Sequence record: NC_055781.1
Reading direction: 5' to 3' (one strand)
Origin: Escherichia phage p000v
DNA length: 64,000 nt
Shown: one piece after another, positions 1 through 64,000 of the stretch
Layout: every line of letters starts with the position of its first letter
How positions within the stretch are numbered: the first letter of the stretch is position 1
Position numbers and translations under genes: made by a program
Notes under the pieces: generated by a model
Told to the model about the DNA's origin: nothing
The model's database searches: none
The model's input: the letters and a program-made list of their open reading frames with translations, nothing else

Positions 1-885
1 CCATATACGCCATAAACTATTTGCAGCATCAAAAACAAAAAACGCGTCAGAGTCATTTCTGCCTTCAGCAATATGAGTCCCTACTTCACCAATAGACGTT
101 GTATCATCAAATGTTTTAACAAATGTATGATACAGTGGGTTTAATCTATCTAAATCAACTAGGCTGATTATATCACCGTTGTTAGCATTACGTGGAAGTG
201 TAATGTTGATTGGTGCTGCACTAGTAAAACGACGAACTATAAAATCATTTGCTTGTGCTTGATATGGTGACGCAGGTGTAACAGTGATTGATTCTTTACC
301 ATAATCGGTAATATACATCTGCCACAAACGATTACTAAACACAAACAATAGTTGTGAACGTGGGCGTGTCATTAAAACCGTACGAACTTGTTCACCTCTA
401 AAGTTTAAAATACTCTGCACAGACGCGTTAATCTGTACTTTAACTGTCCCGGTTCTTCCACCAATATCAGCCAAAACAACAGTATCACCATCAACTGGCG
501 CATTTGGCAACGTGAAAACCATATCATTGCCGGCACTAGTGTTAACCGAAATCGATTCACCTGAAGAAAGTTGATAATTCCCAGAAGCTACAGTTATCCA
601 TTGTGCATCAGTACGAACTGCACGCCATTGTAAAAGGTTAAATGCCCCGGAAGGAGTCACGATATCATTTATTGCTTGATATAAACGGTTGTCATAAAGA
701 ACAACAAATCCTTTGTTATATCCACGCGTAGAATCATATACTTGAACGGTGTTTTCTTGTACCAGGAAGTCAACGTTTACGCCATCAGTACCTACTGTAC
801 GGTCGGCTAATGCTACGTTAACAATCTTGTCGCCACCGGCGTCCAGACCGTCTTCGGCTCTGAACTTACGTTTGATGTCGGCCAT
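1..885 (-). CDS. 34: Long tail fibre proximal subunit gp34, N-terminal ~295 codons only (gene runs off the window start)
   Basis: Reverse-strand translation from ATG (complement of 883..885) reads MADIKRKFRAEDGLDAGGDKIVNVALADRTVGTDGVNVDFLVQENT..., matching the T4 gp34 N-terminus as I recall it; sits next to rnh as in T4; late promoter upstream. Confidence 0.8.
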   Translation of the reverse strand, partial: MADIKRKFRAEDGLDAGGDKIVNVALADRTVGTDGVNVDFLVQENTVQVYDSTRGYNKGFVVLYDNRLYQAINDIVTPSGAFNLLQWRAVRTDAQWITVASGNYQLSSGESISVNTSAGNDMVFTLPNAPVDGDTVVLADIGGRTGTVKVQINASVQSILNFRGEQVRTVLMTRPRSQLLFVFSNRLWQMYITDYGKESITVTPASPYQAQANDFIVRRFTSAAPINITLPRNANNGDIISLVDLDRLNPLYHTFVKTFDDTTSIGEVGTHIAEGRNDSDAFFVFDAANSLWRIW

Positions 886-915
886 TCGTTTTTCCTTTAT
901 TGTTTCAATAATACT

Positions 916-923
916 TATTTATA
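916..923 (-). promoter_or_regulatory. T4-type late promoter (TATAAATA on - strand) for gene 34
   Basis: + strand TATTTATA at 916..923 = TATAAATA on - strand, ~30 nt upstream of gp34 start codon. Confidence 0.55.
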
Positions 924-926
924 CCA

Positions 927-956
927 GTTTACGCTTTCAAATGAGTGTGTTACTAT
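927..956 (+). promoter_or_regulatory. T4-type early promoter upstream of rnh
   Basis: GTTTAC (927..932), 17-bp spacer counted from TTTACG, then TGTGT-TACTAT (-10 at 951..956); same cassette recurs upstream of other early ORFs. Confidence 0.6.
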
Positions 957-988
957 AGTCAAGTTGACTAACTGAACAAGAGGTTCAT

Positions 989-1906
989 ATGGATTTAGAA
1001 ATGATGTTGGATGAAGATTACAAAGAAGGTATTGCACTTGCCGACTTTAGTAACATTGCATTGGCCGCCGCATTAAACAACTTTGAAGATGGCGATAAAA
1101 TTACTGTTCCAATGGTTCGACATGTAATCTTGAATTCAATTCGTAAAAACGTAGTGATGTTCCGTAAGCAAGGCTATACAAAATTTGTATTGTGTATGGA
1201 TAATGCTACTTCAGGTTATTGGCGACGTGACTTTGCTTACTATTACAAGAAAAATCGCAAAACCGATCGTGAAGCTTCAAAGTGGGATTGGGAAGGATAT
1301 TTTACTGCACTCCATCAAGTTGTTGATGAGATTAAGAAATACATGCCATACGTTGTAATGGATATTGACAAGTATGAAGCGGATGACCATATCGGTGTAT
1401 TAACTAAATATTTGTCATTAGCTGGTCATAAGGTATGTATTGTTGCATCAGATGGTGACTTTACACAATTACACAAATATCCTAACGTTAAACAGTGGTC
1501 GCCACCACAGAAAAAATGGGTTAAAATTAAGAATGGTTCTGCTGAAATTGATTGCATGACTAAAATTCTTAAAGGCGACCGTAAGGATGGTGTTGCATCT
1601 GTTCGAGTTCGTGGTGACTTCTGGTTTACTCGAGTTGAAGGTGAACGAACTCCAAGCATGAAAACATCAATTATTGAAGCAATTGCTAACGACCGTTCTC
1701 AAGCTGAAGTATTATTAAGTGCAGAAGAATATAAACGGTATCAAGAAAATTTGGTTCTCATTGATTTTGATTATATCCCTGATAATATTGCTTCAACCAT
1801 TATAGAGTATTATAACTCGTATAAACAACAACCTAAAGGCAAGATTTATTCATACTTTGTAAAATCTGGTCTTTCTAAATTAACAAGTGTAATTAATGAA
1901 TTCTGA
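989..1906 (+). CDS. rnh: RNase H (5'-3' exonuclease / flap endonuclease)
   Basis: 305 aa, same length as T4 RNase H; starts MDLEMMLDEDYKEGIALADFSNIALAAALN; position between gene 34 and dsbA as in T4. Confidence 0.9.
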   Translation: MDLEMMLDEDYKEGIALADFSNIALAAALNNFEDGDKITVPMVRHVILNSIRKNVVMFRKQGYTKFVLCMDNATSGYWRRDFAYYYKKNRKTDREASKWDWEGYFTALHQVVDEIKKYMPYVVMDIDKYEADDHIGVLTKYLSLAGHKVCIVASDGDFTQLHKYPNVKQWSPPQKKWVKIKNGSAEIDCMTKILKGDRKDGVASVRVRGDFWFTRVEGERTPSMKTSIIEAIANDRSQAEVLLSAEEYKRYQENLVLIDFDYIPDNIASTIIEYYNSYKQQPKGKIYSYFVKSGLSKLTSVINEF

Positions 1907-1913
1907 GGTAAAC

Positions 1914-2183
1914 ATGGCTAAGAAAGAAGCAGTTGAATTTAATCAAGATGTGCATGGTGAAGAACTGGCTAAACTAGTCAAGGAAGCTTCCGATAACAAA
2001 CTTAAAATTTCTGGTTATAATGAACTGATTAAAGACATTCGTACTCGTGCTAAAGAAGAGCTTGGTGTCGATGGAAAAATGTTTAATCGTTTGTTAGCTC
2101 TTTATCATAAAGATGCTCGTGACCAATTTGAAGCTGAAAACGAAGAGGTAGTCGAGCTTTATGACACAGTTTTCACTAAGTGA
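1914..2183 (+). CDS. dsbA: dsDNA-binding protein DsbA (late transcription enhancer)
   Basis: 89 aa from ATG 1914 preceded by GAGGT RBS; small charged protein between rnh and gene 33 as in T4; the track ORF 1896..2183 has a 6-codon upstream extension. Confidence 0.65.
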   Translation: MAKKEAVEFNQDVHGEELAKLVKEASDNKLKISGYNELIKDIRTRAKEELGVDGKMFNRLLALYHKDARDQFEAENEEVVELYDTVFTK

Positions 2184-2499
2184 TATTAAACCGGTTGATG
2201 AGGCCGGTTTATCTGAACAAGAATTAGCAGTAAAACACGATAAAGATGATATCGCTAAATTGCTTGACCGCCAAGAAAACGGATTCATTATCGAATCTAT
2301 GGTTGAACAATTTGGTATGTCTTATTTAGAAGCAACAACTGCTTTCTTGGAAGAAAATTCTATTCCAGAAACACAATTTGCTAAATTTATTCCTACAGGA
2401 ATTGTTGAAAAAATTACAAGTGAAGCAATTGACGAAAACATGCTTCGCCCATCAGTTGCTCGTGGTGAAAAAACTAATACGTTAGATTTCTTATTATGA
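2161..2499 (+). CDS. 33: Late transcription accessory factor gp33
   Basis: 112 aa; MTQFSLSDIKPVDEAGLSEQEL...KTNTLDFLL closely matches T4 gp33 as recalled; overlaps dsbA end as in T4. Confidence 0.8.
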   Translation: MTQFSLSDIKPVDEAGLSEQELAVKHDKDDIAKLLDRQENGFIIESMVEQFGMSYLEATTAFLEENSIPETQFAKFIPTGIVEKITSEAIDENMLRPSVARGEKTNTLDFLL

Positions 2500-3149
2500 T
2501 TAAAATACGCATGCCTCCTGATGGAGAACGTTATATTAACGGAAAATCGGTATACAAACTATACTTGATGTGCAAACAACATTTTAATGGTCGGTATGAC
2601 GTAATCAAATATAACTGGTGCATGCGTGTTTCGGATAATGCGTATCAAAAACGCCGAGATAAATATTTCTTTGAGAAACTAGCAGAGAAATATAAGTTAA
2701 AGGAACTCACCTTGATATTCATCAGTAACTTAGTTGCTAACCAAGATGCATGGATTGGTGAGATATCAGACGCTGATGCATTAGTTTTCTATAGGGAATA
2801 TATTGGACGTCTCAAACAAGCCAAGGAGACGTTTGCTGAAGATGTACGTAACATCTACTATTTCAGTAAGAAAGTGGAAGTTAGTGCGCTTCAAGAGATA
2901 TTTGATTATAATAATAAAGTTCAGTCGAGCTACATATTTAAATTGCTACAAAGCAATATAATTTCGTTTGAAACCTTCTTGTTGTTGGATTCATTCTTGA
3001 ATATTATAGATAAGCATGACGAACTTACTGACAATTTAGTCTGGCAAAATTATTCTACCAAATTAAAGGCATATCGAAAAATACTTCAAATCGATGGAAA
3101 TGCTGCTAAGAAATTGTTCATAGAAACAATCAAATCATGTAAGTATTAA
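2496..3149 (+). CDS. 59: Helicase loader gp59
   Basis: 217 aa; MIKIRMPPDGERYINGKSVYKLYLM...; length and sequence match T4 gp59; directly upstream of gene 32. Confidence 0.85.
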   Translation: MIKIRMPPDGERYINGKSVYKLYLMCKQHFNGRYDVIKYNWCMRVSDNAYQKRRDKYFFEKLAEKYKLKELTLIFISNLVANQDAWIGEISDADALVFYREYIGRLKQAKETFAEDVRNIYYFSKKVEVSALQEIFDYNNKVQSSYIFKLLQSNIISFETFLLLDSFLNIIDKHDELTDNLVWQNYSTKLKAYRKILQIDGNAAKKLFIETIKSCKY

Positions 3150-3173
3150 GCTTTATTTCTTGTGTGTTAAAAT
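3149..3173 (+). promoter_or_regulatory. Candidate MotA-dependent middle promoter for gene 32
   Basis: aGCTTTA (MotA box with one mismatch) at 3149..3155, 12-bp spacer, TAAAAT at 3168..3173. Confidence 0.3.
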
Positions 3174-3178
3174 TACTT

Positions 3179-3186
3179 TATAAATA
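3179..3186 (+). promoter_or_regulatory. T4-type late promoter TATAAATA upstream of gene 32
   Basis: Exact TATAAATA at 3179..3186, ~80 nt upstream of gp32 ATG. Confidence 0.45.
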
Positions 3187-3196
3187 AATCATACCA

Positions 3197-3265
3197 GCTA
3201 CGAGGTATAAGTGTCGTAGCAACCAACTGTAAATAAATTAAATAATCTAAATAAAGGTAAATATA
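3197..3265 (+). promoter_or_regulatory. Gene 32 autoregulatory translational operator (hairpin plus AU-rich unstructured tract)
   Basis: 7-bp stem GCTACGA (3197..3203) / TCGTAGC (3214..3220) followed by repetitive UAAAUA/UUAAAU tract up to the ATG; this layout matches the known gp32 mRNA operator of T4. Confidence 0.45.
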
Positions 3266-4168
3266 ATGTTTAAACGTAAATCTACTGCTGACCTCGCTGC
3301 TCAAATGGCTAAACTGAACGGTAACAAAGGTTTCTCTTCAGAAGATAAAGGCGAATGGAAGCTGAAGCTAGATGCATCAGGTAATGGTCAAGCGGTAATT
3401 CGTTTCTTGCCAGCAAAAACTGATGACGCACTACCATTTGCAATTCTTGTTAACCACGGTTTCAAGAAAAATGGTAAATGGTATATTGAAAATTGCTCTT
3501 CTACACATGGTGATTACGACTCTTGTCCTGTATGTCAGTACATTAGTAAAAATGACCTGTACAATACCAACAAAACTGAATATTCTCAACTGAAACGTAA
3601 AACTTCTTATTGGGCTAATATTCTGGTTGTTAAAGACCCTCAAGCTCCAGATAACGAAGGTAAAGTATTTAAATATCGTTTCGGTAAAAAGATTTGGGAC
3701 AAAATCAATGCAATGATTGCTGTTGATACCGAAATGGGTGAAACTCCAGTTGATGTTACTTGTCCGTTTGAAGGTGCTAACTTCGTTCTGAAAGCTAAGC
3801 AGGTTTCCGGTTTTAGCAACTATGACGAATCTAAATTCTTGGGTCAATCTGAAATTCCTCGTATTAATGACGAAGCATTCCAGAAAGAACTGTATGACCA
3901 GATGGTAGACCTTACTACTTTGACGGCTAAAGACCAGTTCAAATCTTTTGAAAAATTAAATGAATCTTTCGCTAAGGTTCTTGGTACTGCCGCTCTTGGT
4001 GGTGCAGCAGCCGCAGCAGCTTCTGTTGCAGATAAAGTTGCTTCTGACCTTGACGATTTTGATAAAGACATGGAAGCCTTTAGTTCTGCAAAAACTGAAG
4101 ATGACTTCATGAGCTCTACCTCATCCTCTGATGATGGCGACCTCGATGACCTGTTAGCTGGTCTATAA
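3266..4168 (+). CDS. 32: Single-stranded DNA-binding protein gp32
   Basis: 300 aa; [51 protein letters not shown]...; zinc site [15 protein letters not shown]; acidic C-terminal tail; strong match to T4 gp32. Confidence 0.95.
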
Positions 4169-4174
4169 TAAATC

Positions 4175-4196
4175 GGGAGACTTCGGTCTCCCTTTT
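4175..4196 (+). terminator. Intrinsic terminator after gene 32 (UUCG tetraloop hairpin + U-run)
   Basis: GGGAGAC-TTCG-GTCTCCC followed by TTTT. Confidence 0.7.
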
Positions 4197-4223
4197 GAGT
4201 ATCTGTAAATTGCCGAAAAAGTT

Positions 4224-4252
4224 GTTTACTTCTTCCCTGGATGTGTTAGTAT
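4224..4252 (+). promoter_or_regulatory. T4-type early promoter
   Basis: GTTTAC at 4224..4229, TGTGT-TAGTAT -10 at 4247..4252, then conserved leader CAACAACACGAGGAAA before the ATG at 4282. Confidence 0.55.
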
Positions 4253-4281
4253 AGACCTATCAACAACACGAGGAAATCAAA

Positions 4282-4674
4282 ATGGAAATCGGAAAATCTT
4301 ATATCATCAACCCTTTATTTAAAGACGACTTTGTTCAAGAAGCACCACACAATAACGCCAAGATGTTAAAATTGATTGAACTCCACGGGCCTAGTTTTGT
4401 TGTAAACGGAATGGAACCTGATTATGATAGCGATACGTCAAACGTAGTAAGTGTAACTATGGAAGATGGTACTGTATGTTCTGCCGGTGGTGAAATTGAA
4501 ACTTATTTTGAGATTTATCCTGACGAGTTCAAATACTTTACTGAGGTAGATTTAGTAAAGCCTCAACATACTAACGAAGGTATAACTTTAGGTGTAACAA
4601 AAATCCATTGTATCGTAGATGAAACCAACGTCGACGAAATCATCAAACTTTTGCAAAAAACTTTTAAAAAGTAG
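4282..4674 (+). CDS. Hypothetical early protein (frd.x-position ORF)
   Basis: 130-aa ORF with RBS and its own early promoter between gene 32 and frd; no motif recognised. Confidence 0.5.
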   Translation: MEIGKSYIINPLFKDDFVQEAPHNNAKMLKLIELHGPSFVVNGMEPDYDSDTSNVVSVTMEDGTVCSAGGEIETYFEIYPDEFKYFTEVDLVKPQHTNEGITLGVTKIHCIVDETNVDEIIKLLQKTFKK

Positions 4675-4735
4675 TGTATAATCAGATAGGGTTATGTTAT
4701 AGTAGCCCTATCAAATAAAAGTGAAGGAGAATAAA

Positions 4736-6431
<1,696 letters not shown>

Positions 6432-6432
6432 A

Positions 6433-6687
6433 ATGATTTTACGTTTTATTAATTCGTATGGCACCACAATTTTTGAAATGAAAAATCCAAGTGAACTGGA
6501 TATCCCTTCACCGAATAGTGAAATCACAGTTAAAGGTGAACGATTCATTTGTTATTCACATGAACGAATTTATGAATATCGTGAATTTTGTGGTGGTTAC
6601 GGTATGGAAAAAGAACCATTGGTTTATTTCGATATCACGGTCTTGACTCCTAAAGAATATAAAGAAATTATTGCTGAGAATAATTAA
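6433..6687 (+). CDS. Hypothetical small protein (nrdA.x-position ORF)
   Basis: 84 aa from ATG 6433 immediately after td stop; track ORF 6370..6687 extends upstream into td. Confidence 0.4.
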   Translation: MILRFINSYGTTIFEMKNPSELDIPSPNSEITVKGERFICYSHERIYEYREFCGGYGMEKEPLVYFDITVLTPKEYKEIIAENN

Positions 6688-6711
6688 CGCTTCAGTTTAA
6701 AAGTGTATAAT
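6688..6711 (+). promoter_or_regulatory. Candidate MotA-dependent middle promoter for nrdA
   Basis: cGCTTCA (MotA box, one mismatch) 6688..6694, 11-bp spacer, TG-extended TATAAT at 6706..6711. Confidence 0.35.
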
Positions 6712-6774
6712 AAATTAACGGGATAAATACTATCCCGTTTGGAGTAATGTCTATCAACCTATACTGAGGAATAT

Positions 6775-9030
6775 ATGCAAGTAACTAAGAGCAGTGGTGT
6801 ATCCCAAAATTTTGATGCACAGAAAATTATTCAAGTCTTAACTTGGCAGTGTGAAGGAACACAAATCGACCCATATGAATTGTACGAAGAAATTAAGACC
6901 CATCTTGTTGACGGGATGAGCACCAAAGATATTCAGAAGATTTGTATTAAAGTTGCAGCTAACTCGATTTCTGTCGAAGAACCTGATTATCAATATGTTG
7001 CCGCTAAAGGATTAATGTTTGCGCTTCGTAAAGATGTATATGGACAGTTTGAACCTCCTGCTTTTATCGACCATATCTCGTATTGTGTTAATGAAGGCAA
7101 ATACGATCCTGAGTTGTTGTCTAGATATTCTGCAGAAGAAATCATTTATCTTGATTCTCGGATTAAACATGAGCGAGATTTTGATCTGACTTATGCTGGT
7201 GCTATGCAGCTTAAAGAAAAATACCTGGTTAAAGATAAAACAACTGGGAAGATTTATGAAACTCCACAGTTTGCTATCATGGCTATCGGTATGGCCTTAC
7301 ATCAAGACGAAACTCATGACCGTTTGAAACATATTATTCGTTTTTATGATGCCGTTTCTACTCATCAAGTTTCATTGCCTACTCCAATTATGGCAGGTGC
7401 TCGTACTCCAACTCGCCAGTTCTCTAGTTGTGTAGTTATTGAAGCCGGTGATTCGTTAAAATCTATTAACAAAACTTCAGCATCAATTATCGAATATATT
7501 TCTAAACGAGCTGGCATTGGTATTAACGTTGGTATGCTTCGTGCAGAAGGTTCTAAGATCGGTATGGGTGAAGTTAGACATACGGGTGTTATTCCATTCT
7601 GGAAACATTTCCAAACTGCAGTAAAATCTTGTTCTCAAGGTGGTATTCGTGGTGGTGCTGCTACAGCGTATTATCCGATGTGGCACTTAGAAGTAGAGAA
7701 CCTATTAGTTCTGAAAAATAACAAAGGCGTGGATGAAAACCGTATTCGACATATGGACTACGGAATTCAGATTAATGACCTCATGATGGAACGCCTTGGT
7801 AAAAATGATTATATTACTTTATTTAGCCCTCACGAAATGTCAGGCGAACTATACTACTCGTTCTTTGAAGATCAAGATAAATTCCGTGAGCTTTATGAGA
7901 AAGCTGAAAAAGACCCAACAATCAGAAAGAAAAGAATCAAAGCACTAGAACTCTTTGAATTGTTCATGACTGAACGCTCTGGTACTGCTCGAATTTATCC
8001 ACAATTCGTTGATAACACGAACAACTACACTCCATTTATTCGTGAAAAAGCTCCAATTCGACAGAGTAACTTATGTTGTGAAATCGCTATTCCAACTAAT
8101 GATGTGAATGGTCCTGATGCTGAAATTGGTTTATGTACGTTATCTGCTTTTGTATTAGATAAATTTGATTGGCAAGACCAAGATAAAATTAATGAACTGG
8201 CCGAAGTACAAGTACGTGCACTTGATAACTTGTTAGACTATCAAGATTATCCGGTTCCAGAAGCTTTAAAAGCTAAAAAGCGTCGAAACCTCGGTGTTGG
8301 TGTGACGAACTATGCCGCATGGTTAGCTTCTAACTTTGCTTCATATGAAGACGCTAACGATTTGACTCATGAATTGTTTGAGAGATTGCAATATGGCCTT
8401 ATCAAAGCTTCAATCAAACTCGCCAAAGAAAAAGGACCTTGTGAGTATTATTCAGACACTAAATGGTCTAGAGGCGAATTACCTATCGACTGGTACAATA
8501 AAAAGATTGACCAAATCGCAGCCCCGAACTACGTCTGTGACTGGGAAGAACTTCGAGCTGAACTCAAAGAACATGGAATTCGTAACAGCACACTTAGTGC
8601 TCTCATGCCATGCGAATCAAGCAGTCAAGTCTCAAATAGCACAAACGGTATAGAGCCACCTCGTGGACCTGTAAGTATTAAAGAATCTAAAGAAGGCAAC
8701 TTCCGACAGGTTGTTCCTAATATTGAACACAACATGGGTCTTTATGACTATGCGTGGAAACTCGCTAAGAAAGGTAATAAGCCTTATCTGACACAAGTTG
8801 TTATCATGTTAAAATGGGTATGCCAATCTGCTTCTGCTAATACTTACTATGACCCTGCAGTATTTGAGAAAGGTAAAGTGCCAATGTCGGTAATGCTTGA
8901 CGATCTGCTTTACTTCTGGTACTTTGGCGGAAAAAACCTCTACTATCATAACACTCGTGATGGGTCAGGTACAGATGACTACGAATTAGAAACACCTAAA
9001 GCTGAAGATTGTTCTGCTTGTAAGCTTTAA
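6775..9030 (+). CDS. nrdA: Aerobic ribonucleoside-diphosphate reductase large subunit
   Basis: 751 aa; class Ia RNR alpha sequence with conserved catalytic-site cysteines (NLCCEIA) and C-terminal CxxC tail; T4 position. Confidence 0.95.
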   Translation: MQVTKSSGVSQNFDAQKIIQVLTWQCEGTQIDPYELYEEIKTHLVDGMSTKDIQKICIKVAANSISVEEPDYQYVAAKGLMFALRKDVYGQFEPPAFIDHISYCVNEGKYDPELLSRYSAEEIIYLDSRIKHERDFDLTYAGAMQLKEKYLVKDKTTGKIYETPQFAIMAIGMALHQDETHDRLKHIIRFYDAVSTHQVSLPTPIMAGARTPTRQFSSCVVIEAGDSLKSINKTSASIIEYISKRAGIGINVGMLRAEGSKIGMGEVRHTGVIPFWKHFQTAVKSCSQGGIRGGAATAYYPMWHLEVENLLVLKNNKGVDENRIRHMDYGIQINDLMMERLGKNDYITLFSPHEMSGELYYSFFEDQDKFRELYEKAEKDPTIRKKRIKALELFELFMTERSGTARIYPQFVDNTNNYTPFIREKAPIRQSNLCCEIAIPTNDVNGPDAEIGLCTLSAFVLDKFDWQDQDKINELAEVQVRALDNLLDYQDYPVPEALKAKKRRNLGVGVTNYAAWLASNFASYEDANDLTHELFERLQYGLIKASIKLAKEKGPCEYYSDTKWSRGELPIDWYNKKIDQIAAPNYVCDWEELRAELKEHGIRNSTLSALMPCESSSQVSNSTNGIEPPRGPVSIKESKEGNFRQVVPNIEHNMGLYDYAWKLAKKGNKPYLTQVVIMLKWVCQSASANTYYDPAVFEKGKVPMSVMLDDLLYFWYFGGKNLYYHNTRDGSGTDDYELETPKAEDCSACKL

Positions 9031-9071
9031 GACTTTTGATTATAATTTACTCATGGATGAGTTATAACTAA

Positions 9072-10262
9072 GTGAGAAATATAATGAGTACAGTTTTTAA
9101 TACACAACAAGTCGATGTTTTGAACGAACCGATGTTCTTTGGTTCTGGTCTTGGTCTTGCACGTTATGATATTCAGCGTCATAAAGTTTTCGAAGAACTT
9201 ATTGAAAAGCAATTGTCGTTTTTCTGGCGCCCAGAAGAGGTAAACTTGATGTTGGACTCTGCGCAGTTCAATAAGCTTCCTCAGTTCCAACAGGACATCT
9301 TTACAAACAATCTTAAGTATCAATCATTATTAGATTCTATCCAAGGCAGGGCCCCATCTGCGGTACTTATGGCACTGATTTCTGACCCTTCATTAGATAC
9401 ATGGGTTGCAACATGGACATTCAGTGAAACTATTCACTCTCGTTCATATACTCATATTATGCGAAATCTTTATACCGATCCATCCAAGGTATTTGATGAG
9501 ATTGTATTAGACGAAGCAATCATGAAACGAGCTGAATCAATAGGTAAATATTACGATGATGTTCTGGTTAAAACTCGTTATTGGGAAAACGCTAAAGCTG
9601 ATATCGAATACCAAAAAGAAATTAATGCAGACGAAGACGTTATTGAAGATGCTATTGGGCATGAGACATATTGGAAGCGTGAGCTAATGAAATCTCTTTA
9701 TCTTTGCCTTCATGTAATTAACGCCTTGGAAGCTATTCGTTTTTATGTATCTTTCGCATGTACCTTTAACTTCCATAAAAACATGGAAATTATGGAAGGT
9801 AATGCAAAGATTATGAAGTTCATTGCCCGTGACGAACAACTCCACCTCAAGGGTACTCAATATATTATTCGTCAACTTCAATCTGGTACTGACGGTGATG
9901 AGTGGGTTCAAATTGCTAAAGAATGTGAACAAGAAGCAGTTGACATTTTTATGGAAGTAAATAGTCAAGAGAAGGAATGGGCTGCACACCTCTTTAAAGA
10001 TGGTACATGTCCAGGTATCAATACGCAGAGTATGTGTGCTTTTGTTGATTACTTGACTGTGTCTCGTATGAAACAGTGTGGTTTGCCATGCCCAATCACT
10101 GATGCTCCGTCCAAGCATCCGTATCCTTGGATTCGTGAATATCTGAACTCTGATTTAGTTCAAGCAGCTCCTCAGGAAGTTGAAATCAGTTCTTATCTTG
10201 TCGCACAAATTGATAATGATGTAGACCAAAATGTAATCAATTCATACAAAAAATATTTCTAA
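9072..10262 (+). CDS. nrdB: Aerobic ribonucleoside-diphosphate reductase small subunit (uninterrupted, no intron)
   Basis: 396 aa; di-iron/tyrosyl radical R2 family sequence; continuous reading frame. Confidence 0.95.
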   Translation: MRNIMSTVFNTQQVDVLNEPMFFGSGLGLARYDIQRHKVFEELIEKQLSFFWRPEEVNLMLDSAQFNKLPQFQQDIFTNNLKYQSLLDSIQGRAPSAVLMALISDPSLDTWVATWTFSETIHSRSYTHIMRNLYTDPSKVFDEIVLDEAIMKRAESIGKYYDDVLVKTRYWENAKADIEYQKEINADEDVIEDAIGHETYWKRELMKSLYLCLHVINALEAIRFYVSFACTFNFHKNMEIMEGNAKIMKFIARDEQLHLKGTQYIIRQLQSGTDGDEWVQIAKECEQEAVDIFMEVNSQEKEWAAHLFKDGTCPGINTQSMCAFVDYLTVSRMKQCGLPCPITDAPSKHPYPWIREYLNSDLVQAAPQEVEISSYLVAQIDNDVDQNVINSYKKYF

Positions 10263-10266
10263 GGAC

Positions 10267-10288
10267 GGGACTTCGGTCCCACTTTATT
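10267..10288 (+). terminator. Hairpin / weak terminator after nrdB
   Basis: GGGAC-TTCG-GTCCC followed by T-rich ACTTTATT; abuts denA start. Confidence 0.4.
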
Positions 10289-10699
10289 ATGAAAGATATT
10301 GCCGCCGAATATTCCTTTATTAAATATATAGAATTGGAGCTATTAGAAGATGCAACAATTAAAACAGTTGATGTCCCTAATAAGAAAAATGTCATATACG
10401 CTATTGCTATAGATGACGAACTTGTGTATATTGGTAAAACCAAGAATTTAAAGAAACGCATTAACTATTATCGAACAGCCATAAATCGAAAAGACCAGAC
10501 TTCAGATTCAAGAAAATCACTTATGATTTTGGATGCCTTAATGCAAGGCAAAAAGGTTGAATTCTGGGCCCGCCAATGTTTTGACCTTTCAGTCACCAAC
10601 GAACTTGGTTCAATGACCATCGCAACAATGGACCTTGAAGAACCACTTTTTATCAAAAAGTTCAACCCGCCTTGGAATATCCAACATAAGAAAAAGTAG
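10289..10699 (+). CDS. denA: Endonuclease II (GIY-YIG nuclease that nicks cytosine-containing host DNA)
   Basis: 136 aa, same length as T4 EndoII; GIY-YIG-type motif VYIGKTKNLKKRINYY; ends ...FNPPWNIQHKKK as T4 protein. Confidence 0.85.
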   Translation: MKDIAAEYSFIKYIELELLEDATIKTVDVPNKKNVIYAIAIDDELVYIGKTKNLKKRINYYRTAINRKDQTSDSRKSLMILDALMQGKKVEFWARQCFDLSVTNELGSMTIATMDLEEPLFIKKFNPPWNIQHKKK

Positions 10700-10728
10700 T
10701 TTACATACCACAAGGATTGTGGTACAAT
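10699..10728 (+). promoter_or_regulatory. T4-type early promoter upstream of rnlA
   Basis: GTTTAC 10699..10704 (overlaps denA stop), 17-bp spacer, TACAAT 10723..10728. Confidence 0.55.
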
Positions 10729-10746
10729 TTTAAAAAAACTAACTGA

Positions 10747-11880
<1,134 letters not shown>

Positions 11881-11882
11881 TG

Positions 11883-11912
11883 GTTTACAAACACCAAGGA
11901 TGGTGTTACTAT
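11883..11912 (+). promoter_or_regulatory. T4-type early promoter upstream of alc
   Basis: GTTTAC 11883..11888, 17-bp spacer, TACTAT 11907..11912, leader CAACAACACGAGGAGAAAA. Confidence 0.6.
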
Positions 11913-11942
11913 GGCTTTTATCAACAACACGAGGAGAAAATT

Positions 11943-12443
11943 ATGAATATGCAATTGATTACTAACGATATGGTTGTGGCAGCATTTGGTGATTCTACAG
12001 ATGGAATCCGAGTCTTTAAGAAAGGACGTCCAGTTGGTTATCTTACTGACCTTCGTGTTACACTGGCCAAAAATCTTAAAAAGAAAGTAAAACAAAAAGA
12101 GTATTCCACCCGATACGCTGAAGAGAAACGCGAAGCGATGCCAGAAGCAGTTAATGCCATGGTAGAATTTCTTCAAAACAATTTGACTAAATATGACGCT
12201 AATGTGTTCATTAATATTAGTCAACCAAACGTACATATCGCAGGTATAAAATTCTACATCATTTGCGACCCTCTTACCGACAAATTCAACCGTCTCGGAA
12301 TTTCAAGTCCATATCATACAGCAGAAGAGTTGTGTGTATTGTTTGAATCGTACAAAATCCAGTGTGATGGTTTGAAAACCGTTCTTATCAATGGATTATC
12401 CCGAGATGAAATCATTGAGATTATTAAAACATGCTTAAAGTAA
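11943..12443 (+). CDS. alc: Alc (unfolds host nucleoid / blocks transcription of cytosine DNA)
   Basis: 166 aa from ATG 11943 (MNMQLITNDMVVAAFGDS...), matching T4 Alc length; the track ORF 11880..12443 is a read-through of the promoter cassette. Confidence 0.7.
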   Translation: MNMQLITNDMVVAAFGDSTDGIRVFKKGRPVGYLTDLRVTLAKNLKKKVKQKEYSTRYAEEKREAMPEAVNAMVEFLQNNLTKYDANVFINISQPNVHIAGIKFYIICDPLTDKFNRLGISSPYHTAEELCVLFESYKIQCDGLKTVLINGLSRDEIIEIIKTCLK

Positions 12444-12787
12444 ATGCATCATATATTGTAGTGGCAGCTTTTGCGGTTGTTGCTACTGTAACAATAGCAT
12501 TTCTGAACCATAAAGTCGATTCGCTGAATACCGAATTGGCTACAGTAAAAGAGACTGCTAAAAACAATGCTAAAGTATTAGACGACTTCAAGATTCAATA
12601 TCAGTCTATAGAAGAAATGACATATAAGAATCGTGTTTTAGTTGACCAACTTAAGGCCGAAAATGAAAAGCTCCGTAAGGATTCGAAGAAGAAGAACGTG
12701 GTGGCAAGTAAACCAGGATTGGTCGAAAAACAAATCAACAAGTCCTTCGATTCCTTTGCAGAAGACCTCAGGAAGCTCTCAGAATGA
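12431..12787 (+). CDS. i-spanin-like protein (pseT.3 position): N-terminal transmembrane helix plus periplasmic coiled coil
   Basis: 118 aa; hydrophobic segment SYIVVAAFAVVATVTIAFL then heptad-rich charged domain; followed by overlapping lipoprotein ORF. Confidence 0.55.
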   Translation: MLKVNASYIVVAAFAVVATVTIAFLNHKVDSLNTELATVKETAKNNAKVLDDFKIQYQSIEEMTYKNRVLVDQLKAENEKLRKDSKKKNVVASKPGLVEKQINKSFDSFAEDLRKLSE

Positions 12788-13074
12788 TTAAATTAACCGC
12801 AGTTGTATTATCTATTGGTATTTTGGCTGGATGTGCCCAGGATGTGCCCTTAAGCCCTAAAGAAACTTTACATCCGCCATGGCCTGAATCTATTGTTGAA
12901 TATAATCAGAAATGGCAAGTAAAGGTTATTGATGGTAATCCATGGGTTGGAATGCCATTTGAAGACTCTCAAGAATTTCGTATCTGGTTAAACGACGTAA
13001 AAAGATATGTACATGACCAGAAGACTATGTTATGTTATTATCGTAGTGGTTTAAAAGAGGAAAAATGTCAATGA
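12784..13074 (+). CDS. o-spanin-like outer-membrane lipoprotein (pseT.2 position)
   Basis: 96 aa; lipobox signal MIKLTAVVLSIGILAGC-AQ; proline-rich; overlaps i-spanin stop (ATGA). Confidence 0.55.
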   Translation: MIKLTAVVLSIGILAGCAQDVPLSPKETLHPPWPESIVEYNQKWQVKVIDGNPWVGMPFEDSQEFRIWLNDVKRYVHDQKTMLCYYRSGLKEEKCQ

Positions 13075-13289
13075 CTAAAGAACAGCATGAATACATTAAA
13101 GGGCTTATCTATGAATCTGAAATGGCGGCTATGATTTATGGGCGCCAGATTCAACGATTAGAATCTTTGCCTCCAACTAACGACCGCTTGTTAGTTCAGT
13201 CTCGTGCTAATCTGAAAAATGAATATCAGAATAAGTGGGCAGTAGCGACTAAAGCTCTTCACGAGTATATTGAATCTTTAGTAAAATAG
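13065..13289 (+). CDS. Hypothetical small protein
   Basis: 74-aa ORF overlapping the o-spanin 3' end; no motif recognised. Confidence 0.4.
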   Translation: MSMTKEQHEYIKGLIYESEMAAMIYGRQIQRLESLPPTNDRLLVQSRANLKNEYQNKWAVATKALHEYIESLVK

Positions 13290-13318
13290 TTTACAAACTC
13301 TCAGGAGCAGAGTATAAT
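13289..13318 (+). promoter_or_regulatory. T4-type early promoter
   Basis: GTTTAC 13289..13294, 17-bp spacer, TATAAT 13313..13318. Confidence 0.6.
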
Positions 13319-13346
13319 GCTCCTATGGATAATTGAGGAAATCTAA

Positions 13347-13645
13347 ATGAAAACATTACTAGAGAATTACATCAAACGGTCTGATGAGTATATTGATATC
13401 TGTCGTGGAATGTCACTTGGCAATTATGACAAAGATGCAGCAAAGGCACTAGATGAAGCAGGTAAAGCTCTTCGTAAAGCTGCTAAAGAAAAAGGGTTGG
13501 ATTTGCAACAACTCAAAAGTCATATGATTAAATTTATTTCTTCAAACGTTAGAAGTACGTCAATTAATAAAAACGTTGCTGAAATTAATAAAGACCGGCG
13601 CGAGCATAACATTCGTATTCTTGAAATTTTCTTAGGAATAAAATA

Positions 13646-13646
<1 letters not shown>
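13347..13646 (+). CDS. Hypothetical early protein
   Basis: 99-aa ORF with RBS GAGGAAA and own early promoter; lysine-rich, helical. Confidence 0.45.
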
Positions 13647-14732
<1,086 letters not shown>

Positions 14733-14733
<1 letters not shown>

Positions 14734-14924
14734 TGAAACGATTATATGAAGTGATTGAGGCCATCGAACAGCATAAAGAATACTTGTTTGTAGCCTGGCC
14801 TTTAGTAAATGGACAGTTCGGTATTGATGTGCTGGACTATGAGCATGAAGAACGTTTGGACGGTGGTATATTTGATAACGTCGACCAGGCAATTGAATGG
14901 TTAAATGAAAACTATGTACGATAA
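14733..14924 (+). CDS. Hypothetical small acidic protein
   Basis: 63-aa ORF starting at the pseT stop (TAATG overlap). Confidence 0.4.
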
Positions 14925-15129
14925 ACATCATGAAATCGAAGATGAAGCATACAAAATGCTTCGTAAACTAGTGGGACTTAATATGAGTCCTACATTAATC
15001 AACAAACTCGCAGGAATTCGTAATGATCTGAATACTCGTTACAAAGGCGAATATCATGTAGAGTTTGTTCCTGTAGGTGAACCAACCGAGCGATTTGTTG
15101 TTCGAGTTAAAGTAAATACTGTGCACTGA
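14905..15129 (+). CDS. Hypothetical small basic protein
   Basis: 74-aa ORF overlapping preceding ORF by 20 nt. Confidence 0.4.
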   Translation: MKTMYDKHHEIEDEAYKMLRKLVGLNMSPTLINKLAGIRNDLNTRYKGEYHVEFVPVGEPTERFVVRVKVNTVH

Positions 15130-15136
15130 GGTAATT

Positions 15137-15412
15137 ATGTTCCCTAAATATTCTGAAATTGTAAAGGTAGTTTTTAGCCAGATTATTGCAAATCATTTCT
15201 TTGATAAGCTGGATACTGCTACTGAGCTTAAGGTCCACTCTGAACTACTCTACGTTTTGAATACGCTAGTGCCTGACCAAGTGGATTCTGTGTCTGTTAC
15301 ATTGTTGCCCAGCTCTGCTCATGTGATTGTTGTGTTTGGACTTGACGCTGATCTAGTAATTCAGTGTGAAGTTGATTTCGATTCACAAGAAATTAAATGT
15401 TTTGCAATTTAA
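15137..15412 (+). CDS. Hypothetical small protein
   Basis: 91-aa ORF; acidic. Confidence 0.4.
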   Translation: MFPKYSEIVKVVFSQIIANHFFDKLDTATELKVHSELLYVLNTLVPDQVDSVSVTLLPSSAHVIVVFGLDADLVIQCEVDFDSQEIKCFAI

Positions 15413-15442
15413 GTTTACAACATGGTGGAGTTGTGATACTAT
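15413..15442 (+). promoter_or_regulatory. T4-type early promoter
   Basis: GTTTAC 15413..15418, 17-bp spacer, TGTGA-TACTAT 15437..15442, leader CAACAAATGAGGAAA. Confidence 0.6.
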
Positions 15443-15470
15443 AACTCTACCAACAAATGAGGAAATCGAA

Positions 15471-15707
15471 ATGCTAAGTGAAACCCCAATTACAGTACAC
15501 GAATTTCAGATTAAAGTAAAAGAATTTGCTCAAGCACTCATCAATAAAGTGTCTGAACGTTTCCAGGATGCAACATTACGAGTTATTCAAGAATCTCCAC
15601 GTTCTTTTCTCATAATCGTTAATCCTAAAGATGGTGACCAGATTACTAGCCTTAAATTAGGCAGTGACGGTTTAGTTGAAGCAACTCGCGTATACGGAAC
15701 ACTATAA
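15471..15707 (+). CDS. Hypothetical small early protein
   Basis: 78 aa from ATG 15471 downstream of the early promoter (track ORF 15366..15707 reads through the promoter). Confidence 0.4.
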   Translation: MLSETPITVHEFQIKVKEFAQALINKVSERFQDATLRVIQESPRSFLIIVNPKDGDQITSLKLGSDGLVEATRVYGTL

Positions 15708-15827
15708 TGAGAGCTATCTCATTACTATCGAGAATGGTCATAAATCTGAGCACTACCAACTTAGCCTGTCTAATCCGGTTAAAGGTATTGTTGAATCAGA
15801 ATCTGTTTATATCTCCTAAGGATTGTT

Positions 15828-16820
15828 ATGTTACCTGTCGTCGGAAAACTTATTTCTCCAAAAGAACTAGCTGAGATTATTCCTTTGTCGGAAGCTTACG
15901 CATCACAAGTGGCTTCTCATCGCGAACAAGTTAATTCGATTATGAACGGTGAAGACCCACGCAAACTTATTGTTGTAGGTCCTTGTTCAATTCATGACCC
16001 TATTGCTGCTGTTGAATACGGCAAACGTCTGGCTGAACTTCAAACTCGTCTTCCTAATGTTCTGTTAGTGATGCGCGTTTATTTTGAAAAGCCTCGAACT
16101 ACCGTAGGTTGGAAAGGTCTTGTAAATGATCCATATCTTGACGGAAGTTTTGATATGAACCACGGTCTTATAGTTGCACGAACATTGTGTCGTAAACTTC
16201 TACGTATGGGACTTCCATTAGCAACTGAAGTATTAGACCCATTCACTATTAAGTATCTTTCTGGTATTTTCTCATGGGTTGCTATTGGCGCACGTACGAC
16301 TGAAAGTCAGACACATCGTGAAATTGCTTCAGGTCTACCGATGTGCGTAGGCTTCAAGAACGCAACCAATGGTTCTATTAAAGTAGCTACAGACGCGATG
16401 TATAGTGCCGCCTGGCCTCATCGGTATATGGGTATGGACGTCGATGGTACTGTAGGCATTGTTGAAGCTGAAGGTAATCAGAATACGCATATCGTATTGC
16501 GTGGCGGGACCAACGGCCCGAACTATCATTCTTCTGATATTCAAGAAGCTTCTAACAAAGCAAGGGCAGTAGGTCTGAATCATTATGTAATGGTTGACTG
16601 TAGCCATGCAAACGCTGATGGGCATTATAGCAATCAAATTGGTATTGGTAAAAATTTAGCAGCTAATGATTTGGTCAAAGGAATTATGATAGAATCGTTC
16701 CTACATGAAGGAAATCAAAAAATTTCTGATAATATGTCCTATGGCGTTTCCGTTACCGATGCGTGCATCAGTTGGGAACAAACTAAAGAGCTGTTAACTT
16801 ATATTAATAAGGTTCAATAA
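15828..16820 (+). CDS. 3-deoxy-D-arabino-heptulosonate-7-phosphate (DAHP) synthase, class I alpha (AroG/AroF/AroH-like)
   Basis: 330 aa; hallmark motifs LIVVGPCSIHD, VMRVYFEKPRTTVGWKGLVNDP, IGARTTESQTHRE, GFKN, RGG..PNY, VDCSHAN align with E. coli AroG/AroH as recalled; N-terminus ~15-25 residues shorter than the E. coli enzymes. Confidence 0.85.
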   Translation: MLPVVGKLISPKELAEIIPLSEAYASQVASHREQVNSIMNGEDPRKLIVVGPCSIHDPIAAVEYGKRLAELQTRLPNVLLVMRVYFEKPRTTVGWKGLVNDPYLDGSFDMNHGLIVARTLCRKLLRMGLPLATEVLDPFTIKYLSGIFSWVAIGARTTESQTHREIASGLPMCVGFKNATNGSIKVATDAMYSAAWPHRYMGMDVDGTVGIVEAEGNQNTHIVLRGGTNGPNYHSSDIQEASNKARAVGLNHYVMVDCSHANADGHYSNQIGIGKNLAANDLVKGIMIESFLHEGNQKISDNMSYGVSVTDACISWEQTKELLTYINKVQ

Positions 16821-17401
16821 TGAAAGCTAGCACATACCTTCAGATTGCATATCTGATTTCTCAAGAATCAAAATGTTGTTCATGGAAAGTTGGTGCCGTC
16901 ATTGAAAAAGATGGACGCATTATTTCTACAGGTTATAATGGCTCTCCTTCAGGTGGTGTTAACTGTTGTGAACATGCATCCGAAAACGGTTGGTTGAAGA
17001 ATAAACCAATCCCAGTCATCGTTGCTGGGCATAAAGAAGGCACTACAGCATTTGGACGGGTGGATAATTTTGTTTTGGCTAAAGAACATCGGGCTGCTCA
17101 TAGTGCATGGTCCGCTAATAACGAAATCCATGCAGAATTGAATGCAATTTTGTTTGCCGCTCGTAAAGGTAATTCTATTGAAGGTGCTACGTTATATACG
17201 ACGCTTTCTCCATGTCCTGATTGTACTAAAGCTATTACGCAGTCAGGTATTAAAAAGGTCGTATACGCAGAATTATACGACCGATCTCCTGAAAATTGGG
17301 CAGATATTCTAAAACAAGCTGGTATTGAAGTAATTCAGTACTCTCGTAATAATCTTCGTTCTCTGAATTGGGAACAAATCCTAAACTTTTGTGGTGAATA
17401 A
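16820..17401 (+). CDS. cd: dCMP deaminase
   Basis: 193 aa; MKASTYLQIAYLISQESKCCSWKVGAVIEKDGRIISTGYNG...; zinc motifs HAELNA and PCPDC; matches T4 Cd. Confidence 0.9.
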   Translation: MKASTYLQIAYLISQESKCCSWKVGAVIEKDGRIISTGYNGSPSGGVNCCEHASENGWLKNKPIPVIVAGHKEGTTAFGRVDNFVLAKEHRAAHSAWSANNEIHAELNAILFAARKGNSIEGATLYTTLSPCPDCTKAITQSGIKKVVYAELYDRSPENWADILKQAGIEVIQYSRNNLRSLNWEQILNFCGE

Positions 17402-17402
17402 T

Positions 17403-17699
17403 ATGATTTTAACTGAACAAGAAACTATGGTTCTTCGTGAACGTATTAAAACTATTCTGTCTGTAGGCGTTCATTGTGTTGTATTTGAAAAGGCTAACGG
17501 TGATGTACGCACTATGTTTGCTTCGCGCGATGAACTTGAAGTCAAATATGAAAATAACAATCCAGCAACAGAAGTTCGTTATGAACCTCGTGAATCAGTT
17601 CGAGCATTCGATACCAAGTTAGGTCAGTGGCGTTCTTTCCGCCTTGATAAAGTAATTTCGGTTGATGGTACTCCGGTCGAACGTTTGCTTCTTATGTAA
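17403..17699 (+). CDS. Hypothetical protein (31.x-position ORF)
   Basis: 98 aa from ATG 17403, two nt after cd stop; no motif recognised. Confidence 0.45.
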   Translation: MILTEQETMVLRERIKTILSVGVHCVVFEKANGDVRTMFASRDELEVKYENNNPATEVRYEPRESVRAFDTKLGQWRSFRLDKVISVDGTPVERLLLM

Positions 17700-17726
17700 T
17701 ATGCTTTACGAATAGTATGGTATTAT
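17698..17726 (+). promoter_or_regulatory. MotA-dependent middle promoter for gene 31
   Basis: aatATGCTTTA MotA box (TGCTTTA 17702..17708), 12-bp spacer, TATTAT 17721..17726. Confidence 0.5.
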
Positions 17727-17756
17727 TAATCTATCGTCAAACAACAAGGAAATAAG

Positions 17757-18089
17757 ATGTCTGAAGTACAACTCCCAATTCGTGCTGTTGGTGAATATGT
17801 CATTCTGGTTTCTGAACCCGCTCAAGCAGGTGATGAAGAAGTTACCGAATCAGGACTTGTGATTGGTAAACGTGTTCAAGGTGAAGTTCCTGAACTATGT
17901 GTAGTTCATTCTGTAGGTCCTGATGTTCCTGAAGGTTTTGTTGAAGTCGGTGATTTGACTCCACTACCAGTTGGACAAATTCGAAATGTTCCACATCCAT
18001 TTGTGGCTTTGGGACTTAAACAACCTAAAGAAATTAAACAGAAATTCGTAACATGCCACTATAAAGCTATTCCGTGTCTTTATAAGTGA
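17757..18089 (+). CDS. 31: Co-chaperonin gp31 (GroES analogue for capsid protein folding)
   Basis: 110 aa; [34 protein letters not shown]...[10 protein letters not shown] matches T4 gp31 closely. Confidence 0.9.
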
Positions 18090-18213
18090 TATAAATAACT
18101 ATATGAAGAGAACACTCTTCTAAGCGGTAGCCTACAACTGAGAGACTTGTCGAAAGAAGGTGAAATTCAGACGAACGTGGCTACTAAATATTATCTCGAA
18201 TTGAGAATTTAAA

Positions 18214-18462
18214 ATGATTAAACAATTACAACACGCTCTTGAACTGCAACGCAACGCATGGAATAACGGTCACGAAAACTACGGCGCGTCAATTGATGTT
18301 GAAGCCGAAGCACTGGAAATCCTGCGTTATTTCAAACACCTGAATCCTGCTCAGGCTACTCTGGCTTCTGAACTGGAAGCTAAAGATGAATTGAAATATG
18401 CTAAGCCTCTGGCTTCTGCAGCACGCAAAGCAGTTCGTCATTTTGTTATTACTTTGAAATAA
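18214..18462 (+). CDS. rIII: Lysis inhibition accessory protein rIII
   Basis: 82 aa, T4 rIII length; located immediately downstream of gene 31 as in T4. Confidence 0.6.
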   Translation: MIKQLQHALELQRNAWNNGHENYGASIDVEAEALEILRYFKHLNPAQATLASELEAKDELKYAKPLASAARKAVRHFVITLK

Positions 18463-18627
18463 TTGCTATCATGCGTCAGCAAAAGGTTAGCTGTGTAAGT
18501 CATGGTAGGTATGATGACGGGTTTATGGTTATCCCGGTCGTTAAATATCCAAAAACCTATGTTCCCCTTGAGGGCTTGCGCAGGCAATGTCAATAAGTCC
18601 TGCATTTTCATTTAAAGAGAATTTATA

Positions 18628-18807
18628 ATGGCAAAACAAGCTAAAGCAAAGAAAGCAGTTGAAAAGAAAGTTGATGGTACCTCTAAACGCTCTGGATACA
18701 AGCGTGGGTCGAACTCTCGTATTAATCAAACAGTTGAGAAGATCATGCGCAGAGCACGTGCAGTTCTTCGAGATGATGCTTCTCGTTTTGGAAAGGTTGT
18801 TGCATAA
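18628..18807 (+). CDS. Hypothetical small lysine/arginine-rich protein (59 aa), not in the supplied ORF track
   Basis: ATG 18628 preceded by AAAGAGA RBS; MAKQAKAKKAVEKKVDGTSKRSGYKRGSNSRINQTVEKIMRRARAVLRDDASRFGKVVA; followed directly by a strong terminator. Confidence 0.4.
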   Translation: MAKQAKAKKAVEKKVDGTSKRSGYKRGSNSRINQTVEKIMRRARAVLRDDASRFGKVVA

Positions 18808-18812
18808 TTTTA

Positions 18813-18834
18813 GGGAGACTTCGGTCTCCCTTTT
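18813..18834 (+). terminator. Intrinsic terminator (same hairpin as after gene 32)
   Basis: GGGAGAC-TTCG-GTCTCCC followed by TTTT. Confidence 0.7.
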
Positions 18835-18866
18835 GTGCGTTTAGGGCAGAAAAAGTTTAAAAAGAT

Positions 18867-18895
18867 GTTTACTCTCCTGTAGGATGTGTTACTAT
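18867..18895 (+). promoter_or_regulatory. T4-type early promoter
   Basis: GTTTAC 18867..18872, TGTGT-TACTAT 18890..18895, then TAGACTTGTACCA...CTGGAGAATAAAATG leader. Confidence 0.6.
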
Positions 18896-18937
18896 AGACT
18901 TGTACCACCTAATCAATAAAACAAACTGGAGAATAAA

Positions 18938-19306
18938 ATGAAAATCAATCTGAACTCATACATCAAATGTAAAGACCACGACGGTTATAAAGCTATCGAA
19001 ATTAAAGAATTCCAGTGGATGTTATACAAAGAGCAATTTGAGATCGTAAGTTGTATGACCCCTGAAGGTCCTTCAAATGATTTCTCTTGGAAAATTGTGT
19101 TAGCAAACTTTTTCACAGGTGACACATACGAATTAAAAACTATTATTACCGGTAAAATTCGTTCAGAAACATATGTTGACGAAGAAACTGGTTACTCTGA
19201 AGATGTTACATGGTATCAAAATGGACGCATTACAGCAGATAACCTGATCGAAAAAATGAAAGCCAAAGGTGTTTTAAATTTAGACAATTGGATTAAAGTT
19301 GCATAA
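18938..19306 (+). CDS. Hypothetical early protein (30.x cluster)
   Basis: 122-aa ORF with own early promoter and RBS GGAGAA. Confidence 0.5.
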   Translation: MKINLNSYIKCKDHDGYKAIEIKEFQWMLYKEQFEIVSCMTPEGPSNDFSWKIVLANFFTGDTYELKTIITGKIRSETYVDEETGYSEDVTWYQNGRITADNLIEKMKAKGVLNLDNWIKVA

Positions 19307-19310
19307 AACA

Positions 19311-19340
19311 GTTTACTTTGGTACAGGTTATGTTATTATA
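19311..19340 (+). promoter_or_regulatory. T4-type early promoter (near-duplicate of the 18867 cassette)
   Basis: GTTTAC 19311..19316, 17-bp spacer, TATTAT 19335..19340, then TAGACCTGTACCA...CTGGAGAATAAAATG leader. Confidence 0.55.
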
Positions 19341-19380
19341 GACCTGTACCAACAAACAACTTAAACATCTGGAGAATAAA

Positions 19381-19746
19381 ATGAACTACATCAACTTCGA
19401 ACGTAAATATGTTTCTAACGGTATCGCTGGTTCTTCTGAAGTTATTTGCTTATGGAAACACAAAAACGGTACAGTTTGTGAAATCGAACAGTGCATGACT
19501 CCTAATTACGTTTATATGCGCTTTGAAAATGGTATCACGGTTTCAATCACGTTGGAAGGTTCCAACTTCAAAATTGCATTAGATGACGATTTCCGTCAAC
19601 GTGATTTAGGTACTCATCCTTGCTGGAACGGTGTTAATCGTAAGCTTCTGGTTAAAACTTGGATTCGTCACATCCTGAGCAACCGAGCTAAACCTGAACA
19701 CCTGGAAGCAATCTTTGATGTAGTTCTGAACGAATTCGATATCTAA
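19381..19746 (+). CDS. Hypothetical early protein (30.x cluster)
   Basis: 121-aa ORF; contains several Cys/His (C..C, HPCW) but no confident motif. Confidence 0.5.
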   Translation: MNYINFERKYVSNGIAGSSEVICLWKHKNGTVCEIEQCMTPNYVYMRFENGITVSITLEGSNFKIALDDDFRQRDLGTHPCWNGVNRKLLVKTWIRHILSNRAKPEHLEAIFDVVLNEFDI

Positions 19747-19756
19747 TCTTAAAAAT

Positions 19757-19775
19757 GGAGGCCGAAGCCTCCTTT
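19757..19775 (+). terminator. Hairpin / weak terminator
   Basis: GGAGGC-CGAA-GCCTCC followed by TTT. Confidence 0.45.
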
Positions 19776-19787
19776 GAGGAAAATATT

Positions 19788-20075
19788 ATGTTTATGACCA
19801 CTTATTTCGATACTCGTAAAAATTTCTGTGAAGTTGTTTTCTCTAAAGCAGGTAAAGATGTTCCTGCCGACAAACAGCCCACTCGTGAATCCATTAAGGC
19901 TTATGCTGATGTGGTTTGTCCAGTAGAATTCCGTACAGTCAATGGTCGTGACACCCTAGCAATCACTAAGCTCAACCATGATATTAACATCGGCTCTAGC
20001 GCCGCACGTGAAGTCAATACCTCTGACATCTATGGCGGTAATGTTAAATCACACGGATTTCAGATGAGGTTCTAA
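19788..20075 (+). CDS. Hypothetical protein (30.x cluster)
   Basis: 95 aa from ATG 19788 (MFMTTYFDTRKNF...); the track ORF 19755..20075 starts inside the upstream hairpin. Confidence 0.45.
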   Translation: MFMTTYFDTRKNFCEVVFSKAGKDVPADKQPTRESIKAYADVVCPVEFRTVNGRDTLAITKLNHDINIGSSAAREVNTSDIYGGNVKSHGFQMRF

Positions 20076-20269
20076 TGCAACTATTCTTATCACAAACTGT
20101 CCAGTTAAAAGGTATAGGTATCCCCGGAATGATTTCAAAGGTTTTACCTGCTTTTAAAATTAACGGTAATGTAATTAAAGAAGCCTATGCAGTCCTGTGG
20201 GTTGATGGAACTGAAGACGTCCGCATGAGCCAAGAACTGTCTGTAATCAAATGTTTAAAGCGAGGATAA
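20075..20269 (+). CDS. Hypothetical small protein
   Basis: 64-aa ORF, start overlaps preceding stop. Confidence 0.4.
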   Translation: MQLFLSQTVQLKGIGIPGMISKVLPAFKINGNVIKEAYAVLWVDGTEDVRMSQELSVIKCLKRG

Positions 20270-20270
20270 T

Positions 20271-20489
20271 ATGTTTAAGAAACTGATGCAGAAATTGTTT
20301 GGTACGGAAATGATCGAAGTTACTTATCGTGTAACAGACGTTTTTCCATATTATACAGAAAACCGTTTAGAACCATACGTTACGTCAATTAAAATGCCTA
20401 AAAATGACGGAAATTTATCTATCGAAGACCGTATACCTGGATACGGTCATTGGGCTGATGTTGAAATTATAAGTGTTAAAGATGTCTGA
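20271..20489 (+). CDS. Hypothetical small protein
   Basis: 72-aa ORF. Confidence 0.4.
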   Translation: MFKKLMQKLFGTEMIEVTYRVTDVFPYYTENRLEPYVTSIKMPKNDGNLSIEDRIPGYGHWADVEIISVKDV

Positions 20490-20940
20490 ATTAGAAATAA
20501 GAAGTAATTTCAAGTGGCCGTCATGTGCATTAAGTAACTTTGCTCAATGGCCTTTTGTTATGGATGGTATTCAATTCGGAGGTCTTGAAGGATTTCTCCA
20601 AGGGTGTAAGGTGAAAAATGTTGAACAACAAAGACGTATATTTGGGTTGTCTGGATTGGCTGCACAGCAAGCTGGAAGGTCTTATGCAAGAGCTCAGGAC
20701 CGTGGGACTCTCTTCTGGTTAGGAGTTCCGTTTTCAAGATACTCTGAAGCGTGGAAAGAATTATACACAAATGCATATTTTGAAGCCGCGATCCAAAATA
20801 AGGGGTTTCGTGATGCCTTACAAGCCTCTAAAGGAAAAATTTTGAAGCACAGCATGGCTAGCCACCTAACAAAAGATGATACAATACTAACCGAAACTGA
20901 ATTTGTTGATGTGTTAAACCTATTAAGAGACTCTTTATGA
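20482..20940 (+). CDS. NADAR / YbiA-like (DUF1768) domain protein, candidate ADP-ribose or N-glycoside processing enzyme
   Basis: 152 aa from ATG 20482 (overlaps upstream stop ATGTCTGA); segment LSNFAQWPFVMDGIQFGGLEGFLQGCKV...RRIFGLSGLAAQQAGRS resembles the SNFA-WP--DG...E--FQ--K...AA--GR core of E. coli YbiA as I recall it. Confidence 0.5.
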   Translation: MSELEIRSNFKWPSCALSNFAQWPFVMDGIQFGGLEGFLQGCKVKNVEQQRRIFGLSGLAAQQAGRSYARAQDRGTLFWLGVPFSRYSEAWKELYTNAYFEAAIQNKGFRDALQASKGKILKHSMASHLTKDDTILTETEFVDVLNLLRDSL

Positions 20941-21737
20941 AGCCTACTATTTTGACTGATATTGATGGTGTATGTTTAAGCTGGCAATCTGGACTTCCTT
21001 ATTTTGCCCAAAAATATAATCTTCCATTAGAACATATTTTAAAAATGATTCAGGACGAAAAATTTATTTCTCCTGGTAAACTGTTCAATACCGATGATAA
21101 CCTTGGTAAACAATTAATAGAAAAATATAATCGCTCTGATTTTATTCGTTACTTAGCGCCTTATTCGGATGCTCTTCGAGTTATCAATAAACTAAAAGAA
21201 GACTATAATTTTGTAGCCGTGACGGCGCTAGGCGATTCAATTGATGCTCGATTGAATAGACAATTTAATTTGAATGCTTTGTTCCCAGGCGCTTTCTCTG
21301 AAGTAATGATGTGTGGTCATGATTCTTCAAAAGAACAATTATTCGAACTAGCCAAAACAAAGTATAACGTGATTTGTTACGTTGACGATTTAGCTCATCA
21401 CTGTGACCATGCGGCAGAAATTCTTAATGTACCGATTTATTGGTTGGCTCGTGGTGAACGTGATGATATTCCTCGCACTGCACAACGTGTACACACGTGG
21501 GATGATATTGAATCTCGATTGGTTCCACCTGAGCATAATTCAGATTCAGATCGTGAAGACCTTTTAAAACGATTGGCGGATTTGCTTAAAGAATCTGGTG
21601 CAACAAGTCCAGGTGCATGGCCTAATCAAATTGGCGCTCCGTCGAATCCGTATACTTGGCGAACTCCAGGACCAACCGATATGCAGCCATGGTGGACGAT
21701 TCAAAACTTTCCTTTAGATTCGTCCAAATGGACTTAG
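20937..21737 (+). CDS. HAD-superfamily phosphatase-like protein (possible nucleotidase) with Pro/Trp-rich C-terminal tail
   Basis: 266 aa; HAD motif I ILTDIDGV near N-terminus, later YVDD motif; C-terminal 60 residues low-complexity (GATSPGAWPNQIGAPSNPYTWRTPGP). Confidence 0.5.
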   Translation: MKPTILTDIDGVCLSWQSGLPYFAQKYNLPLEHILKMIQDEKFISPGKLFNTDDNLGKQLIEKYNRSDFIRYLAPYSDALRVINKLKEDYNFVAVTALGDSIDARLNRQFNLNALFPGAFSEVMMCGHDSSKEQLFELAKTKYNVICYVDDLAHHCDHAAEILNVPIYWLARGERDDIPRTAQRVHTWDDIESRLVPPEHNSDSDREDLLKRLADLLKESGATSPGAWPNQIGAPSNPYTWRTPGPTDMQPWWTIQNFPLDSSKWT

Positions 21738-21761
21738 TCTATAAATTGTTAAGGGTTAATT

Positions 21762-22031
21762 ATGTTTGTAGTTCATGATATTACAGATGGCAAAAACACA
21801 ACGCGTGACTACGGTCACGTTAATATGTTCTTTCGAGATTGGCCATTGTTTCGTTCAGTAAAAGACGCAGAAATATTTAAAGAGTGTGTTGAACAAGGGT
21901 TCATCTACATTTCAGAATATTATGTTGAAGGACTCGGTAAATGGATTACCACTTATCAGAAAACGCTGAAATCGCTTCTAGATGAAGTGGCTTATAATAG
22001 AACCGTAACCAAAATCGAGGATATCAAATGA
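21762..22031 (+). CDS. Hypothetical protein (30.1 position)
   Basis: 89-aa ORF immediately upstream of ligase with ATGA overlap. Confidence 0.4.
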   Translation: MFVVHDITDGKNTTRDYGHVNMFFRDWPLFRSVKDAEIFKECVEQGFIYISEYYVEGLGKWITTYQKTLKSLLDEVAYNRTVTKIEDIK

Positions 22032-23521
22032 TTTTAGATATTTTAAACCAAATAGCTGCGATCGGTTCTACTAAAACAAAACAGGAAATCCTTAAGAAAA
22101 ATAAGGACAACAAATTACTTGAACGTGTATATCGTTTAACGTATGCACGTGGCATTCAGTATTATATTAAGAAATGGCCAGGACCAGGTGAAAGGTCTCA
22201 AACGTATGGTCTTCTTGAATTAGATGACATGTTGGATTTTATTGAGTTCACATTGGCCACTCGTAAACTCACTGGTAATGCAGCAATTAAAGAGCTCATG
22301 GGTTATATCGCTGACGGTAAACCTGATGATGTTGAAGTACTACGCCGTGTAATGATGCGCGACCTTGAAGTAGGTGCTTCAGTGTCTATCGCGAATAAGG
22401 TATGGCCTGGACTTATTCAATTGCAACCGCAGATGTTAGCATCTGCATATGACGAGAAATTGATTACTAAAAATATTAAATGGCCTGCATTTGCTCAATT
22501 AAAAGCAGATGGTGCTCGTTGTTTCGCTGAAGTTCGTGATGACGGTGTTCAATTCTTTTCTCGTGCTGGTAATGAATACCATGGTCTTACCCTATTAGCA
22601 GATGAACTAATGGAAATGACTAAAGAAGCCCGTGAAAGACACCCTAATGGGGTTTTAATCGACGGTGAATTGGTTTATCATTCATTTGATATTAAAAAGG
22701 CTGTGAGCTCAGGAAATGACCTGTCGTTCTTATTTGGCGATAATGAAGAATCCGAAGAAGTACAAGTTGCAGACCGTAGCACTTCAAATGGTTTAGCAAA
22801 TAAATCTCTTCAAGGGACTATTTCTCCTAAAGAAGCGGAAGGTATGGTTCTTCAAGCCTGGGACTATGTTCCTTTAGATGAAGTCTATTCTGACGGCAAA
22901 ATTAAAGGTCAGAAATACGATGTTCGTTTTGCTGCTCTTGAAAATATGGCTGAAGGCTTTAAACGAATTGAACCTATCGAAAACCAGATAGTTCGTAATC
23001 TTGACGAAGCTAAAGTGGTTTATAAAAAATATGTTGACCAAGGTCTTGAAGGTATTATCCTTAAAAACCGTGATTCATATTGGGAAAACAAACGCTCTAA
23101 GAACCTAATTAAATTTAAAGAAGTTATTGATATCTCTTTAGAAGTTGTAGGATACTACGAACACTCTAAAGACCCTAACAAATTAGGTGGTGTCGAACTC
23201 GTATCACGTTGTCGTCGTATTACAACCGATTGTGGTTCAGGGTTTAAAGATACAACTCATAAAACAGTTGACGGTGTAAAGGTTCTTATTCCTTTAGATG
23301 AGCGTCATGATTTAGACCGTGAACGATTAATGGCTGAAGCTCGTGAAGGTAAATTGATTGGACGTATTGCTGATTGCGAATGTAATGGTTGGGTTCATTC
23401 TAAAGGCCGTGAAGGTACTGTAGGTATTTTCCTTCCAATTATTAAAGGGTTCCGTTTTGATAAAACAGAAGCGGATTCATTTGAAGACGTATTTGGACCG
23501 TGGTCCCAGACAGGTTTATAA
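22028..23521 (+). CDS. 30: ATP-dependent DNA ligase gp30
   Basis: 497 aa; MILDILNQIAAIGSTKTKQEILKKNKDN...; adenylylation motif LKADGARCF; matches T4 DNA ligase. Confidence 0.95.
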   Translation: MILDILNQIAAIGSTKTKQEILKKNKDNKLLERVYRLTYARGIQYYIKKWPGPGERSQTYGLLELDDMLDFIEFTLATRKLTGNAAIKELMGYIADGKPDDVEVLRRVMMRDLEVGASVSIANKVWPGLIQLQPQMLASAYDEKLITKNIKWPAFAQLKADGARCFAEVRDDGVQFFSRAGNEYHGLTLLADELMEMTKEARERHPNGVLIDGELVYHSFDIKKAVSSGNDLSFLFGDNEESEEVQVADRSTSNGLANKSLQGTISPKEAEGMVLQAWDYVPLDEVYSDGKIKGQKYDVRFAALENMAEGFKRIEPIENQIVRNLDEAKVVYKKYVDQGLEGIILKNRDSYWENKRSKNLIKFKEVIDISLEVVGYYEHSKDPNKLGGVELVSRCRRITTDCGSGFKDTTHKTVDGVKVLIPLDERHDLDRERLMAEAREGKLIGRIADCECNGWVHSKGREGTVGIFLPIIKGFRFDKTEADSFEDVFGPWSQTGL

Positions 23522-23709
23522 TGAAAGCTTATTTAGAAACAGTTATTGTAGCTAAGAAGGATGGTGGAGATGTTTCCACCTCTTGCTCTCAGATTATATT
23601 AGATTTTCCTAATAACGATTCCTATCATATTTTTATGGATAATTTTGATAAGTACGAAAAAGGCCCTAATTTTGAAGTTTATCGTACTTTGCTTCCGATT
23701 GTGGATTAA
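23521..23709 (+). CDS. Hypothetical small protein
   Basis: 62 aa from ATG 23521 overlapping ligase stop (TAATG). Confidence 0.35.
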   Translation: MKAYLETVIVAKKDGGDVSTSCSQIILDFPNNDSYHIFMDNFDKYEKGPNFEVYRTLLPIVD

Positions 23710-23728
23710 GAGCCTTCGGGCTCTTTTT
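23709..23728 (+). terminator. Intrinsic terminator
   Basis: AGAGCC-TTCG-GGCTCT followed by TTTTT. Confidence 0.6.
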
Positions 23729-23764
23729 GGCATAAATATAAATTATTACTAAAAGGAAAACACT

Positions 23765-25852
23765 ATGTCTGAACAATTAAATGAAGTGTTTGAATCTGAA
23801 GGCAGTCTTCCTGTCGTCAATTTGAACCCTAAAGCTAAAGTTCCACAAGTTTGGAAAATTGGTGATATCGATACAAACATCGTAGTCCGTTTATTCTCTT
23901 ACCTTTCCGAAGGCGATGCTGTAAAACAAGTTAAACTTGGTGACAAATACGCTCATGTTGTTATTATGAGTCTATCTGAAAAGGGTAATCTCGCTGAATT
24001 GAAAAATGGCCTTGGTCCTGCTCCTATTGATGCAATCAACACCATTTTCAATACAGTGTATGAACAGGTTAAAGCTCTTCGTATGGATGCAGTTTTGTTC
24101 CGATTCCCTACCAAGAAATTGAAAGGACGTGGACAACAACTTCAAACTCTTCTTGCTCGTTTAGTTTCTACTAAAACTGGTGGTCGTTTTAAAGTATTGT
24201 CTGCAATGTATCAATTCACAGGTAAACACACCTATGTGATGATGGTTCGTAAAAATGCCAACATTGAAGATATTAAAGGCATCCCTAACATTAACACAGA
24301 GTTGTACACGAAAGTAGATTCTGATGTTGGCGAAGTTTATGTGAGTAAAAAGACTGGCGAAAAAGTCACCAAAGAAACGGCTATAGCTGGTTCTATTGCT
24401 GCTGTAGAAGAAAAACGTAAAGATAAGCCTGTTATTGCTCGTACTAAAATTTCTCGTCGTGCTATTGCAGCAAGTCAATCTTTAGAAGCTGACCGCCAAG
24501 AAGGTGAGTTATTCCAGAAATACGAAAATTCTGCTAAAGAAGTTAGTGGTCCAGCTACAGCTGAATTACTTCCTGAAGCATATGAAATCGTACTAGCCCA
24601 AGCATCGTCCACAGCAAAAGGCACTTTAGTTGCTGATATCGAAAATAAGATTTATAATCGTATTGATGAATCCTTTAGATTTGCTGATGAAGTTTCTTAT
24701 GGTAGTGTTATTAAGCCGACTTTAGAAAAGTTTGCTAAGAAAATTAAAACTGAAAAAACAACATCTGTTAAAGCATTAGCCGCTTTTGTTGAAGCTGCAA
24801 ACGAAATTGCAGACTCTATTAGAGACGAATGGTTTGAAGATTTTAGACGTGATAATTTCCAACTGCCTGACGATGTTTTAGCTGAAGTATCTGAAAGAAC
24901 TTGGAAACAACGTAAATCAGCGTTCTTGTCTAATGTGATGTATACTTATGCACGAGAATCGGCTAGAGGCACCTTTAATATAACAATGAATCGGGACCCT
25001 AAACAATACTCTGTTGCTGAAAAACGAGCTATTCGTGAATATGCCTCTTCTGCGTATACCGATATCAATAATATGTTGTTAGGTCGTTATAAACCAGATT
25101 TTTACGATGTTGCAGATGAAGATGAAGTTAAACGCGCTATTGATGGTCTTGATTCGGCGTTTTTAAATGGAGACCGTTTACCTGAAGGACTAACGTTGTA
25201 TAGAGCCCAGTCTATCAGAATGCCTATTTATGAAGCAATGGTTAAAAATAAGGTATTCTACTTCAGAAACTATGTTTCCACTTCACTAGCTCCTATTATT
25301 TTCGGCGGGTTTAAAGAGAACGTTGCCCTTGGACTTGCTCCTGAAGAAGTTCGCAAAGAGCTTAACATTGACAATAATGACGAAGGTGTTACTATTTCTC
25401 CTAGTCAAGTAAGAACAGCTATGCATGCGCCAGAACAAATCCGTGTTAACGTTGGATGGGCTATTGATGGCGCCCATAAAGTTAACGTGATTTATCCGGG
25501 ACAGTTGAGTAATCACCCTAATGAGCAAGAAATTATTTTGCCTAGAGGCATTCTCTTGCAGATAAATAAAATTACAGATGCGTCATCTGACACTGGTGCA
25601 GGTTTAGAATCCAACCTTAAATTTATTCAAGCTGAAGTCATGTCCTCAGACCAGTTGGACGAAGCTGTCATTTACGATGGTGATGTTCTCATGGAAACAG
25701 GCGAGGTGGTTGCTATGACGGGTGAAATCGAATCAGATGAGCCGGTATCGTTCTCCTCATTTGTAGAAAAAACTAGTGCTCCTAAAGGATTGAAACTGTT
25801 AGCATCTTTAATGGATTTGGAATCGGTTCCGTTTAAATTTGTTCAAGGATAG
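23765..25852 (+). CDS. alt: Alt ADP-ribosyltransferase (head-packaged, modifies host RNA polymerase alpha)
   Basis: 695 aa; N-terminus MSEQLNEVFESEGSLPVVNL; C-terminal ART core with R-S-E type motifs (YRAQS, FRNYVSTS, QEIILPRG); T4 position downstream of gene 30. Confidence 0.85.
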   Translation: MSEQLNEVFESEGSLPVVNLNPKAKVPQVWKIGDIDTNIVVRLFSYLSEGDAVKQVKLGDKYAHVVIMSLSEKGNLAELKNGLGPAPIDAINTIFNTVYEQVKALRMDAVLFRFPTKKLKGRGQQLQTLLARLVSTKTGGRFKVLSAMYQFTGKHTYVMMVRKNANIEDIKGIPNINTELYTKVDSDVGEVYVSKKTGEKVTKETAIAGSIAAVEEKRKDKPVIARTKISRRAIAASQSLEADRQEGELFQKYENSAKEVSGPATAELLPEAYEIVLAQASSTAKGTLVADIENKIYNRIDESFRFADEVSYGSVIKPTLEKFAKKIKTEKTTSVKALAAFVEAANEIADSIRDEWFEDFRRDNFQLPDDVLAEVSERTWKQRKSAFLSNVMYTYARESARGTFNITMNRDPKQYSVAEKRAIREYASSAYTDINNMLLGRYKPDFYDVADEDEVKRAIDGLDSAFLNGDRLPEGLTLYRAQSIRMPIYEAMVKNKVFYFRNYVSTSLAPIIFGGFKENVALGLAPEEVRKELNIDNNDEGVTISPSQVRTAMHAPEQIRVNVGWAIDGAHKVNVIYPGQLSNHPNEQEIILPRGILLQINKITDASSDTGAGLESNLKFIQAEVMSSDQLDEAVIYDGDVLMETGEVVAMTGEIESDEPVSFSSFVEKTSAPKGLKLLASLMDLESVPFKFVQG

Positions 25853-25881
25853 TTTACAAGCACATGGATGTGTGATACTAT
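25852..25881 (+). promoter_or_regulatory. T4-type early promoter
   Basis: GTTTAC 25852..25857 (overlaps alt stop), 17-bp spacer, TGTGA-TACTAT 25876..25881, leader CAACAACATGAGGAAAA. Confidence 0.6.
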
Positions 25882-25910
25882 TATCCTATCAACAACATGA
25901 GGAAAACGTT

Positions 25911-26204
25911 ATGAAATCTATGCTTCGCTTTAATGGTCAAGAACTAGTAGTTGAAGATGCTATCCCAGCGGATGATGTTTTTAACGAAGCTGTGATTGAC
26001 GAATTGAATCGAGTATTCCCAGGTGCATTCCATATTGCTATGGAACCTCTTAAAAACTTTCGTGACCCTGAGCACACTGATCAAATTTTTATCGGTGTAC
26101 TGACAGGTCATTTAGAAACAGAGGTACCAATGGTCGTATTAGTTAAATACTCTAAAGATGATACTCCGTTCCGAGCACCAGCATTCCTTTCATTCCGTAA
26201 ATAA
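25911..26204 (+). CDS. Hypothetical early protein (alt-adjacent)
   Basis: 97 aa from ATG 25911; track ORF 25839..26204 reads through the promoter. Confidence 0.45.
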   Translation: MKSMLRFNGQELVVEDAIPADDVFNEAVIDELNRVFPGAFHIAMEPLKNFRDPEHTDQIFIGVLTGHLETEVPMVVLVKYSKDDTPFRAPAFLSFRK

Positions 26205-26213
26205 ACCCCTAAA

Positions 26214-26236
26214 GGGAGACGTTGTCTCCCTTTTTT
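26214..26236. terminator. Terminator hairpin between convergent early ORF and gene 54
   Basis: GGGAGAC-GTTG-TCTCCC followed by TTTTTT on + strand; preceded by A-run so potentially bidirectional. Confidence 0.6.
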
Positions 26237-26237
26237 C

Positions 26238-27200
26238 TTATAGACCTAAAACTCTTGATGCAGAATTCACCACACCTGTCAATGTGTTTATATTAGACAC
26301 ACCTCCAGCAGTCCCACCTAATCTAGAAAGTCTTGATACTGCACTTCCTAGCCCAGAATCATTCTGATTATTCCCAAACATTCCTGAAACGCTACTAATA
26401 AGTCCTGATTCCAGCCATTCTAAAGCAGCCTGTCTATTTACAGCACCTGATTGCATAACGCGATAAGCAAATGTTACGTCAAAAACTGTTATCTGATTAT
26501 CACCATCATACGTTAACTCAGGAGAAGAGACACTAACAGGAATACATCCAGTGAACATGACGGCGGTATGTGGTAAACCATTTCGTGCATGTAAATTAAC
26601 CTGAATATCTGCTTCGACGTCTTGTGGTAAAGCGCGAAGACCTGTTACAGGGTCTTGGACCGAGTTTACCCAGTCTTGCATTGCTCTAAAGTTAGATGCT
26701 TCGGAATCCATTCTAAAGCTTATTACTAACGGGTCCATTTCACGGCCGGTAATTCTGATGTTCGGGGAGTTATAGTTGAAATCTGTTTCATACGATAATC
26801 GATTCTCAGGCATTTTTACAGAATAAATCATTAAACCTGTATTATTATATGCCATATTGAAGAAGTCTATCAGATAAGATCCTACCGTGAACTCACCTAA
26901 CAAGCTTTGTACCGTACGTTGGCTCATTGCTCCAATCAGATATTTACTTATACCTGATTTTCGAATTAATTTCTGTGTTCCTGCTGTAATCAGGGTTGTT
27001 ACGCCCTGATTGATATCACCTTGAGACAATCCTAACCAATCAGAATCCAACCCTAAGTTATTATAAGCAAAACTACCAATTGACGAAATTAGTGAAGATG
27101 ATTTGGTCGATGGCGTAGTAGCAAATACACAACTAAACATATTGTTTCGTTGGAAATCTGCATTTATAGCTTGGTTATTAAATTCTTCTAAAGAGTACAT
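26238..27200 (-). CDS. 54: Baseplate tail tube initiator gp54
   Basis: 320 aa (T4 gp54 length); first gene of the conserved 54-48-29-28-27-51 baseplate hub block. Confidence 0.8.
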   Translation of the reverse strand: MYSLEEFNNQAINADFQRNNMFSCVFATTPSTKSSSLISSIGSFAYNNLGLDSDWLGLSQGDINQGVTTLITAGTQKLIRKSGISKYLIGAMSQRTVQSLLGEFTVGSYLIDFFNMAYNNTGLMIYSVKMPENRLSYETDFNYNSPNIRITGREMDPLVISFRMDSEASNFRAMQDWVNSVQDPVTGLRALPQDVEADIQVNLHARNGLPHTAVMFTGCIPVSVSSPELTYDGDNQITVFDVTFAYRVMQSGAVNRQAALEWLESGLISSVSGMFGNNQNDSGLGSAVSRLSRLGGTAGGVSNINTLTGVVNSASRVLGL

Positions 27201-28309
27201 TAGAAAGTCCCCGCATAAAGTGAAGAACGGTTTAATGTAATAATTTCTCGCATTGTTATCTCTAACGTAAATGTTGACGGTAAGTTAGGAGCAACAGCGA
27301 GACCATTAAATTGTCCATTTGGAGTTTTATCAAAACGTACGCTTTGAATTTGGCATGGACCAAATACGTCAGTTAATCCATCAAATTTAGACGTATACCC
27401 AAAGTTTTTAACCATCCAAATTGTAGGGTTGCTTACAACTAATACATTTGTTAATGACGCAGTAATCTTTTCAAACAATGTCTTATTTTTTACTGCATCA
27501 TCTGGCGTCATAGGCTCAATAAACGTTGAACGGTACCATTCGTCTAAATAACTTTTAATCTCTTGGGCGTACTGTGATTTACCGGTCTCACCATATGAGA
27601 AATAGTTAAAATACTGGTAAATGTTTATAATAGCCATAAGGTCTTCAGTCGAACGTGGAGTTAAATCCCATGTAAAGACTTTAGTACGGTTCTCAGCACC
27701 GCCATACATACTACGAGAAGTCGTATAAATCTGTTCGTTATTATCAGCCATAAGCCCTTGAGTAATAGAATCTAATGCACCAAAGACTGCAGTAGAAGCA
27801 ATGTTACTTAAAACACCCGTAGCAGTACCTCCACCTTTAGTAATAAGGCTATCACCGATATCATTAAAACGATGCGAAGTTGTATCAACGTCAGATTTGG
27901 AACGTGGCAAAAGTATATTAGCAACAGGAGTTTTATTTATAGTAGGCTTATTAGCTCCGGCAGGAAGCAATCCATTTGAGAATTTAGTCACTGCATCTTT
28001 CACGTTATCAGTTAAATCTGATATGATACCATTAGATGAAGTCCCGGCGTATGCCGGACGTAAATTCCTGAGGGATCCTGAATCGCGTGCAGACATATTG
28101 TACGCGGTAAATAATAATCCATTCTTATAAAGGTCTGTTACCTGGAAGTCTCCTGTGGAGTCATTTCCGGCTGCTCTTCCTGTAGGAAATTGAGCAACAT
28201 AAGTTTTAGTAGTTGTTTCGGTTTTAGTGCTTTGCCCAGCACTTTCTGAGACTGGGATTGCTTTATTTAAATCCTTTGCATCTACTACTATTTCTTTTAC
28301 ACTAATCAT
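27200..28309 (-). CDS. 48: Baseplate tail tube cap gp48
   Basis: 369 aa; T4 order and size. Confidence 0.8.
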   Translation of the reverse strand: MISVKEIVVDAKDLNKAIPVSESAGQSTKTETTTKTYVAQFPTGRAAGNDSTGDFQVTDLYKNGLLFTAYNMSARDSGSLRNLRPAYAGTSSNGIISDLTDNVKDAVTKFSNGLLPAGANKPTINKTPVANILLPRSKSDVDTTSHRFNDIGDSLITKGGGTATGVLSNIASTAVFGALDSITQGLMADNNEQIYTTSRSMYGGAENRTKVFTWDLTPRSTEDLMAIINIYQYFNYFSYGETGKSQYAQEIKSYLDEWYRSTFIEPMTPDDAVKNKTLFEKITASLTNVLVVSNPTIWMVKNFGYTSKFDGLTDVFGPCQIQSVRFDKTPNGQFNGLAVAPNLPSTFTLEITMREIITLNRSSLYAGTF

Positions 28310-28317
28310 AATAATCC

Positions 28318-30090
28318 TTAATTAACACCGGTGGCATGGAAAATTCCAGGAGCCGTTGTACTTGTTACAGGGGTCATATTCTGGACTACGGTATTCTTTT
28401 TGACGACATTATTTGTGTTACTAATCGCCGCTACCGGTTGCTGTTGTTTAGATTCAGAAGCACGTCCTTTCTCTATTGACTGAACTTGTTTTGCTTCCGG
28501 AGATTTAGACGAAGATTCAGGCTTAACTGTTGTCTGAGCCTTTTTGGCTTCAGCCATTTTATTATTTAGCTTTTCAAATCTAGCATCTAATTCCTTTTTA
28601 ATAACAGGAGTTTTATTAAGTTCAGGGTCTTTAATAAGTTTACTTAAATCAGCATAAGACTTCTCGACGTTTTTAGCATTTTCCGGATTAGTCATATCGA
28701 TTTTATCGATATAATCCTCAAATCTAACTAGCGCCGCACGAGTTTCATTAGCTTTTATATACGCCTCTTTACGCTCCTCTTCAGGTAACTCTTTTAATTT
28801 TGCTGATTCCGCAGCGCGCTCATCACTTGTACTAAACTCTTCTTTATTGTCATTACCACGAACCCAGTTAGTAACGAATGTTTTGCCGCGTTGTAACATA
28901 TCAAGACCTTTAGAAACGGTTCCTAATTCCCCATCGTCACGTTTCATTTGATATTTAGCGACTTTCTCTTGGTCTTCTTTCTTTAATTTGTTCCCAGTAG
29001 TTTCTTGGAATCCTTCTAAAGCACGTCCTTCTATTTCGTCTGCGGTATCACCAAAACCTATAGCACGCAATATAGACGCGGAGAGTTTAGCCATTCCTAA
29101 TTGAATTAGTTCACCTAAGTTCATTAATGCTGTTCCTACACCTTTGACAATAGCAACGGTTAAACCACCCCAGTCTCCGGCTTCCCACAATTGTTTTATC
29201 GAGTCAATAGAAGTGAATATATCGCTTAAGAATTTACCCCACTCTTTAGCTTCATCGGAGAATTTAGTAAAGTTTTCATCAAATAAATCCCAGGCAGAAG
29301 TGAACTTGTCAGTCCAATATTTGAAATGGACTATCAATAAATCAATACCGATAACAATACCAAGAATAAGCGCGGCCATTTTTGCTGCTTCAATAGCGGC
29401 CGTTATAGTGTATTTGAAAAGCATTCCAGCAATTCTGTCTGAAATTGATATTGATTTATTAAACCCGGTTTGAACTGTTTTGGTGAGCATTGCAATTTTA
29501 TCGCTCAATTTAAAGCTAATTCCACCTTTAGAATCGGAAGTAGAATTAGCACTTTCTTGAACCGGCGCTGGGAAGAAATCTTCGTCTGGCTTGTTATCAA
29601 TCTTTTCAGGTGTAGGGAATGCTTTAAACAACTCATCAGAAGTTTCGTTCTCAACCACTTTAACAGGTATTGCGTTCTCAATTACTTCAAGAGAGGTGCC
29701 TCCTGTATTTTGAATAGTGGTAGATGTTTGTAATTTTTGCTCTAATAATGTAGCTAATCTGTCTAACTTAGAGCTTATTGCACTAGAAACTTCATTTATA
29801 CTTTTAGTGACTTCAGTTTGTTTTTCAATAACTTCTGCGATAAGCTCTGTGCCTTCAGCAGTATTATCTGTAGAATTCTTTAAGTCTCCAATTGATTCAA
29901 TAATTCCATTGCCTTTATCTTCTACACTTTGCGATGTGAGTTCAGACGCGGCTTGGACATCGTCTAGTTTTGATGAAATATCATTCAATGCTTCTAATGA
30001 ATCGGTAGCTGCTGTTGCAGCTACTTTTTGTGGTTTATTATCGGCAATGACCTTATTTCTACGCATGGATTTCATTTCTTCAGGTTTCAT
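28318..30090 (-). CDS. 29: Tail length tape-measure / baseplate hub protein gp29
   Basis: 590 aa, same as T4 gp29; extended helical charged sequence. Confidence 0.8.
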   Translation of the reverse strand: MKPEEMKSMRRNKVIADNKPQKVAATAATDSLEALNDISSKLDDVQAASELTSQSVEDKGNGIIESIGDLKNSTDNTAEGTELIAEVIEKQTEVTKSINEVSSAISSKLDRLATLLEQKLQTSTTIQNTGGTSLEVIENAIPVKVVENETSDELFKAFPTPEKIDNKPDEDFFPAPVQESANSTSDSKGGISFKLSDKIAMLTKTVQTGFNKSISISDRIAGMLFKYTITAAIEAAKMAALILGIVIGIDLLIVHFKYWTDKFTSAWDLFDENFTKFSDEAKEWGKFLSDIFTSIDSIKQLWEAGDWGGLTVAIVKGVGTALMNLGELIQLGMAKLSASILRAIGFGDTADEIEGRALEGFQETTGNKLKKEDQEKVAKYQMKRDDGELGTVSKGLDMLQRGKTFVTNWVRGNDNKEEFSTSDERAAESAKLKELPEEERKEAYIKANETRAALVRFEDYIDKIDMTNPENAKNVEKSYADLSKLIKDPELNKTPVIKKELDARFEKLNNKMAEAKKAQTTVKPESSSKSPEAKQVQSIEKGRASESKQQQPVAAISNTNNVVKKNTVVQNMTPVTSTTAPGIFHATGVN

Positions 30091-30620
30091 TCAAGCAATC
30101 CAATAATTTCTGCTATACCCTTAATAGGGCCATTAGGGCCTGGAATAGCAATGGTTGTCGAAAGGTCTTCTGCCCATTTGATTACAAAAGCAGGCATCTC
30201 AAGGAAAGAAATTTCTTTCTCTTCGTCATTAACTTTTATTAAGCAATTTGATAGCATTTCACTGATTGTAGCGAATTGTTCAAATTTGCCTGGGGGTCTA
30301 AAATAAAAAGTATTACCTTGAAATTGGAATTCTGTTCGTTGGCATACATAGACGTCATCTAGTTTATAAGTGAATCCATCTTTTTCAACTTCAGACTTAA
30401 GTTTGTTATTAAATTCCAATATGTGTAGACATGCAAAATCAAAATCTGCCGGACTCATATTTTTACAAATAGAATCAGCTAAGATTTTCATGTTTTCATC
30501 AGGGCCTTTAACGTCCTTTAAAAGATTATAATGTTTGAGCCCTAATTTGGGAATCATTACCTTTTTATTAGACTGTGGTAGAATTATTTTCTTTAGAGGT
30601 AGAATCAGATTTAAGTTCAT
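30087..30620 (-). CDS. 28: Baseplate hub distal subunit gp28
   Basis: 177 aa, T4 gp28 length; 5' end overlaps gp27 3' end by ~50 nt. Confidence 0.7.
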
Positions 30621-31740
30621 TTTTAACCTTAACTGGGTTAACAGGTTCTAACACCATTGAGTTGGTAAACATGTACAGATGAGTTTGTGAGTTGTTATTT
30701 GATAACTCATGAATAACTTCATCTACGTAAAATTCGGATTTGAATTGGTTCTTTTGATCAACAAATATAATTTTAGTAGCAGGCGTTATGTTAAAATTAC
30801 CTGTAGTAGTGCATTTAGCATATCCGTCGTATTGAGCCATTGTCTGAAGACGACTTGCTTCTTCAAATCCATTACGATAGGTCATTTCGGAATATCCACC
30901 GGATCTTGACACAAGAATAGCATTATCACCATCACCTGTAACAATAACCGGAATAGATGTATCTAAAAATGAATGGGCGAATATTGTGGCGTTTTTAATA
31001 GGGTCTCTTGTAAATTGGTTGGCTTTAGTCATCCAGGTAAAATCCCATACTAATGGATACTCAAGCTCTTGAATATACTGACCTACGGTATTTGGCTCAC
31101 CTACAATCATCTTAATGCCTTCCTGACCAATAAGAGTATCATAGTCAATCATGTTTACGCCTAAAATATCTTGCCATACGAATACGAACTTATCACTCGC
31201 TGTAGCAAGTCCTAATTCTCTGACATATGCCAAATAATCATCAAATGTGCTTGTCCAAGGAATATCAGGAACATAAGCATTAATAGTGTTTATTGGCGGA
31301 GTAATTAACGTACGGTCTTTGTATATGACACCTAGCATTTCACGTATAGATTCGCCTGCGTCTGGGAAGAATGGTCGCCCAAATTTAAGGTTCTCTATAG
31401 AATGTATTGTTCCAAGCTCAATTGCAATAATATTGTCACCTTTTGAGTCCACAGACACAGAATAATGTCTACATCCGTAAATTCGAGTTCTAACTTGGAG
31501 AGGTGTGTTTGAATTTGAAACAGAGATTTGGACTATCTGTCTACCATCCATTTTAGTGTGGATGTTTTTAGTGTCATAAAATTGAAGAATCCCTTCATTT
31601 CTTCCGTATAGTGAATCTCGCATGGTTAAAGTTGTTATTGTTGCTGCGAGTTCAACGTATCTATTTTCTTGCCAAGCCGAATAATCTTGGTATAATTTAA
31701 CGCTTAAGTTAGGATATCCTGGACGTTGGAATACTGTCAT
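30568..31740 (-). CDS. 27: Baseplate hub subunit gp27
   Basis: 390 aa; T4 order and size. Confidence 0.8.
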
Positions 31741-32489
31741 TTTTTATGGTCCTTTTCTACTAATGTTAAAGCAATACCACGTTCAACAGGAATCATTTGC
31801 ATAATAGAATCCAATGTGTATTGACTCTTTACTAGTGAATGGTTTATCTGATAGAATGTAAAAATCTCATCAGGGTTAACTAACAATTTAAAAACCTCTA
31901 AGATATCAGTATATGTTTTAACATGGCGTTCACAACAACCTAATCTAAGGGTCAAATTAATAGGGTTCATAGAAGCAATAACCTTCTCGAGAGAGTCAAT
32001 GTCTATTGCTTCTATTACTTGGATTTGGTTCTCTTCAGTCAAATCATTCCATGGGTACCATTCATCATTATAATATATTTCTTTTATGTTTTCACTTATC
32101 ATTAATGCTTTATTGTCATAAAACTTTTCAGGGAAAGAAAAACGTATTTTTATACCAGCAACATCAAGTTCAGGTTCGACTAGTTCTTTTTGATATATCT
32201 CAAATGGTGCAGTTTTTTCTTTAGAGCATTTAGGGCAAGTGAAAATAACGGGAACTTTTGTTTTGCCTATAGATCCTGCAAAAACTTGCAGGAATATAAA
32301 TGGTTGCCATGTTTTAGGGTACTCGCCAAAATAATCATCAATCAGATCGGCAATTATTTCTTTTTGTTCTTGCGGCGAACGATGTTCGATATCATTTCTA
32401 ACTAGTAAAAAGTCTCTATAATCCGCCACAGTGAACGGCTTAAAACGATGAACACCATCCGGTAATTTACAACGAATTATATTAGCCAT
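31737..32489 (-). CDS. 51: Baseplate hub assembly catalyst gp51
   Basis: 250 aa; T4 order and size. Confidence 0.7.
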
Positions 32490-32506
32490 AATTACTCCTT
32501 TTCTAT

Positions 32507-32518
32507 TATTTATAAATA
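32507..32518. promoter_or_regulatory. Palindromic divergent late promoter pair (TATTTATAAATA)
   Basis: TATTTATA (32507..32514, = TATAAATA on - strand for gene 51) overlapping TATAAATA (32511..32518, + strand for gene 26). Confidence 0.5.
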
Positions 32519-32536
32519 CACAATAAAGGAGTTAAC

Positions 32537-33163
32537 ATGTACAAATATACGTTTACCGTACGTTTAGGCGATAAAGAAGTGAATTGTAGGGCCTTTACTT
32601 TAAAAGAATATTTAGGGCTCATAGGTGCTCGGGCTACTGGTACTATTGAATCAGCAGTGAACAATATTATCACTAATTGCTCTAATGCTAAAAACTTGAC
32701 TAAACAAGAAGCCGAGTTATTGTTGGTAAATCTGTGGGCACATTCATTAGGTGAAGTGAATCAAGAACACACCTGGAATTGTTCCTGTGGGCATTCATTT
32801 CAAGTCTATATGAATTTATTGCACACTCAATTAGATGAACAGGCCGATCCCTGGTATTCGTTCAGCGGTATTAAAATTAAGTTCCGTCAACCTAAATTAT
32901 TTGATGATAAAAATATCGCATTAATGATTGCTTCATGTATTGAGGCTGTTTTTGTCAATGGAGAGTCCATCCCTGTTGAAGATTTAACTGAAGCAGAAAT
33001 AAACGACCTTTATGGCCTTATAACGGAAGATGACATGATCAATATTAAAAATCTTTTAGTATCACCATCAATTTATCTAGCAACCCCTATTAAATGTCCC
33101 AAATGTGGGGCGTCACACGTTCACACAATACGAGGCCTCAAAGAATTCTTTGAGTTACTATAA
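32537..33163 (+). CDS. 26: Baseplate hub subunit gp26
   Basis: 208 aa, T4 gp26 length; divergent from gene 51 as in T4. Confidence 0.75.
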   Translation: MYKYTFTVRLGDKEVNCRAFTLKEYLGLIGARATGTIESAVNNIITNCSNAKNLTKQEAELLLVNLWAHSLGEVNQEHTWNCSCGHSFQVYMNLLHTQLDEQADPWYSFSGIKIKFRQPKLFDDKNIALMIASCIEAVFVNGESIPVEDLTEAEINDLYGLITEDDMINIKNLLVSPSIYLATPIKCPKCGASHVHTIRGLKEFFELL

Positions 33164-33561
33164 TGTCTAATATCAATAAACTTTATTCAGATATCGACCC
33201 AGAAATGCGTATGGATTGGAATAAGGACGTTGCTCGTTCTGTAGGACTTCGTTCTATTAAAAATAGTCTTCTTGGCATAGTGACAACTAGAAAAGGCTCA
33301 CGCCCCTTCGACCCTGAATTTGGATGCGATTTGGTTGATGAACTTTTCGAGAACATGACACCACTTACAGCCGATACTATTGAGCGTAATATCCAGGCAG
33401 CTGTTCGTAACTATGAGCCACGCATCGACAAACTTTCTGTAAGTGTAACGCCAGTATATGATGACTATACAGTTATAGTAGAGATTAGATTTTCAGTCGT
33501 AGACAACCCTGATGATATCGAACAAATCAAACTTCAGTTAGCATCAAGCAATAGAGTGTAA
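33163..33561 (+). CDS. 25: Baseplate wedge subunit gp25 (gpW/gp25 lysozyme-like family)
   Basis: 132 aa, T4 gp25 length; MSNINKLYSDIDPEMRMDWNKDVARSVGLRSIKNSLLGIV... Confidence 0.85.
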   Translation: MSNINKLYSDIDPEMRMDWNKDVARSVGLRSIKNSLLGIVTTRKGSRPFDPEFGCDLVDELFENMTPLTADTIERNIQAAVRNYEPRIDKLSVSVTPVYDDYTVIVEIRFSVVDNPDDIEQIKLQLASSNRV

Positions 33562-33586
33562 TGCTTCAAGGCAACCTATGTATAAT
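33559..33586 (+). promoter_or_regulatory. MotA-dependent middle promoter for uvsY
   Basis: taaTGCTTCA MotA box (33559..33568), exact 12-bp spacer, TATAAT (33581..33586). Confidence 0.6.
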
Positions 33587-33641
33587 GGTTTTAGGTCCTT
33601 CCGATACAGCCGGGAGATTATTAGTTAAAAGAGAGAACATT

Positions 33642-34055
33642 ATGAAGCTGGAAGATTTACAGGAAGAGTTAGACGCAGACTTAGCTATTGATATGACAAA
33701 GTTGCAATATGAGACGGCGAATAATGTTAAGTTATACAGCAAATGGCTACGTAAGCACTCATTTATTCGTAAAGAAATGTTGCGTATAGAGACTCAGAAG
33801 AAAACTGCTCTAAAAGCAAGATTAGACTACTACTCGGGACGAGGTGATGGTGATGAATTCAGTATGGACCGATACGAAAAATCTGAAATGAAAACTGTCC
33901 TGGCCGCAGATAAAGATGTGCTTAAAATAGAGACTACTTTACAATACTGGGGAATTTTACTTGAGTTCTGTAGTGGTGCACTTGACGCAGTTAAGTCTCG
34001 TAGTTTTGCACTTAAACATATCCAGGATATGCGAGAATTTGAAGCGGGGCAATAA
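33642..34055 (+). CDS. uvsY: Recombination mediator UvsY
   Basis: 137 aa from ATG 33642 (MKLEDLQEELDADLAIDMTKLQYETANNVKLYSKWL...), matching T4 UvsY length and sequence; track ORF 33561..34055 is an upstream read-through. Confidence 0.9.
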   Translation: MKLEDLQEELDADLAIDMTKLQYETANNVKLYSKWLRKHSFIRKEMLRIETQKKTALKARLDYYSGRGDGDEFSMDRYEKSEMKTVLAADKDVLKIETTLQYWGILLEFCSGALDAVKSRSFALKHIQDMREFEAGQ

Positions 34056-34279
34056 TGCGTTATTCAATTGAAGATGCCTTTAATAATGATGAAGAATTTG
34101 AAACAGAAATTAAATTCTTAATGGAAAAGTATCGTCTACGACGTCAGGATATTCGTATCCTGGCAGACCACCCTTGTGGTGAAGACGTCCTTTATATTAA
34201 AGGGAAGTTTGCTGGGTATATCGACGAGTATTTTTATACAAAAGATATGGGTATCGATATGTGCATGCGAGTGGTATAA
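34055..34279 (+). CDS. Hypothetical protein (uvsY.-1 position)
   Basis: 74-aa ORF overlapping uvsY stop (TAATG). Confidence 0.45.
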   Translation: MRYSIEDAFNNDEEFETEIKFLMEKYRLRRQDIRILADHPCGEDVLYIKGKFAGYIDEYFYTKDMGIDMCMRVV

Positions 34280-34311
34280 ATAGATATGTAATTTCAACTT
34301 AGGAGGCAATC

Positions 34312-34479
34312 ATGTCAGATAAGATTTGTGTTGTCTGTAAAACTCCAATCGATTCTGCATTGGTTGTTGAAACAGACAAAGGTCCAGCACATCCTGGTCC
34401 TTGTTATAATTATGTCCAACAATTGCCGGTTTCAGAAAGTTCAGAAGAGCAATTGAACGAAACCCAACTTTTACTATAG
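34312..34479 (+). CDS. Hypothetical small Cys-rich protein, possible zinc ribbon (uvsY.-2 position), not in the supplied ORF track
   Basis: 55 aa from ATG 34312 preceded by AGGAGG RBS; MSDKICVVCKTPIDS...HPGPCYNY; the track instead lists an antisense ORF 34310..34516. Confidence 0.35.
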   Translation: MSDKICVVCKTPIDSALVVETDKGPAHPGPCYNYVQQLPVSESSEEQLNETQLLL

Positions 34480-34505
34480 TGTTACCTTTTTTGCCTATGG
34501 TTTTT

Positions 34506-34534
34506 GGCCCTTCCAAAAAGGTCGGGCCTTTTTT
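34506..34534. terminator. Bidirectional terminator-like hairpin between convergent + strand small ORFs and uvsW.1
   Basis: TTTTT-GGCCC...GGGCC-TTTTTT, imperfect stem flanked by T-runs on both sides. Confidence 0.4.
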
Positions 34535-34536
34535 AA

Positions 34537-34770
34537 TTAGAAGTCTTCTTCCTCATCCTCATCATCGTCGCCTTCAAGTTCGGCACGCTTACCTGCTAAG
34601 GCATCCCTGACAGAAATATCATCTGTATCTTTTAATTCCGTTTCTTTTATACGTTTCTTATAATAAGCTTCCAATTCTTCAAGCCCTTCTAAGGTATGAC
34701 AACTAGCAATTTTACCCATGAATTCGTCAATAGATGCTTCGTATAAAAATTGTTTAAATTCAAGTACCAT
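34537..34770 (-). CDS. uvsW.1: Small acidic protein UvsW.1
   Basis: 77 aa with poly-acidic C-terminus ([12 protein letters not shown]); immediately downstream of uvsW as in T4. Confidence 0.6.
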   Translation of the reverse strand: MVLEFKQFLYEASIDEFMGKIASCHTLEGLEELEAYYKKRIKETELKDTDDISVRDALAGKRAELEGDDDEDEEEDF

Positions 34771-34795
34771 TTTTATCTCCTAAGGGCCGAAGCCC

Positions 34796-36310
34796 TTATA
34801 AATTAATTGTTTTCATTACATAGTTAAATTTCTCATCAGCGTAACGCTGGATACGATCAATACCGTGTTTTAACAAGTAATTAAGATGAGTATACTTCTT
34901 TTTAGTATTTAATGATTTAGGTTTTACACCTGCGTCATCGATGAGATCCCAAACTGTAGCAACGGCTTTAGAACCATGCTTACGAAGCACACGACCTACT
35001 GTTTGAAGTACGATAATTTTTGATTTAACACCATGGGCAAAAATAACATGATGAAGATTCTTGACTGAAATACCGGTAGAGAATACTCCATATGATGCGA
35101 CAATAATAATGCCTTTACCATTTTCTGCCATGACTTTAAGCGCGTTACGTGTTTCAGTATCAACTTCACCTGATACGTAATAAACTTTTTCGTATCCAAG
35201 CTCTTTAATAGCTTCAAATATTTCTTTACCATGTGTAACATGTTTAAACATTACAAAGGCGTTCTCGTCTTTCTTAGCCAATTTGACCGAAAGTTGAGCA
35301 ATCCACTTTGTACGACGTTTTAGTCCGGTAATAATTTTAACTTCTTCTTGGTATGTTTTACCTTTTAATTTAACGGTGAATTCGTCCGGATAACGAAGGA
35401 AAATACTATTAATCTTAAGCTCAGTTACTTGACCGTCTTCCATTAATTTAGACGTGCTAACAGGACGGAAGATTTCGCCGAACATACCTACGTACTGCAT
35501 TACATTGGCTTTTCCGTCTCTTAATGAGCCGGATAAACCGAATTTAAACATACAATTATTTAATCCTGAGATGATTGAAGAAATACTTTTGCCTGTTGCT
35601 AAGTGGCATTCATCGTTCATCATCATACCGAACTGAGAGAACCATTCTTTAGGCTGCTTAACTACCGTTTGCCATGTGCCAACAATAATTGGAGCGTCGT
35701 TTTTAGATTTGTCCGCTTTATCGGCACCACCGCCAATTTTCTTAATCATCGAATGACTAAACAAGCGATAATCAACAAAATCATTAGCCATCTGGGTTGT
35801 CAATGCTGTTGTAGGGACGATAATGAGAATTTTACCTTCATAGTTCTCTAGATAATATCGAGCTAAAAGTGCTTGGATGAGTGATTTACCTGCTGATGTC
35901 GGAAGGTTTAAAATTCGACGACGATTAACTAGACCTTCATATACTGCATCTTTTTGATACCAATGTGGTTCGATTTTGGCGTTGCCTGAATAAATTTCTT
36001 GTTTAGAAAGCCATGCGTCAAAATCTTCCCTGGTAAGGTCTTCAGTCTCAAAGATTTTAGGGTCAATCCATACAGAATAACTCATATTGTTACAGAACTT
36101 TTTTATTTGTCCTACAAGTCCATATGGTAACAAACGATTGTAATCTAAAAGTCGAATTCTACCATCCCATTGCCCATAGCGATATTTTGGGTTAAATTTA
36201 TACCCGTCGGCTTCAAAGCTAAAAAAGTCACGAAGTTCGTAAAACGTACTTTCGTCGCATTCAATGCGCACGTGACTAAAATCATAAAAATGTACTTTAA
36301 TGTCAGTCAT
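34796..36310 (-). CDS. uvsW: UvsW RNA-DNA / DNA-DNA helicase
   Basis: 504 aa; Walker A PTSAGKS and DExH box MMMNDECH; matches T4 UvsW size. Confidence 0.9.
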   Translation of the reverse strand: MTDIKVHFYDFSHVRIECDESTFYELRDFFSFEADGYKFNPKYRYGQWDGRIRLLDYNRLLPYGLVGQIKKFCNNMSYSVWIDPKIFETEDLTREDFDAWLSKQEIYSGNAKIEPHWYQKDAVYEGLVNRRRILNLPTSAGKSLIQALLARYYLENYEGKILIIVPTTALTTQMANDFVDYRLFSHSMIKKIGGGADKADKSKNDAPIIVGTWQTVVKQPKEWFSQFGMMMNDECHLATGKSISSIISGLNNCMFKFGLSGSLRDGKANVMQYVGMFGEIFRPVSTSKLMEDGQVTELKINSIFLRYPDEFTVKLKGKTYQEEVKIITGLKRRTKWIAQLSVKLAKKDENAFVMFKHVTHGKEIFEAIKELGYEKVYYVSGEVDTETRNALKVMAENGKGIIIVASYGVFSTGISVKNLHHVIFAHGVKSKIIVLQTVGRVLRKHGSKAVATVWDLIDDAGVKPKSLNTKKKYTHLNYLLKHGIDRIQRYADEKFNYVMKTINL

Positions 36311-36339
36311 GTCAAATTACCATGTAATAAATATAGTTA

Positions 36340-36347
36340 TATTTATA
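36340..36347 (-). promoter_or_regulatory. T4-type late promoter for uvsW
   Basis: + strand TATTTATA = - strand TATAAATA, 30 nt upstream of uvsW start. Confidence 0.45.
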
Positions 36348-36360
36348 ATGAGGAAATACC

Positions 36361-37029
36361 ATGATCGATAAAGACTATATTGAAGAGTTACGTGCTCTTT
36401 CTGATAAAAAGGAAGCCAAAGCTAAACTGTTTGAATATGCGGAACAATTTGGCATTAGTGTTAAGAAAACAAAATCATTCGATAATATTGTTATTGATAT
36501 CGAAGAAGCTCTTAACGCACTGGCTGATGAACCGTTACCTGAAACTGATGGATTATCTATCACCGATTTAATTACTGCCGCAGATGATGTGGACGGTGTT
36601 AATTTCACCAACGAAGAAGTTAAAGAAGAAGCTATTCTGTTGTTTGATTCTCCAACAGACCAAGTTGAAGTATTAGAAGTTGTCGAACAAGAAAAAGAAT
36701 TCGACCATGATAAATTCGAAGAAGCAATTACTCAGGTTGTTGAATCTGAAAAAGAGCCTGAGTCAGAGGTAAATAAAGAAGTAAAATTTGTTCTGCCTGA
36801 AAATTTTAGTCCTACACTCATTAAATTAGGCAAAGGCCCAGGGTATGTTACTGTTCCTTGGTGGATTTATCAATGGATAGCCGAAACCCCAGATTGGAAA
36901 TCTCGCCCAACTAGTTTTGTGCACGCTTCTGCCCACCAAACATTATTTAGCTTAATTTATTATATTAATCGCGATGGATCAGTTCTAATTCGTGAAACTC
37001 GTAATTCTTCTTTTGTAACATTAAAATAA
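36361..37029 (+). CDS. inh: Inhibitor of prohead protease Inh (hoc.1 position)
   Basis: 222 aa, very acidic; position between uvsW and hoc as in T4. Confidence 0.55.
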   Translation: MIDKDYIEELRALSDKKEAKAKLFEYAEQFGISVKKTKSFDNIVIDIEEALNALADEPLPETDGLSITDLITAADDVDGVNFTNEEVKEEAILLFDSPTDQVEVLEVVEQEKEFDHDKFEEAITQVVESEKEPESEVNKEVKFVLPENFSPTLIKLGKGPGYVTVPWWIYQWIAETPDWKSRPTSFVHASAHQTLFSLIYYINRDGSVLIRETRNSSFVTLK

Positions 37030-37038
37030 GGATAACTT

Positions 37039-38169
37039 ATGGCTTTTACAGTTGATATAACTCCTAAAACACCTACTGGAGTTATAGATGAGACTAAGCA
37101 GTTTACTGCTACTCCCAGTGGTGAAACTGGAGGTGGAACTATTACCTATGCATGGAGTGTAGACGATGCTCCTCAAGTAGGATCGGCAGAAACTTTTGAT
37201 TACGTGTTAAAAGGACCCGCTGGAACAAAAACAATTAAAGTTGTTGCAACAAATACTATTCCTGATACTGATGCCGAAACGGCAGAAATTACTACGACTA
37301 TCACGGTTAAAAATAAAACTCAGTCAACTACTTTGGCAGTAACTCCCGATAGTCCTTCAGCTGGAGTAATTGGAACCCCAGTTCAATTTACTGCTGCCTT
37401 AGCTTCTCAACCGGCTGGAGCGTCTGCTACGTATCAGTGGTATGTAGATGATTCACAGGTTGGTGGAGAAACTAACTCTACATTTAGCTATACTCCAACT
37501 ACAAGTGGAGTAAAAAGAATTAAATGTGTAGCTCAAGTAACTGCGACAGATTATGATGCAAAGGAAGTTACTTCGAATGAAGTATCATTAACGGTTAATA
37601 AGAAGACAATGAATCCACAGGTTACATTGACTCCTCCTTCTATTAACGTTCAACAAGATGCTTCGGCTACATTTACTGCTAATGTGACTGATGCTCCGGA
37701 AGAAGCGCAAATTGCGTATTCATGGAAGAAAGATTCTTCTCCTGTAGAAGGGTCAACTAATGTATATACCGTTGATACTTCATCTGTTGGAAGTCAAACT
37801 ATTGAAGTGACTGCCATCGTTACTGCAGATGACTATGATAGCAAAACTATTACAGCAGAAGGTCAAGTTCAAGTGACTGATAAAGTTGCTCCGGAACCAG
37901 AAGGTGAATTACCTTATGTTCATCCTCTTCCACATCGTACTTCAGCTTACATCTGGTGCGGTTGGTGGGTTATGGATGAAATCCAAAAAATGACTGAAGA
38001 AGGTAAAGATTGGAAAACTGAAGATCCAGATAGTAAATACTACCTGCATCGTTACACTCTTCAGAAGATGATGAAAGACTATCCGGAAGTTGATGTTCAA
38101 GAATCACGTAATGGATACATCATCCATAAAACTGCTTTGGAAACTGGTATCATCTATACATATCCATAA
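37039..38169 (+). CDS. hoc: Highly immunogenic outer capsid protein Hoc
   Basis: 376 aa (T4 Hoc length); repeated Ig-like segments (ATYQWYVDDSQVGGETNSTFSYTP, IAYSWKKDSSPVEGSTNVYTV). Confidence 0.85.
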   Translation: MAFTVDITPKTPTGVIDETKQFTATPSGETGGGTITYAWSVDDAPQVGSAETFDYVLKGPAGTKTIKVVATNTIPDTDAETAEITTTITVKNKTQSTTLAVTPDSPSAGVIGTPVQFTAALASQPAGASATYQWYVDDSQVGGETNSTFSYTPTTSGVKRIKCVAQVTATDYDAKEVTSNEVSLTVNKKTMNPQVTLTPPSINVQQDASATFTANVTDAPEEAQIAYSWKKDSSPVEGSTNVYTVDTSSVGSQTIEVTAIVTADDYDSKTITAEGQVQVTDKVAPEPEGELPYVHPLPHRTSAYIWCGWWVMDEIQKMTEEGKDWKTEDPDSKYYLHRYTLQKMMKDYPEVDVQESRNGYIIHKTALETGIIYTYP

Positions 38170-38174
38170 TCGTA

Positions 38175-38195
38175 AGGGGCTTCGGCCCCTTTCTT
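38175..38195 (+). terminator. Intrinsic terminator after hoc
   Basis: AGGGGC-TTCG-GCCCCT followed by T-rich run. Confidence 0.6.
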
Positions 38196-38264
38196 CGTTT
38201 TTAAAGCATACAAAACACAACTTGAGATTGATGTATATAATGGCACAAACCAAATAATACGGGA

Positions 38265-38465
38265 TTGATTATGAGAGCTGAAGTTGAAGTTTATACATTA
38301 CATGAGGCGGGATTTTCATTCGTAGAAATTGCTCAAAAAATTGGTTTACAACCTAAAGAAGTTGGATTACTATGGACTAAAGCCGAGACAGCTCGGTCAA
38401 AGTTTAAAGCAAAAGAAAAAGTTGTATACCGTAAACGTTTGATTAACAAAAAGGTGAAGAAATGA
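38265..38465 (+). CDS. Hypothetical small protein with predicted helix-turn-helix
   Basis: 66 aa; FSFVEIAQKIGLQPKEVGLLW resembles a sigma-region-4/LuxR-type HTH; basic C-terminus. Confidence 0.4.
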   Translation: MIMRAEVEVYTLHEAGFSFVEIAQKIGLQPKEVGLLWTKAETARSKFKAKEKVVYRKRLINKKVKK

Positions 38466-38713
38466 GTTTTGCACAGGAATTAAGAGAAAGGGCTCTGGCC
38501 ACTAAAGCCAATTTGTTGAGTGATTTTATTACTAACTTCTCTGTGATGGCAGAGAAAGCCGCTGACAAAGGCCAGACACAATTCACGTACTATCCATCAA
38601 AGAATGATTTAACTATCACCGAGCAAGTCGGTCAATGGCTTCGTGATAACGGCTTTCAGTACAAAATTAATCACGACCAACGTGATGGTCATTGGATAGA
38701 AATCAAGTTCTAA
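38462..38713 (+). CDS. Hypothetical protein (24.3 position)
   Basis: 83-aa ORF overlapping preceding stop. Confidence 0.4.
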   Translation: MSFAQELRERALATKANLLSDFITNFSVMAEKAADKGQTQFTYYPSKNDLTITEQVGQWLRDNGFQYKINHDQRDGHWIEIKF

Positions 38714-38832
38714 TATGCTTTACATTTTTTGATGGTATAATGAATCTAGGTTCTATCCATTCAAATTAAACATCTGGTCAGAGACAGAGTCTCTGCTAAT
38801 TATTTTGATATTATTATTTATAATGGTGATTT

Positions 38833-39840
38833 ATGTTTAAGAAATACAGCAGTCTTGAAAACCACTACAACTCTAAGTTTATTGAAAAACTCTACACTAA
38901 TGGTTTGACTACTGGTGTTTGGGTAGCACGTGAGAAAATCCATGGGACTAACTTCTCGTTAATAATTGAACGTGACAACGTCACATGCGCCAAGCGCACA
39001 GGCCCTATTCTTCCAGCAGAAGATTTTTATGGTTATGAAATCGTACTCAAGAAGTATGATAAGGCTATTAAAGGTGTTCAAGAAGTCATGGGCAGTATTT
39101 CAACTTCAGTGCCAGTGACATATCAAATCTTTGGTGAATTCGCTGGTGGTGGAATTCAGAAAGGTGTTGACTACGGTGAAAAAGATTTCTATGTATTCGA
39201 TATCATCATAAACACGGAAAGCGGTGATACTTATTACATGAGTGATTACGAAATGCAAGATTTCTGTAATGAATTCGGTTTTAAAATGGCACCAATGCTT
39301 GGTCGTGGAACATTTGATTCTCTTATCATGATTCCAAATGACCTTGATTCCGTCTTAGCCGCTTATAACGCTACGGCATCGGAAGACCTTGTCGAAGCAA
39401 ATAATTGTGTATTTGATGCTAATGTTATTGGTGATAATACGGCAGAAGGATATGTTCTGAAGCCTTGTTTCCCTAAATGGCTGCCAAACGGTACTCGTGT
39501 AGCTATTAAGTGCAAGAACTCTAAATTCAGTGAAAAGAAAAAGTCTGATAAGCCTATTAAAACTCAGGTTCCATTAACTGAAATTGACAAAAACTTGCTT
39601 GATGTTCTAGCTTGTTATGTTACATTAAATCGTGTTAACAATGTGATTTCTAAGATTGGGACTGTAACGCCAAAAGATTTTGGCAAAGTGATGGGATTGA
39701 CTGTTCAAGATATTCTGGAAGAAACTTCTCGTGAAGGTATTGTATTAACATCATCTGATAATCCAAATCTTGTTAAGAAAGAATTAGTCCGAATGGTGCA
39801 AGATGTTCTGCGTCCTGCATGGATTGAATTAGTATCATAA
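38833..39840 (+). CDS. rnlB: RNA ligase 2
   Basis: 335 aa; [21 protein letters not shown]...; adenylylation motif EKIHGTN; matches T4 Rnl2. Confidence 0.9.
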
Positions 39841-39841
39841 C

Positions 39842-39872
39842 AAAAAAAAAAGGGACCTTACGGTCCCTTTTT
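39842..39872. terminator. Bidirectional intrinsic terminator between convergent rnlB and gene 24
   Basis: A9-GGGACC-TTAC-GGTCCC-T5: perfect hairpin flanked by A-run and T-run. Confidence 0.7.
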
Positions 39873-39875
39873 AGT

Positions 39876-41159
39876 TTATTCATCTATAATAATTTTAGGC
39901 AATTTAACACCGAGTAAAACAGACAAGTCTGAACGTCCTGCCATTTTATCCATGTCCCCGCCATCAATTACTCTCGCTTCTTTTTCATCTTTTGCTACTG
40001 TGTAAGGATTTGCTGATAAAGCATATCTAACCAATAAACCTATAGACGGTTGTAAGCTTTCCGGATCAACTACAACTTTAAATGCACCGACATGTTCCGG
40101 GTCGTCTAAATCCATTCCTTCAGTGTATGGAGCATAAAAGATGGACCCTACAATCTCTTTTTCGCCGATATTTTCTACAACACCCACAATAACATAATCT
40201 AACGGACTGTTGGTATCGCAGTAAAGAGGTAATCCATTTGCCAAGAATCCATAAGCATTTTGTGAAAGATACTTGTCATCTTCTGGCTTATGTTTTAACC
40301 AACCAGAAGCAGCAAGAATAGCAGCTGCACGAGCTGAAGCTACGCAAAACGTTGCAGTATAAGTTGACTCTTTTTGGATATGCGAAACCATTTCACACAC
40401 CATTCGATATAACGAACGACCTGCTTCCGGAGCGGATGCATAGCTCAAGTCAATAAATCCGGTGTCAGTAATTCCAGTAACTTTATAACGTTTCGATACA
40501 GTAATTAAAGACTGAAGAATATCTTTATTAATTTCATCAGCCATTTCAGTAGCAAGCAAATCTTCTAAGAAGTTAGGGGCATCAAATCCATTCGCTTCCA
40601 AATCTTGCGCTAATTCAACCGTGAGGCCGGTTTTAAGTTTACGAGATTTGACTGAAGTTTGCCATTTATTAATCTGGAATCTTGCATCAGAAATTTCGCT
40701 ACCAGAGCTTTCAAATTTGCTTGTTACCGCTGCATCTGAAAATAACCGTACCTTTAAATGAACGACCGCAATCTGAAGAGCTAATTCTAGATCACTTTCC
40801 TGAATATCTGCAAACGGTGTATCTTCTAACACTTTATAGACTATATTATTATATTTGAAAAAATCACCTTTATTTAGTGTGGCTTTTGATTCTTCTGTGA
40901 GCTCGGTAATTTTTTCTCGGTCTACATATCCAGCTTCACCTGCATAAGTAGCACCAGTTTTAAATGTTAATTCGTTGTCTGGGTTAAGATATTTAATACC
41001 ATAAAAAGCAGCAACAGGTTGATTAGTTCTTTGTGTTGCCACAATGTCAGAATATATTAATTTAGTCGTAGCGCGAGTCAAAGCAACGAGATTTGGGCGA
41101 CCGATTGAGTTGCTAGTAGACGTTGTAGATTCACGCAATAATTTTTGGATTTTACTCAT
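39876..41159 (-). CDS. 24: Capsid vertex protein gp24
   Basis: 427 aa (T4 gp24 length); paralogous to gp23 fold; T4 order. Confidence 0.9.
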   Translation of the reverse strand: MSKIQKLLRESTTSTSNSIGRPNLVALTRATTKLIYSDIVATQRTNQPVAAFYGIKYLNPDNELTFKTGATYAGEAGYVDREKITELTEESKATLNKGDFFKYNNIVYKVLEDTPFADIQESDLELALQIAVVHLKVRLFSDAAVTSKFESSGSEISDARFQINKWQTSVKSRKLKTGLTVELAQDLEANGFDAPNFLEDLLATEMADEINKDILQSLITVSKRYKVTGITDTGFIDLSYASAPEAGRSLYRMVCEMVSHIQKESTYTATFCVASARAAAILAASGWLKHKPEDDKYLSQNAYGFLANGLPLYCDTNSPLDYVIVGVVENIGEKEIVGSIFYAPYTEGMDLDDPEHVGAFKVVVDPESLQPSIGLLVRYALSANPYTVAKDEKEARVIDGGDMDKMAGRSDLSVLLGVKLPKIIIDE

Positions 41160-41185
41160 TGCATTTTTCCTTATGTGATATAGAT

Positions 41186-41193
41186 TATTTATA
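41186..41193 (-). promoter_or_regulatory. T4-type late promoter for gene 24
   Basis: + strand TATTTATA = - strand TATAAATA, 27 nt upstream of gp24 start. Confidence 0.55.
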
Positions 41194-41199
41194 AAGATT

Positions 41200-41229
41200 G
41201 TTTACAACGTATTTGGTATGTGATACTAT
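41200..41229 (+). promoter_or_regulatory. T4-type early promoter, back-to-back with the gene 24 late promoter
   Basis: GTTTAC 41200..41205, 17-bp spacer, TGTGA-TACTAT 41224..41229, leader CAACTACAGAGGAGTAAACAAAATG. Confidence 0.6.
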
Positions 41230-41259
41230 AGACTTATCAACTACAGAGGAGTAAACAAA

Positions 41260-41529
41260 ATGACTAAAGCACGTTTCTTAAGAGATACTTTAAAAGTTCT
41301 AGAAGCTGAAGAAGTTAAGTTAGTAGAAAAATATGGTGCAAAAGTTAACGGTAATGCCTTCAACAAAGTATGGATGAAAGTTGATTCTGAAGCTCGAGCT
41401 AAAGGTTATTGGGCCACTGATAAACTTGCATCATTCAAAAACAAAGACGGTTCTCCGGCATATGTCCAAGAAGGTATGCCTAATTGGCAAAATATTTTGA
41501 AAACTTACATCGAAATTGCACAGAAATAA
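41260..41529 (+). CDS. Hypothetical early protein inserted antisense between capsid genes 23 and 24
   Basis: 89-aa ORF with early promoter, RBS GAGGAG and downstream hairpin; no motif recognised. Confidence 0.5.
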   Translation: MTKARFLRDTLKVLEAEEVKLVEKYGAKVNGNAFNKVWMKVDSEARAKGYWATDKLASFKNKDGSPAYVQEGMPNWQNILKTYIEIAQK

Positions 41530-41533
41530 AACC

Positions 41534-41558
41534 AAAAAATGGGAGACCGAAGTCTCCC
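41534..41558 (-). terminator. Intrinsic terminator of gene 23 (hairpin shared with the + strand ORF)
   Basis: GGGAGAC-CGAA-GTCTCCC; on - strand followed by U-run (+ strand AAAAAA at 41534..41539). Confidence 0.6.
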
Positions 41559-41582
41559 AAAATAAGATTTAATCAATTAAGA

Positions 41583-43151
41583 TTAGATGCCTTTTACATA
41601 TACACGGCGGAAGTAAGCGTTCTTACCAAGGCTGTTCAGGATAGACGGCATACCGGACTGGATGCGAGCACCTGGAGCCTGCAGGGAACTTTCAGCAAAC
41701 GGGTTAACACCGATACCGTAACGAGTTTTAAAGCCCATTACCGGCTGGAAGTTCTTAGGATCGGAACCACGCAGTGGGGTAAGTGCAACGTAAGGAGCAT
41801 AGTAAATACCTGCATCCATTTCGTTAGCGCCTTTGTAACCAACGGTGAAGTAATCCTGTTTAGCATACTGGTCGATGTATACGCGGTATTTACCACCAAG
41901 TACACCGGCAAATACAGACTTAGTAGTGTCGGTATTAAAACCAGAAGCCAGACCCTGTGCAGCGTAAGAAATACCAGTATCAACTGAAGCCAGTACGTTA
42001 ACTACGTTACGGGAAGCGATAATGAAGTTACCTTCACCACGGCCGGTTTGACGAGCAATTTCAACTGCTTCTTTATCAATCTGGAACAATAGAGATTTAA
42101 AGCTTTCACCGGCCCAACGAGCACCACGGATATCAATCGGGTCCTGGAAGTCAAATACACCAGCTTTAGAACCCGGAGTCAGGGTCATACCAGATTTACC
42201 AACCTGTGCTGAGTAGTTAATCCAATCAACAACTTCACGGTTGATTTCTAGCATAATTTCTGTAGCCAGAATACCGCTCAGTTCAGCATCAGCATCCATA
42301 CCGTGTACTGCACGGAGGTCTTGTGCTAATTCGATAGAGTAAGCAGCTTTCAGCTGGCGAGATTTAGCTTCGATAACTTGTTTATCGATACGGAAGCCCA
42401 TTTCATTCCATGGGTTATCGGTAGAACCGTTGAAACCTTCCTGGAGTTCAGCGATAGAAGTAGCCATACCTTCAGCGATTTCTACCAGTGCACCAGCTTC
42501 CATTTGTTTCTTAACTTCTGCATCTAATTTAGCAGCATCAGTTGCACCGGCATCGATTGTTACTTGAACAGAAGCTTGCAGATATACAGTACCAGTTTCC
42601 TGGAAGAAGTGAGTATAGATATCACCTACTGTGGTTTGTGTGCTAGCAGCCAGAGCTGGGAATTTCTTAGCAGCACCCTGACCAGAGAACATTGCATCCG
42701 GAGCATACATCGGATGGAAAGCTTCTTTAGCGCCAGCAGCGATAGGGTCTTTACCATATACTGCACGGAGAGCAAATACCTGACCGGTCGGGCTGTTCAT
42801 AGGCTGAACACCACAAATATCAAAAGCGATCAGATTAGGAATAGCACGACGAACCATACCCATAACTGCAGGCCCAATTTGGGTTACTGCACCAGAGGTT
42901 TGACCTGCTGCGATGTTCTGAGCATTATAACCATGGTCACCACCAATTTCAGCTTCGGTCAAGAAAGAACCAAATGCCTGAGCGATTTTCTCGTCTTTAT
43001 ATTCAGGGGATACTTCGAAATCTTTTTCCTGGTTTTCGAAGATTTTAGCGATAATAGCCTGCTTGCTATTAGCGATTTCCGGCAGGCCTTCACCTTCCAG
43101 CAGTTCTTTCCATTTGTCTACGAGCTGAGCTTTAGTTTTGATAGTAGTCAT
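41583..43151 (-). CDS. 23: Major capsid protein gp23
   Basis: 522 aa; MTTIKTKAQLVDKWKELLEGEGLPEIANSKQAIIAKIFENQEKDFEVSPEYKDEKIAQAFGSFLTEAEIGGDHGYNA... matches T4 gp23 including the propeptide region. Confidence 0.95.
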   Translation of the reverse strand: MTTIKTKAQLVDKWKELLEGEGLPEIANSKQAIIAKIFENQEKDFEVSPEYKDEKIAQAFGSFLTEAEIGGDHGYNAQNIAAGQTSGAVTQIGPAVMGMVRRAIPNLIAFDICGVQPMNSPTGQVFALRAVYGKDPIAAGAKEAFHPMYAPDAMFSGQGAAKKFPALAASTQTTVGDIYTHFFQETGTVYLQASVQVTIDAGATDAAKLDAEVKKQMEAGALVEIAEGMATSIAELQEGFNGSTDNPWNEMGFRIDKQVIEAKSRQLKAAYSIELAQDLRAVHGMDADAELSGILATEIMLEINREVVDWINYSAQVGKSGMTLTPGSKAGVFDFQDPIDIRGARWAGESFKSLLFQIDKEAVEIARQTGRGEGNFIIASRNVVNVLASVDTGISYAAQGLASGFNTDTTKSVFAGVLGGKYRVYIDQYAKQDYFTVGYKGANEMDAGIYYAPYVALTPLRGSDPKNFQPVMGFKTRYGIGVNPFAESSLQAPGARIQSGMPSILNSLGKNAYFRRVYVKGI

Positions 43152-43168
43152 TTGTGTTAACCTTTAAA

Positions 43169-43981
43169 TTAGAAACGAGATGCGACTTTCGCATATAAAC
43201 TTACATTAGAATTCTGTTCTACCTGAGTTGTGGTAGTGTCAACTGCTTCGGCAACAAAATTAAGACCGGCAGCGTCATTGTCAACTGTATTTATACTTTC
43301 GGTAATAGCGGCTTCTTCTTTAGTAGAACCTTTAACCATTTCTACAATAGCAGTTAACTTAGTACCAAATGCGTCAGAATAATCCATACCTTCAACCAGG
43401 CCAATAACTTTTTCTTTCTGAGATTCAGTCAGGTCTTTTACGCTTTCATTAATAGCGGTTTCACGCTGAACGTAATTGATATATGCATCACGTTTGGTAA
43501 CTTCTTCGAACAAACGAGCGGTTTCTTCTTTATGTTCGGCCAGCTCTTCTTCCATTTCTGCTACAACATCTACAGATTCTTCTGGAACAACAACGTTATG
43601 TTCAACAAACAGTTCTTTCAGACCACCAAGCATGGATTCAAACAAATCAGCTTTAATGCCTTTATCAACTGCGATTTGGTTTTCTGCGAGCCATTCTTTT
43701 GCAAGATGGTCCATGAATTTAGAAGCTTGTTCAGCCAATTTTTTATCAGCTTTCTCTTCAGCATCTTCTTTAGCCTTTTCAACTTCTTCTTCGGCTTTTT
43801 CGGCGATAGCTTTGATATGAGATTCAGCTAGTTTGACTGCTTCCTGCTTAACGGTGGCTTCGAATACAGTGCTGAAATTAGCTTTAACGTCCGGAGACAG
43901 TTCTACTGATTCGAAAACACTATTAAGAGCAACTGAAGTCTCGATATTCTGAGCTTCTTTCAAAAGTTGTTCTTTGATCAT
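43169..43981 (-). CDS. 22: Prohead core scaffold protein gp22
   Basis: 270 aa; highly charged helical (E/K-rich) sequence; T4 order. Confidence 0.85.
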   Translation of the reverse strand: MIKEQLLKEAQNIETSVALNSVFESVELSPDVKANFSTVFEATVKQEAVKLAESHIKAIAEKAEEEVEKAKEDAEEKADKKLAEQASKFMDHLAKEWLAENQIAVDKGIKADLFESMLGGLKELFVEHNVVVPEESVDVVAEMEEELAEHKEETARLFEEVTKRDAYINYVQRETAINESVKDLTESQKEKVIGLVEGMDYSDAFGTKLTAIVEMVKGSTKEEAAITESINTVDNDAAGLNFVAEAVDTTTTQVEQNSNVSLYAKVASRF

Positions 43982-44011
43982 TTTAGTGTCCTGTGGTTTA
44001 GATTACATTAT

Positions 44012-44019
44012 TATTTATA
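44012..44019 (-). promoter_or_regulatory. T4-type late promoter for gene 22
   Basis: + strand TATTTATA = - strand TATAAATA, 31 nt upstream of gp22 start. Confidence 0.5.
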
Positions 44020-44656
44020 ATGCTTTTAAACTCTCTGCGAGAGCTTTAAATGCTTCATCAGCACTGTTTTTGGTGATTTCCACCGAATTTTCTGATTCTG
44101 ATATTTGTTTAGGAGTAACCCAAGCATCTGGAGCAGAAGGTCCCCATACGGCATCTACGCCGACGGTTAATTTAAATCCTTCGTTCACGATACGGTACCC
44201 TTTATTGGTGTCGGTTAAAGAACCAAGACCACGAGAGGAAACACCTGGAATCCAACCAGCTCGTATATTAGCAGCTAATTTATCGCCGGGACCATGGTCG
44301 CCTTCAATAATTCTAGCGCGTCCATATACATCGTTTCCTTTCCACCACATATCTTCAATAATGATAGCGGCTTGCATAGGGTCAACATTTGCGCGAGGTG
44401 GATGGTTTAATTCTCCAAGGGCTTGTTTGGTTGCGACTTGTTCTTTAATATAGTCACTTACTGCTTTTTCCAAAACGCGTTTAGGATATAAACGTTTATT
44501 TCGGTTAACAACCTCTGCCTGAAGAAAAATACCTTCTATATAAAGCCCTGGTTTTAAGCCAGAATCTTTTCCATCATGAGATTCCAACATTGGAACGCCA
44601 TCAATAATCTCACCGGGTTGACCCCAAGTTTCAATAAGTAACTCGGGTTTATTCAT
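44015..44656 (-). CDS. 21: Prohead core protease gp21
   Basis: 213 aa; T4 size and order. Confidence 0.9.
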   Translation of the reverse strand: MNKPELLIETWGQPGEIIDGVPMLESHDGKDSGLKPGLYIEGIFLQAEVVNRNKRLYPKRVLEKAVSDYIKEQVATKQALGELNHPPRANVDPMQAAIIIEDMWWKGNDVYGRARIIEGDHGPGDKLAANIRAGWIPGVSSRGLGSLTDTNKGYRIVNEGFKLTVGVDAVWGPSAPDAWVTPKQISESENSVEITKNSADEAFKALAESLKAL

Positions 44657-45081
44657 TAGCTTAATCCTAATGCTTTACGACGTTTAAGAGCTTTTTTACG
44701 CTTACGCATGCCTTTAACTTGGCCTGAAGGGTTAGCTTTTTTAGCTTTAACGACCTTACGAGCGATTTGTCTACGTTTTGCTTTAGAAAGACCGGTTGTT
44801 TGGAACGCGTTACGTTCACGAGTTTTACGGTCTTTAGTGCGGGTGACTTCACCACGAGAAGAAACATGTTTAACGATAAACTCATTTAACTGTTCTTCAT
44901 TAATAATGGAAGCCATTGCAACAGCTAAATCCGTTTCAGTTTCAAGCATGTTCTCGATAATAGTATTTATATCGTCAATATCGAGAGCAGAAGACAATGC
45001 ATCGATTCGGCCCTGTGCTTCAGGAATAAGTGCTTCGACATTTTCGAGTACCAATTCATAAGATTCAGGGATAAGATACAT
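44656..45081 (-). CDS. 68: Prohead core protein gp68
   Basis: 141 aa; basic C-terminus; T4 size and order. Confidence 0.7.
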
Positions 45082-45317
45082 TATTCATCGTCCTCATCAT
45101 CTTCGTCTTCGTCGTCATCGCCTTCATCAGCGTCGTCTTCTGAAGCTTTAGCTTTCTTTTCTTCTTCAGGTTCTTCGCCTTCAATCAAAAATTGAGAAGC
45201 GATTTCTGCTTTGCGTGCTTCAATCAAACGAACCGTTTTTTCTGCCATTGCACTTTCAAAAAACTTTCGAGTAGCAACGAGGTCGTTTGATTTAATAGCT
45301 TGAATTAAATCGTCCAT
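45081..45317 (-). CDS. 67: Prohead core protein gp67
   Basis: 78 aa with poly-acidic C-terminal tail ([18 protein letters not shown]); T4 order. Confidence 0.7.
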
Positions 45318-46888
45318 TAAAAATCCTCTTGTTCTTGGTCGGGGTCTTGGAAACGAGCCTCTTTCGACTCTTCTTCAATTTGCTTAGCCTCTTGTTCAAT
45401 TTCCTCGTCAGACATCTGAAGAATATCTTTCATAGCTGTTCTGTGAGAAATATATTTACCAATAAATGGTTCGGCCATCTGAAGCATATTAATGCGACGC
45501 TCCAGAATCTCAGCATCCTTTAATTCCGAGAAATAACTATCCCGATGAAATTTTATCTTAATATTATTTATTTCATCATTCCACTCATCTTCTGTAATAA
45601 TTCCTTTAAGAATTAAATTAGTTTTAAGCGGGTCTAGGAATATCTCTTCAAATTTATGTTGCAGCTCACGAATAAATTTACCAAATGACAATTCATCTCG
45701 TGTAATAGAAGTACCAGCATCAAACTGTATACCACCTTGGTCGCTTGGAATACGGGTAATAGGAATACGTAAAGCCATATAAAGCGCATTACGGAACCAA
45801 CGTACATCTTCCATATTTCCAGTATTATCTGCACCCGGTAATGTATCAACTTCTGTTACTGCTTTACCATCACGTCGTTGTAACCAATAATCTTCGGTCA
45901 TCGACATAATATGCTGCTGGTTTTTAATCTTGCCTGTAGTGGCATCATATGCAATACGGTTTTTCATCGTATTCATAACATGTTGCATATGTTCTGCTGC
46001 TTTTCTTGAAGGCATATTACCTGTATCAACGTACCATACACGACGATCGGGAGCACGAGTAATACGATAAATTACAACAGCATCTTCAAGAAGTTTTAAT
46101 TGGTTTGCCGGCTTAATAGCCCGATGCAAATAACCAATGATATTTTTACCACAACAATCAACTAAACCAGAATGGGCATAAACAATCGCGGCTTTAGGGA
46201 TTTTTATTTTTGTGCCAGCTTCATATATGCGACCATCACAAGCATAAGATTCGTGTGATGTGTCATAAATGAAATATTCCTTATAACCCTTGACTATTTT
46301 AACACCAGCTTCAGTGGTTGTAATAACTTCACGGACATATTGAACTTGACGTGGGTCTAAACGACGAAGCTCTTTAATACCTTCTTTAGGGCGTTTAGGG
46401 TCAATAATTTTATGGAAGAAAATTCGAGAATCTACGTACCAACGTCTAAAATGGTCTGAACCTTTACGTTGGAAAGATAAATGATTTAACACTTCGTTAA
46501 ATTCATCCAATATCATTGATTTGATATTTGGACTAAATTTTGTGTTGTCTAAATTTATAGAAACGACTTCTGTATCATCTTCATATACGATAGCATCGGA
46601 AACTATTTCAGAGACTGCATTATCCACTTCATAGTTCGTCATCAAATTTCGATACGTATCGATTAATTCACGCGTTGATTTGAGCCCTGGTTCTTGGCTA
46701 CCGAACATTCTCTGAAACATAGCATTATATGTTTGCTGTGCTTCATTTTCAGATACTTCGTATTCTTTAGCGCCGTCGTCTAATTTTGGTGTGGTGATCG
46801 ATTCTAAATTTTCTTTTTCTTGGTCTTTGTAATCACGTTCGTCCATTTTTGCCCATGGAGCAAACAAACTTAAGATATTAAATTTCAT
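45317..46888 (-). CDS. 20: Portal vertex protein gp20
   Basis: 523 aa; T4 size and order. Confidence 0.9.
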
Positions 46889-46916
46889 TGTATTCTCCGA
46901 ATGGGAATTATAGTTA

Positions 46917-46924
46917 TATTTATA
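46917..46924 (-). promoter_or_regulatory. T4-type late promoter for gene 20
   Basis: + strand TATTTATA = - strand TATAAATA, 29 nt upstream of gp20 start. Confidence 0.55.
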
Positions 46925-46972
46925 TGGACTTCTCCGTCATCACGGGAAGCTGGGGATTTCTCCCCAACCAGA

Positions 46973-47464
46973 TTATTCCCACCAATCAAGAGCAAGAGTT
47001 ACTTCGAACGTTTCAATCTCGTTATTGCTGTCCCAGTCAAGAGATACTTCGCCAACGTTAGTAGGCCACAAGCCGACAATTTCAACTTCTTTAGTGACCG
47101 TTTTAGCATCACGAGCAAATTGACGAACGATAGCAGTCTTTTTATATTCAGCAGGTTTACCACCAGTAATTTCATTACCTTGTCCTGCTGCAATACCTTG
47201 CCAATCAACAAATTTCTGACGAATGCTATGAGCATCATCGTTCATTACTGTAATAGTCCAATCATCAAATGTACGATCACCGGCCACGTTAATTTTACGG
47301 TTCATATAAGAAACAGGAACCTTTTCAACGATTGCAGCAGGAAGAGCCGTAGCACGACACTGGAAGCTAAAGTTTTGCCCAAGATAAGAGATTTCTACTT
47401 CGAACAGGTTAGGGCGAGCGAAATCACCAGATTCGAAGGCACGAGTTACGTCATCTACAAACAT
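46973..47464 (-). CDS. 19: Tail tube protein gp19
   Basis: 163 aa; T4 size and order. Confidence 0.9.
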   Translation of the reverse strand: MFVDDVTRAFESGDFARPNLFEVEISYLGQNFSFQCRATALPAAIVEKVPVSYMNRKINVAGDRTFDDWTITVMNDDAHSIRQKFVDWQGIAAGQGNEITGGKPAEYKKTAIVRQFARDAKTVTKEVEIVGLWPTNVGEVSLDWDSNNEIETFEVTLALDWWE

Positions 47465-47536
47465 ATTAGCCTCTGTAGTAATATGGGCTTAGGATTAACC
47501 GGACGCCCATAGAATTAATTTTTAAACGATATAGTA

Positions 47537-47563
47537 TATTTATATGGGCTACCGAAATAGCCC
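47537..47563 (-). promoter_or_regulatory. Hairpin (gene 18 terminator-like) followed by late promoter for gene 19
   Basis: GGGCTA-CCGAAA-TAGCCC hairpin at 47546..47563 just after gp18 stop; - strand TATAAATA at 47537..47544. Confidence 0.4.
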
Positions 47564-47576
47564 ATCAGGCGTCTTA

Positions 47577-49559
47577 TTAACCACCTACAGCACCAATCAG
47601 TTCGTCGAAATCGGCACCAGTTGCTGTTGCTACAAAGTTCAACGTAATATAATTTATCGAGCGGGCAGGTTGTAAGTAGAAAGTAGCTACAAATTCATTA
47701 CGGTCGATAACTGCTGGGGTGTTATTGGTAGTATCACAAACAACTTTAAAGTTATATACACCACCGAGAGCTTTAATACCCTGTAGATATTGAGAAGTCT
47801 CTGTACGGAAAGAAGAACGGGTAAATGCGTTGTTCAATTCAAACAGGCGATATTTAGATGCTGAACCAATGTTCGTTTTAACCATATTGAACAAACGACG
47901 AACGTTAATACGGTCAAATGGCGAAGGAACGGAAGTGGCAGTTTTATCACCATACAGAACATATCCATCACCACCGGTACCAGTAACAGGGTTAATAGCT
48001 TCCTGATACAAACGATCACGTTGTGGTTGACGAGTTTCAATTGCAAGCTTAATAACGTTAAGAATTTGTCCACGGTTATAACCGGCTGGAGACATCCAAG
48101 GCTGAGAAATATTGTCTGTGCGAGCACAAAGACCAGCGATATCAGCAGCTAATGGAACCCAACGATTCACGTCATTATATTTGTCATATTGATATTTATA
48201 GTTACCGTCAATAGCAGCATAAGTAGAACTTACATTAAAGTTATTATCAGTGTAAGTTCCTGACGCAGTACGCCAATCAACCAGATTATCAACTGCACGA
48301 TTAACAGGAATACCAACTATAGTTGAACGCGGTGGTGAGCAAAGAACCAAGCAATCTTGACGAGAATCACCAATTGCTACAACATGTTTCTGAACCGTGG
48401 AAGCAACTTCTAAAGATTCACCTGCACAAGAACCGGCAATAAACAACTGCGCATTAACAGATTCGCGGTCGGCAAACAAATCCCAAGCTTCCATTAAATC
48501 ACCAGCGTCAACCGTTTCATTAGATGATAAGCCACCACCCAGTTTGATTACGCCAGAGAAACCTTTTGGCCAACCTTGTGCCGTAGCGAAAATATAATTG
48601 CTTGCGCCTTTAGCAAAGAAATCATCAATGAAGATATTGCTACCATAAATATCTCGTTCACCGCGTTTAGTAGAAAGAACTACGCTCTGGACTACAGCAT
48701 CGTTACGACGAACGATAATTGCATATTGGTCATCAGTTTGTGGGCCATATCCAAAGATTGCTTTAGCAGTAGATGCACGAGTACCGCCATCAGGATAAAT
48801 TTTTAACTGAGCTGAAGCACCTTTGTCATAGTCTGCTTTAGATACGATTTCAATTTCGAGCTGGTCGCCAAGTTCACCAGGATAAAGAGCAACTACGCCT
48901 GGGACACCATATTTTTTAATAGATTCTTGGAAAGTTAGAGAAGTAATAGCTTCTTCTGAAGTTTCAACTTCAGTCAACAGAATACCTGAATCGGTTACGA
49001 TAGAACCAATTGTAATAACGCCAGAGAGTCCAGAAGAAGAACTGGCAACTTCGGCGGTCCAGTTAGAACCCAATGCCGGATATTCATTAATTTCTTTTGC
49101 ACGAGCAATAATTTTACCGGTCGGGATATAAATGTTAAGAATTTTACCATCGACATCAACTGAAGTGACATAACCATCTGCTTCAACAGTTTCGGTCAAA
49201 TACTTAACGATAATTTTATCACCAACTGCATAGTTACTACCAGCAGCAGAGATTGTGAATTCAATATTGCCTGCTACAGGAGATGAGTTCTTAGCAGTAT
49301 CACGATCAACTGCGCGTACAACACGAAGGTCATTACCGTATTGAAGGAAGTTCATAGCAGACATGAAATAATCTGCTGTATCCGTATTAGGAGTACCAAA
49401 CATATCAACTAATGCAACTTCATCAGTGATTTGTTTAATCTGGAATGCAGGTCCCCATTGGAATTTTCCAGCCAGGGCAGCAGTACCAGTGGAGTTATTA
49501 ACTACAGTACTCTGTACGGTAGTTTCTTTGAGCTCAACGCCCGGAGAGAGAAGTGCCAT
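47577..49559 (-). CDS. 18: Tail sheath protein gp18
   Basis: 660 aa; T4 size and order. Confidence 0.9.
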   Translation of the reverse strand: MALLSPGVELKETTVQSTVVNNSTGTAALAGKFQWGPAFQIKQITDEVALVDMFGTPNTDTADYFMSAMNFLQYGNDLRVVRAVDRDTAKNSSPVAGNIEFTISAAGSNYAVGDKIIVKYLTETVEADGYVTSVDVDGKILNIYIPTGKIIARAKEINEYPALGSNWTAEVASSSSGLSGVITIGSIVTDSGILLTEVETSEEAITSLTFQESIKKYGVPGVVALYPGELGDQLEIEIVSKADYDKGASAQLKIYPDGGTRASTAKAIFGYGPQTDDQYAIIVRRNDAVVQSVVLSTKRGERDIYGSNIFIDDFFAKGASNYIFATAQGWPKGFSGVIKLGGGLSSNETVDAGDLMEAWDLFADRESVNAQLFIAGSCAGESLEVASTVQKHVVAIGDSRQDCLVLCSPPRSTIVGIPVNRAVDNLVDWRTASGTYTDNNFNVSSTYAAIDGNYKYQYDKYNDVNRWVPLAADIAGLCARTDNISQPWMSPAGYNRGQILNVIKLAIETRQPQRDRLYQEAINPVTGTGGDGYVLYGDKTATSVPSPFDRINVRRLFNMVKTNIGSASKYRLFELNNAFTRSSFRTETSQYLQGIKALGGVYNFKVVCDTTNNTPAVIDRNEFVATFYLQPARSINYITLNFVATATGADFDELIGAVGG

Positions 49560-49586
49560 TTTAATTCCTCTTAATTTGCTTTATTT

Positions 49587-51912
<2,326 letters not shown>

Positions 51913-52737
51913 TTATTGTTTTCTAGGACCAGGAGGGGTTGGTGGAGTCGGGATTGGAATATCATGAGTATAAGTTTGTTCAACTTCACCATTCCAATCT
52001 TGTGCTTCAACGTCTCTCGGTTTAATTTCTGTATCAACTGATTCAAAAACACTGGCGGCTGTTTGAAGGTCTCGTTCATTAGCATGAAAATCAAGATAAG
52101 TCGTTTTAATAAGGCCTTCAGCTGCGCCTACCGGAGGATACATCCATCCATTTACTTCAAATGTTAATGACCACTCTAAACGTCGACGGGATAAATTATC
52201 ACCGTCTATTTGTTCATCCATTGCTGCTGCCATCCATACGACTTTAATATCCCTTTCAAATGGAATATCCTGCCCATACTGCTCAATCATAGTCGTATTA
52301 AAATGCGGCTGAAAATATGGAATAATTTGCTCAACAATTTGGAACATATCATCTTCATAACGAGTAAAGATGCTCAGTTCAAAAATCATTTTAATTGGTG
52401 ATGGGTTGTATTGGTCTACAATATCCTTAGTCGATTTACTCAAAAGAGAGTTATTCAATATATTCGTTTTAAACGTTGGGTTATAAACGAAATCTACCAT
52501 TTGGAGATTTATACGTGGTAGAATAGTTTCGACTTTAGCCACATCTTCTTGTGAGTTTATAGAGGTCCATTTATTAAGTTTCATCATAAAGTGCTCTTTA
52601 GATGCATACGTAATAGGAACTCTAATTAATTTATTGCCTGTAGACAATTGACGGTTAACTTGGATATTTGAAAACAAATCGCCCATCATTGTGATATATC
52701 GCCTGAACGACGAGTTGTAAAAATAGCCAAACATCAT
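51913..52737 (-). CDS. 15: Tail sheath stabiliser / tail completion protein gp15
   Basis: 274 aa; MMFGYFYNSSFRRYITMMGDLFSNIQ... matches T4 gp15. Confidence 0.8.
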   Translation of the reverse strand: MMFGYFYNSSFRRYITMMGDLFSNIQVNRQLSTGNKLIRVPITYASKEHFMMKLNKWTSINSQEDVAKVETILPRINLQMVDFVYNPTFKTNILNNSLLSKSTKDIVDQYNPSPIKMIFELSIFTRYEDDMFQIVEQIIPYFQPHFNTTMIEQYGQDIPFERDIKVVWMAAAMDEQIDGDNLSRRRLEWSLTFEVNGWMYPPVGAAEGLIKTTYLDFHANERDLQTAASVFESVDTEIKPRDVEAQDWNGEVEQTYTHDIPIPTPPTPPGPRKQ

Positions 52738-52786
52738 TTCTCCTAACCGGCCTTTCGACCGGTGTTTGCTTTATCTTATCTATTTA

Positions 52787-53551
52787 TTAATTCATAAACC
52801 CATCGTCAAACGGTGAATTTTGTCTACCACGGTTGTTAACTACTACGTACGGTTCAATGTATTCACTTGCCTCTGAATTGATTTGCTCAACTTCAGAATA
52901 TTCATCGATATTAATGTCATGGATACCGTCAAGATTTCTAACAGGGTTAAGTTCCAAGTCACTAAATTCAGGTATATTGATACCTTCATTTTTCTGAAGC
53001 ACCGGATTGATTTCTTCGCCAGAGTAAATAAACTTGCCTGCAGTAATTTTACGAATCGCATTTTTACCTACTTGATAGAATGGGTCATATGGTTCAACCC
53101 AGTTAATCTCAAACAAACTGTTGTCCATTGGGAAGTATATTAAATCACCTTCCTTAGGCTCCTGATTGTTGACCTGGTGTTTGAAAAGACCTGGGTTAAT
53201 AGATAATGTAACTTCGTCTTGAACTTGCATTCCGAAGTTGCTGAAGAACGATTTCGCTCCTTCATAACCTTCAAAAGAGTTCAGATATGCAGCAAATTTC
53301 CATGCTTTAGTAAATTTATTTTTAAGGTCCTCACCAAAGATAAGGTCCACAGCAACATATTCACGTGGAACATAAAAACATTCAATGCCGCGCATCTGTA
53401 TGCTTTCTGCCACTAGAACATCGGCTAATGTCTGACCATTCTCATAATTATTAAAATTGACAAATGGATTGAGGATTTCGGTCTCATTTGTCTGAGAATA
53501 CCCACCACGATTTTCTAGTTTGGCGAAAAGATTTTTATCATAAGTTGCCAT
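52787..53551 (-). CDS. 14: Neck protein gp14
   Basis: 254 aa; T4 size and order. Confidence 0.8.
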
Positions 53552-53552
53552 A

Positions 53553-54479
53553 TTAACCTACCAAAATACCTGCAGGAGGGTCCAGTAAATATAACTCTTC
53601 TCGTAAAGCTTCTTTCTCTAAACGAGCCTCTTCAATTAATCGAACACCGTCAACAGTGACACCACCAGGTAACATCATACCTTGATGTTTAGCAAGAATT
53701 TGTCCATTAAGCTCTTTAGCTAATGCAGTTGCGTAATCTTTAACCCAGCGGTTGTTATATGCGCCTTGTTTGGTTGCAGGATCTTCACCGACTCGTCGTC
53801 CGACCAAATTATGGTCTGGGTTGTCATAACGTTCAGAAATAGACCATGAATCACGAGGACCGACCTGACCATACCCTACTGTATTTCCTACCATCTTATG
53901 GGTCTCGATATAAGAGCGAACATACGATTCAACGATAATGACATCTTTCTGTCTAAAGTTACCCATTACTTTTAATTGCTCGTTTGCAGAGTTAAACCAA
54001 AAATCTGGAAGAGGAGCAATCATATCTTGAAGCATACCCATATAAGATACTAATTGAGAATAATACCCGAGGTCGGCGCCAAAAGCGTTCGGGCCGTAGA
54101 ATTTACCACAATTACTACCCATACCACCTGAAACGCCAGCCATTCCTAAAAGGAAATCAGTGAACCATGGATAAGTTGCATTACCATCCATTGAAGTAAT
54201 AGAGCCAACGTTTGTTCTTATAATTCTTGTTACAGCAAATACATTAGAACCACGCATATCAAATACGCCATGACGGTATTTTTCTTCGTCATCAACAAAA
54301 AATACATGGAAACCTTTATTCAACCCGTCAAAATGGTATTCGCCGTAAAGTTCTAACGCTCGTGAAATACAATCGTAAATTTGGTCTGTAGTTAATTCAA
54401 CATTTACAATAGGAGCGCCTAAACGACGTAATATTACATCCTTTAATTCTTTAGGGTTTTGTGCATTATAACCTGACAT
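53553..54479 (-). CDS. 13: Neck protein gp13
   Basis: 308 aa; T4 size and order. Confidence 0.8.
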
Positions 54480-54511
54480 ATAAATCCTTTAGGGCCCGAA
54501 GGCCCTTTTCA

Positions 54512-55960
54512 TTAAGCTGTAGGAAGTTCAACCCAGGCACCATCTTTGCGAACATAGAATTTACCATCTGAAGGAGCATCTTCAATATATCCAGCTTCCT
54601 TAAGAGTTTGGATTTCAGCTTCTGCAGCGGCCAAATCAGTTTCAAGAGTAGCAATTCTAGAAGTTAAACTATTAATTGTCGTATCATGACTTTTAACTGT
54701 AGGCAATATACCACGTTCTTCAACGGTCGAACCATTTGGGTTGGTGCCATTTATAAGAGTATTTAATGTGTTTACAGAACCCTTAATTCCTGTGGAATTA
54801 GTCCCAACATCAGTTTGAATATTCTGAATGTCATTACTCATCCCACTGATAGTTCCTTCAAGCTCTCGAGTACGATAAAGCAAAGAGCCGTCTGGTTCTG
54901 GTTTACCGCCTGAAGCGTCAACACCAACTACGTTATTTAACCACGACACATTAAAACGCAGTCCTGATGAAGAATCAGAGCCGACAACGGTGTTCAATGC
55001 TCCGATAGCATCAGTATTGAGTTTAATACGACCTTGGATTGTAGTAGGCAAATCATCAGCGCCAATGGCAGTTTCTACTGTGGTCAAACGAGGTTTAATA
55101 CCGCCTGATTGATTGAGCTCAAGATTAATGTCGTTTATTGCTGAACTATTCGCATTAGTTGTAGTAATAATAGAAGTCGTATTAGGATACCCAATAGACT
55201 GTTTAATGCCATCCAAGTCAGCATTTTGACGCGACAAAGTTAAATCAATACCGGAAAGACGACTAAACACTGGAGTAGTGAAAGAAGTACGAGGTCCCAT
55301 TTCTTCGCGCAAGTGTTCAACTTCAATAGTTAAAGAGCCGACGTCAGAATCAGCAAATTTAGTTTCTAAATCTGTTAAACGAACACCATGGTCGACAATT
55401 ACAGAGCTATTGGTCATAATACGGCGTTTCATACCGGTGCTATCATTTCCTGGAGTAGGAACCCCATTAATATCTTGACCAGTATATTGTCCTAATTCGT
55501 TTTTAATCCAAAGTAGGTCATTACGAACCGTTCTATAAACTGAATCTGTTTCCTGATTATAAACACCAATATCAGCAGTATTCGCATCAATATGTTCATT
55601 CAAATCATTCAATTCACTAGCATGGGTTTGAACTGTGACTTTAATGACATCGATATCTTGGGTGTTCTGGCCTATCTGTGCAAGAGCATCAACATCCCCA
55701 GAAACATCTAAAATACCTTGAATAACTTTAATATCTTCATTGGCCGTATTCAAAGAAGATGCTATAGTTTTAATATTAACATCTAACGCTTCTACGTTAC
55801 GTTGAACTTCAACAATAGGACGGTTCATTACACCTTCAGAACCGTATTTTGTGTCAGCACCTGTTATTTCTTCATCGTTTTTAATCCATTCAATACGACT
55901 CTGACCCGCGTCTGGCGGGCCGTCAACATATGGTAAATCTACCAGAGTTATATCAGCCAT
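54512..55960 (-). CDS. wac: Fibritin (whiskers) with C-terminal foldon
   Basis: 482 aa; long coiled-coil segments; C-terminus GYIEDAPSDGKFYVRKDGAWVELPTA corresponds to the T4 foldon trimerisation domain. Confidence 0.85.
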   Translation of the reverse strand: MADITLVDLPYVDGPPDAGQSRIEWIKNDEEITGADTKYGSEGVMNRPIVEVQRNVEALDVNIKTIASSLNTANEDIKVIQGILDVSGDVDALAQIGQNTQDIDVIKVTVQTHASELNDLNEHIDANTADIGVYNQETDSVYRTVRNDLLWIKNELGQYTGQDINGVPTPGNDSTGMKRRIMTNSSVIVDHGVRLTDLETKFADSDVGSLTIEVEHLREEMGPRTSFTTPVFSRLSGIDLTLSRQNADLDGIKQSIGYPNTTSIITTTNANSSAINDINLELNQSGGIKPRLTTVETAIGADDLPTTIQGRIKLNTDAIGALNTVVGSDSSSGLRFNVSWLNNVVGVDASGGKPEPDGSLLYRTRELEGTISGMSNDIQNIQTDVGTNSTGIKGSVNTLNTLINGTNPNGSTVEERGILPTVKSHDTTINSLTSRIATLETDLAAAEAEIQTLKEAGYIEDAPSDGKFYVRKDGAWVELPTA

Positions 55961-57543
55961 TATTTTACCTTAATGATATAGTTTAAAGAAATATTCCATG
56001 GGCGAGTTTCATTTCCAATTAATTCTGGACGATTCATGGTATATCTAGAGTTACGTTGAGACGCTGGATCAATTTCATATCCATCGTTAGTAAAATATGA
56101 ACGGTTATCCCAGTCAAGTCCTTTACGAGTACCAACAAAGTTTGAACGACGAGTATTACCAAATGCACCGGAATCATCATGTTCGCCAAAACCACCAGCA
56201 TGCTTATGATATGACATCTGTTGTTTTTGCACTTCACCGACATATCCACCAGTACAACCTACCGCCAGACGAGGCTTACCAAATTGGTCATTACCATTAA
56301 CATTAGGGTTAGTTAAATGGTTACCACGACCTGAGCCGCGAACAAATAATCCACGCATATCAGGCAAGCCTGGGTTAGAAGAACTACCACCATATCGTGT
56401 CCCAATTCTGGAAGCATATACCGGACATTCTGAAGCAGAAACGGTCCCGCCGTGACAGAAGCGCCAGTCCGAACTCGGTAAACTATCTGCTGCCCACATT
56501 GTAATAGCACCGACTGGAAGAATTCGGTCTAATTCATTTTGAGTCACAATACGATTGCCTTGAATATAACCACCGGTCATATTGACATTACCAGTTATAT
56601 TAGCACCACCAGAACCAACCGTCAACGTATTATTAATGCGAAGCGTGCCATTAATAGTTTGTCCGCCTCGTTGGTGGATAACATCAGCATTCCAAGCAAG
56701 GGCAGAAGAACCATCACCACCTGATTGACTACCTGCTTGTGTAGTTAAACGAACAACTCCACGTAAAGAAGTTGTAGCGCCGCGACCATTTAATGTTGCG
56801 CCGGTCACTACAACTGAAGAGTTGTTACTATTTACTTCAGTCTGTGTCCCTAGTTTAACGACGCCTTTATTAGTTTCTGATGCTACTGAATTCATAAAGG
56901 TATAAGGTGAAATTGCATAGCCTTCACGCAGGGTGCCTTGTTGTGCTTGTGCAACTGTAGCTAAACGAACAACACCGGTAATAGATTCGGTGGCGTCACT
57001 ATTATTTGGAGCAATTTGTGAAATAAGTTTAATTGCTAATTGTTGCGTTTTTAACGGAGTCATTGCCGTTGTATCGTCAGAACCAGCTAATGCCGCAGCA
57101 GAAGTTGAAATTTTAATTACACCATTTGTTGCTTCTGTTGACACTTTTGTCTGAAATACATTGTCTATTTTTTGATTCAATTTAAGCGGAGTAATTGATG
57201 CATCGTCAATTACTCCGGCTACTGCTTCATCTTCAGTAGCATAACGAGTTAAACCATATTGAGTTTCTGTCGCATTAGGATATTGTAGTCGAGCATTAAG
57301 TGTGGCTGGAGTAACAGCTTTACTATTATCTAATCCATCAATAACTTCTTGAGGAGTAGCTATTTGAATAATTCCTGGTGTAGTAGTTGTTGCTTCTGGT
57401 ACACCATTAACACCTGAAGGAGAAATAGCAGCTAATGCGGCTTGGACATTAGTGACTGTATCTGGAAAATTCGACCCAGTAGGGTCGAATTCAACGTAAA
57501 CGGATTCGTTTGAAACGTGTTGGTATGTATTGTTATTACTCAT
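55960..57543 (-). CDS. 12: Short tail fibre gp12
   Basis: 527 aa, same as T4 gp12; Gly/Thr/Asn-rich beta-helical repeats. Confidence 0.85.
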
Positions 57544-58217
57544 GAGGCTCTCACAAAGTGGTAGAAAACGGTAGGAGTATCATGGTTATCAAGAGTAACC
57601 GTTTGGGCACCCAATAAATTCCATGTTCCGTATCCGGATTTTGCTTCAGACAAAATTTCTTGCGAAATTGTTACACCAAACGAAGCATATGTTGGCAACA
57701 CATGACGTTGGTTATCTAAATATGTCACCTGAAGTTTATTACCTTCGGACGGATGGTCTTTATAAGAAGAAATAGCGATTTGATTAGCAATGGCTTCTTG
57801 TAAAGCTATACGAACTTGTGCAGTTAATTCGTTATCAGTCATACCAACTGTTGCTTTAACAGCAAGTCCAAATACGTTAATAACGACCGGCGTTCCAGGG
57901 GCCAAAGTATCGTCGAGAACATCACCAGAAAAAGTCCAATAATCAACTTGTGCTGTACCTTCAGGCGATATGCCTGAAGTGTTTGTGACAACAGTACCAA
58001 TATCAGCTCGTGCCATATTATGGACATCATTTATTGCAGATTCTACGTTATCATCATAAAAACCGCGAGCTAACTGAGAAATAGTCACGGAACCTACAGC
58101 TTGGTTGTTTAAAACATCAATTTGAGCTGGATTTTTTCTGTAATTCAAAAAATCAGCATGGCGGGAAATAACTCCCGCCTTTGTATTAAGTACAGTCATT
58201 ATGCAATCCTTACCCAA
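57540..58217 (-). CDS. 11: Baseplate wedge / short tail fibre attachment protein gp11
   Basis: 225 aa; T4 order. Confidence 0.8.
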
Positions 58218-60004
58218 CGGTATACAGTTATAGATGGCTGAATATTAGTTATAGAACGCGCTGGAACATGAGATCCGTTAGTCTTTGCATGGTCTTCACG
58301 ATATTTAGTGTAAATAGGACCTTCTGCATCCGGGTCATATTGGCAACCGCCTATAATTACTGTACCATTATCATCAGAAATAAGAACCTTTTCATCGGTT
58401 TGTGTAGCTGGTAAATCAGCATTTTCTAATGTGATAGTTGTTACGCCAACAGTACCACCTGCGGTATGAGTAGGGTTACCATTGACGTCAAGGTCATTAT
58501 TATTTAATGCAAAATTAGGATCGGATGCGTCGTCATTCCAACCTGCTAATACTTTGCCTTGTCCCCAAATTTTCCACGAACCAAAACCTAAATAAGTGGC
58601 CGGATTATTAGGGTTAACCGCATTTTCGTAAATAGTCCCGACAGGATAAATTGTATCAAATATTGCTGAGATAGTCGAGAATTCACGTTCATACTTAGGA
58701 ACAGGTTCTACGTTAGGCCATCCAATTTTATCGAAATCAGTTAACGCAACGTCGCCAGTAATTTCAATGTTAGACCCTTGAGAAACATATTTCTCATCAG
58801 CGACATCAAGGATTTCTTCCATTTCAAGAAGAGTTCCTAAATCGTTATTAAACCATGTGATGGTAATAATGTCCTGGTCTTCAAATTGACGGTCAAACAG
58901 AATTGCGCTAGGGATATTATCAGTATATTCAATCGCATAATCTGTATATGATTGAGTCCATGTCCCACCGAGATTAGCGCATGACTCTTCAGAATCAGCA
59001 TCCACACCTTCACAACGGAAAATAGGAGTTCCAACAGTACCAGCTAATTCTTGGAGAATACCGTTGAAGCGAACTTCTAATGAATTCGGGTTAGGTGGTT
59101 CTGTAGGATTAATACCAAATGCTGTAAATGGAATAGACCGGAACGTACTCAAATCAGTGACGTAAATACTTCCGTCAATAGACTTTTTAGCAGTCAATTT
59201 ACTATCTAAAATGCGAACTTGGCGACGTGTATATGAACTACGCCACTGAGAAACACCGTCTAGGAATGTCTCAATTTGTACAGTGTCCCCAACATTACAC
59301 GGTTGACGTAATCTAATATTAAATCCATCAAGTGCAACCAGTTCACCAGGATTAGCGCCTGGAGAACCAAAATCACTATTATCACTGAATACATCACCAT
59401 AATACAATTCGTTGCCACGATGTTTTACGCGAATATTGTTAACGTTATAAGAGGTTCCATTAAAAACATCCATGAAATCGGTCTGACCTTGGGTTTCAAC
59501 CAGATATTCTCTACGAGCAACATTACTAATGTCAGAGCTAACTATTTTGTCGATTTGTTTGTTCTTGATGTATTCCCAACGTCCAGGAGCACAATAAACT
59601 AATTCTAAATCAGAGAACTGGACGTTAATTTCTACCGGAGATGAAGAACCTTTAATCGTGTCCCCGTTTGCCGGAATTAAAGTAACAGGGTTGATGTTCC
59701 AAGTTGCAAATACGTCACGAGCACGAATAACTTTATTATAGTCTGCAATTGTCCCTTTAGGAAGATTTACCGAAACTCGCCCAGAAGTAGTATTAATTGC
59801 ATAAGATTTACCCCAAGCAGCCTTAAGATTAAGACCATCAGCCGCATCATAGGTCTTCCATGCACCAGCGGCATAAGGAACTTCACCGTCACCTAATTCA
59901 TAATAGATTTCGTCAAAGTTCTCATTTATCTTTTCACCACCTCGACGAAGGTAATCGCCTTGTCCGTCATCAACGACGTTACCAATTTTAATATTTTGTT
60001 TCAT
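58199..60004 (-). CDS. 10: Baseplate wedge subunit gp10
   Basis: 601 aa; T4 size and order. Confidence 0.8.
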
Positions 60005-60876
60005 TATTGAGCGACCCCAATTTTCTGAGTTGAGATAATTTTAACTGCTGAACGTAATCCAATAATATCGGATGTAATCGTCATAGTAGCAAAGTTGTTA
60101 ATAATACTAAAGCTAATATTAGCAATCTCGTCGGTTTCATCTACATTACCAACTCGCATTACTGCAAATTCGGTAGAAAGAACTTCTGAGTTAATTGTAT
60201 CTATTAGAATATTTATTTCGCATGTTTTTATTTTTCTACCGTCGGCGGATTGGCATGTAACAAGCAATTTAGCCATGTTATAATCCGTGCGATAAAACAG
60301 AGGAATAGAAACTGTGTTTCCTGTAAGACTCCAAGTCCCATCTACAGGAGATTCTTTCTGTCCAAACATGCTATCAGTAGAATAATTCCATACTGAAGTC
60401 GGCCCATTAATTTCAACACAACGAAGAACAACATGGGTATAAGGTGTGGAAATAACAAGATTATTAAGAACACCTTTAATCGAACCATCGGTTACTTGGA
60501 TACTTAAAGGATTGTTAACAGAAATAGACCCATTAGAGTTTATGAATTCTACAGAGTCACCTAATTCAGGACGGTCAATAATAACAATCACACCACCATC
60601 AGAAGCATCAATATCATGCATGGTGCCTGGTTTAATAGGAGTTTGATAATCGGCCGCCTTTCCTTTTTGATAATAACCTGTGGCATGAATAGTTTGACCT
60701 GTAGGTCCGGTTCCATCTGCTACGGCCATTTTACGTTGATCGCCAAATGCATTGTAAATAGCGTTGATATCGTCATTTATTTTATTACCACCGTCGAATA
60801 AGATATCACCTGTTGAGGCATTACCAATTTCGCCGGTATCGATTAATTGTTTAGGAGTTTGCTTAAAAAATGCCAT
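60004..60876 (-). CDS. 9: Baseplate wedge / long tail fibre socket protein gp9
   Basis: 290 aa; T4 size and order. Confidence 0.8.
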   Translation of the reverse strand: MAFFKQTPKQLIDTGEIGNASTGDILFDGGNKINDDINAIYNAFGDQRKMAVADGTGPTGQTIHATGYYQKGKAADYQTPIKPGTMHDIDASDGGVIVIIDRPELGDSVEFINSNGSISVNNPLSIQVTDGSIKGVLNNLVISTPYTHVVLRCVEINGPTSVWNYSTDSMFGQKESPVDGTWSLTGNTVSIPLFYRTDYNMAKLLVTCQSADGRKIKTCEINILIDTINSEVLSTEFAVMRVGNVDETDEIANISFSIINNFATMTITSDIIGLRSAVKIISTQKIGVAQ

Positions 60877-60908
60877 AATTCTGCCTTTTGTTGTCCGATA
60901 TTATATTC

Positions 60909-60945
60909 TATTTATAGATACAAAAATGGGAGCCCGAAGGCTCCC
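60909..60945 (-). promoter_or_regulatory. Gene 8 terminator hairpin followed by late promoter for gene 9
   Basis: GGGAGCC-CGAA-GGCTCCC at 60928..60945 (U-run follows on - strand); - strand TATAAATA at 60909..60916, 33 nt upstream of gp9 start. Confidence 0.5.
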
Positions 60946-60948
60946 TAA

Positions 60949-61953
60949 TTAAAACATAAACAAAATGTTAATTTCTTCTGTTTGGTCCATTGCCATAATA
61001 ACAGGTGGTCGGTTTTCCATATAAATCATTTCACCGGAATGACGTTGCAGGTCTCTAGGGTCGTAATAATCCTTTTCTGCTTTAACATTAGGGTCATTTG
61101 GATTTTTCTTAGCTTCTAATGGGTTTGTGATAATTGATATCTGTCTAAAACCCTTGTTACCAGGCAAAGCTGCCTCAGGGAAATAAACAGAATCAAAATA
61201 TGCTTTAAACCGCATCGTATTGGCTTTAACACGGTAAATCAAGCCGTAGTCATCTTGTTGCCAAGTTAAGTTATTTTCATATCCCCAACGCGTAGGGTCT
61301 TCTTTAATTTCTTCCGGCCATGGAACTACAAGATATTCGTTAGTGCAACGGTTAATTGACACATCGGCAGGAATCTCATAAAGATATTCCCAAATATATC
61401 CATCACCGGTTTCGATAACCCCATTAGCATCGCCTCTGCCTTCAGGAGGAGACATAGAACGAACAGACGGGGTCCATTTACCACCTAATTTAAGACATTC
61501 ATCTTTATTATCTAAAGATTCTATTGAACAGAGCCCTACGTCAGGGACGTCTAAACAACGGTAAATTAACCAACCAGCTCCAACTTCTGTCGCGTTGTAC
61601 GGAGCAGTATTACACGCGACTATATCGTTAATTCTAAACGTGTAAGGGTCTGGATATCGCACATCTCCCCAATCACGCCTAGGAATAACAGAATCTAACA
61701 TTGAAGGTAAAACTTTAACGGTACCCATCATATGGGTCCACATATCAGTAACACCAAGAACAGAATCTGTAGGATAAGGTGGGGCGAAGCCCACCTCATT
61801 TTCATTTGACGCCCAAGGCTCTGAACGTCCAAACGTAATATAAATGGAGTTCTTATCATCTCCATCCCCAACTGAATTATAAAAATTCAGCATTTTCTCT
61901 GTTCTAAATTTTGATGTAACTATTGCACGATAGATAACACTTGAATCATTCAT
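60949..61953 (-). CDS. 8: Baseplate wedge subunit gp8
   Basis: 334 aa, same as T4 gp8. Confidence 0.8.
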   Translation of the reverse strand: MNDSSVIYRAIVTSKFRTEKMLNFYNSVGDGDDKNSIYITFGRSEPWASNENEVGFAPPYPTDSVLGVTDMWTHMMGTVKVLPSMLDSVIPRRDWGDVRYPDPYTFRINDIVACNTAPYNATEVGAGWLIYRCLDVPDVGLCSIESLDNKDECLKLGGKWTPSVRSMSPPEGRGDANGVIETGDGYIWEYLYEIPADVSINRCTNEYLVVPWPEEIKEDPTRWGYENNLTWQQDDYGLIYRVKANTMRFKAYFDSVYFPEAALPGNKGFRQISIITNPLEAKKNPNDPNVKAEKDYYDPRDLQRHSGEMIYMENRPPVIMAMDQTEEINILFMF

Positions 61954-64000
61954 CTAATTTAACCTGTGGTGGATTCACGGGGTCTCTTGGATTTCCTACA
62001 TTATCGATTAACCGTTGTTCAACCAAATCTCTAAATCTAGAGAATGTTGTTCCGGACGCATCAAATAATGGGCTCATCAGTTTACGTCGTTCCGATGGAA
62101 GTTGACCTTGAAATATGGAGTTATTGTTTTCAGCGTTATAATCTTCAGGCAATGGATAATCTTGACCCGCCATAGGGCCTATTTCATATATCGCTTTACC
62201 TGTAATAGGGTCAAACTCAACATTTCCTTGTGGGTCTAATTTAGCCACTCGGTCTGCATATTTAGTCGGTAATCCAGAATCCCACTTATAGTTTTTGTAT
62301 TTATTAATAATGGTTTCAACATGTTTAAGTGTTAATCCGGTGTTAATAAACATTGTGAGAAGGGTGATTGCGATAAATCCAAATCCAACCGGATGAACAA
62401 AACGTAATACGTCTGATTTCCAACGAGATGATGGAAGTTTAGATTTAATCTTCATTACGTAGTATGCTCTACCACGATTTATGTAATCGATGTTGTTCTG
62501 AGAAAGCTCTTTACCTTTAATACCACGAACAATTTCACCTTCAAAGCCAGGGAGTCTTTCAGCTTTAACTTCCTGTCCTTGGATTAAACGACCTAAGAGG
62601 TTGTGAATTGTTACGGTCCATTGTAATTTACCTTTAGAGTAACTTCTCTCGATATACGTCACATTACAACGTCCTGTCGCGGTGTATATGGTTTGTCCGA
62701 CCAAATCTTCTGACAACGAATCAGATTCAATGATGATATCATATTCGGTCCCAGAACTAGATTCAATTTCAATTTCAACATCTTCGTTATAAAGCACTTT
62801 AAACAAGAATTTATATGATGCTTCAGTTCCTTTAGTTGAATAGAAGTCATAACTTCTTGATTCAAAGAAACGAGACACTAAATCGCGTTTTTCGGCGTTT
62901 AAGTAAATGTTTCTTTTATAAATCTCAGACCATAAGTATTCCCACGCATGTTCTTCGCGTGGATATTGATTTTTAATAAGATTTAAAAGATTGTTATAAT
63001 GGGTCCCATAGCCGTCAGAAAGATACTGAATATAAGCCTCACAGAACGCTTCGAAGTTTGTATTATCTAAAAGATAAGACTCTGGCATCATTGTAGTGAG
63101 CAACGGACGTAAATCCGGGTCTGCAATACCGTTCTCTTCCACAGGAGTCCATGTGGTATCTTTTTCTTGGTTTTGTAATGATGCTGTTAAGAATATATTA
63201 GTAGGCTTCCAAATTATAGAAACATTATCTCTAACACGATAACTAAAATCATAATAAGAAATAATCTCACCTGATGATTTATAGAAAATCATGCCGGATG
63301 CATATTTTTTAAATCCGGTGAAATCTACGTTAGGCATCACTATTGTACAGTCACCGTCCTTCCAATATTCATGAACTTCACGGTCTGAAGAACTAAGTGG
63401 ATGATTCTCAATAACCTTAGTGTAAAGTAAATCAGAATAAATTACAACGGCCTTGTCTGAGTTATTAATCCAACAACGAGTACCAGACTTTCTAGAATAA
63501 CTAAAGAATGGCTCAGCGTAGTATTCCATTGGTTGAGGAGTGAACGATTCCCATTGAGAGTCTTCAGTTGAAATAAATGCCATCATATGATAATGTTTAT
63601 CAGCCAGCCATTCACGAGGATACTCATATTTGACAGCACCGATTAAACCGTACTTGACTTGTGTTTTTTGGTCATCAACAATATCTGATTCTAGAAATTT
63701 AAAATTACTAGATGAAATAGATAACTCAACACCATCAGTAGACATACTGGTGTACCCTGGTTCAATACGACGGCGTTCTTCTTCAGTATTACCAAACACA
63801 CGTTTAAATGTGCCAGCATCATGGTCTAGAACGTAAACACCCTTATCGGCAGAATCAACAATAGGAGTGGTCCTCGGGTCGTCATTAAGATTAACAACTT
63901 CGCCGATAATCAGTGCAAATATTTTACCACCGACAGAATCCATTTTATAGCAAACTGCCTTAGGGTTGCCTGTGATGTTAAATGTTTCTTGTTCAAACAA
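61946..64000 (-). CDS. 7: Baseplate wedge initiator gp7, C-terminal ~684 codons (gene start lies beyond the window end)
   Basis: Open frame runs to window edge; overlaps gp8 start; T4 order (7 upstream of 8) and large size. Confidence 0.75.
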   Translation of the reverse strand: MFEQETFNITGNPKAVCYKMDSVGGKIFALIIGEVVNLNDDPRTTPIVDSADKGVYVLDHDAGTFKRVFGNTEEERRRIEPGYTSMSTDGVELSISSSNFKFLESDIVDDQKTQVKYGLIGAVKYEYPREWLADKHYHMMAFISTEDSQWESFTPQPMEYYAEPFFSYSRKSGTRCWINNSDKAVVIYSDLLYTKVIENHPLSSSDREVHEYWKDGDCTIVMPNVDFTGFKKYASGMIFYKSSGEIISYYDFSYRVRDNVSIIWKPTNIFLTASLQNQEKDTTWTPVEENGIADPDLRPLLTTMMPESYLLDNTNFEAFCEAYIQYLSDGYGTHYNNLLNLIKNQYPREEHAWEYLWSEIYKRNIYLNAEKRDLVSRFFESRSYDFYSTKGTEASYKFLFKVLYNEDVEIEIESSSGTEYDIIIESDSLSEDLVGQTIYTATGRCNVTYIERSYSKGKLQWTVTIHNLLGRLIQGQEVKAERLPGFEGEIVRGIKGKELSQNNIDYINRGRAYYVMKIKSKLPSSRWKSDVLRFVHPVGFGFIAITLLTMFINTGLTLKHVETIINKYKNYKWDSGLPTKYADRVAKLDPQGNVEFDPITGKAIYEIGPMAGQDYPLPEDYNAENNNSIFQGQLPSERRKLMSPLFDASGTTFSRFRDLVEQRLIDNVGNPRDPVNPPQVKLDE

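Follow-up and report, generated by a model that had tools for sequence, protein, structure and literature searches.

A probable early accessory cassette in a polymorphic slot between capsid genes 23 and 24 of a Mosigvirus coliphage

Why should a small gene with an early promoter lie between two late capsid genes, and on the strand opposite to both of them? This question is raised by a short region of Escherichia phage p000v (NC_055781.1), which was analysed within a stretch of 64,000 nucleotides; this whole stretch is referred to below as the window and supplies all coordinates. A DNA search showed the region to be about 99% identical to Mosigvirus (the RB69/JS09-like T-even phages), with Shigella phage SHSML-52-1 as the top match. 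The late head genes of the window are all on the minus strand (gp24 and gp23, then gp22, gp21 and others), and its plus strand carries rnlB and the 24.2/24.3 homologues. The gp24 encoded here is 95-100% identical to the annotated gp24 of Mosigvirus and Tequatrovirus, and gp23 is 96% identical to gp23 of T4. An initial annotation had described an antisense, plus-strand ORF of 89 amino acids between these two genes, and this ORF is found at 41260-41529. The elements that concern us are as follows.

39876-41159, minus strand: gene 24, a late gene for the head vertex protein gp24 (427-aa ORF), the left flank of the slot.
41186-41193, minus strand (read from 41193 to 41186): late promoter of gene 24, TATAAATA, which reproduces the T4 late-promoter octamer without mismatch and lies 26 nt ahead of the gp24 ATG.
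41200-41229, plus strand: T-even early (sigma-70) promoter, made up of G41200, TTTACA at 41201-41206 (-35), a 17-nt spacer, TGa at 41221-41223 and TACTAT at 41224-41229 (-10).
41246-41251, plus strand: Shine-Dalgarno sequence GAGGAG.
41260-41529, plus strand: accessory gene (89 aa) belonging to subfamily A of the RB69ORF188c / PHROG 6003 family, identified by codon usage, dN/dS, the PHROG match and homologues at the same junction.
41540-41559, minus strand: intrinsic terminator of gene 23, TGGGAGAC-CGAA-GTCTCCCA, with an 8-bp stem, a UUCG loop and U6, the right edge of the cassette.
41583-43151, minus strand: gene 23, a late gene for the major capsid protein (522-aa ORF), the right flank of the slot.

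T-even early promoters form a class composed of UP, -35, TGn and -10 elements (PMC2988021, PMC4122927), and the published early consensus of T4 and PST is TTTACW-N17-TAYWAT (PMC4122927), which the promoter of the cassette fits. The -35 sequence of the class, GTTTAC(A/T), is present as GTTTACA at 41200-41206, the 17-nt spacer, the TGn motif and a TAYWAT -10 are all in place, and the 30 nt upstream are 83% A+T. The consensus occurs at seven sites in the window, where 0.29 are expected, and none of 100 shuffled sequences reached this number. All seven sites are on the plus strand and have a G directly before them, and six are followed, 28-31 nt past the -10, by the ATG of a plus-strand ORF with a Shine-Dalgarno sequence. 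At one of these six, our own reading of the sequence identifies the downstream ORF as RNA ligase 1. A generic sigma-70 scan, which has no power here, returned 6 sites against 10.2 expected. Transcription from the cassette is predicted to start near 41236, leaving a leader of 24 nt. The initial annotation had placed an early promoter and a ribosome-binding site ahead of the ORF, and both the enrichment of this promoter class and the position of GAGGAG, 8 nt from the ATG, bear this out. Its observation that the early promoter stands back-to-back with the late promoter of gene 24 is likewise exact, in that precisely 6 bp separate TATAAATA from G41200. Judged by its letters, TATAAATA would satisfy the description of a T4 late promoter, an element situated some 6-7 nt ahead of a late gene's start site, and the majority of the related loci compared retain it at this place, occupied and empty ones alike.

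The early-promoter motif is found at the equal position in loci L004 and L005, in AnYang, HZ_ZJUN4 and LF82-35, and in front of T4 segD. The last case is instructive. As had been stated in the initial annotation, T4 carries segD at this place (also PMC2988022), and the slot, the antisense orientation, the flanking late promoter and the gene-23 terminator are all as in the window. The promoter of segD reads TTTACA-N17-TGaTATTAT and is as far from gene 24 as the motif in the window. According to a 2010 review no promoter had been found for segD, and its transcription was assumed to be vanishingly low (PMC2988022). Time-resolved omics of T4 nevertheless class segD as an early RNA and a middle protein with measurable protein intensities (PMC9697503, supplement files 4-6), and this lends indirect support to early firing of the promoter in this slot. 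The cargo is different, since T4 segD encodes a free-standing GIY-YIG homing endonuclease of 223 amino acids that is unrelated in sequence to the protein of the window.

Whether the ORF is coding can be judged from its codons and their evolution. It scores 0.56 bits per codon in frame, compared with 0.37 +/- 0.09 for the long genes of the window, and the five other frames are negative. In three comparisons with homologues of 61-69% identity, 70-79% of the synonymous sites differ against 22-24% of the non-synonymous sites; dN/dS could be computed for one of them, at 0.146, the synonymous sites being saturated in the other two. We conclude that the 89-aa ORF is a real gene under purifying selection. 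The initial annotation had named a lack of conservation, together with the absence of a codon signal, as grounds for abandoning its proposal; homologues exist and the codon signal is strong. RB69 and phage mogra carry broken copies of the gene, which is therefore dispensable in the laboratory. This breakage, together with the lack of a known domain, might suggest a spurious ORF or a decaying remnant. Such a reading is already contradicted by the data on selection just given and by those on conservation: the matches cover at least 80% of the ORF in 116 of 119 Mosigvirus records, the protein is conserved to about 30% identity across phage subfamilies, and AlphaFold2 builds a confident model of it (below). 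We regard it as scarcely credible.

The gene is also not a newcomer to the databases. GenBank records of Mosigvirus label its product as similar to RB69ORF188c, and PHROG 6003 matches it over its full length (E = 1.1e-44, residues 1-89 against profile positions 1-90). RB69ORF188c and RB69ORF189c are this same gene, which in the RB69 reference copy is split into two fragments and in the window is intact. The product is thus an already annotated hypothetical protein of the RB69ORF188c/189c family, and not a new kind of system. A literature search by the name of the ORF found no paper on its function. The one published functional screen of Mosigvirus early proteins, carried out with phage AV110, picked its genes by homology to T4 early genes (bioRxiv 10.64898/2026.09.14.751387); because T4 does not have this gene, it was absent from that screen.

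How widely is the family distributed? At 90% identity or more there are 119 matching phage records, all of them Mosigvirus-like coliphages or Shigella phages, and 118 of these are at least 95% identical (96-99%), with the same position and orientation. Word-indexed and exhaustive profile searches extend the family to small proteins of 83-93 amino acids with identities down to about 30%, and about 226 phage records match the RB69ORF188c / PHROG 6003 family. Two subfamilies can be distinguished. Subfamily A contains the protein of the window and those of L002 and L004, and subfamily B those of the Dhakavirus phages AnYang and JS98, the Gaprivervirus phages VR20 and VR7, L005 and the Tequatrovirus HZ_ZJUN4; members of one subfamily share 56-69% identity, and A and B members 28-37%. 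In the T4-like phages, all members inspected (Mosigvirus, Dhakavirus, Gaprivervirus and one Tequatrovirus) lie at the 23/24 junction in a single orientation, and metagenomic relatives too carry homologues there. Distant members were found within arrays of small same-strand ORFs in the Acinetobacter phage ABPH49 (Vequintavirinae) and in two unclassified metagenomic contigs; no nuclease domains were recorded in these arrays. A scan of IMG/VR with the family alignment gave no match. The exhaustive profile search also returned a 655-aa cytochrome-b5-like repeat protein, aligned to residues 40-70, which we judged to be a chance, low-complexity match inflated by its repeats.

The predicted protein is small (10.2 kDa), basic (pI 9.5) and hydrophilic, has no cysteine, and shows no signal peptide or membrane segment apparent from its sequence. 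Basic charge is a property of the family, as all 13 members examined have a pI between 8.0 and 9.9. AlphaFold2, run with these 13 sequences, gave a model with a pLDDT of 91.9 and a pTM of 0.77, which supersedes an earlier run with 6 close sequences (pLDDT 63.8). The model consists of a helix at residues 3-25, a second helix at 31-48, a beta hairpin at 52-60 and 66-70, and a third helix at 76-88, that is, an alpha1-alpha2-beta hairpin-alpha3 order. Seven residues are invariant in the family (M1, K3, F6, G31, N32, N35 and Q70); in the model G31, N32 and N35 would group at the loop between helices 1 and 2 and the start of helix 2, and Q70 would close the hairpin.

Neither the sequence nor the model resembles anything characterised. 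Pfam gave only sub-threshold matches and no nuclease domain or motif; one of these, DUF4859, has E = 0.0025, falls under its own cut-off and was rejected. An identity as a SegD-like GIY-YIG homing endonuclease was rejected as well, given the lack of a Pfam nuclease match and a family profile that yields only proteins of 83-93 amino acids. PADLOC had no match, a sequence search of the PDB gave nothing under E = 2.4, and Foldseek against the PDB gave nothing under E = 0.75. In BFVD there was a single fold match, to an unnamed viral protein of 88 amino acids (TM 0.88, 30% identity) that is evidently a member of the family. Likeness to known defence or anti-defence families was thus found neither in sequence nor in fold by PADLOC, PDB sequences, Foldseek against the PDB or BFVD.

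These results bear on what the protein does. It could, as the initial annotation had suggested, be an anti-defence or host-takeover effector, that is, an early inhibitor of bacterial immunity or of an essential host process. The early-promoter architecture would suit this role, and a gene that is small, variable, dispensable and patchy in distribution, with two divergent alleles, has the typical pattern of a counter-defence gene; the distant members in small same-strand ORF arrays, in the Vequintavirinae phage and the two metagenomic contigs, point in the same direction. On the other hand, the protein is not like any characterised protein or fold, and the gene is absent from most T-even genera. 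We consider such an effector possible, but on balance we doubt it. Because the protein is small, has a conserved basic charge and sits in an early-gene context, we infer that its most likely mode of action is binding, to either a host target or a nucleic acid.

At its right edge the cassette meets the terminator of gene 23, and the two strands must be considered separately. Read on the minus strand, for gene 23, the hairpin has the properties of an intrinsic terminator (-17.3 kcal/mol for a folded stretch of 56 nt). On the plus strand, for the ORF, the same stem (-13.5 kcal/mol for a stretch of 54 nt) does not, and no U-tract follows it, the next letters being AAAAUAAG. It is the only stem-loop of the cassette and lies downstream of the ORF, whose stop codon is 10 nt short of it, so that the ORF ends at the gene 23 terminator hairpin as first described. 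The identical 20-mer is present in L002, L004, L005, AnYang, HZ_ZJUN4, LF82-35 and RB69, and at the empty site of Serratia phage CBH8. A search of Rfam over 41000-41800 gave only sub-threshold noise, at the hairpin. With no U-tract after the hairpin on the plus strand, the early RNA probably continues past it and would then run antisense into gene 23. The transcript had been proposed to be antisense to read-through from gene 23. This is correct only for late RNA that passes the gene-23 terminator, because the terminator stands between gene 23 and the ORF.

Might the RNA, then, be the main product? It could act as an early antisense to late transcription through gene 23, or its synthesis could occlude the late promoter of gene 24, and the ORF would be incidental. 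The likely read-through into gene 23, the distance of only 6 bp between the two promoters and the retention of the early promoter with any cargo (ORF A, ORF B or segD) are in keeping with this possibility. It does not account for the purifying selection and phage-like codon usage of the ORF or for the strong Shine-Dalgarno sequence ahead of it; moreover, family members occur away from capsid genes, and most genera have no promoter at the junction. We consider it distinctly improbable that the RNA is the principal product, although it may have a secondary role besides that of the protein.

The initial annotation had taken the locus to be a recurrent insertion hotspot, and a comparison of the 23/24 junction in 20 further loci agrees with this, the junction being polymorphic. 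In its empty state, of 80-102 bp, the late-promoter region leads straight into the terminator hairpin. This arrangement is found in two Tequatrovirus phages (T4_ev240 and RB68) and in representatives of Moonvirus, Karamvirus, Gelderlandvirus (S16), Jiaodavirus, Winklervirus and Pseudotevenvirus (RB43). The promoter with ORF A occupies the slot in most Mosigvirus, in L002 and in L004, and the promoter with ORF B in Dhakavirus, Gaprivervirus, L005 and one Tequatrovirus. Mosigvirus LF82-35 has the promoter, ORF B and a segD-like endonuclease gene; T4 and the Gelderlandvirus CGG4-1 have the promoter with segD alone; and Acinetobacter phage Kimel has another endonuclease, of 475 amino acids. Occupied and empty sites differ by exactly the cassette, and in Serratia phage CBH8 the empty site, ...tatttataaag-cca-tagaaacaagaatgggagaccgaagtctccca, consists of the two ends of the occupied sites fused to each other. 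The suggestion that a different cargo had here replaced segD must be modified. The cargo does change, but this is not a one-off replacement of segD, as the small ORF, with its roughly 226 records, is the commonest tenant.

The sharing of one slot by the ORF and by endonuclease cargo raises the possibility that they are partners, the ORF serving as a helper, immunity factor or regulator of a segD-type endonuclease. In LF82-35 the segD-like gene begins 3 nt after ORF B, behind a single promoter. Yet LF82-35 is alone in this respect: at the junction no endonuclease accompanies the ORF in the window or in any of the other ORF-bearing loci examined, T4 and CGG4-1 carry the endonuclease but lack the ORF, and nuclease domains are not recorded in the arrays that hold distant members. 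A partnership is therefore very improbable, and we return to the protein as an accessory factor whose gene is one of several occupants of the slot.

How do these occupants move? The type of ORF is incongruent with the relatedness of gp24, as L002 (ORF A) and VR20 (ORF B) have gp24 proteins that are 92% identical and ORFs that are 29% identical. The clearest case is LF82-35. Compared with the window, its gene 24 is 83-100% identical per 100 nt, mostly at 96% or more, and its gene 23 is 98-100% identical over the 800 nt that adjoin the slot and 83-100% identical further in. Across the promoter the two sequences agree fully as far as GAGGAG, and beyond it LF82-35 has the Dhakavirus-type ORF B. 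The swap therefore has its left end at the Shine-Dalgarno sequence GAGGAG, and the crossover on the right falls among the final ~10 codons of gene 23. At the protein level, the gp24 and gp23 encoded by the window match their Tequatrovirus counterparts at about 95-96% identity, whereas Mosigvirus and Tequatrovirus genomes as a whole have only 61% nucleotide identity (bioRxiv 10.64898/2026.09.14.751387), and so the capsid genes provide long homology arms on both sides of the slot. From these alignments we propose that T-even genera exchange alleles of the slot by homologous recombination, for which the near-identical capsid genes and common regulatory motifs supply the sites.

This behaviour invites comparison with two kinds of mobile cassette. 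With the PeSL (promoter-early stem-loop) or ORFan cassettes of T4-type phages (PMC2839356, PMC4122927) the cassette of the window has in common the early-promoter consensus and a variable ORFan with a stem-loop at its boundary. Crossovers in PeSL cassettes take place between the -10 and the start codon (Arbiol 2010, PMC2839356), and the position of the crossover between LF82-35 and the window, after the -10 and before the start codon, is PeSL-like. The boundaries also behave as expected of such cassettes, with replacement of the ORFan by a crossover between promoter and start codon, seen as the switch at GAGGAG in LF82-35, and with empty and occupied sites that differ by the cassette. Membership was nevertheless rejected, because directly upstream of the early promoter there is no stem-loop but, 6 bp away, a late promoter. 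PeSL cassettes are found in hyperplastic regions, unlike this one, which is inside a conserved late structural module, and the long near-identical capsid genes alone could explain the exchange, without PeSL. The second comparison is with the morons of lambdoid phages, which like the cassette are extra genes with their own promoter and a terminator-like boundary amid transcription of another class. Morons, however, are expressed from the prophage, whereas the gene described here would be expressed early in lytic growth of a virulent phage, and it is oriented against its flanking genes.

Inspection of the right-hand end of the swap uncovered a further feature, near the 3' end of gene 23.

41604-41615, minus strand: gene-23 codons TAC TTC CGC CGT (Y-F-R-R near the C-terminus), the variant of genomes without a segD-type endonuclease and a candidate target site.

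Although the protein sequence at the end of gene 23 (AYFRRVYVKGI) is unchanged, eight of the final nine sense codons differ between LF82-35 and the window. The window has TTC CGC at 41607-41612, where T4 has TTT AGA. The three loci that carry a segD-type endonuclease (T4, LF82-35 and CGG4-1, which belong to three genera) all have the form TAC TTT AGA, and TAC TTC CGY is present in 18 of the 19 loci examined that do not have one. The lone exception is the empty site of S16, which is identical to the endonuclease-bearing CGG4-1 over the 20 codons compared and still has, between its late promoter and terminator, a remnant resembling a -35 element (ttgttttaca); the empty site of S16 thus looks like a secondary deletion. 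The probability of this association is 4/1330, a hypergeometric count taken at face value that ignores phylogeny. Such a codon pattern would be expected of an endonuclease that recognised gene 23 at its 3' end and whose carriers were shielded by synonymous changes. In the 2010 review the target of SegD was entered as unknown (PMC2988022). Gene conversion by segD-type endonucleases probably also drives exchange of the slot. The basis for this endonuclease-driven part is the three endonuclease-bearing loci and the codon signature. A more far-reaching scenario may be considered, in which the junction is an exchange point run by SegD-type endonucleases that cut TAC TTC CGY, carriers of TAC TTT AGA are protected, repair drags the early cassette across genera, and the 89-aa protein is cargo for counter-defence or competition between phages. 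Taken as a whole, this scenario strikes us as unlikely.

As a whole, these results lead us to think it likely that 41186-41559 is a self-contained early accessory cassette, lying between the late promoter of gene 24 and the terminator of gene 23, which encodes an accessory protein, putatively a binding factor, and represents one exchanged allele of the slot. The following sequence of events may be envisaged. Straight after infection, host sigma-70 RNA polymerase would fire from GTTTACA/TGn/TACTAT, starting near 41236, and the 24-nt leader with its GAGGAG would ensure efficient translation of a basic protein of 10 kDa. The RNA would cross the stable hairpin, which on this strand has no U-tract, and would either be stabilised there or extend into gene 23 as untranslated antisense RNA. 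Later, TATAAATA would serve gene 24, and the mRNA of gene 23 would stop at the hairpin, now read in its terminator orientation. In this way the early and late programmes would use the same 400 bp but at different times. The cassette would be one allele of a polymorphic slot, and its protein a conserved but dispensable accessory factor.

Several implications follow for the T-even phages. More than 200 sequenced coliphages, therapy candidates included, carry a predicted early protein of unmatched fold that is probably strongly expressed, and screens of early proteins that rely on homology to T4 miss this gene of the RB69ORF188c family by design. The picture of T4 itself is corrected, as segD does have an early-type promoter motif, in agreement with its early RNA in the published omics (PMC9697503). 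The synonymous-codon signature in gene 23 offers a candidate target site for SegD-type endonucleases. Finally, the slot amounts to a natural experiment in gene exchange, with at least five states between nearly invariant capsid genes and one swap mapped at both ends.

Comparison of codons across the examined loci distinguishes two forms of gene 23 near its end at the 23/24 junction, the slot that is filled in T4 by the free-standing homing endonuclease gene segD. The window possesses the first of these:

41604-41615, - strand: near-C-terminal codons of gp23, in the TAC TTC CGY form

This form was found in 18 of the 19 examined loci that lack a segD-type endonuclease, the window among them, and all three genomes with such an endonuclease at the junction (T4, the Mosigvirus LF82-35 and the Gelderlandvirus CGG4-1) carry TAC TTT AGA near the gp23 C-terminus. 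The gp23 protein sequence is the same with either form. Of the final 9 sense codons of gene 23, LF82-35 differs from the window at 8, and the 800 nt of this gene adjoining the slot are 98-100% identical. These codon patterns make this site a candidate SegD-family target, or a candidate site of immunity to that family.

Three other phages have the following features at this junction.

T4 (NC_000866) 6734-6823: region upstream of segD with an early-type motif, TTTACA-N17-TGaTATTAT
RB69 (NC_004928) 2292-2532: the 89-aa ORF, broken into two pieces (ORF188c, ORF189c)
Salmonella phage S16 2405-2500: empty 23/24 junction with a -35-like remnant, ttgttttaca

The T4 motif lies 42 nt from the gene 24 ATG, a position that matches that of the window's promoter. 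A 2010 review (PMC2988022) reported that a segD promoter could not be found, and T4 omics data class segD as early RNA and middle protein (PMC9697503). The split in RB69, which is shared by phage mogra, leaves the type phage of the genus without an intact copy of the ORF. In S16 the remnant has the late promoter on one side and the terminator on the other; gene 23 is of the TTT AGA variant. Together, the remnant and this variant suggest that S16 lost its cassette through deletion, from an ancestor that bore an endonuclease and resembled CGG4-1.

Of the window's seven early promoters with the pattern GTTTACW-N17-TAYWAT, five contain an inverted repeat of 5-8 bp within the 17-nt spacer; one such repeat reads TACCACAA-gga-TTGTGGTA.

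10700-10728, 11884-11912, 13290-13318, 15414-15442 and 25853-25881: early promoters with a spacer inverted repeat
39847-39872: hairpin with an 11-bp stem between rnlB (+) and gene 24 (-), with a terminator score on both strands

No such repeat was present in the spacer of the promoter at 41201. The hairpin appears to be a bidirectional terminator common to rnlB and gene 24. Gaprivervirus-like and Gelderlandvirus genomes (L002, L005, L014, S16 and CGG4-1) possess two tandem gp24 paralogues, each with about 56-70% identity to the window's gp24.

Among the matches to the family of the 89-aa protein, P0013 (655 aa, metagenomic) aligned with profile residues 40-70 with E = 1.5e-5, summed across five repeats. 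It consists of repeated cytochrome-b5-like units (WT.EKLA.YNGKNGQPAYIAVNG) and is probably a chance match. The 90-aa family member P0006 (L002 5001-5273) is called "NADPH-dependent curcumin reductase CurA" by one source, evidently an annotation error.

Two further genomes have other contents at this junction.

Krischvirus KFS-EC 1746-2482: 737-bp 23/24 gap
Acinetobacter phage Kimel 974-2401: homing endonuclease (475 aa, by annotation) on the strand opposite the capsid genes

The KFS-EC gap is a different filling of the same slot: it holds two copies of the TATAAATA motif, one additional hairpin and a pair of very small annotated ORFs on the same strand. Kimel is a Twarogvirinae phage, and the endonuclease that fills its junction therefore places the slot in use well beyond the Tevenvirinae.
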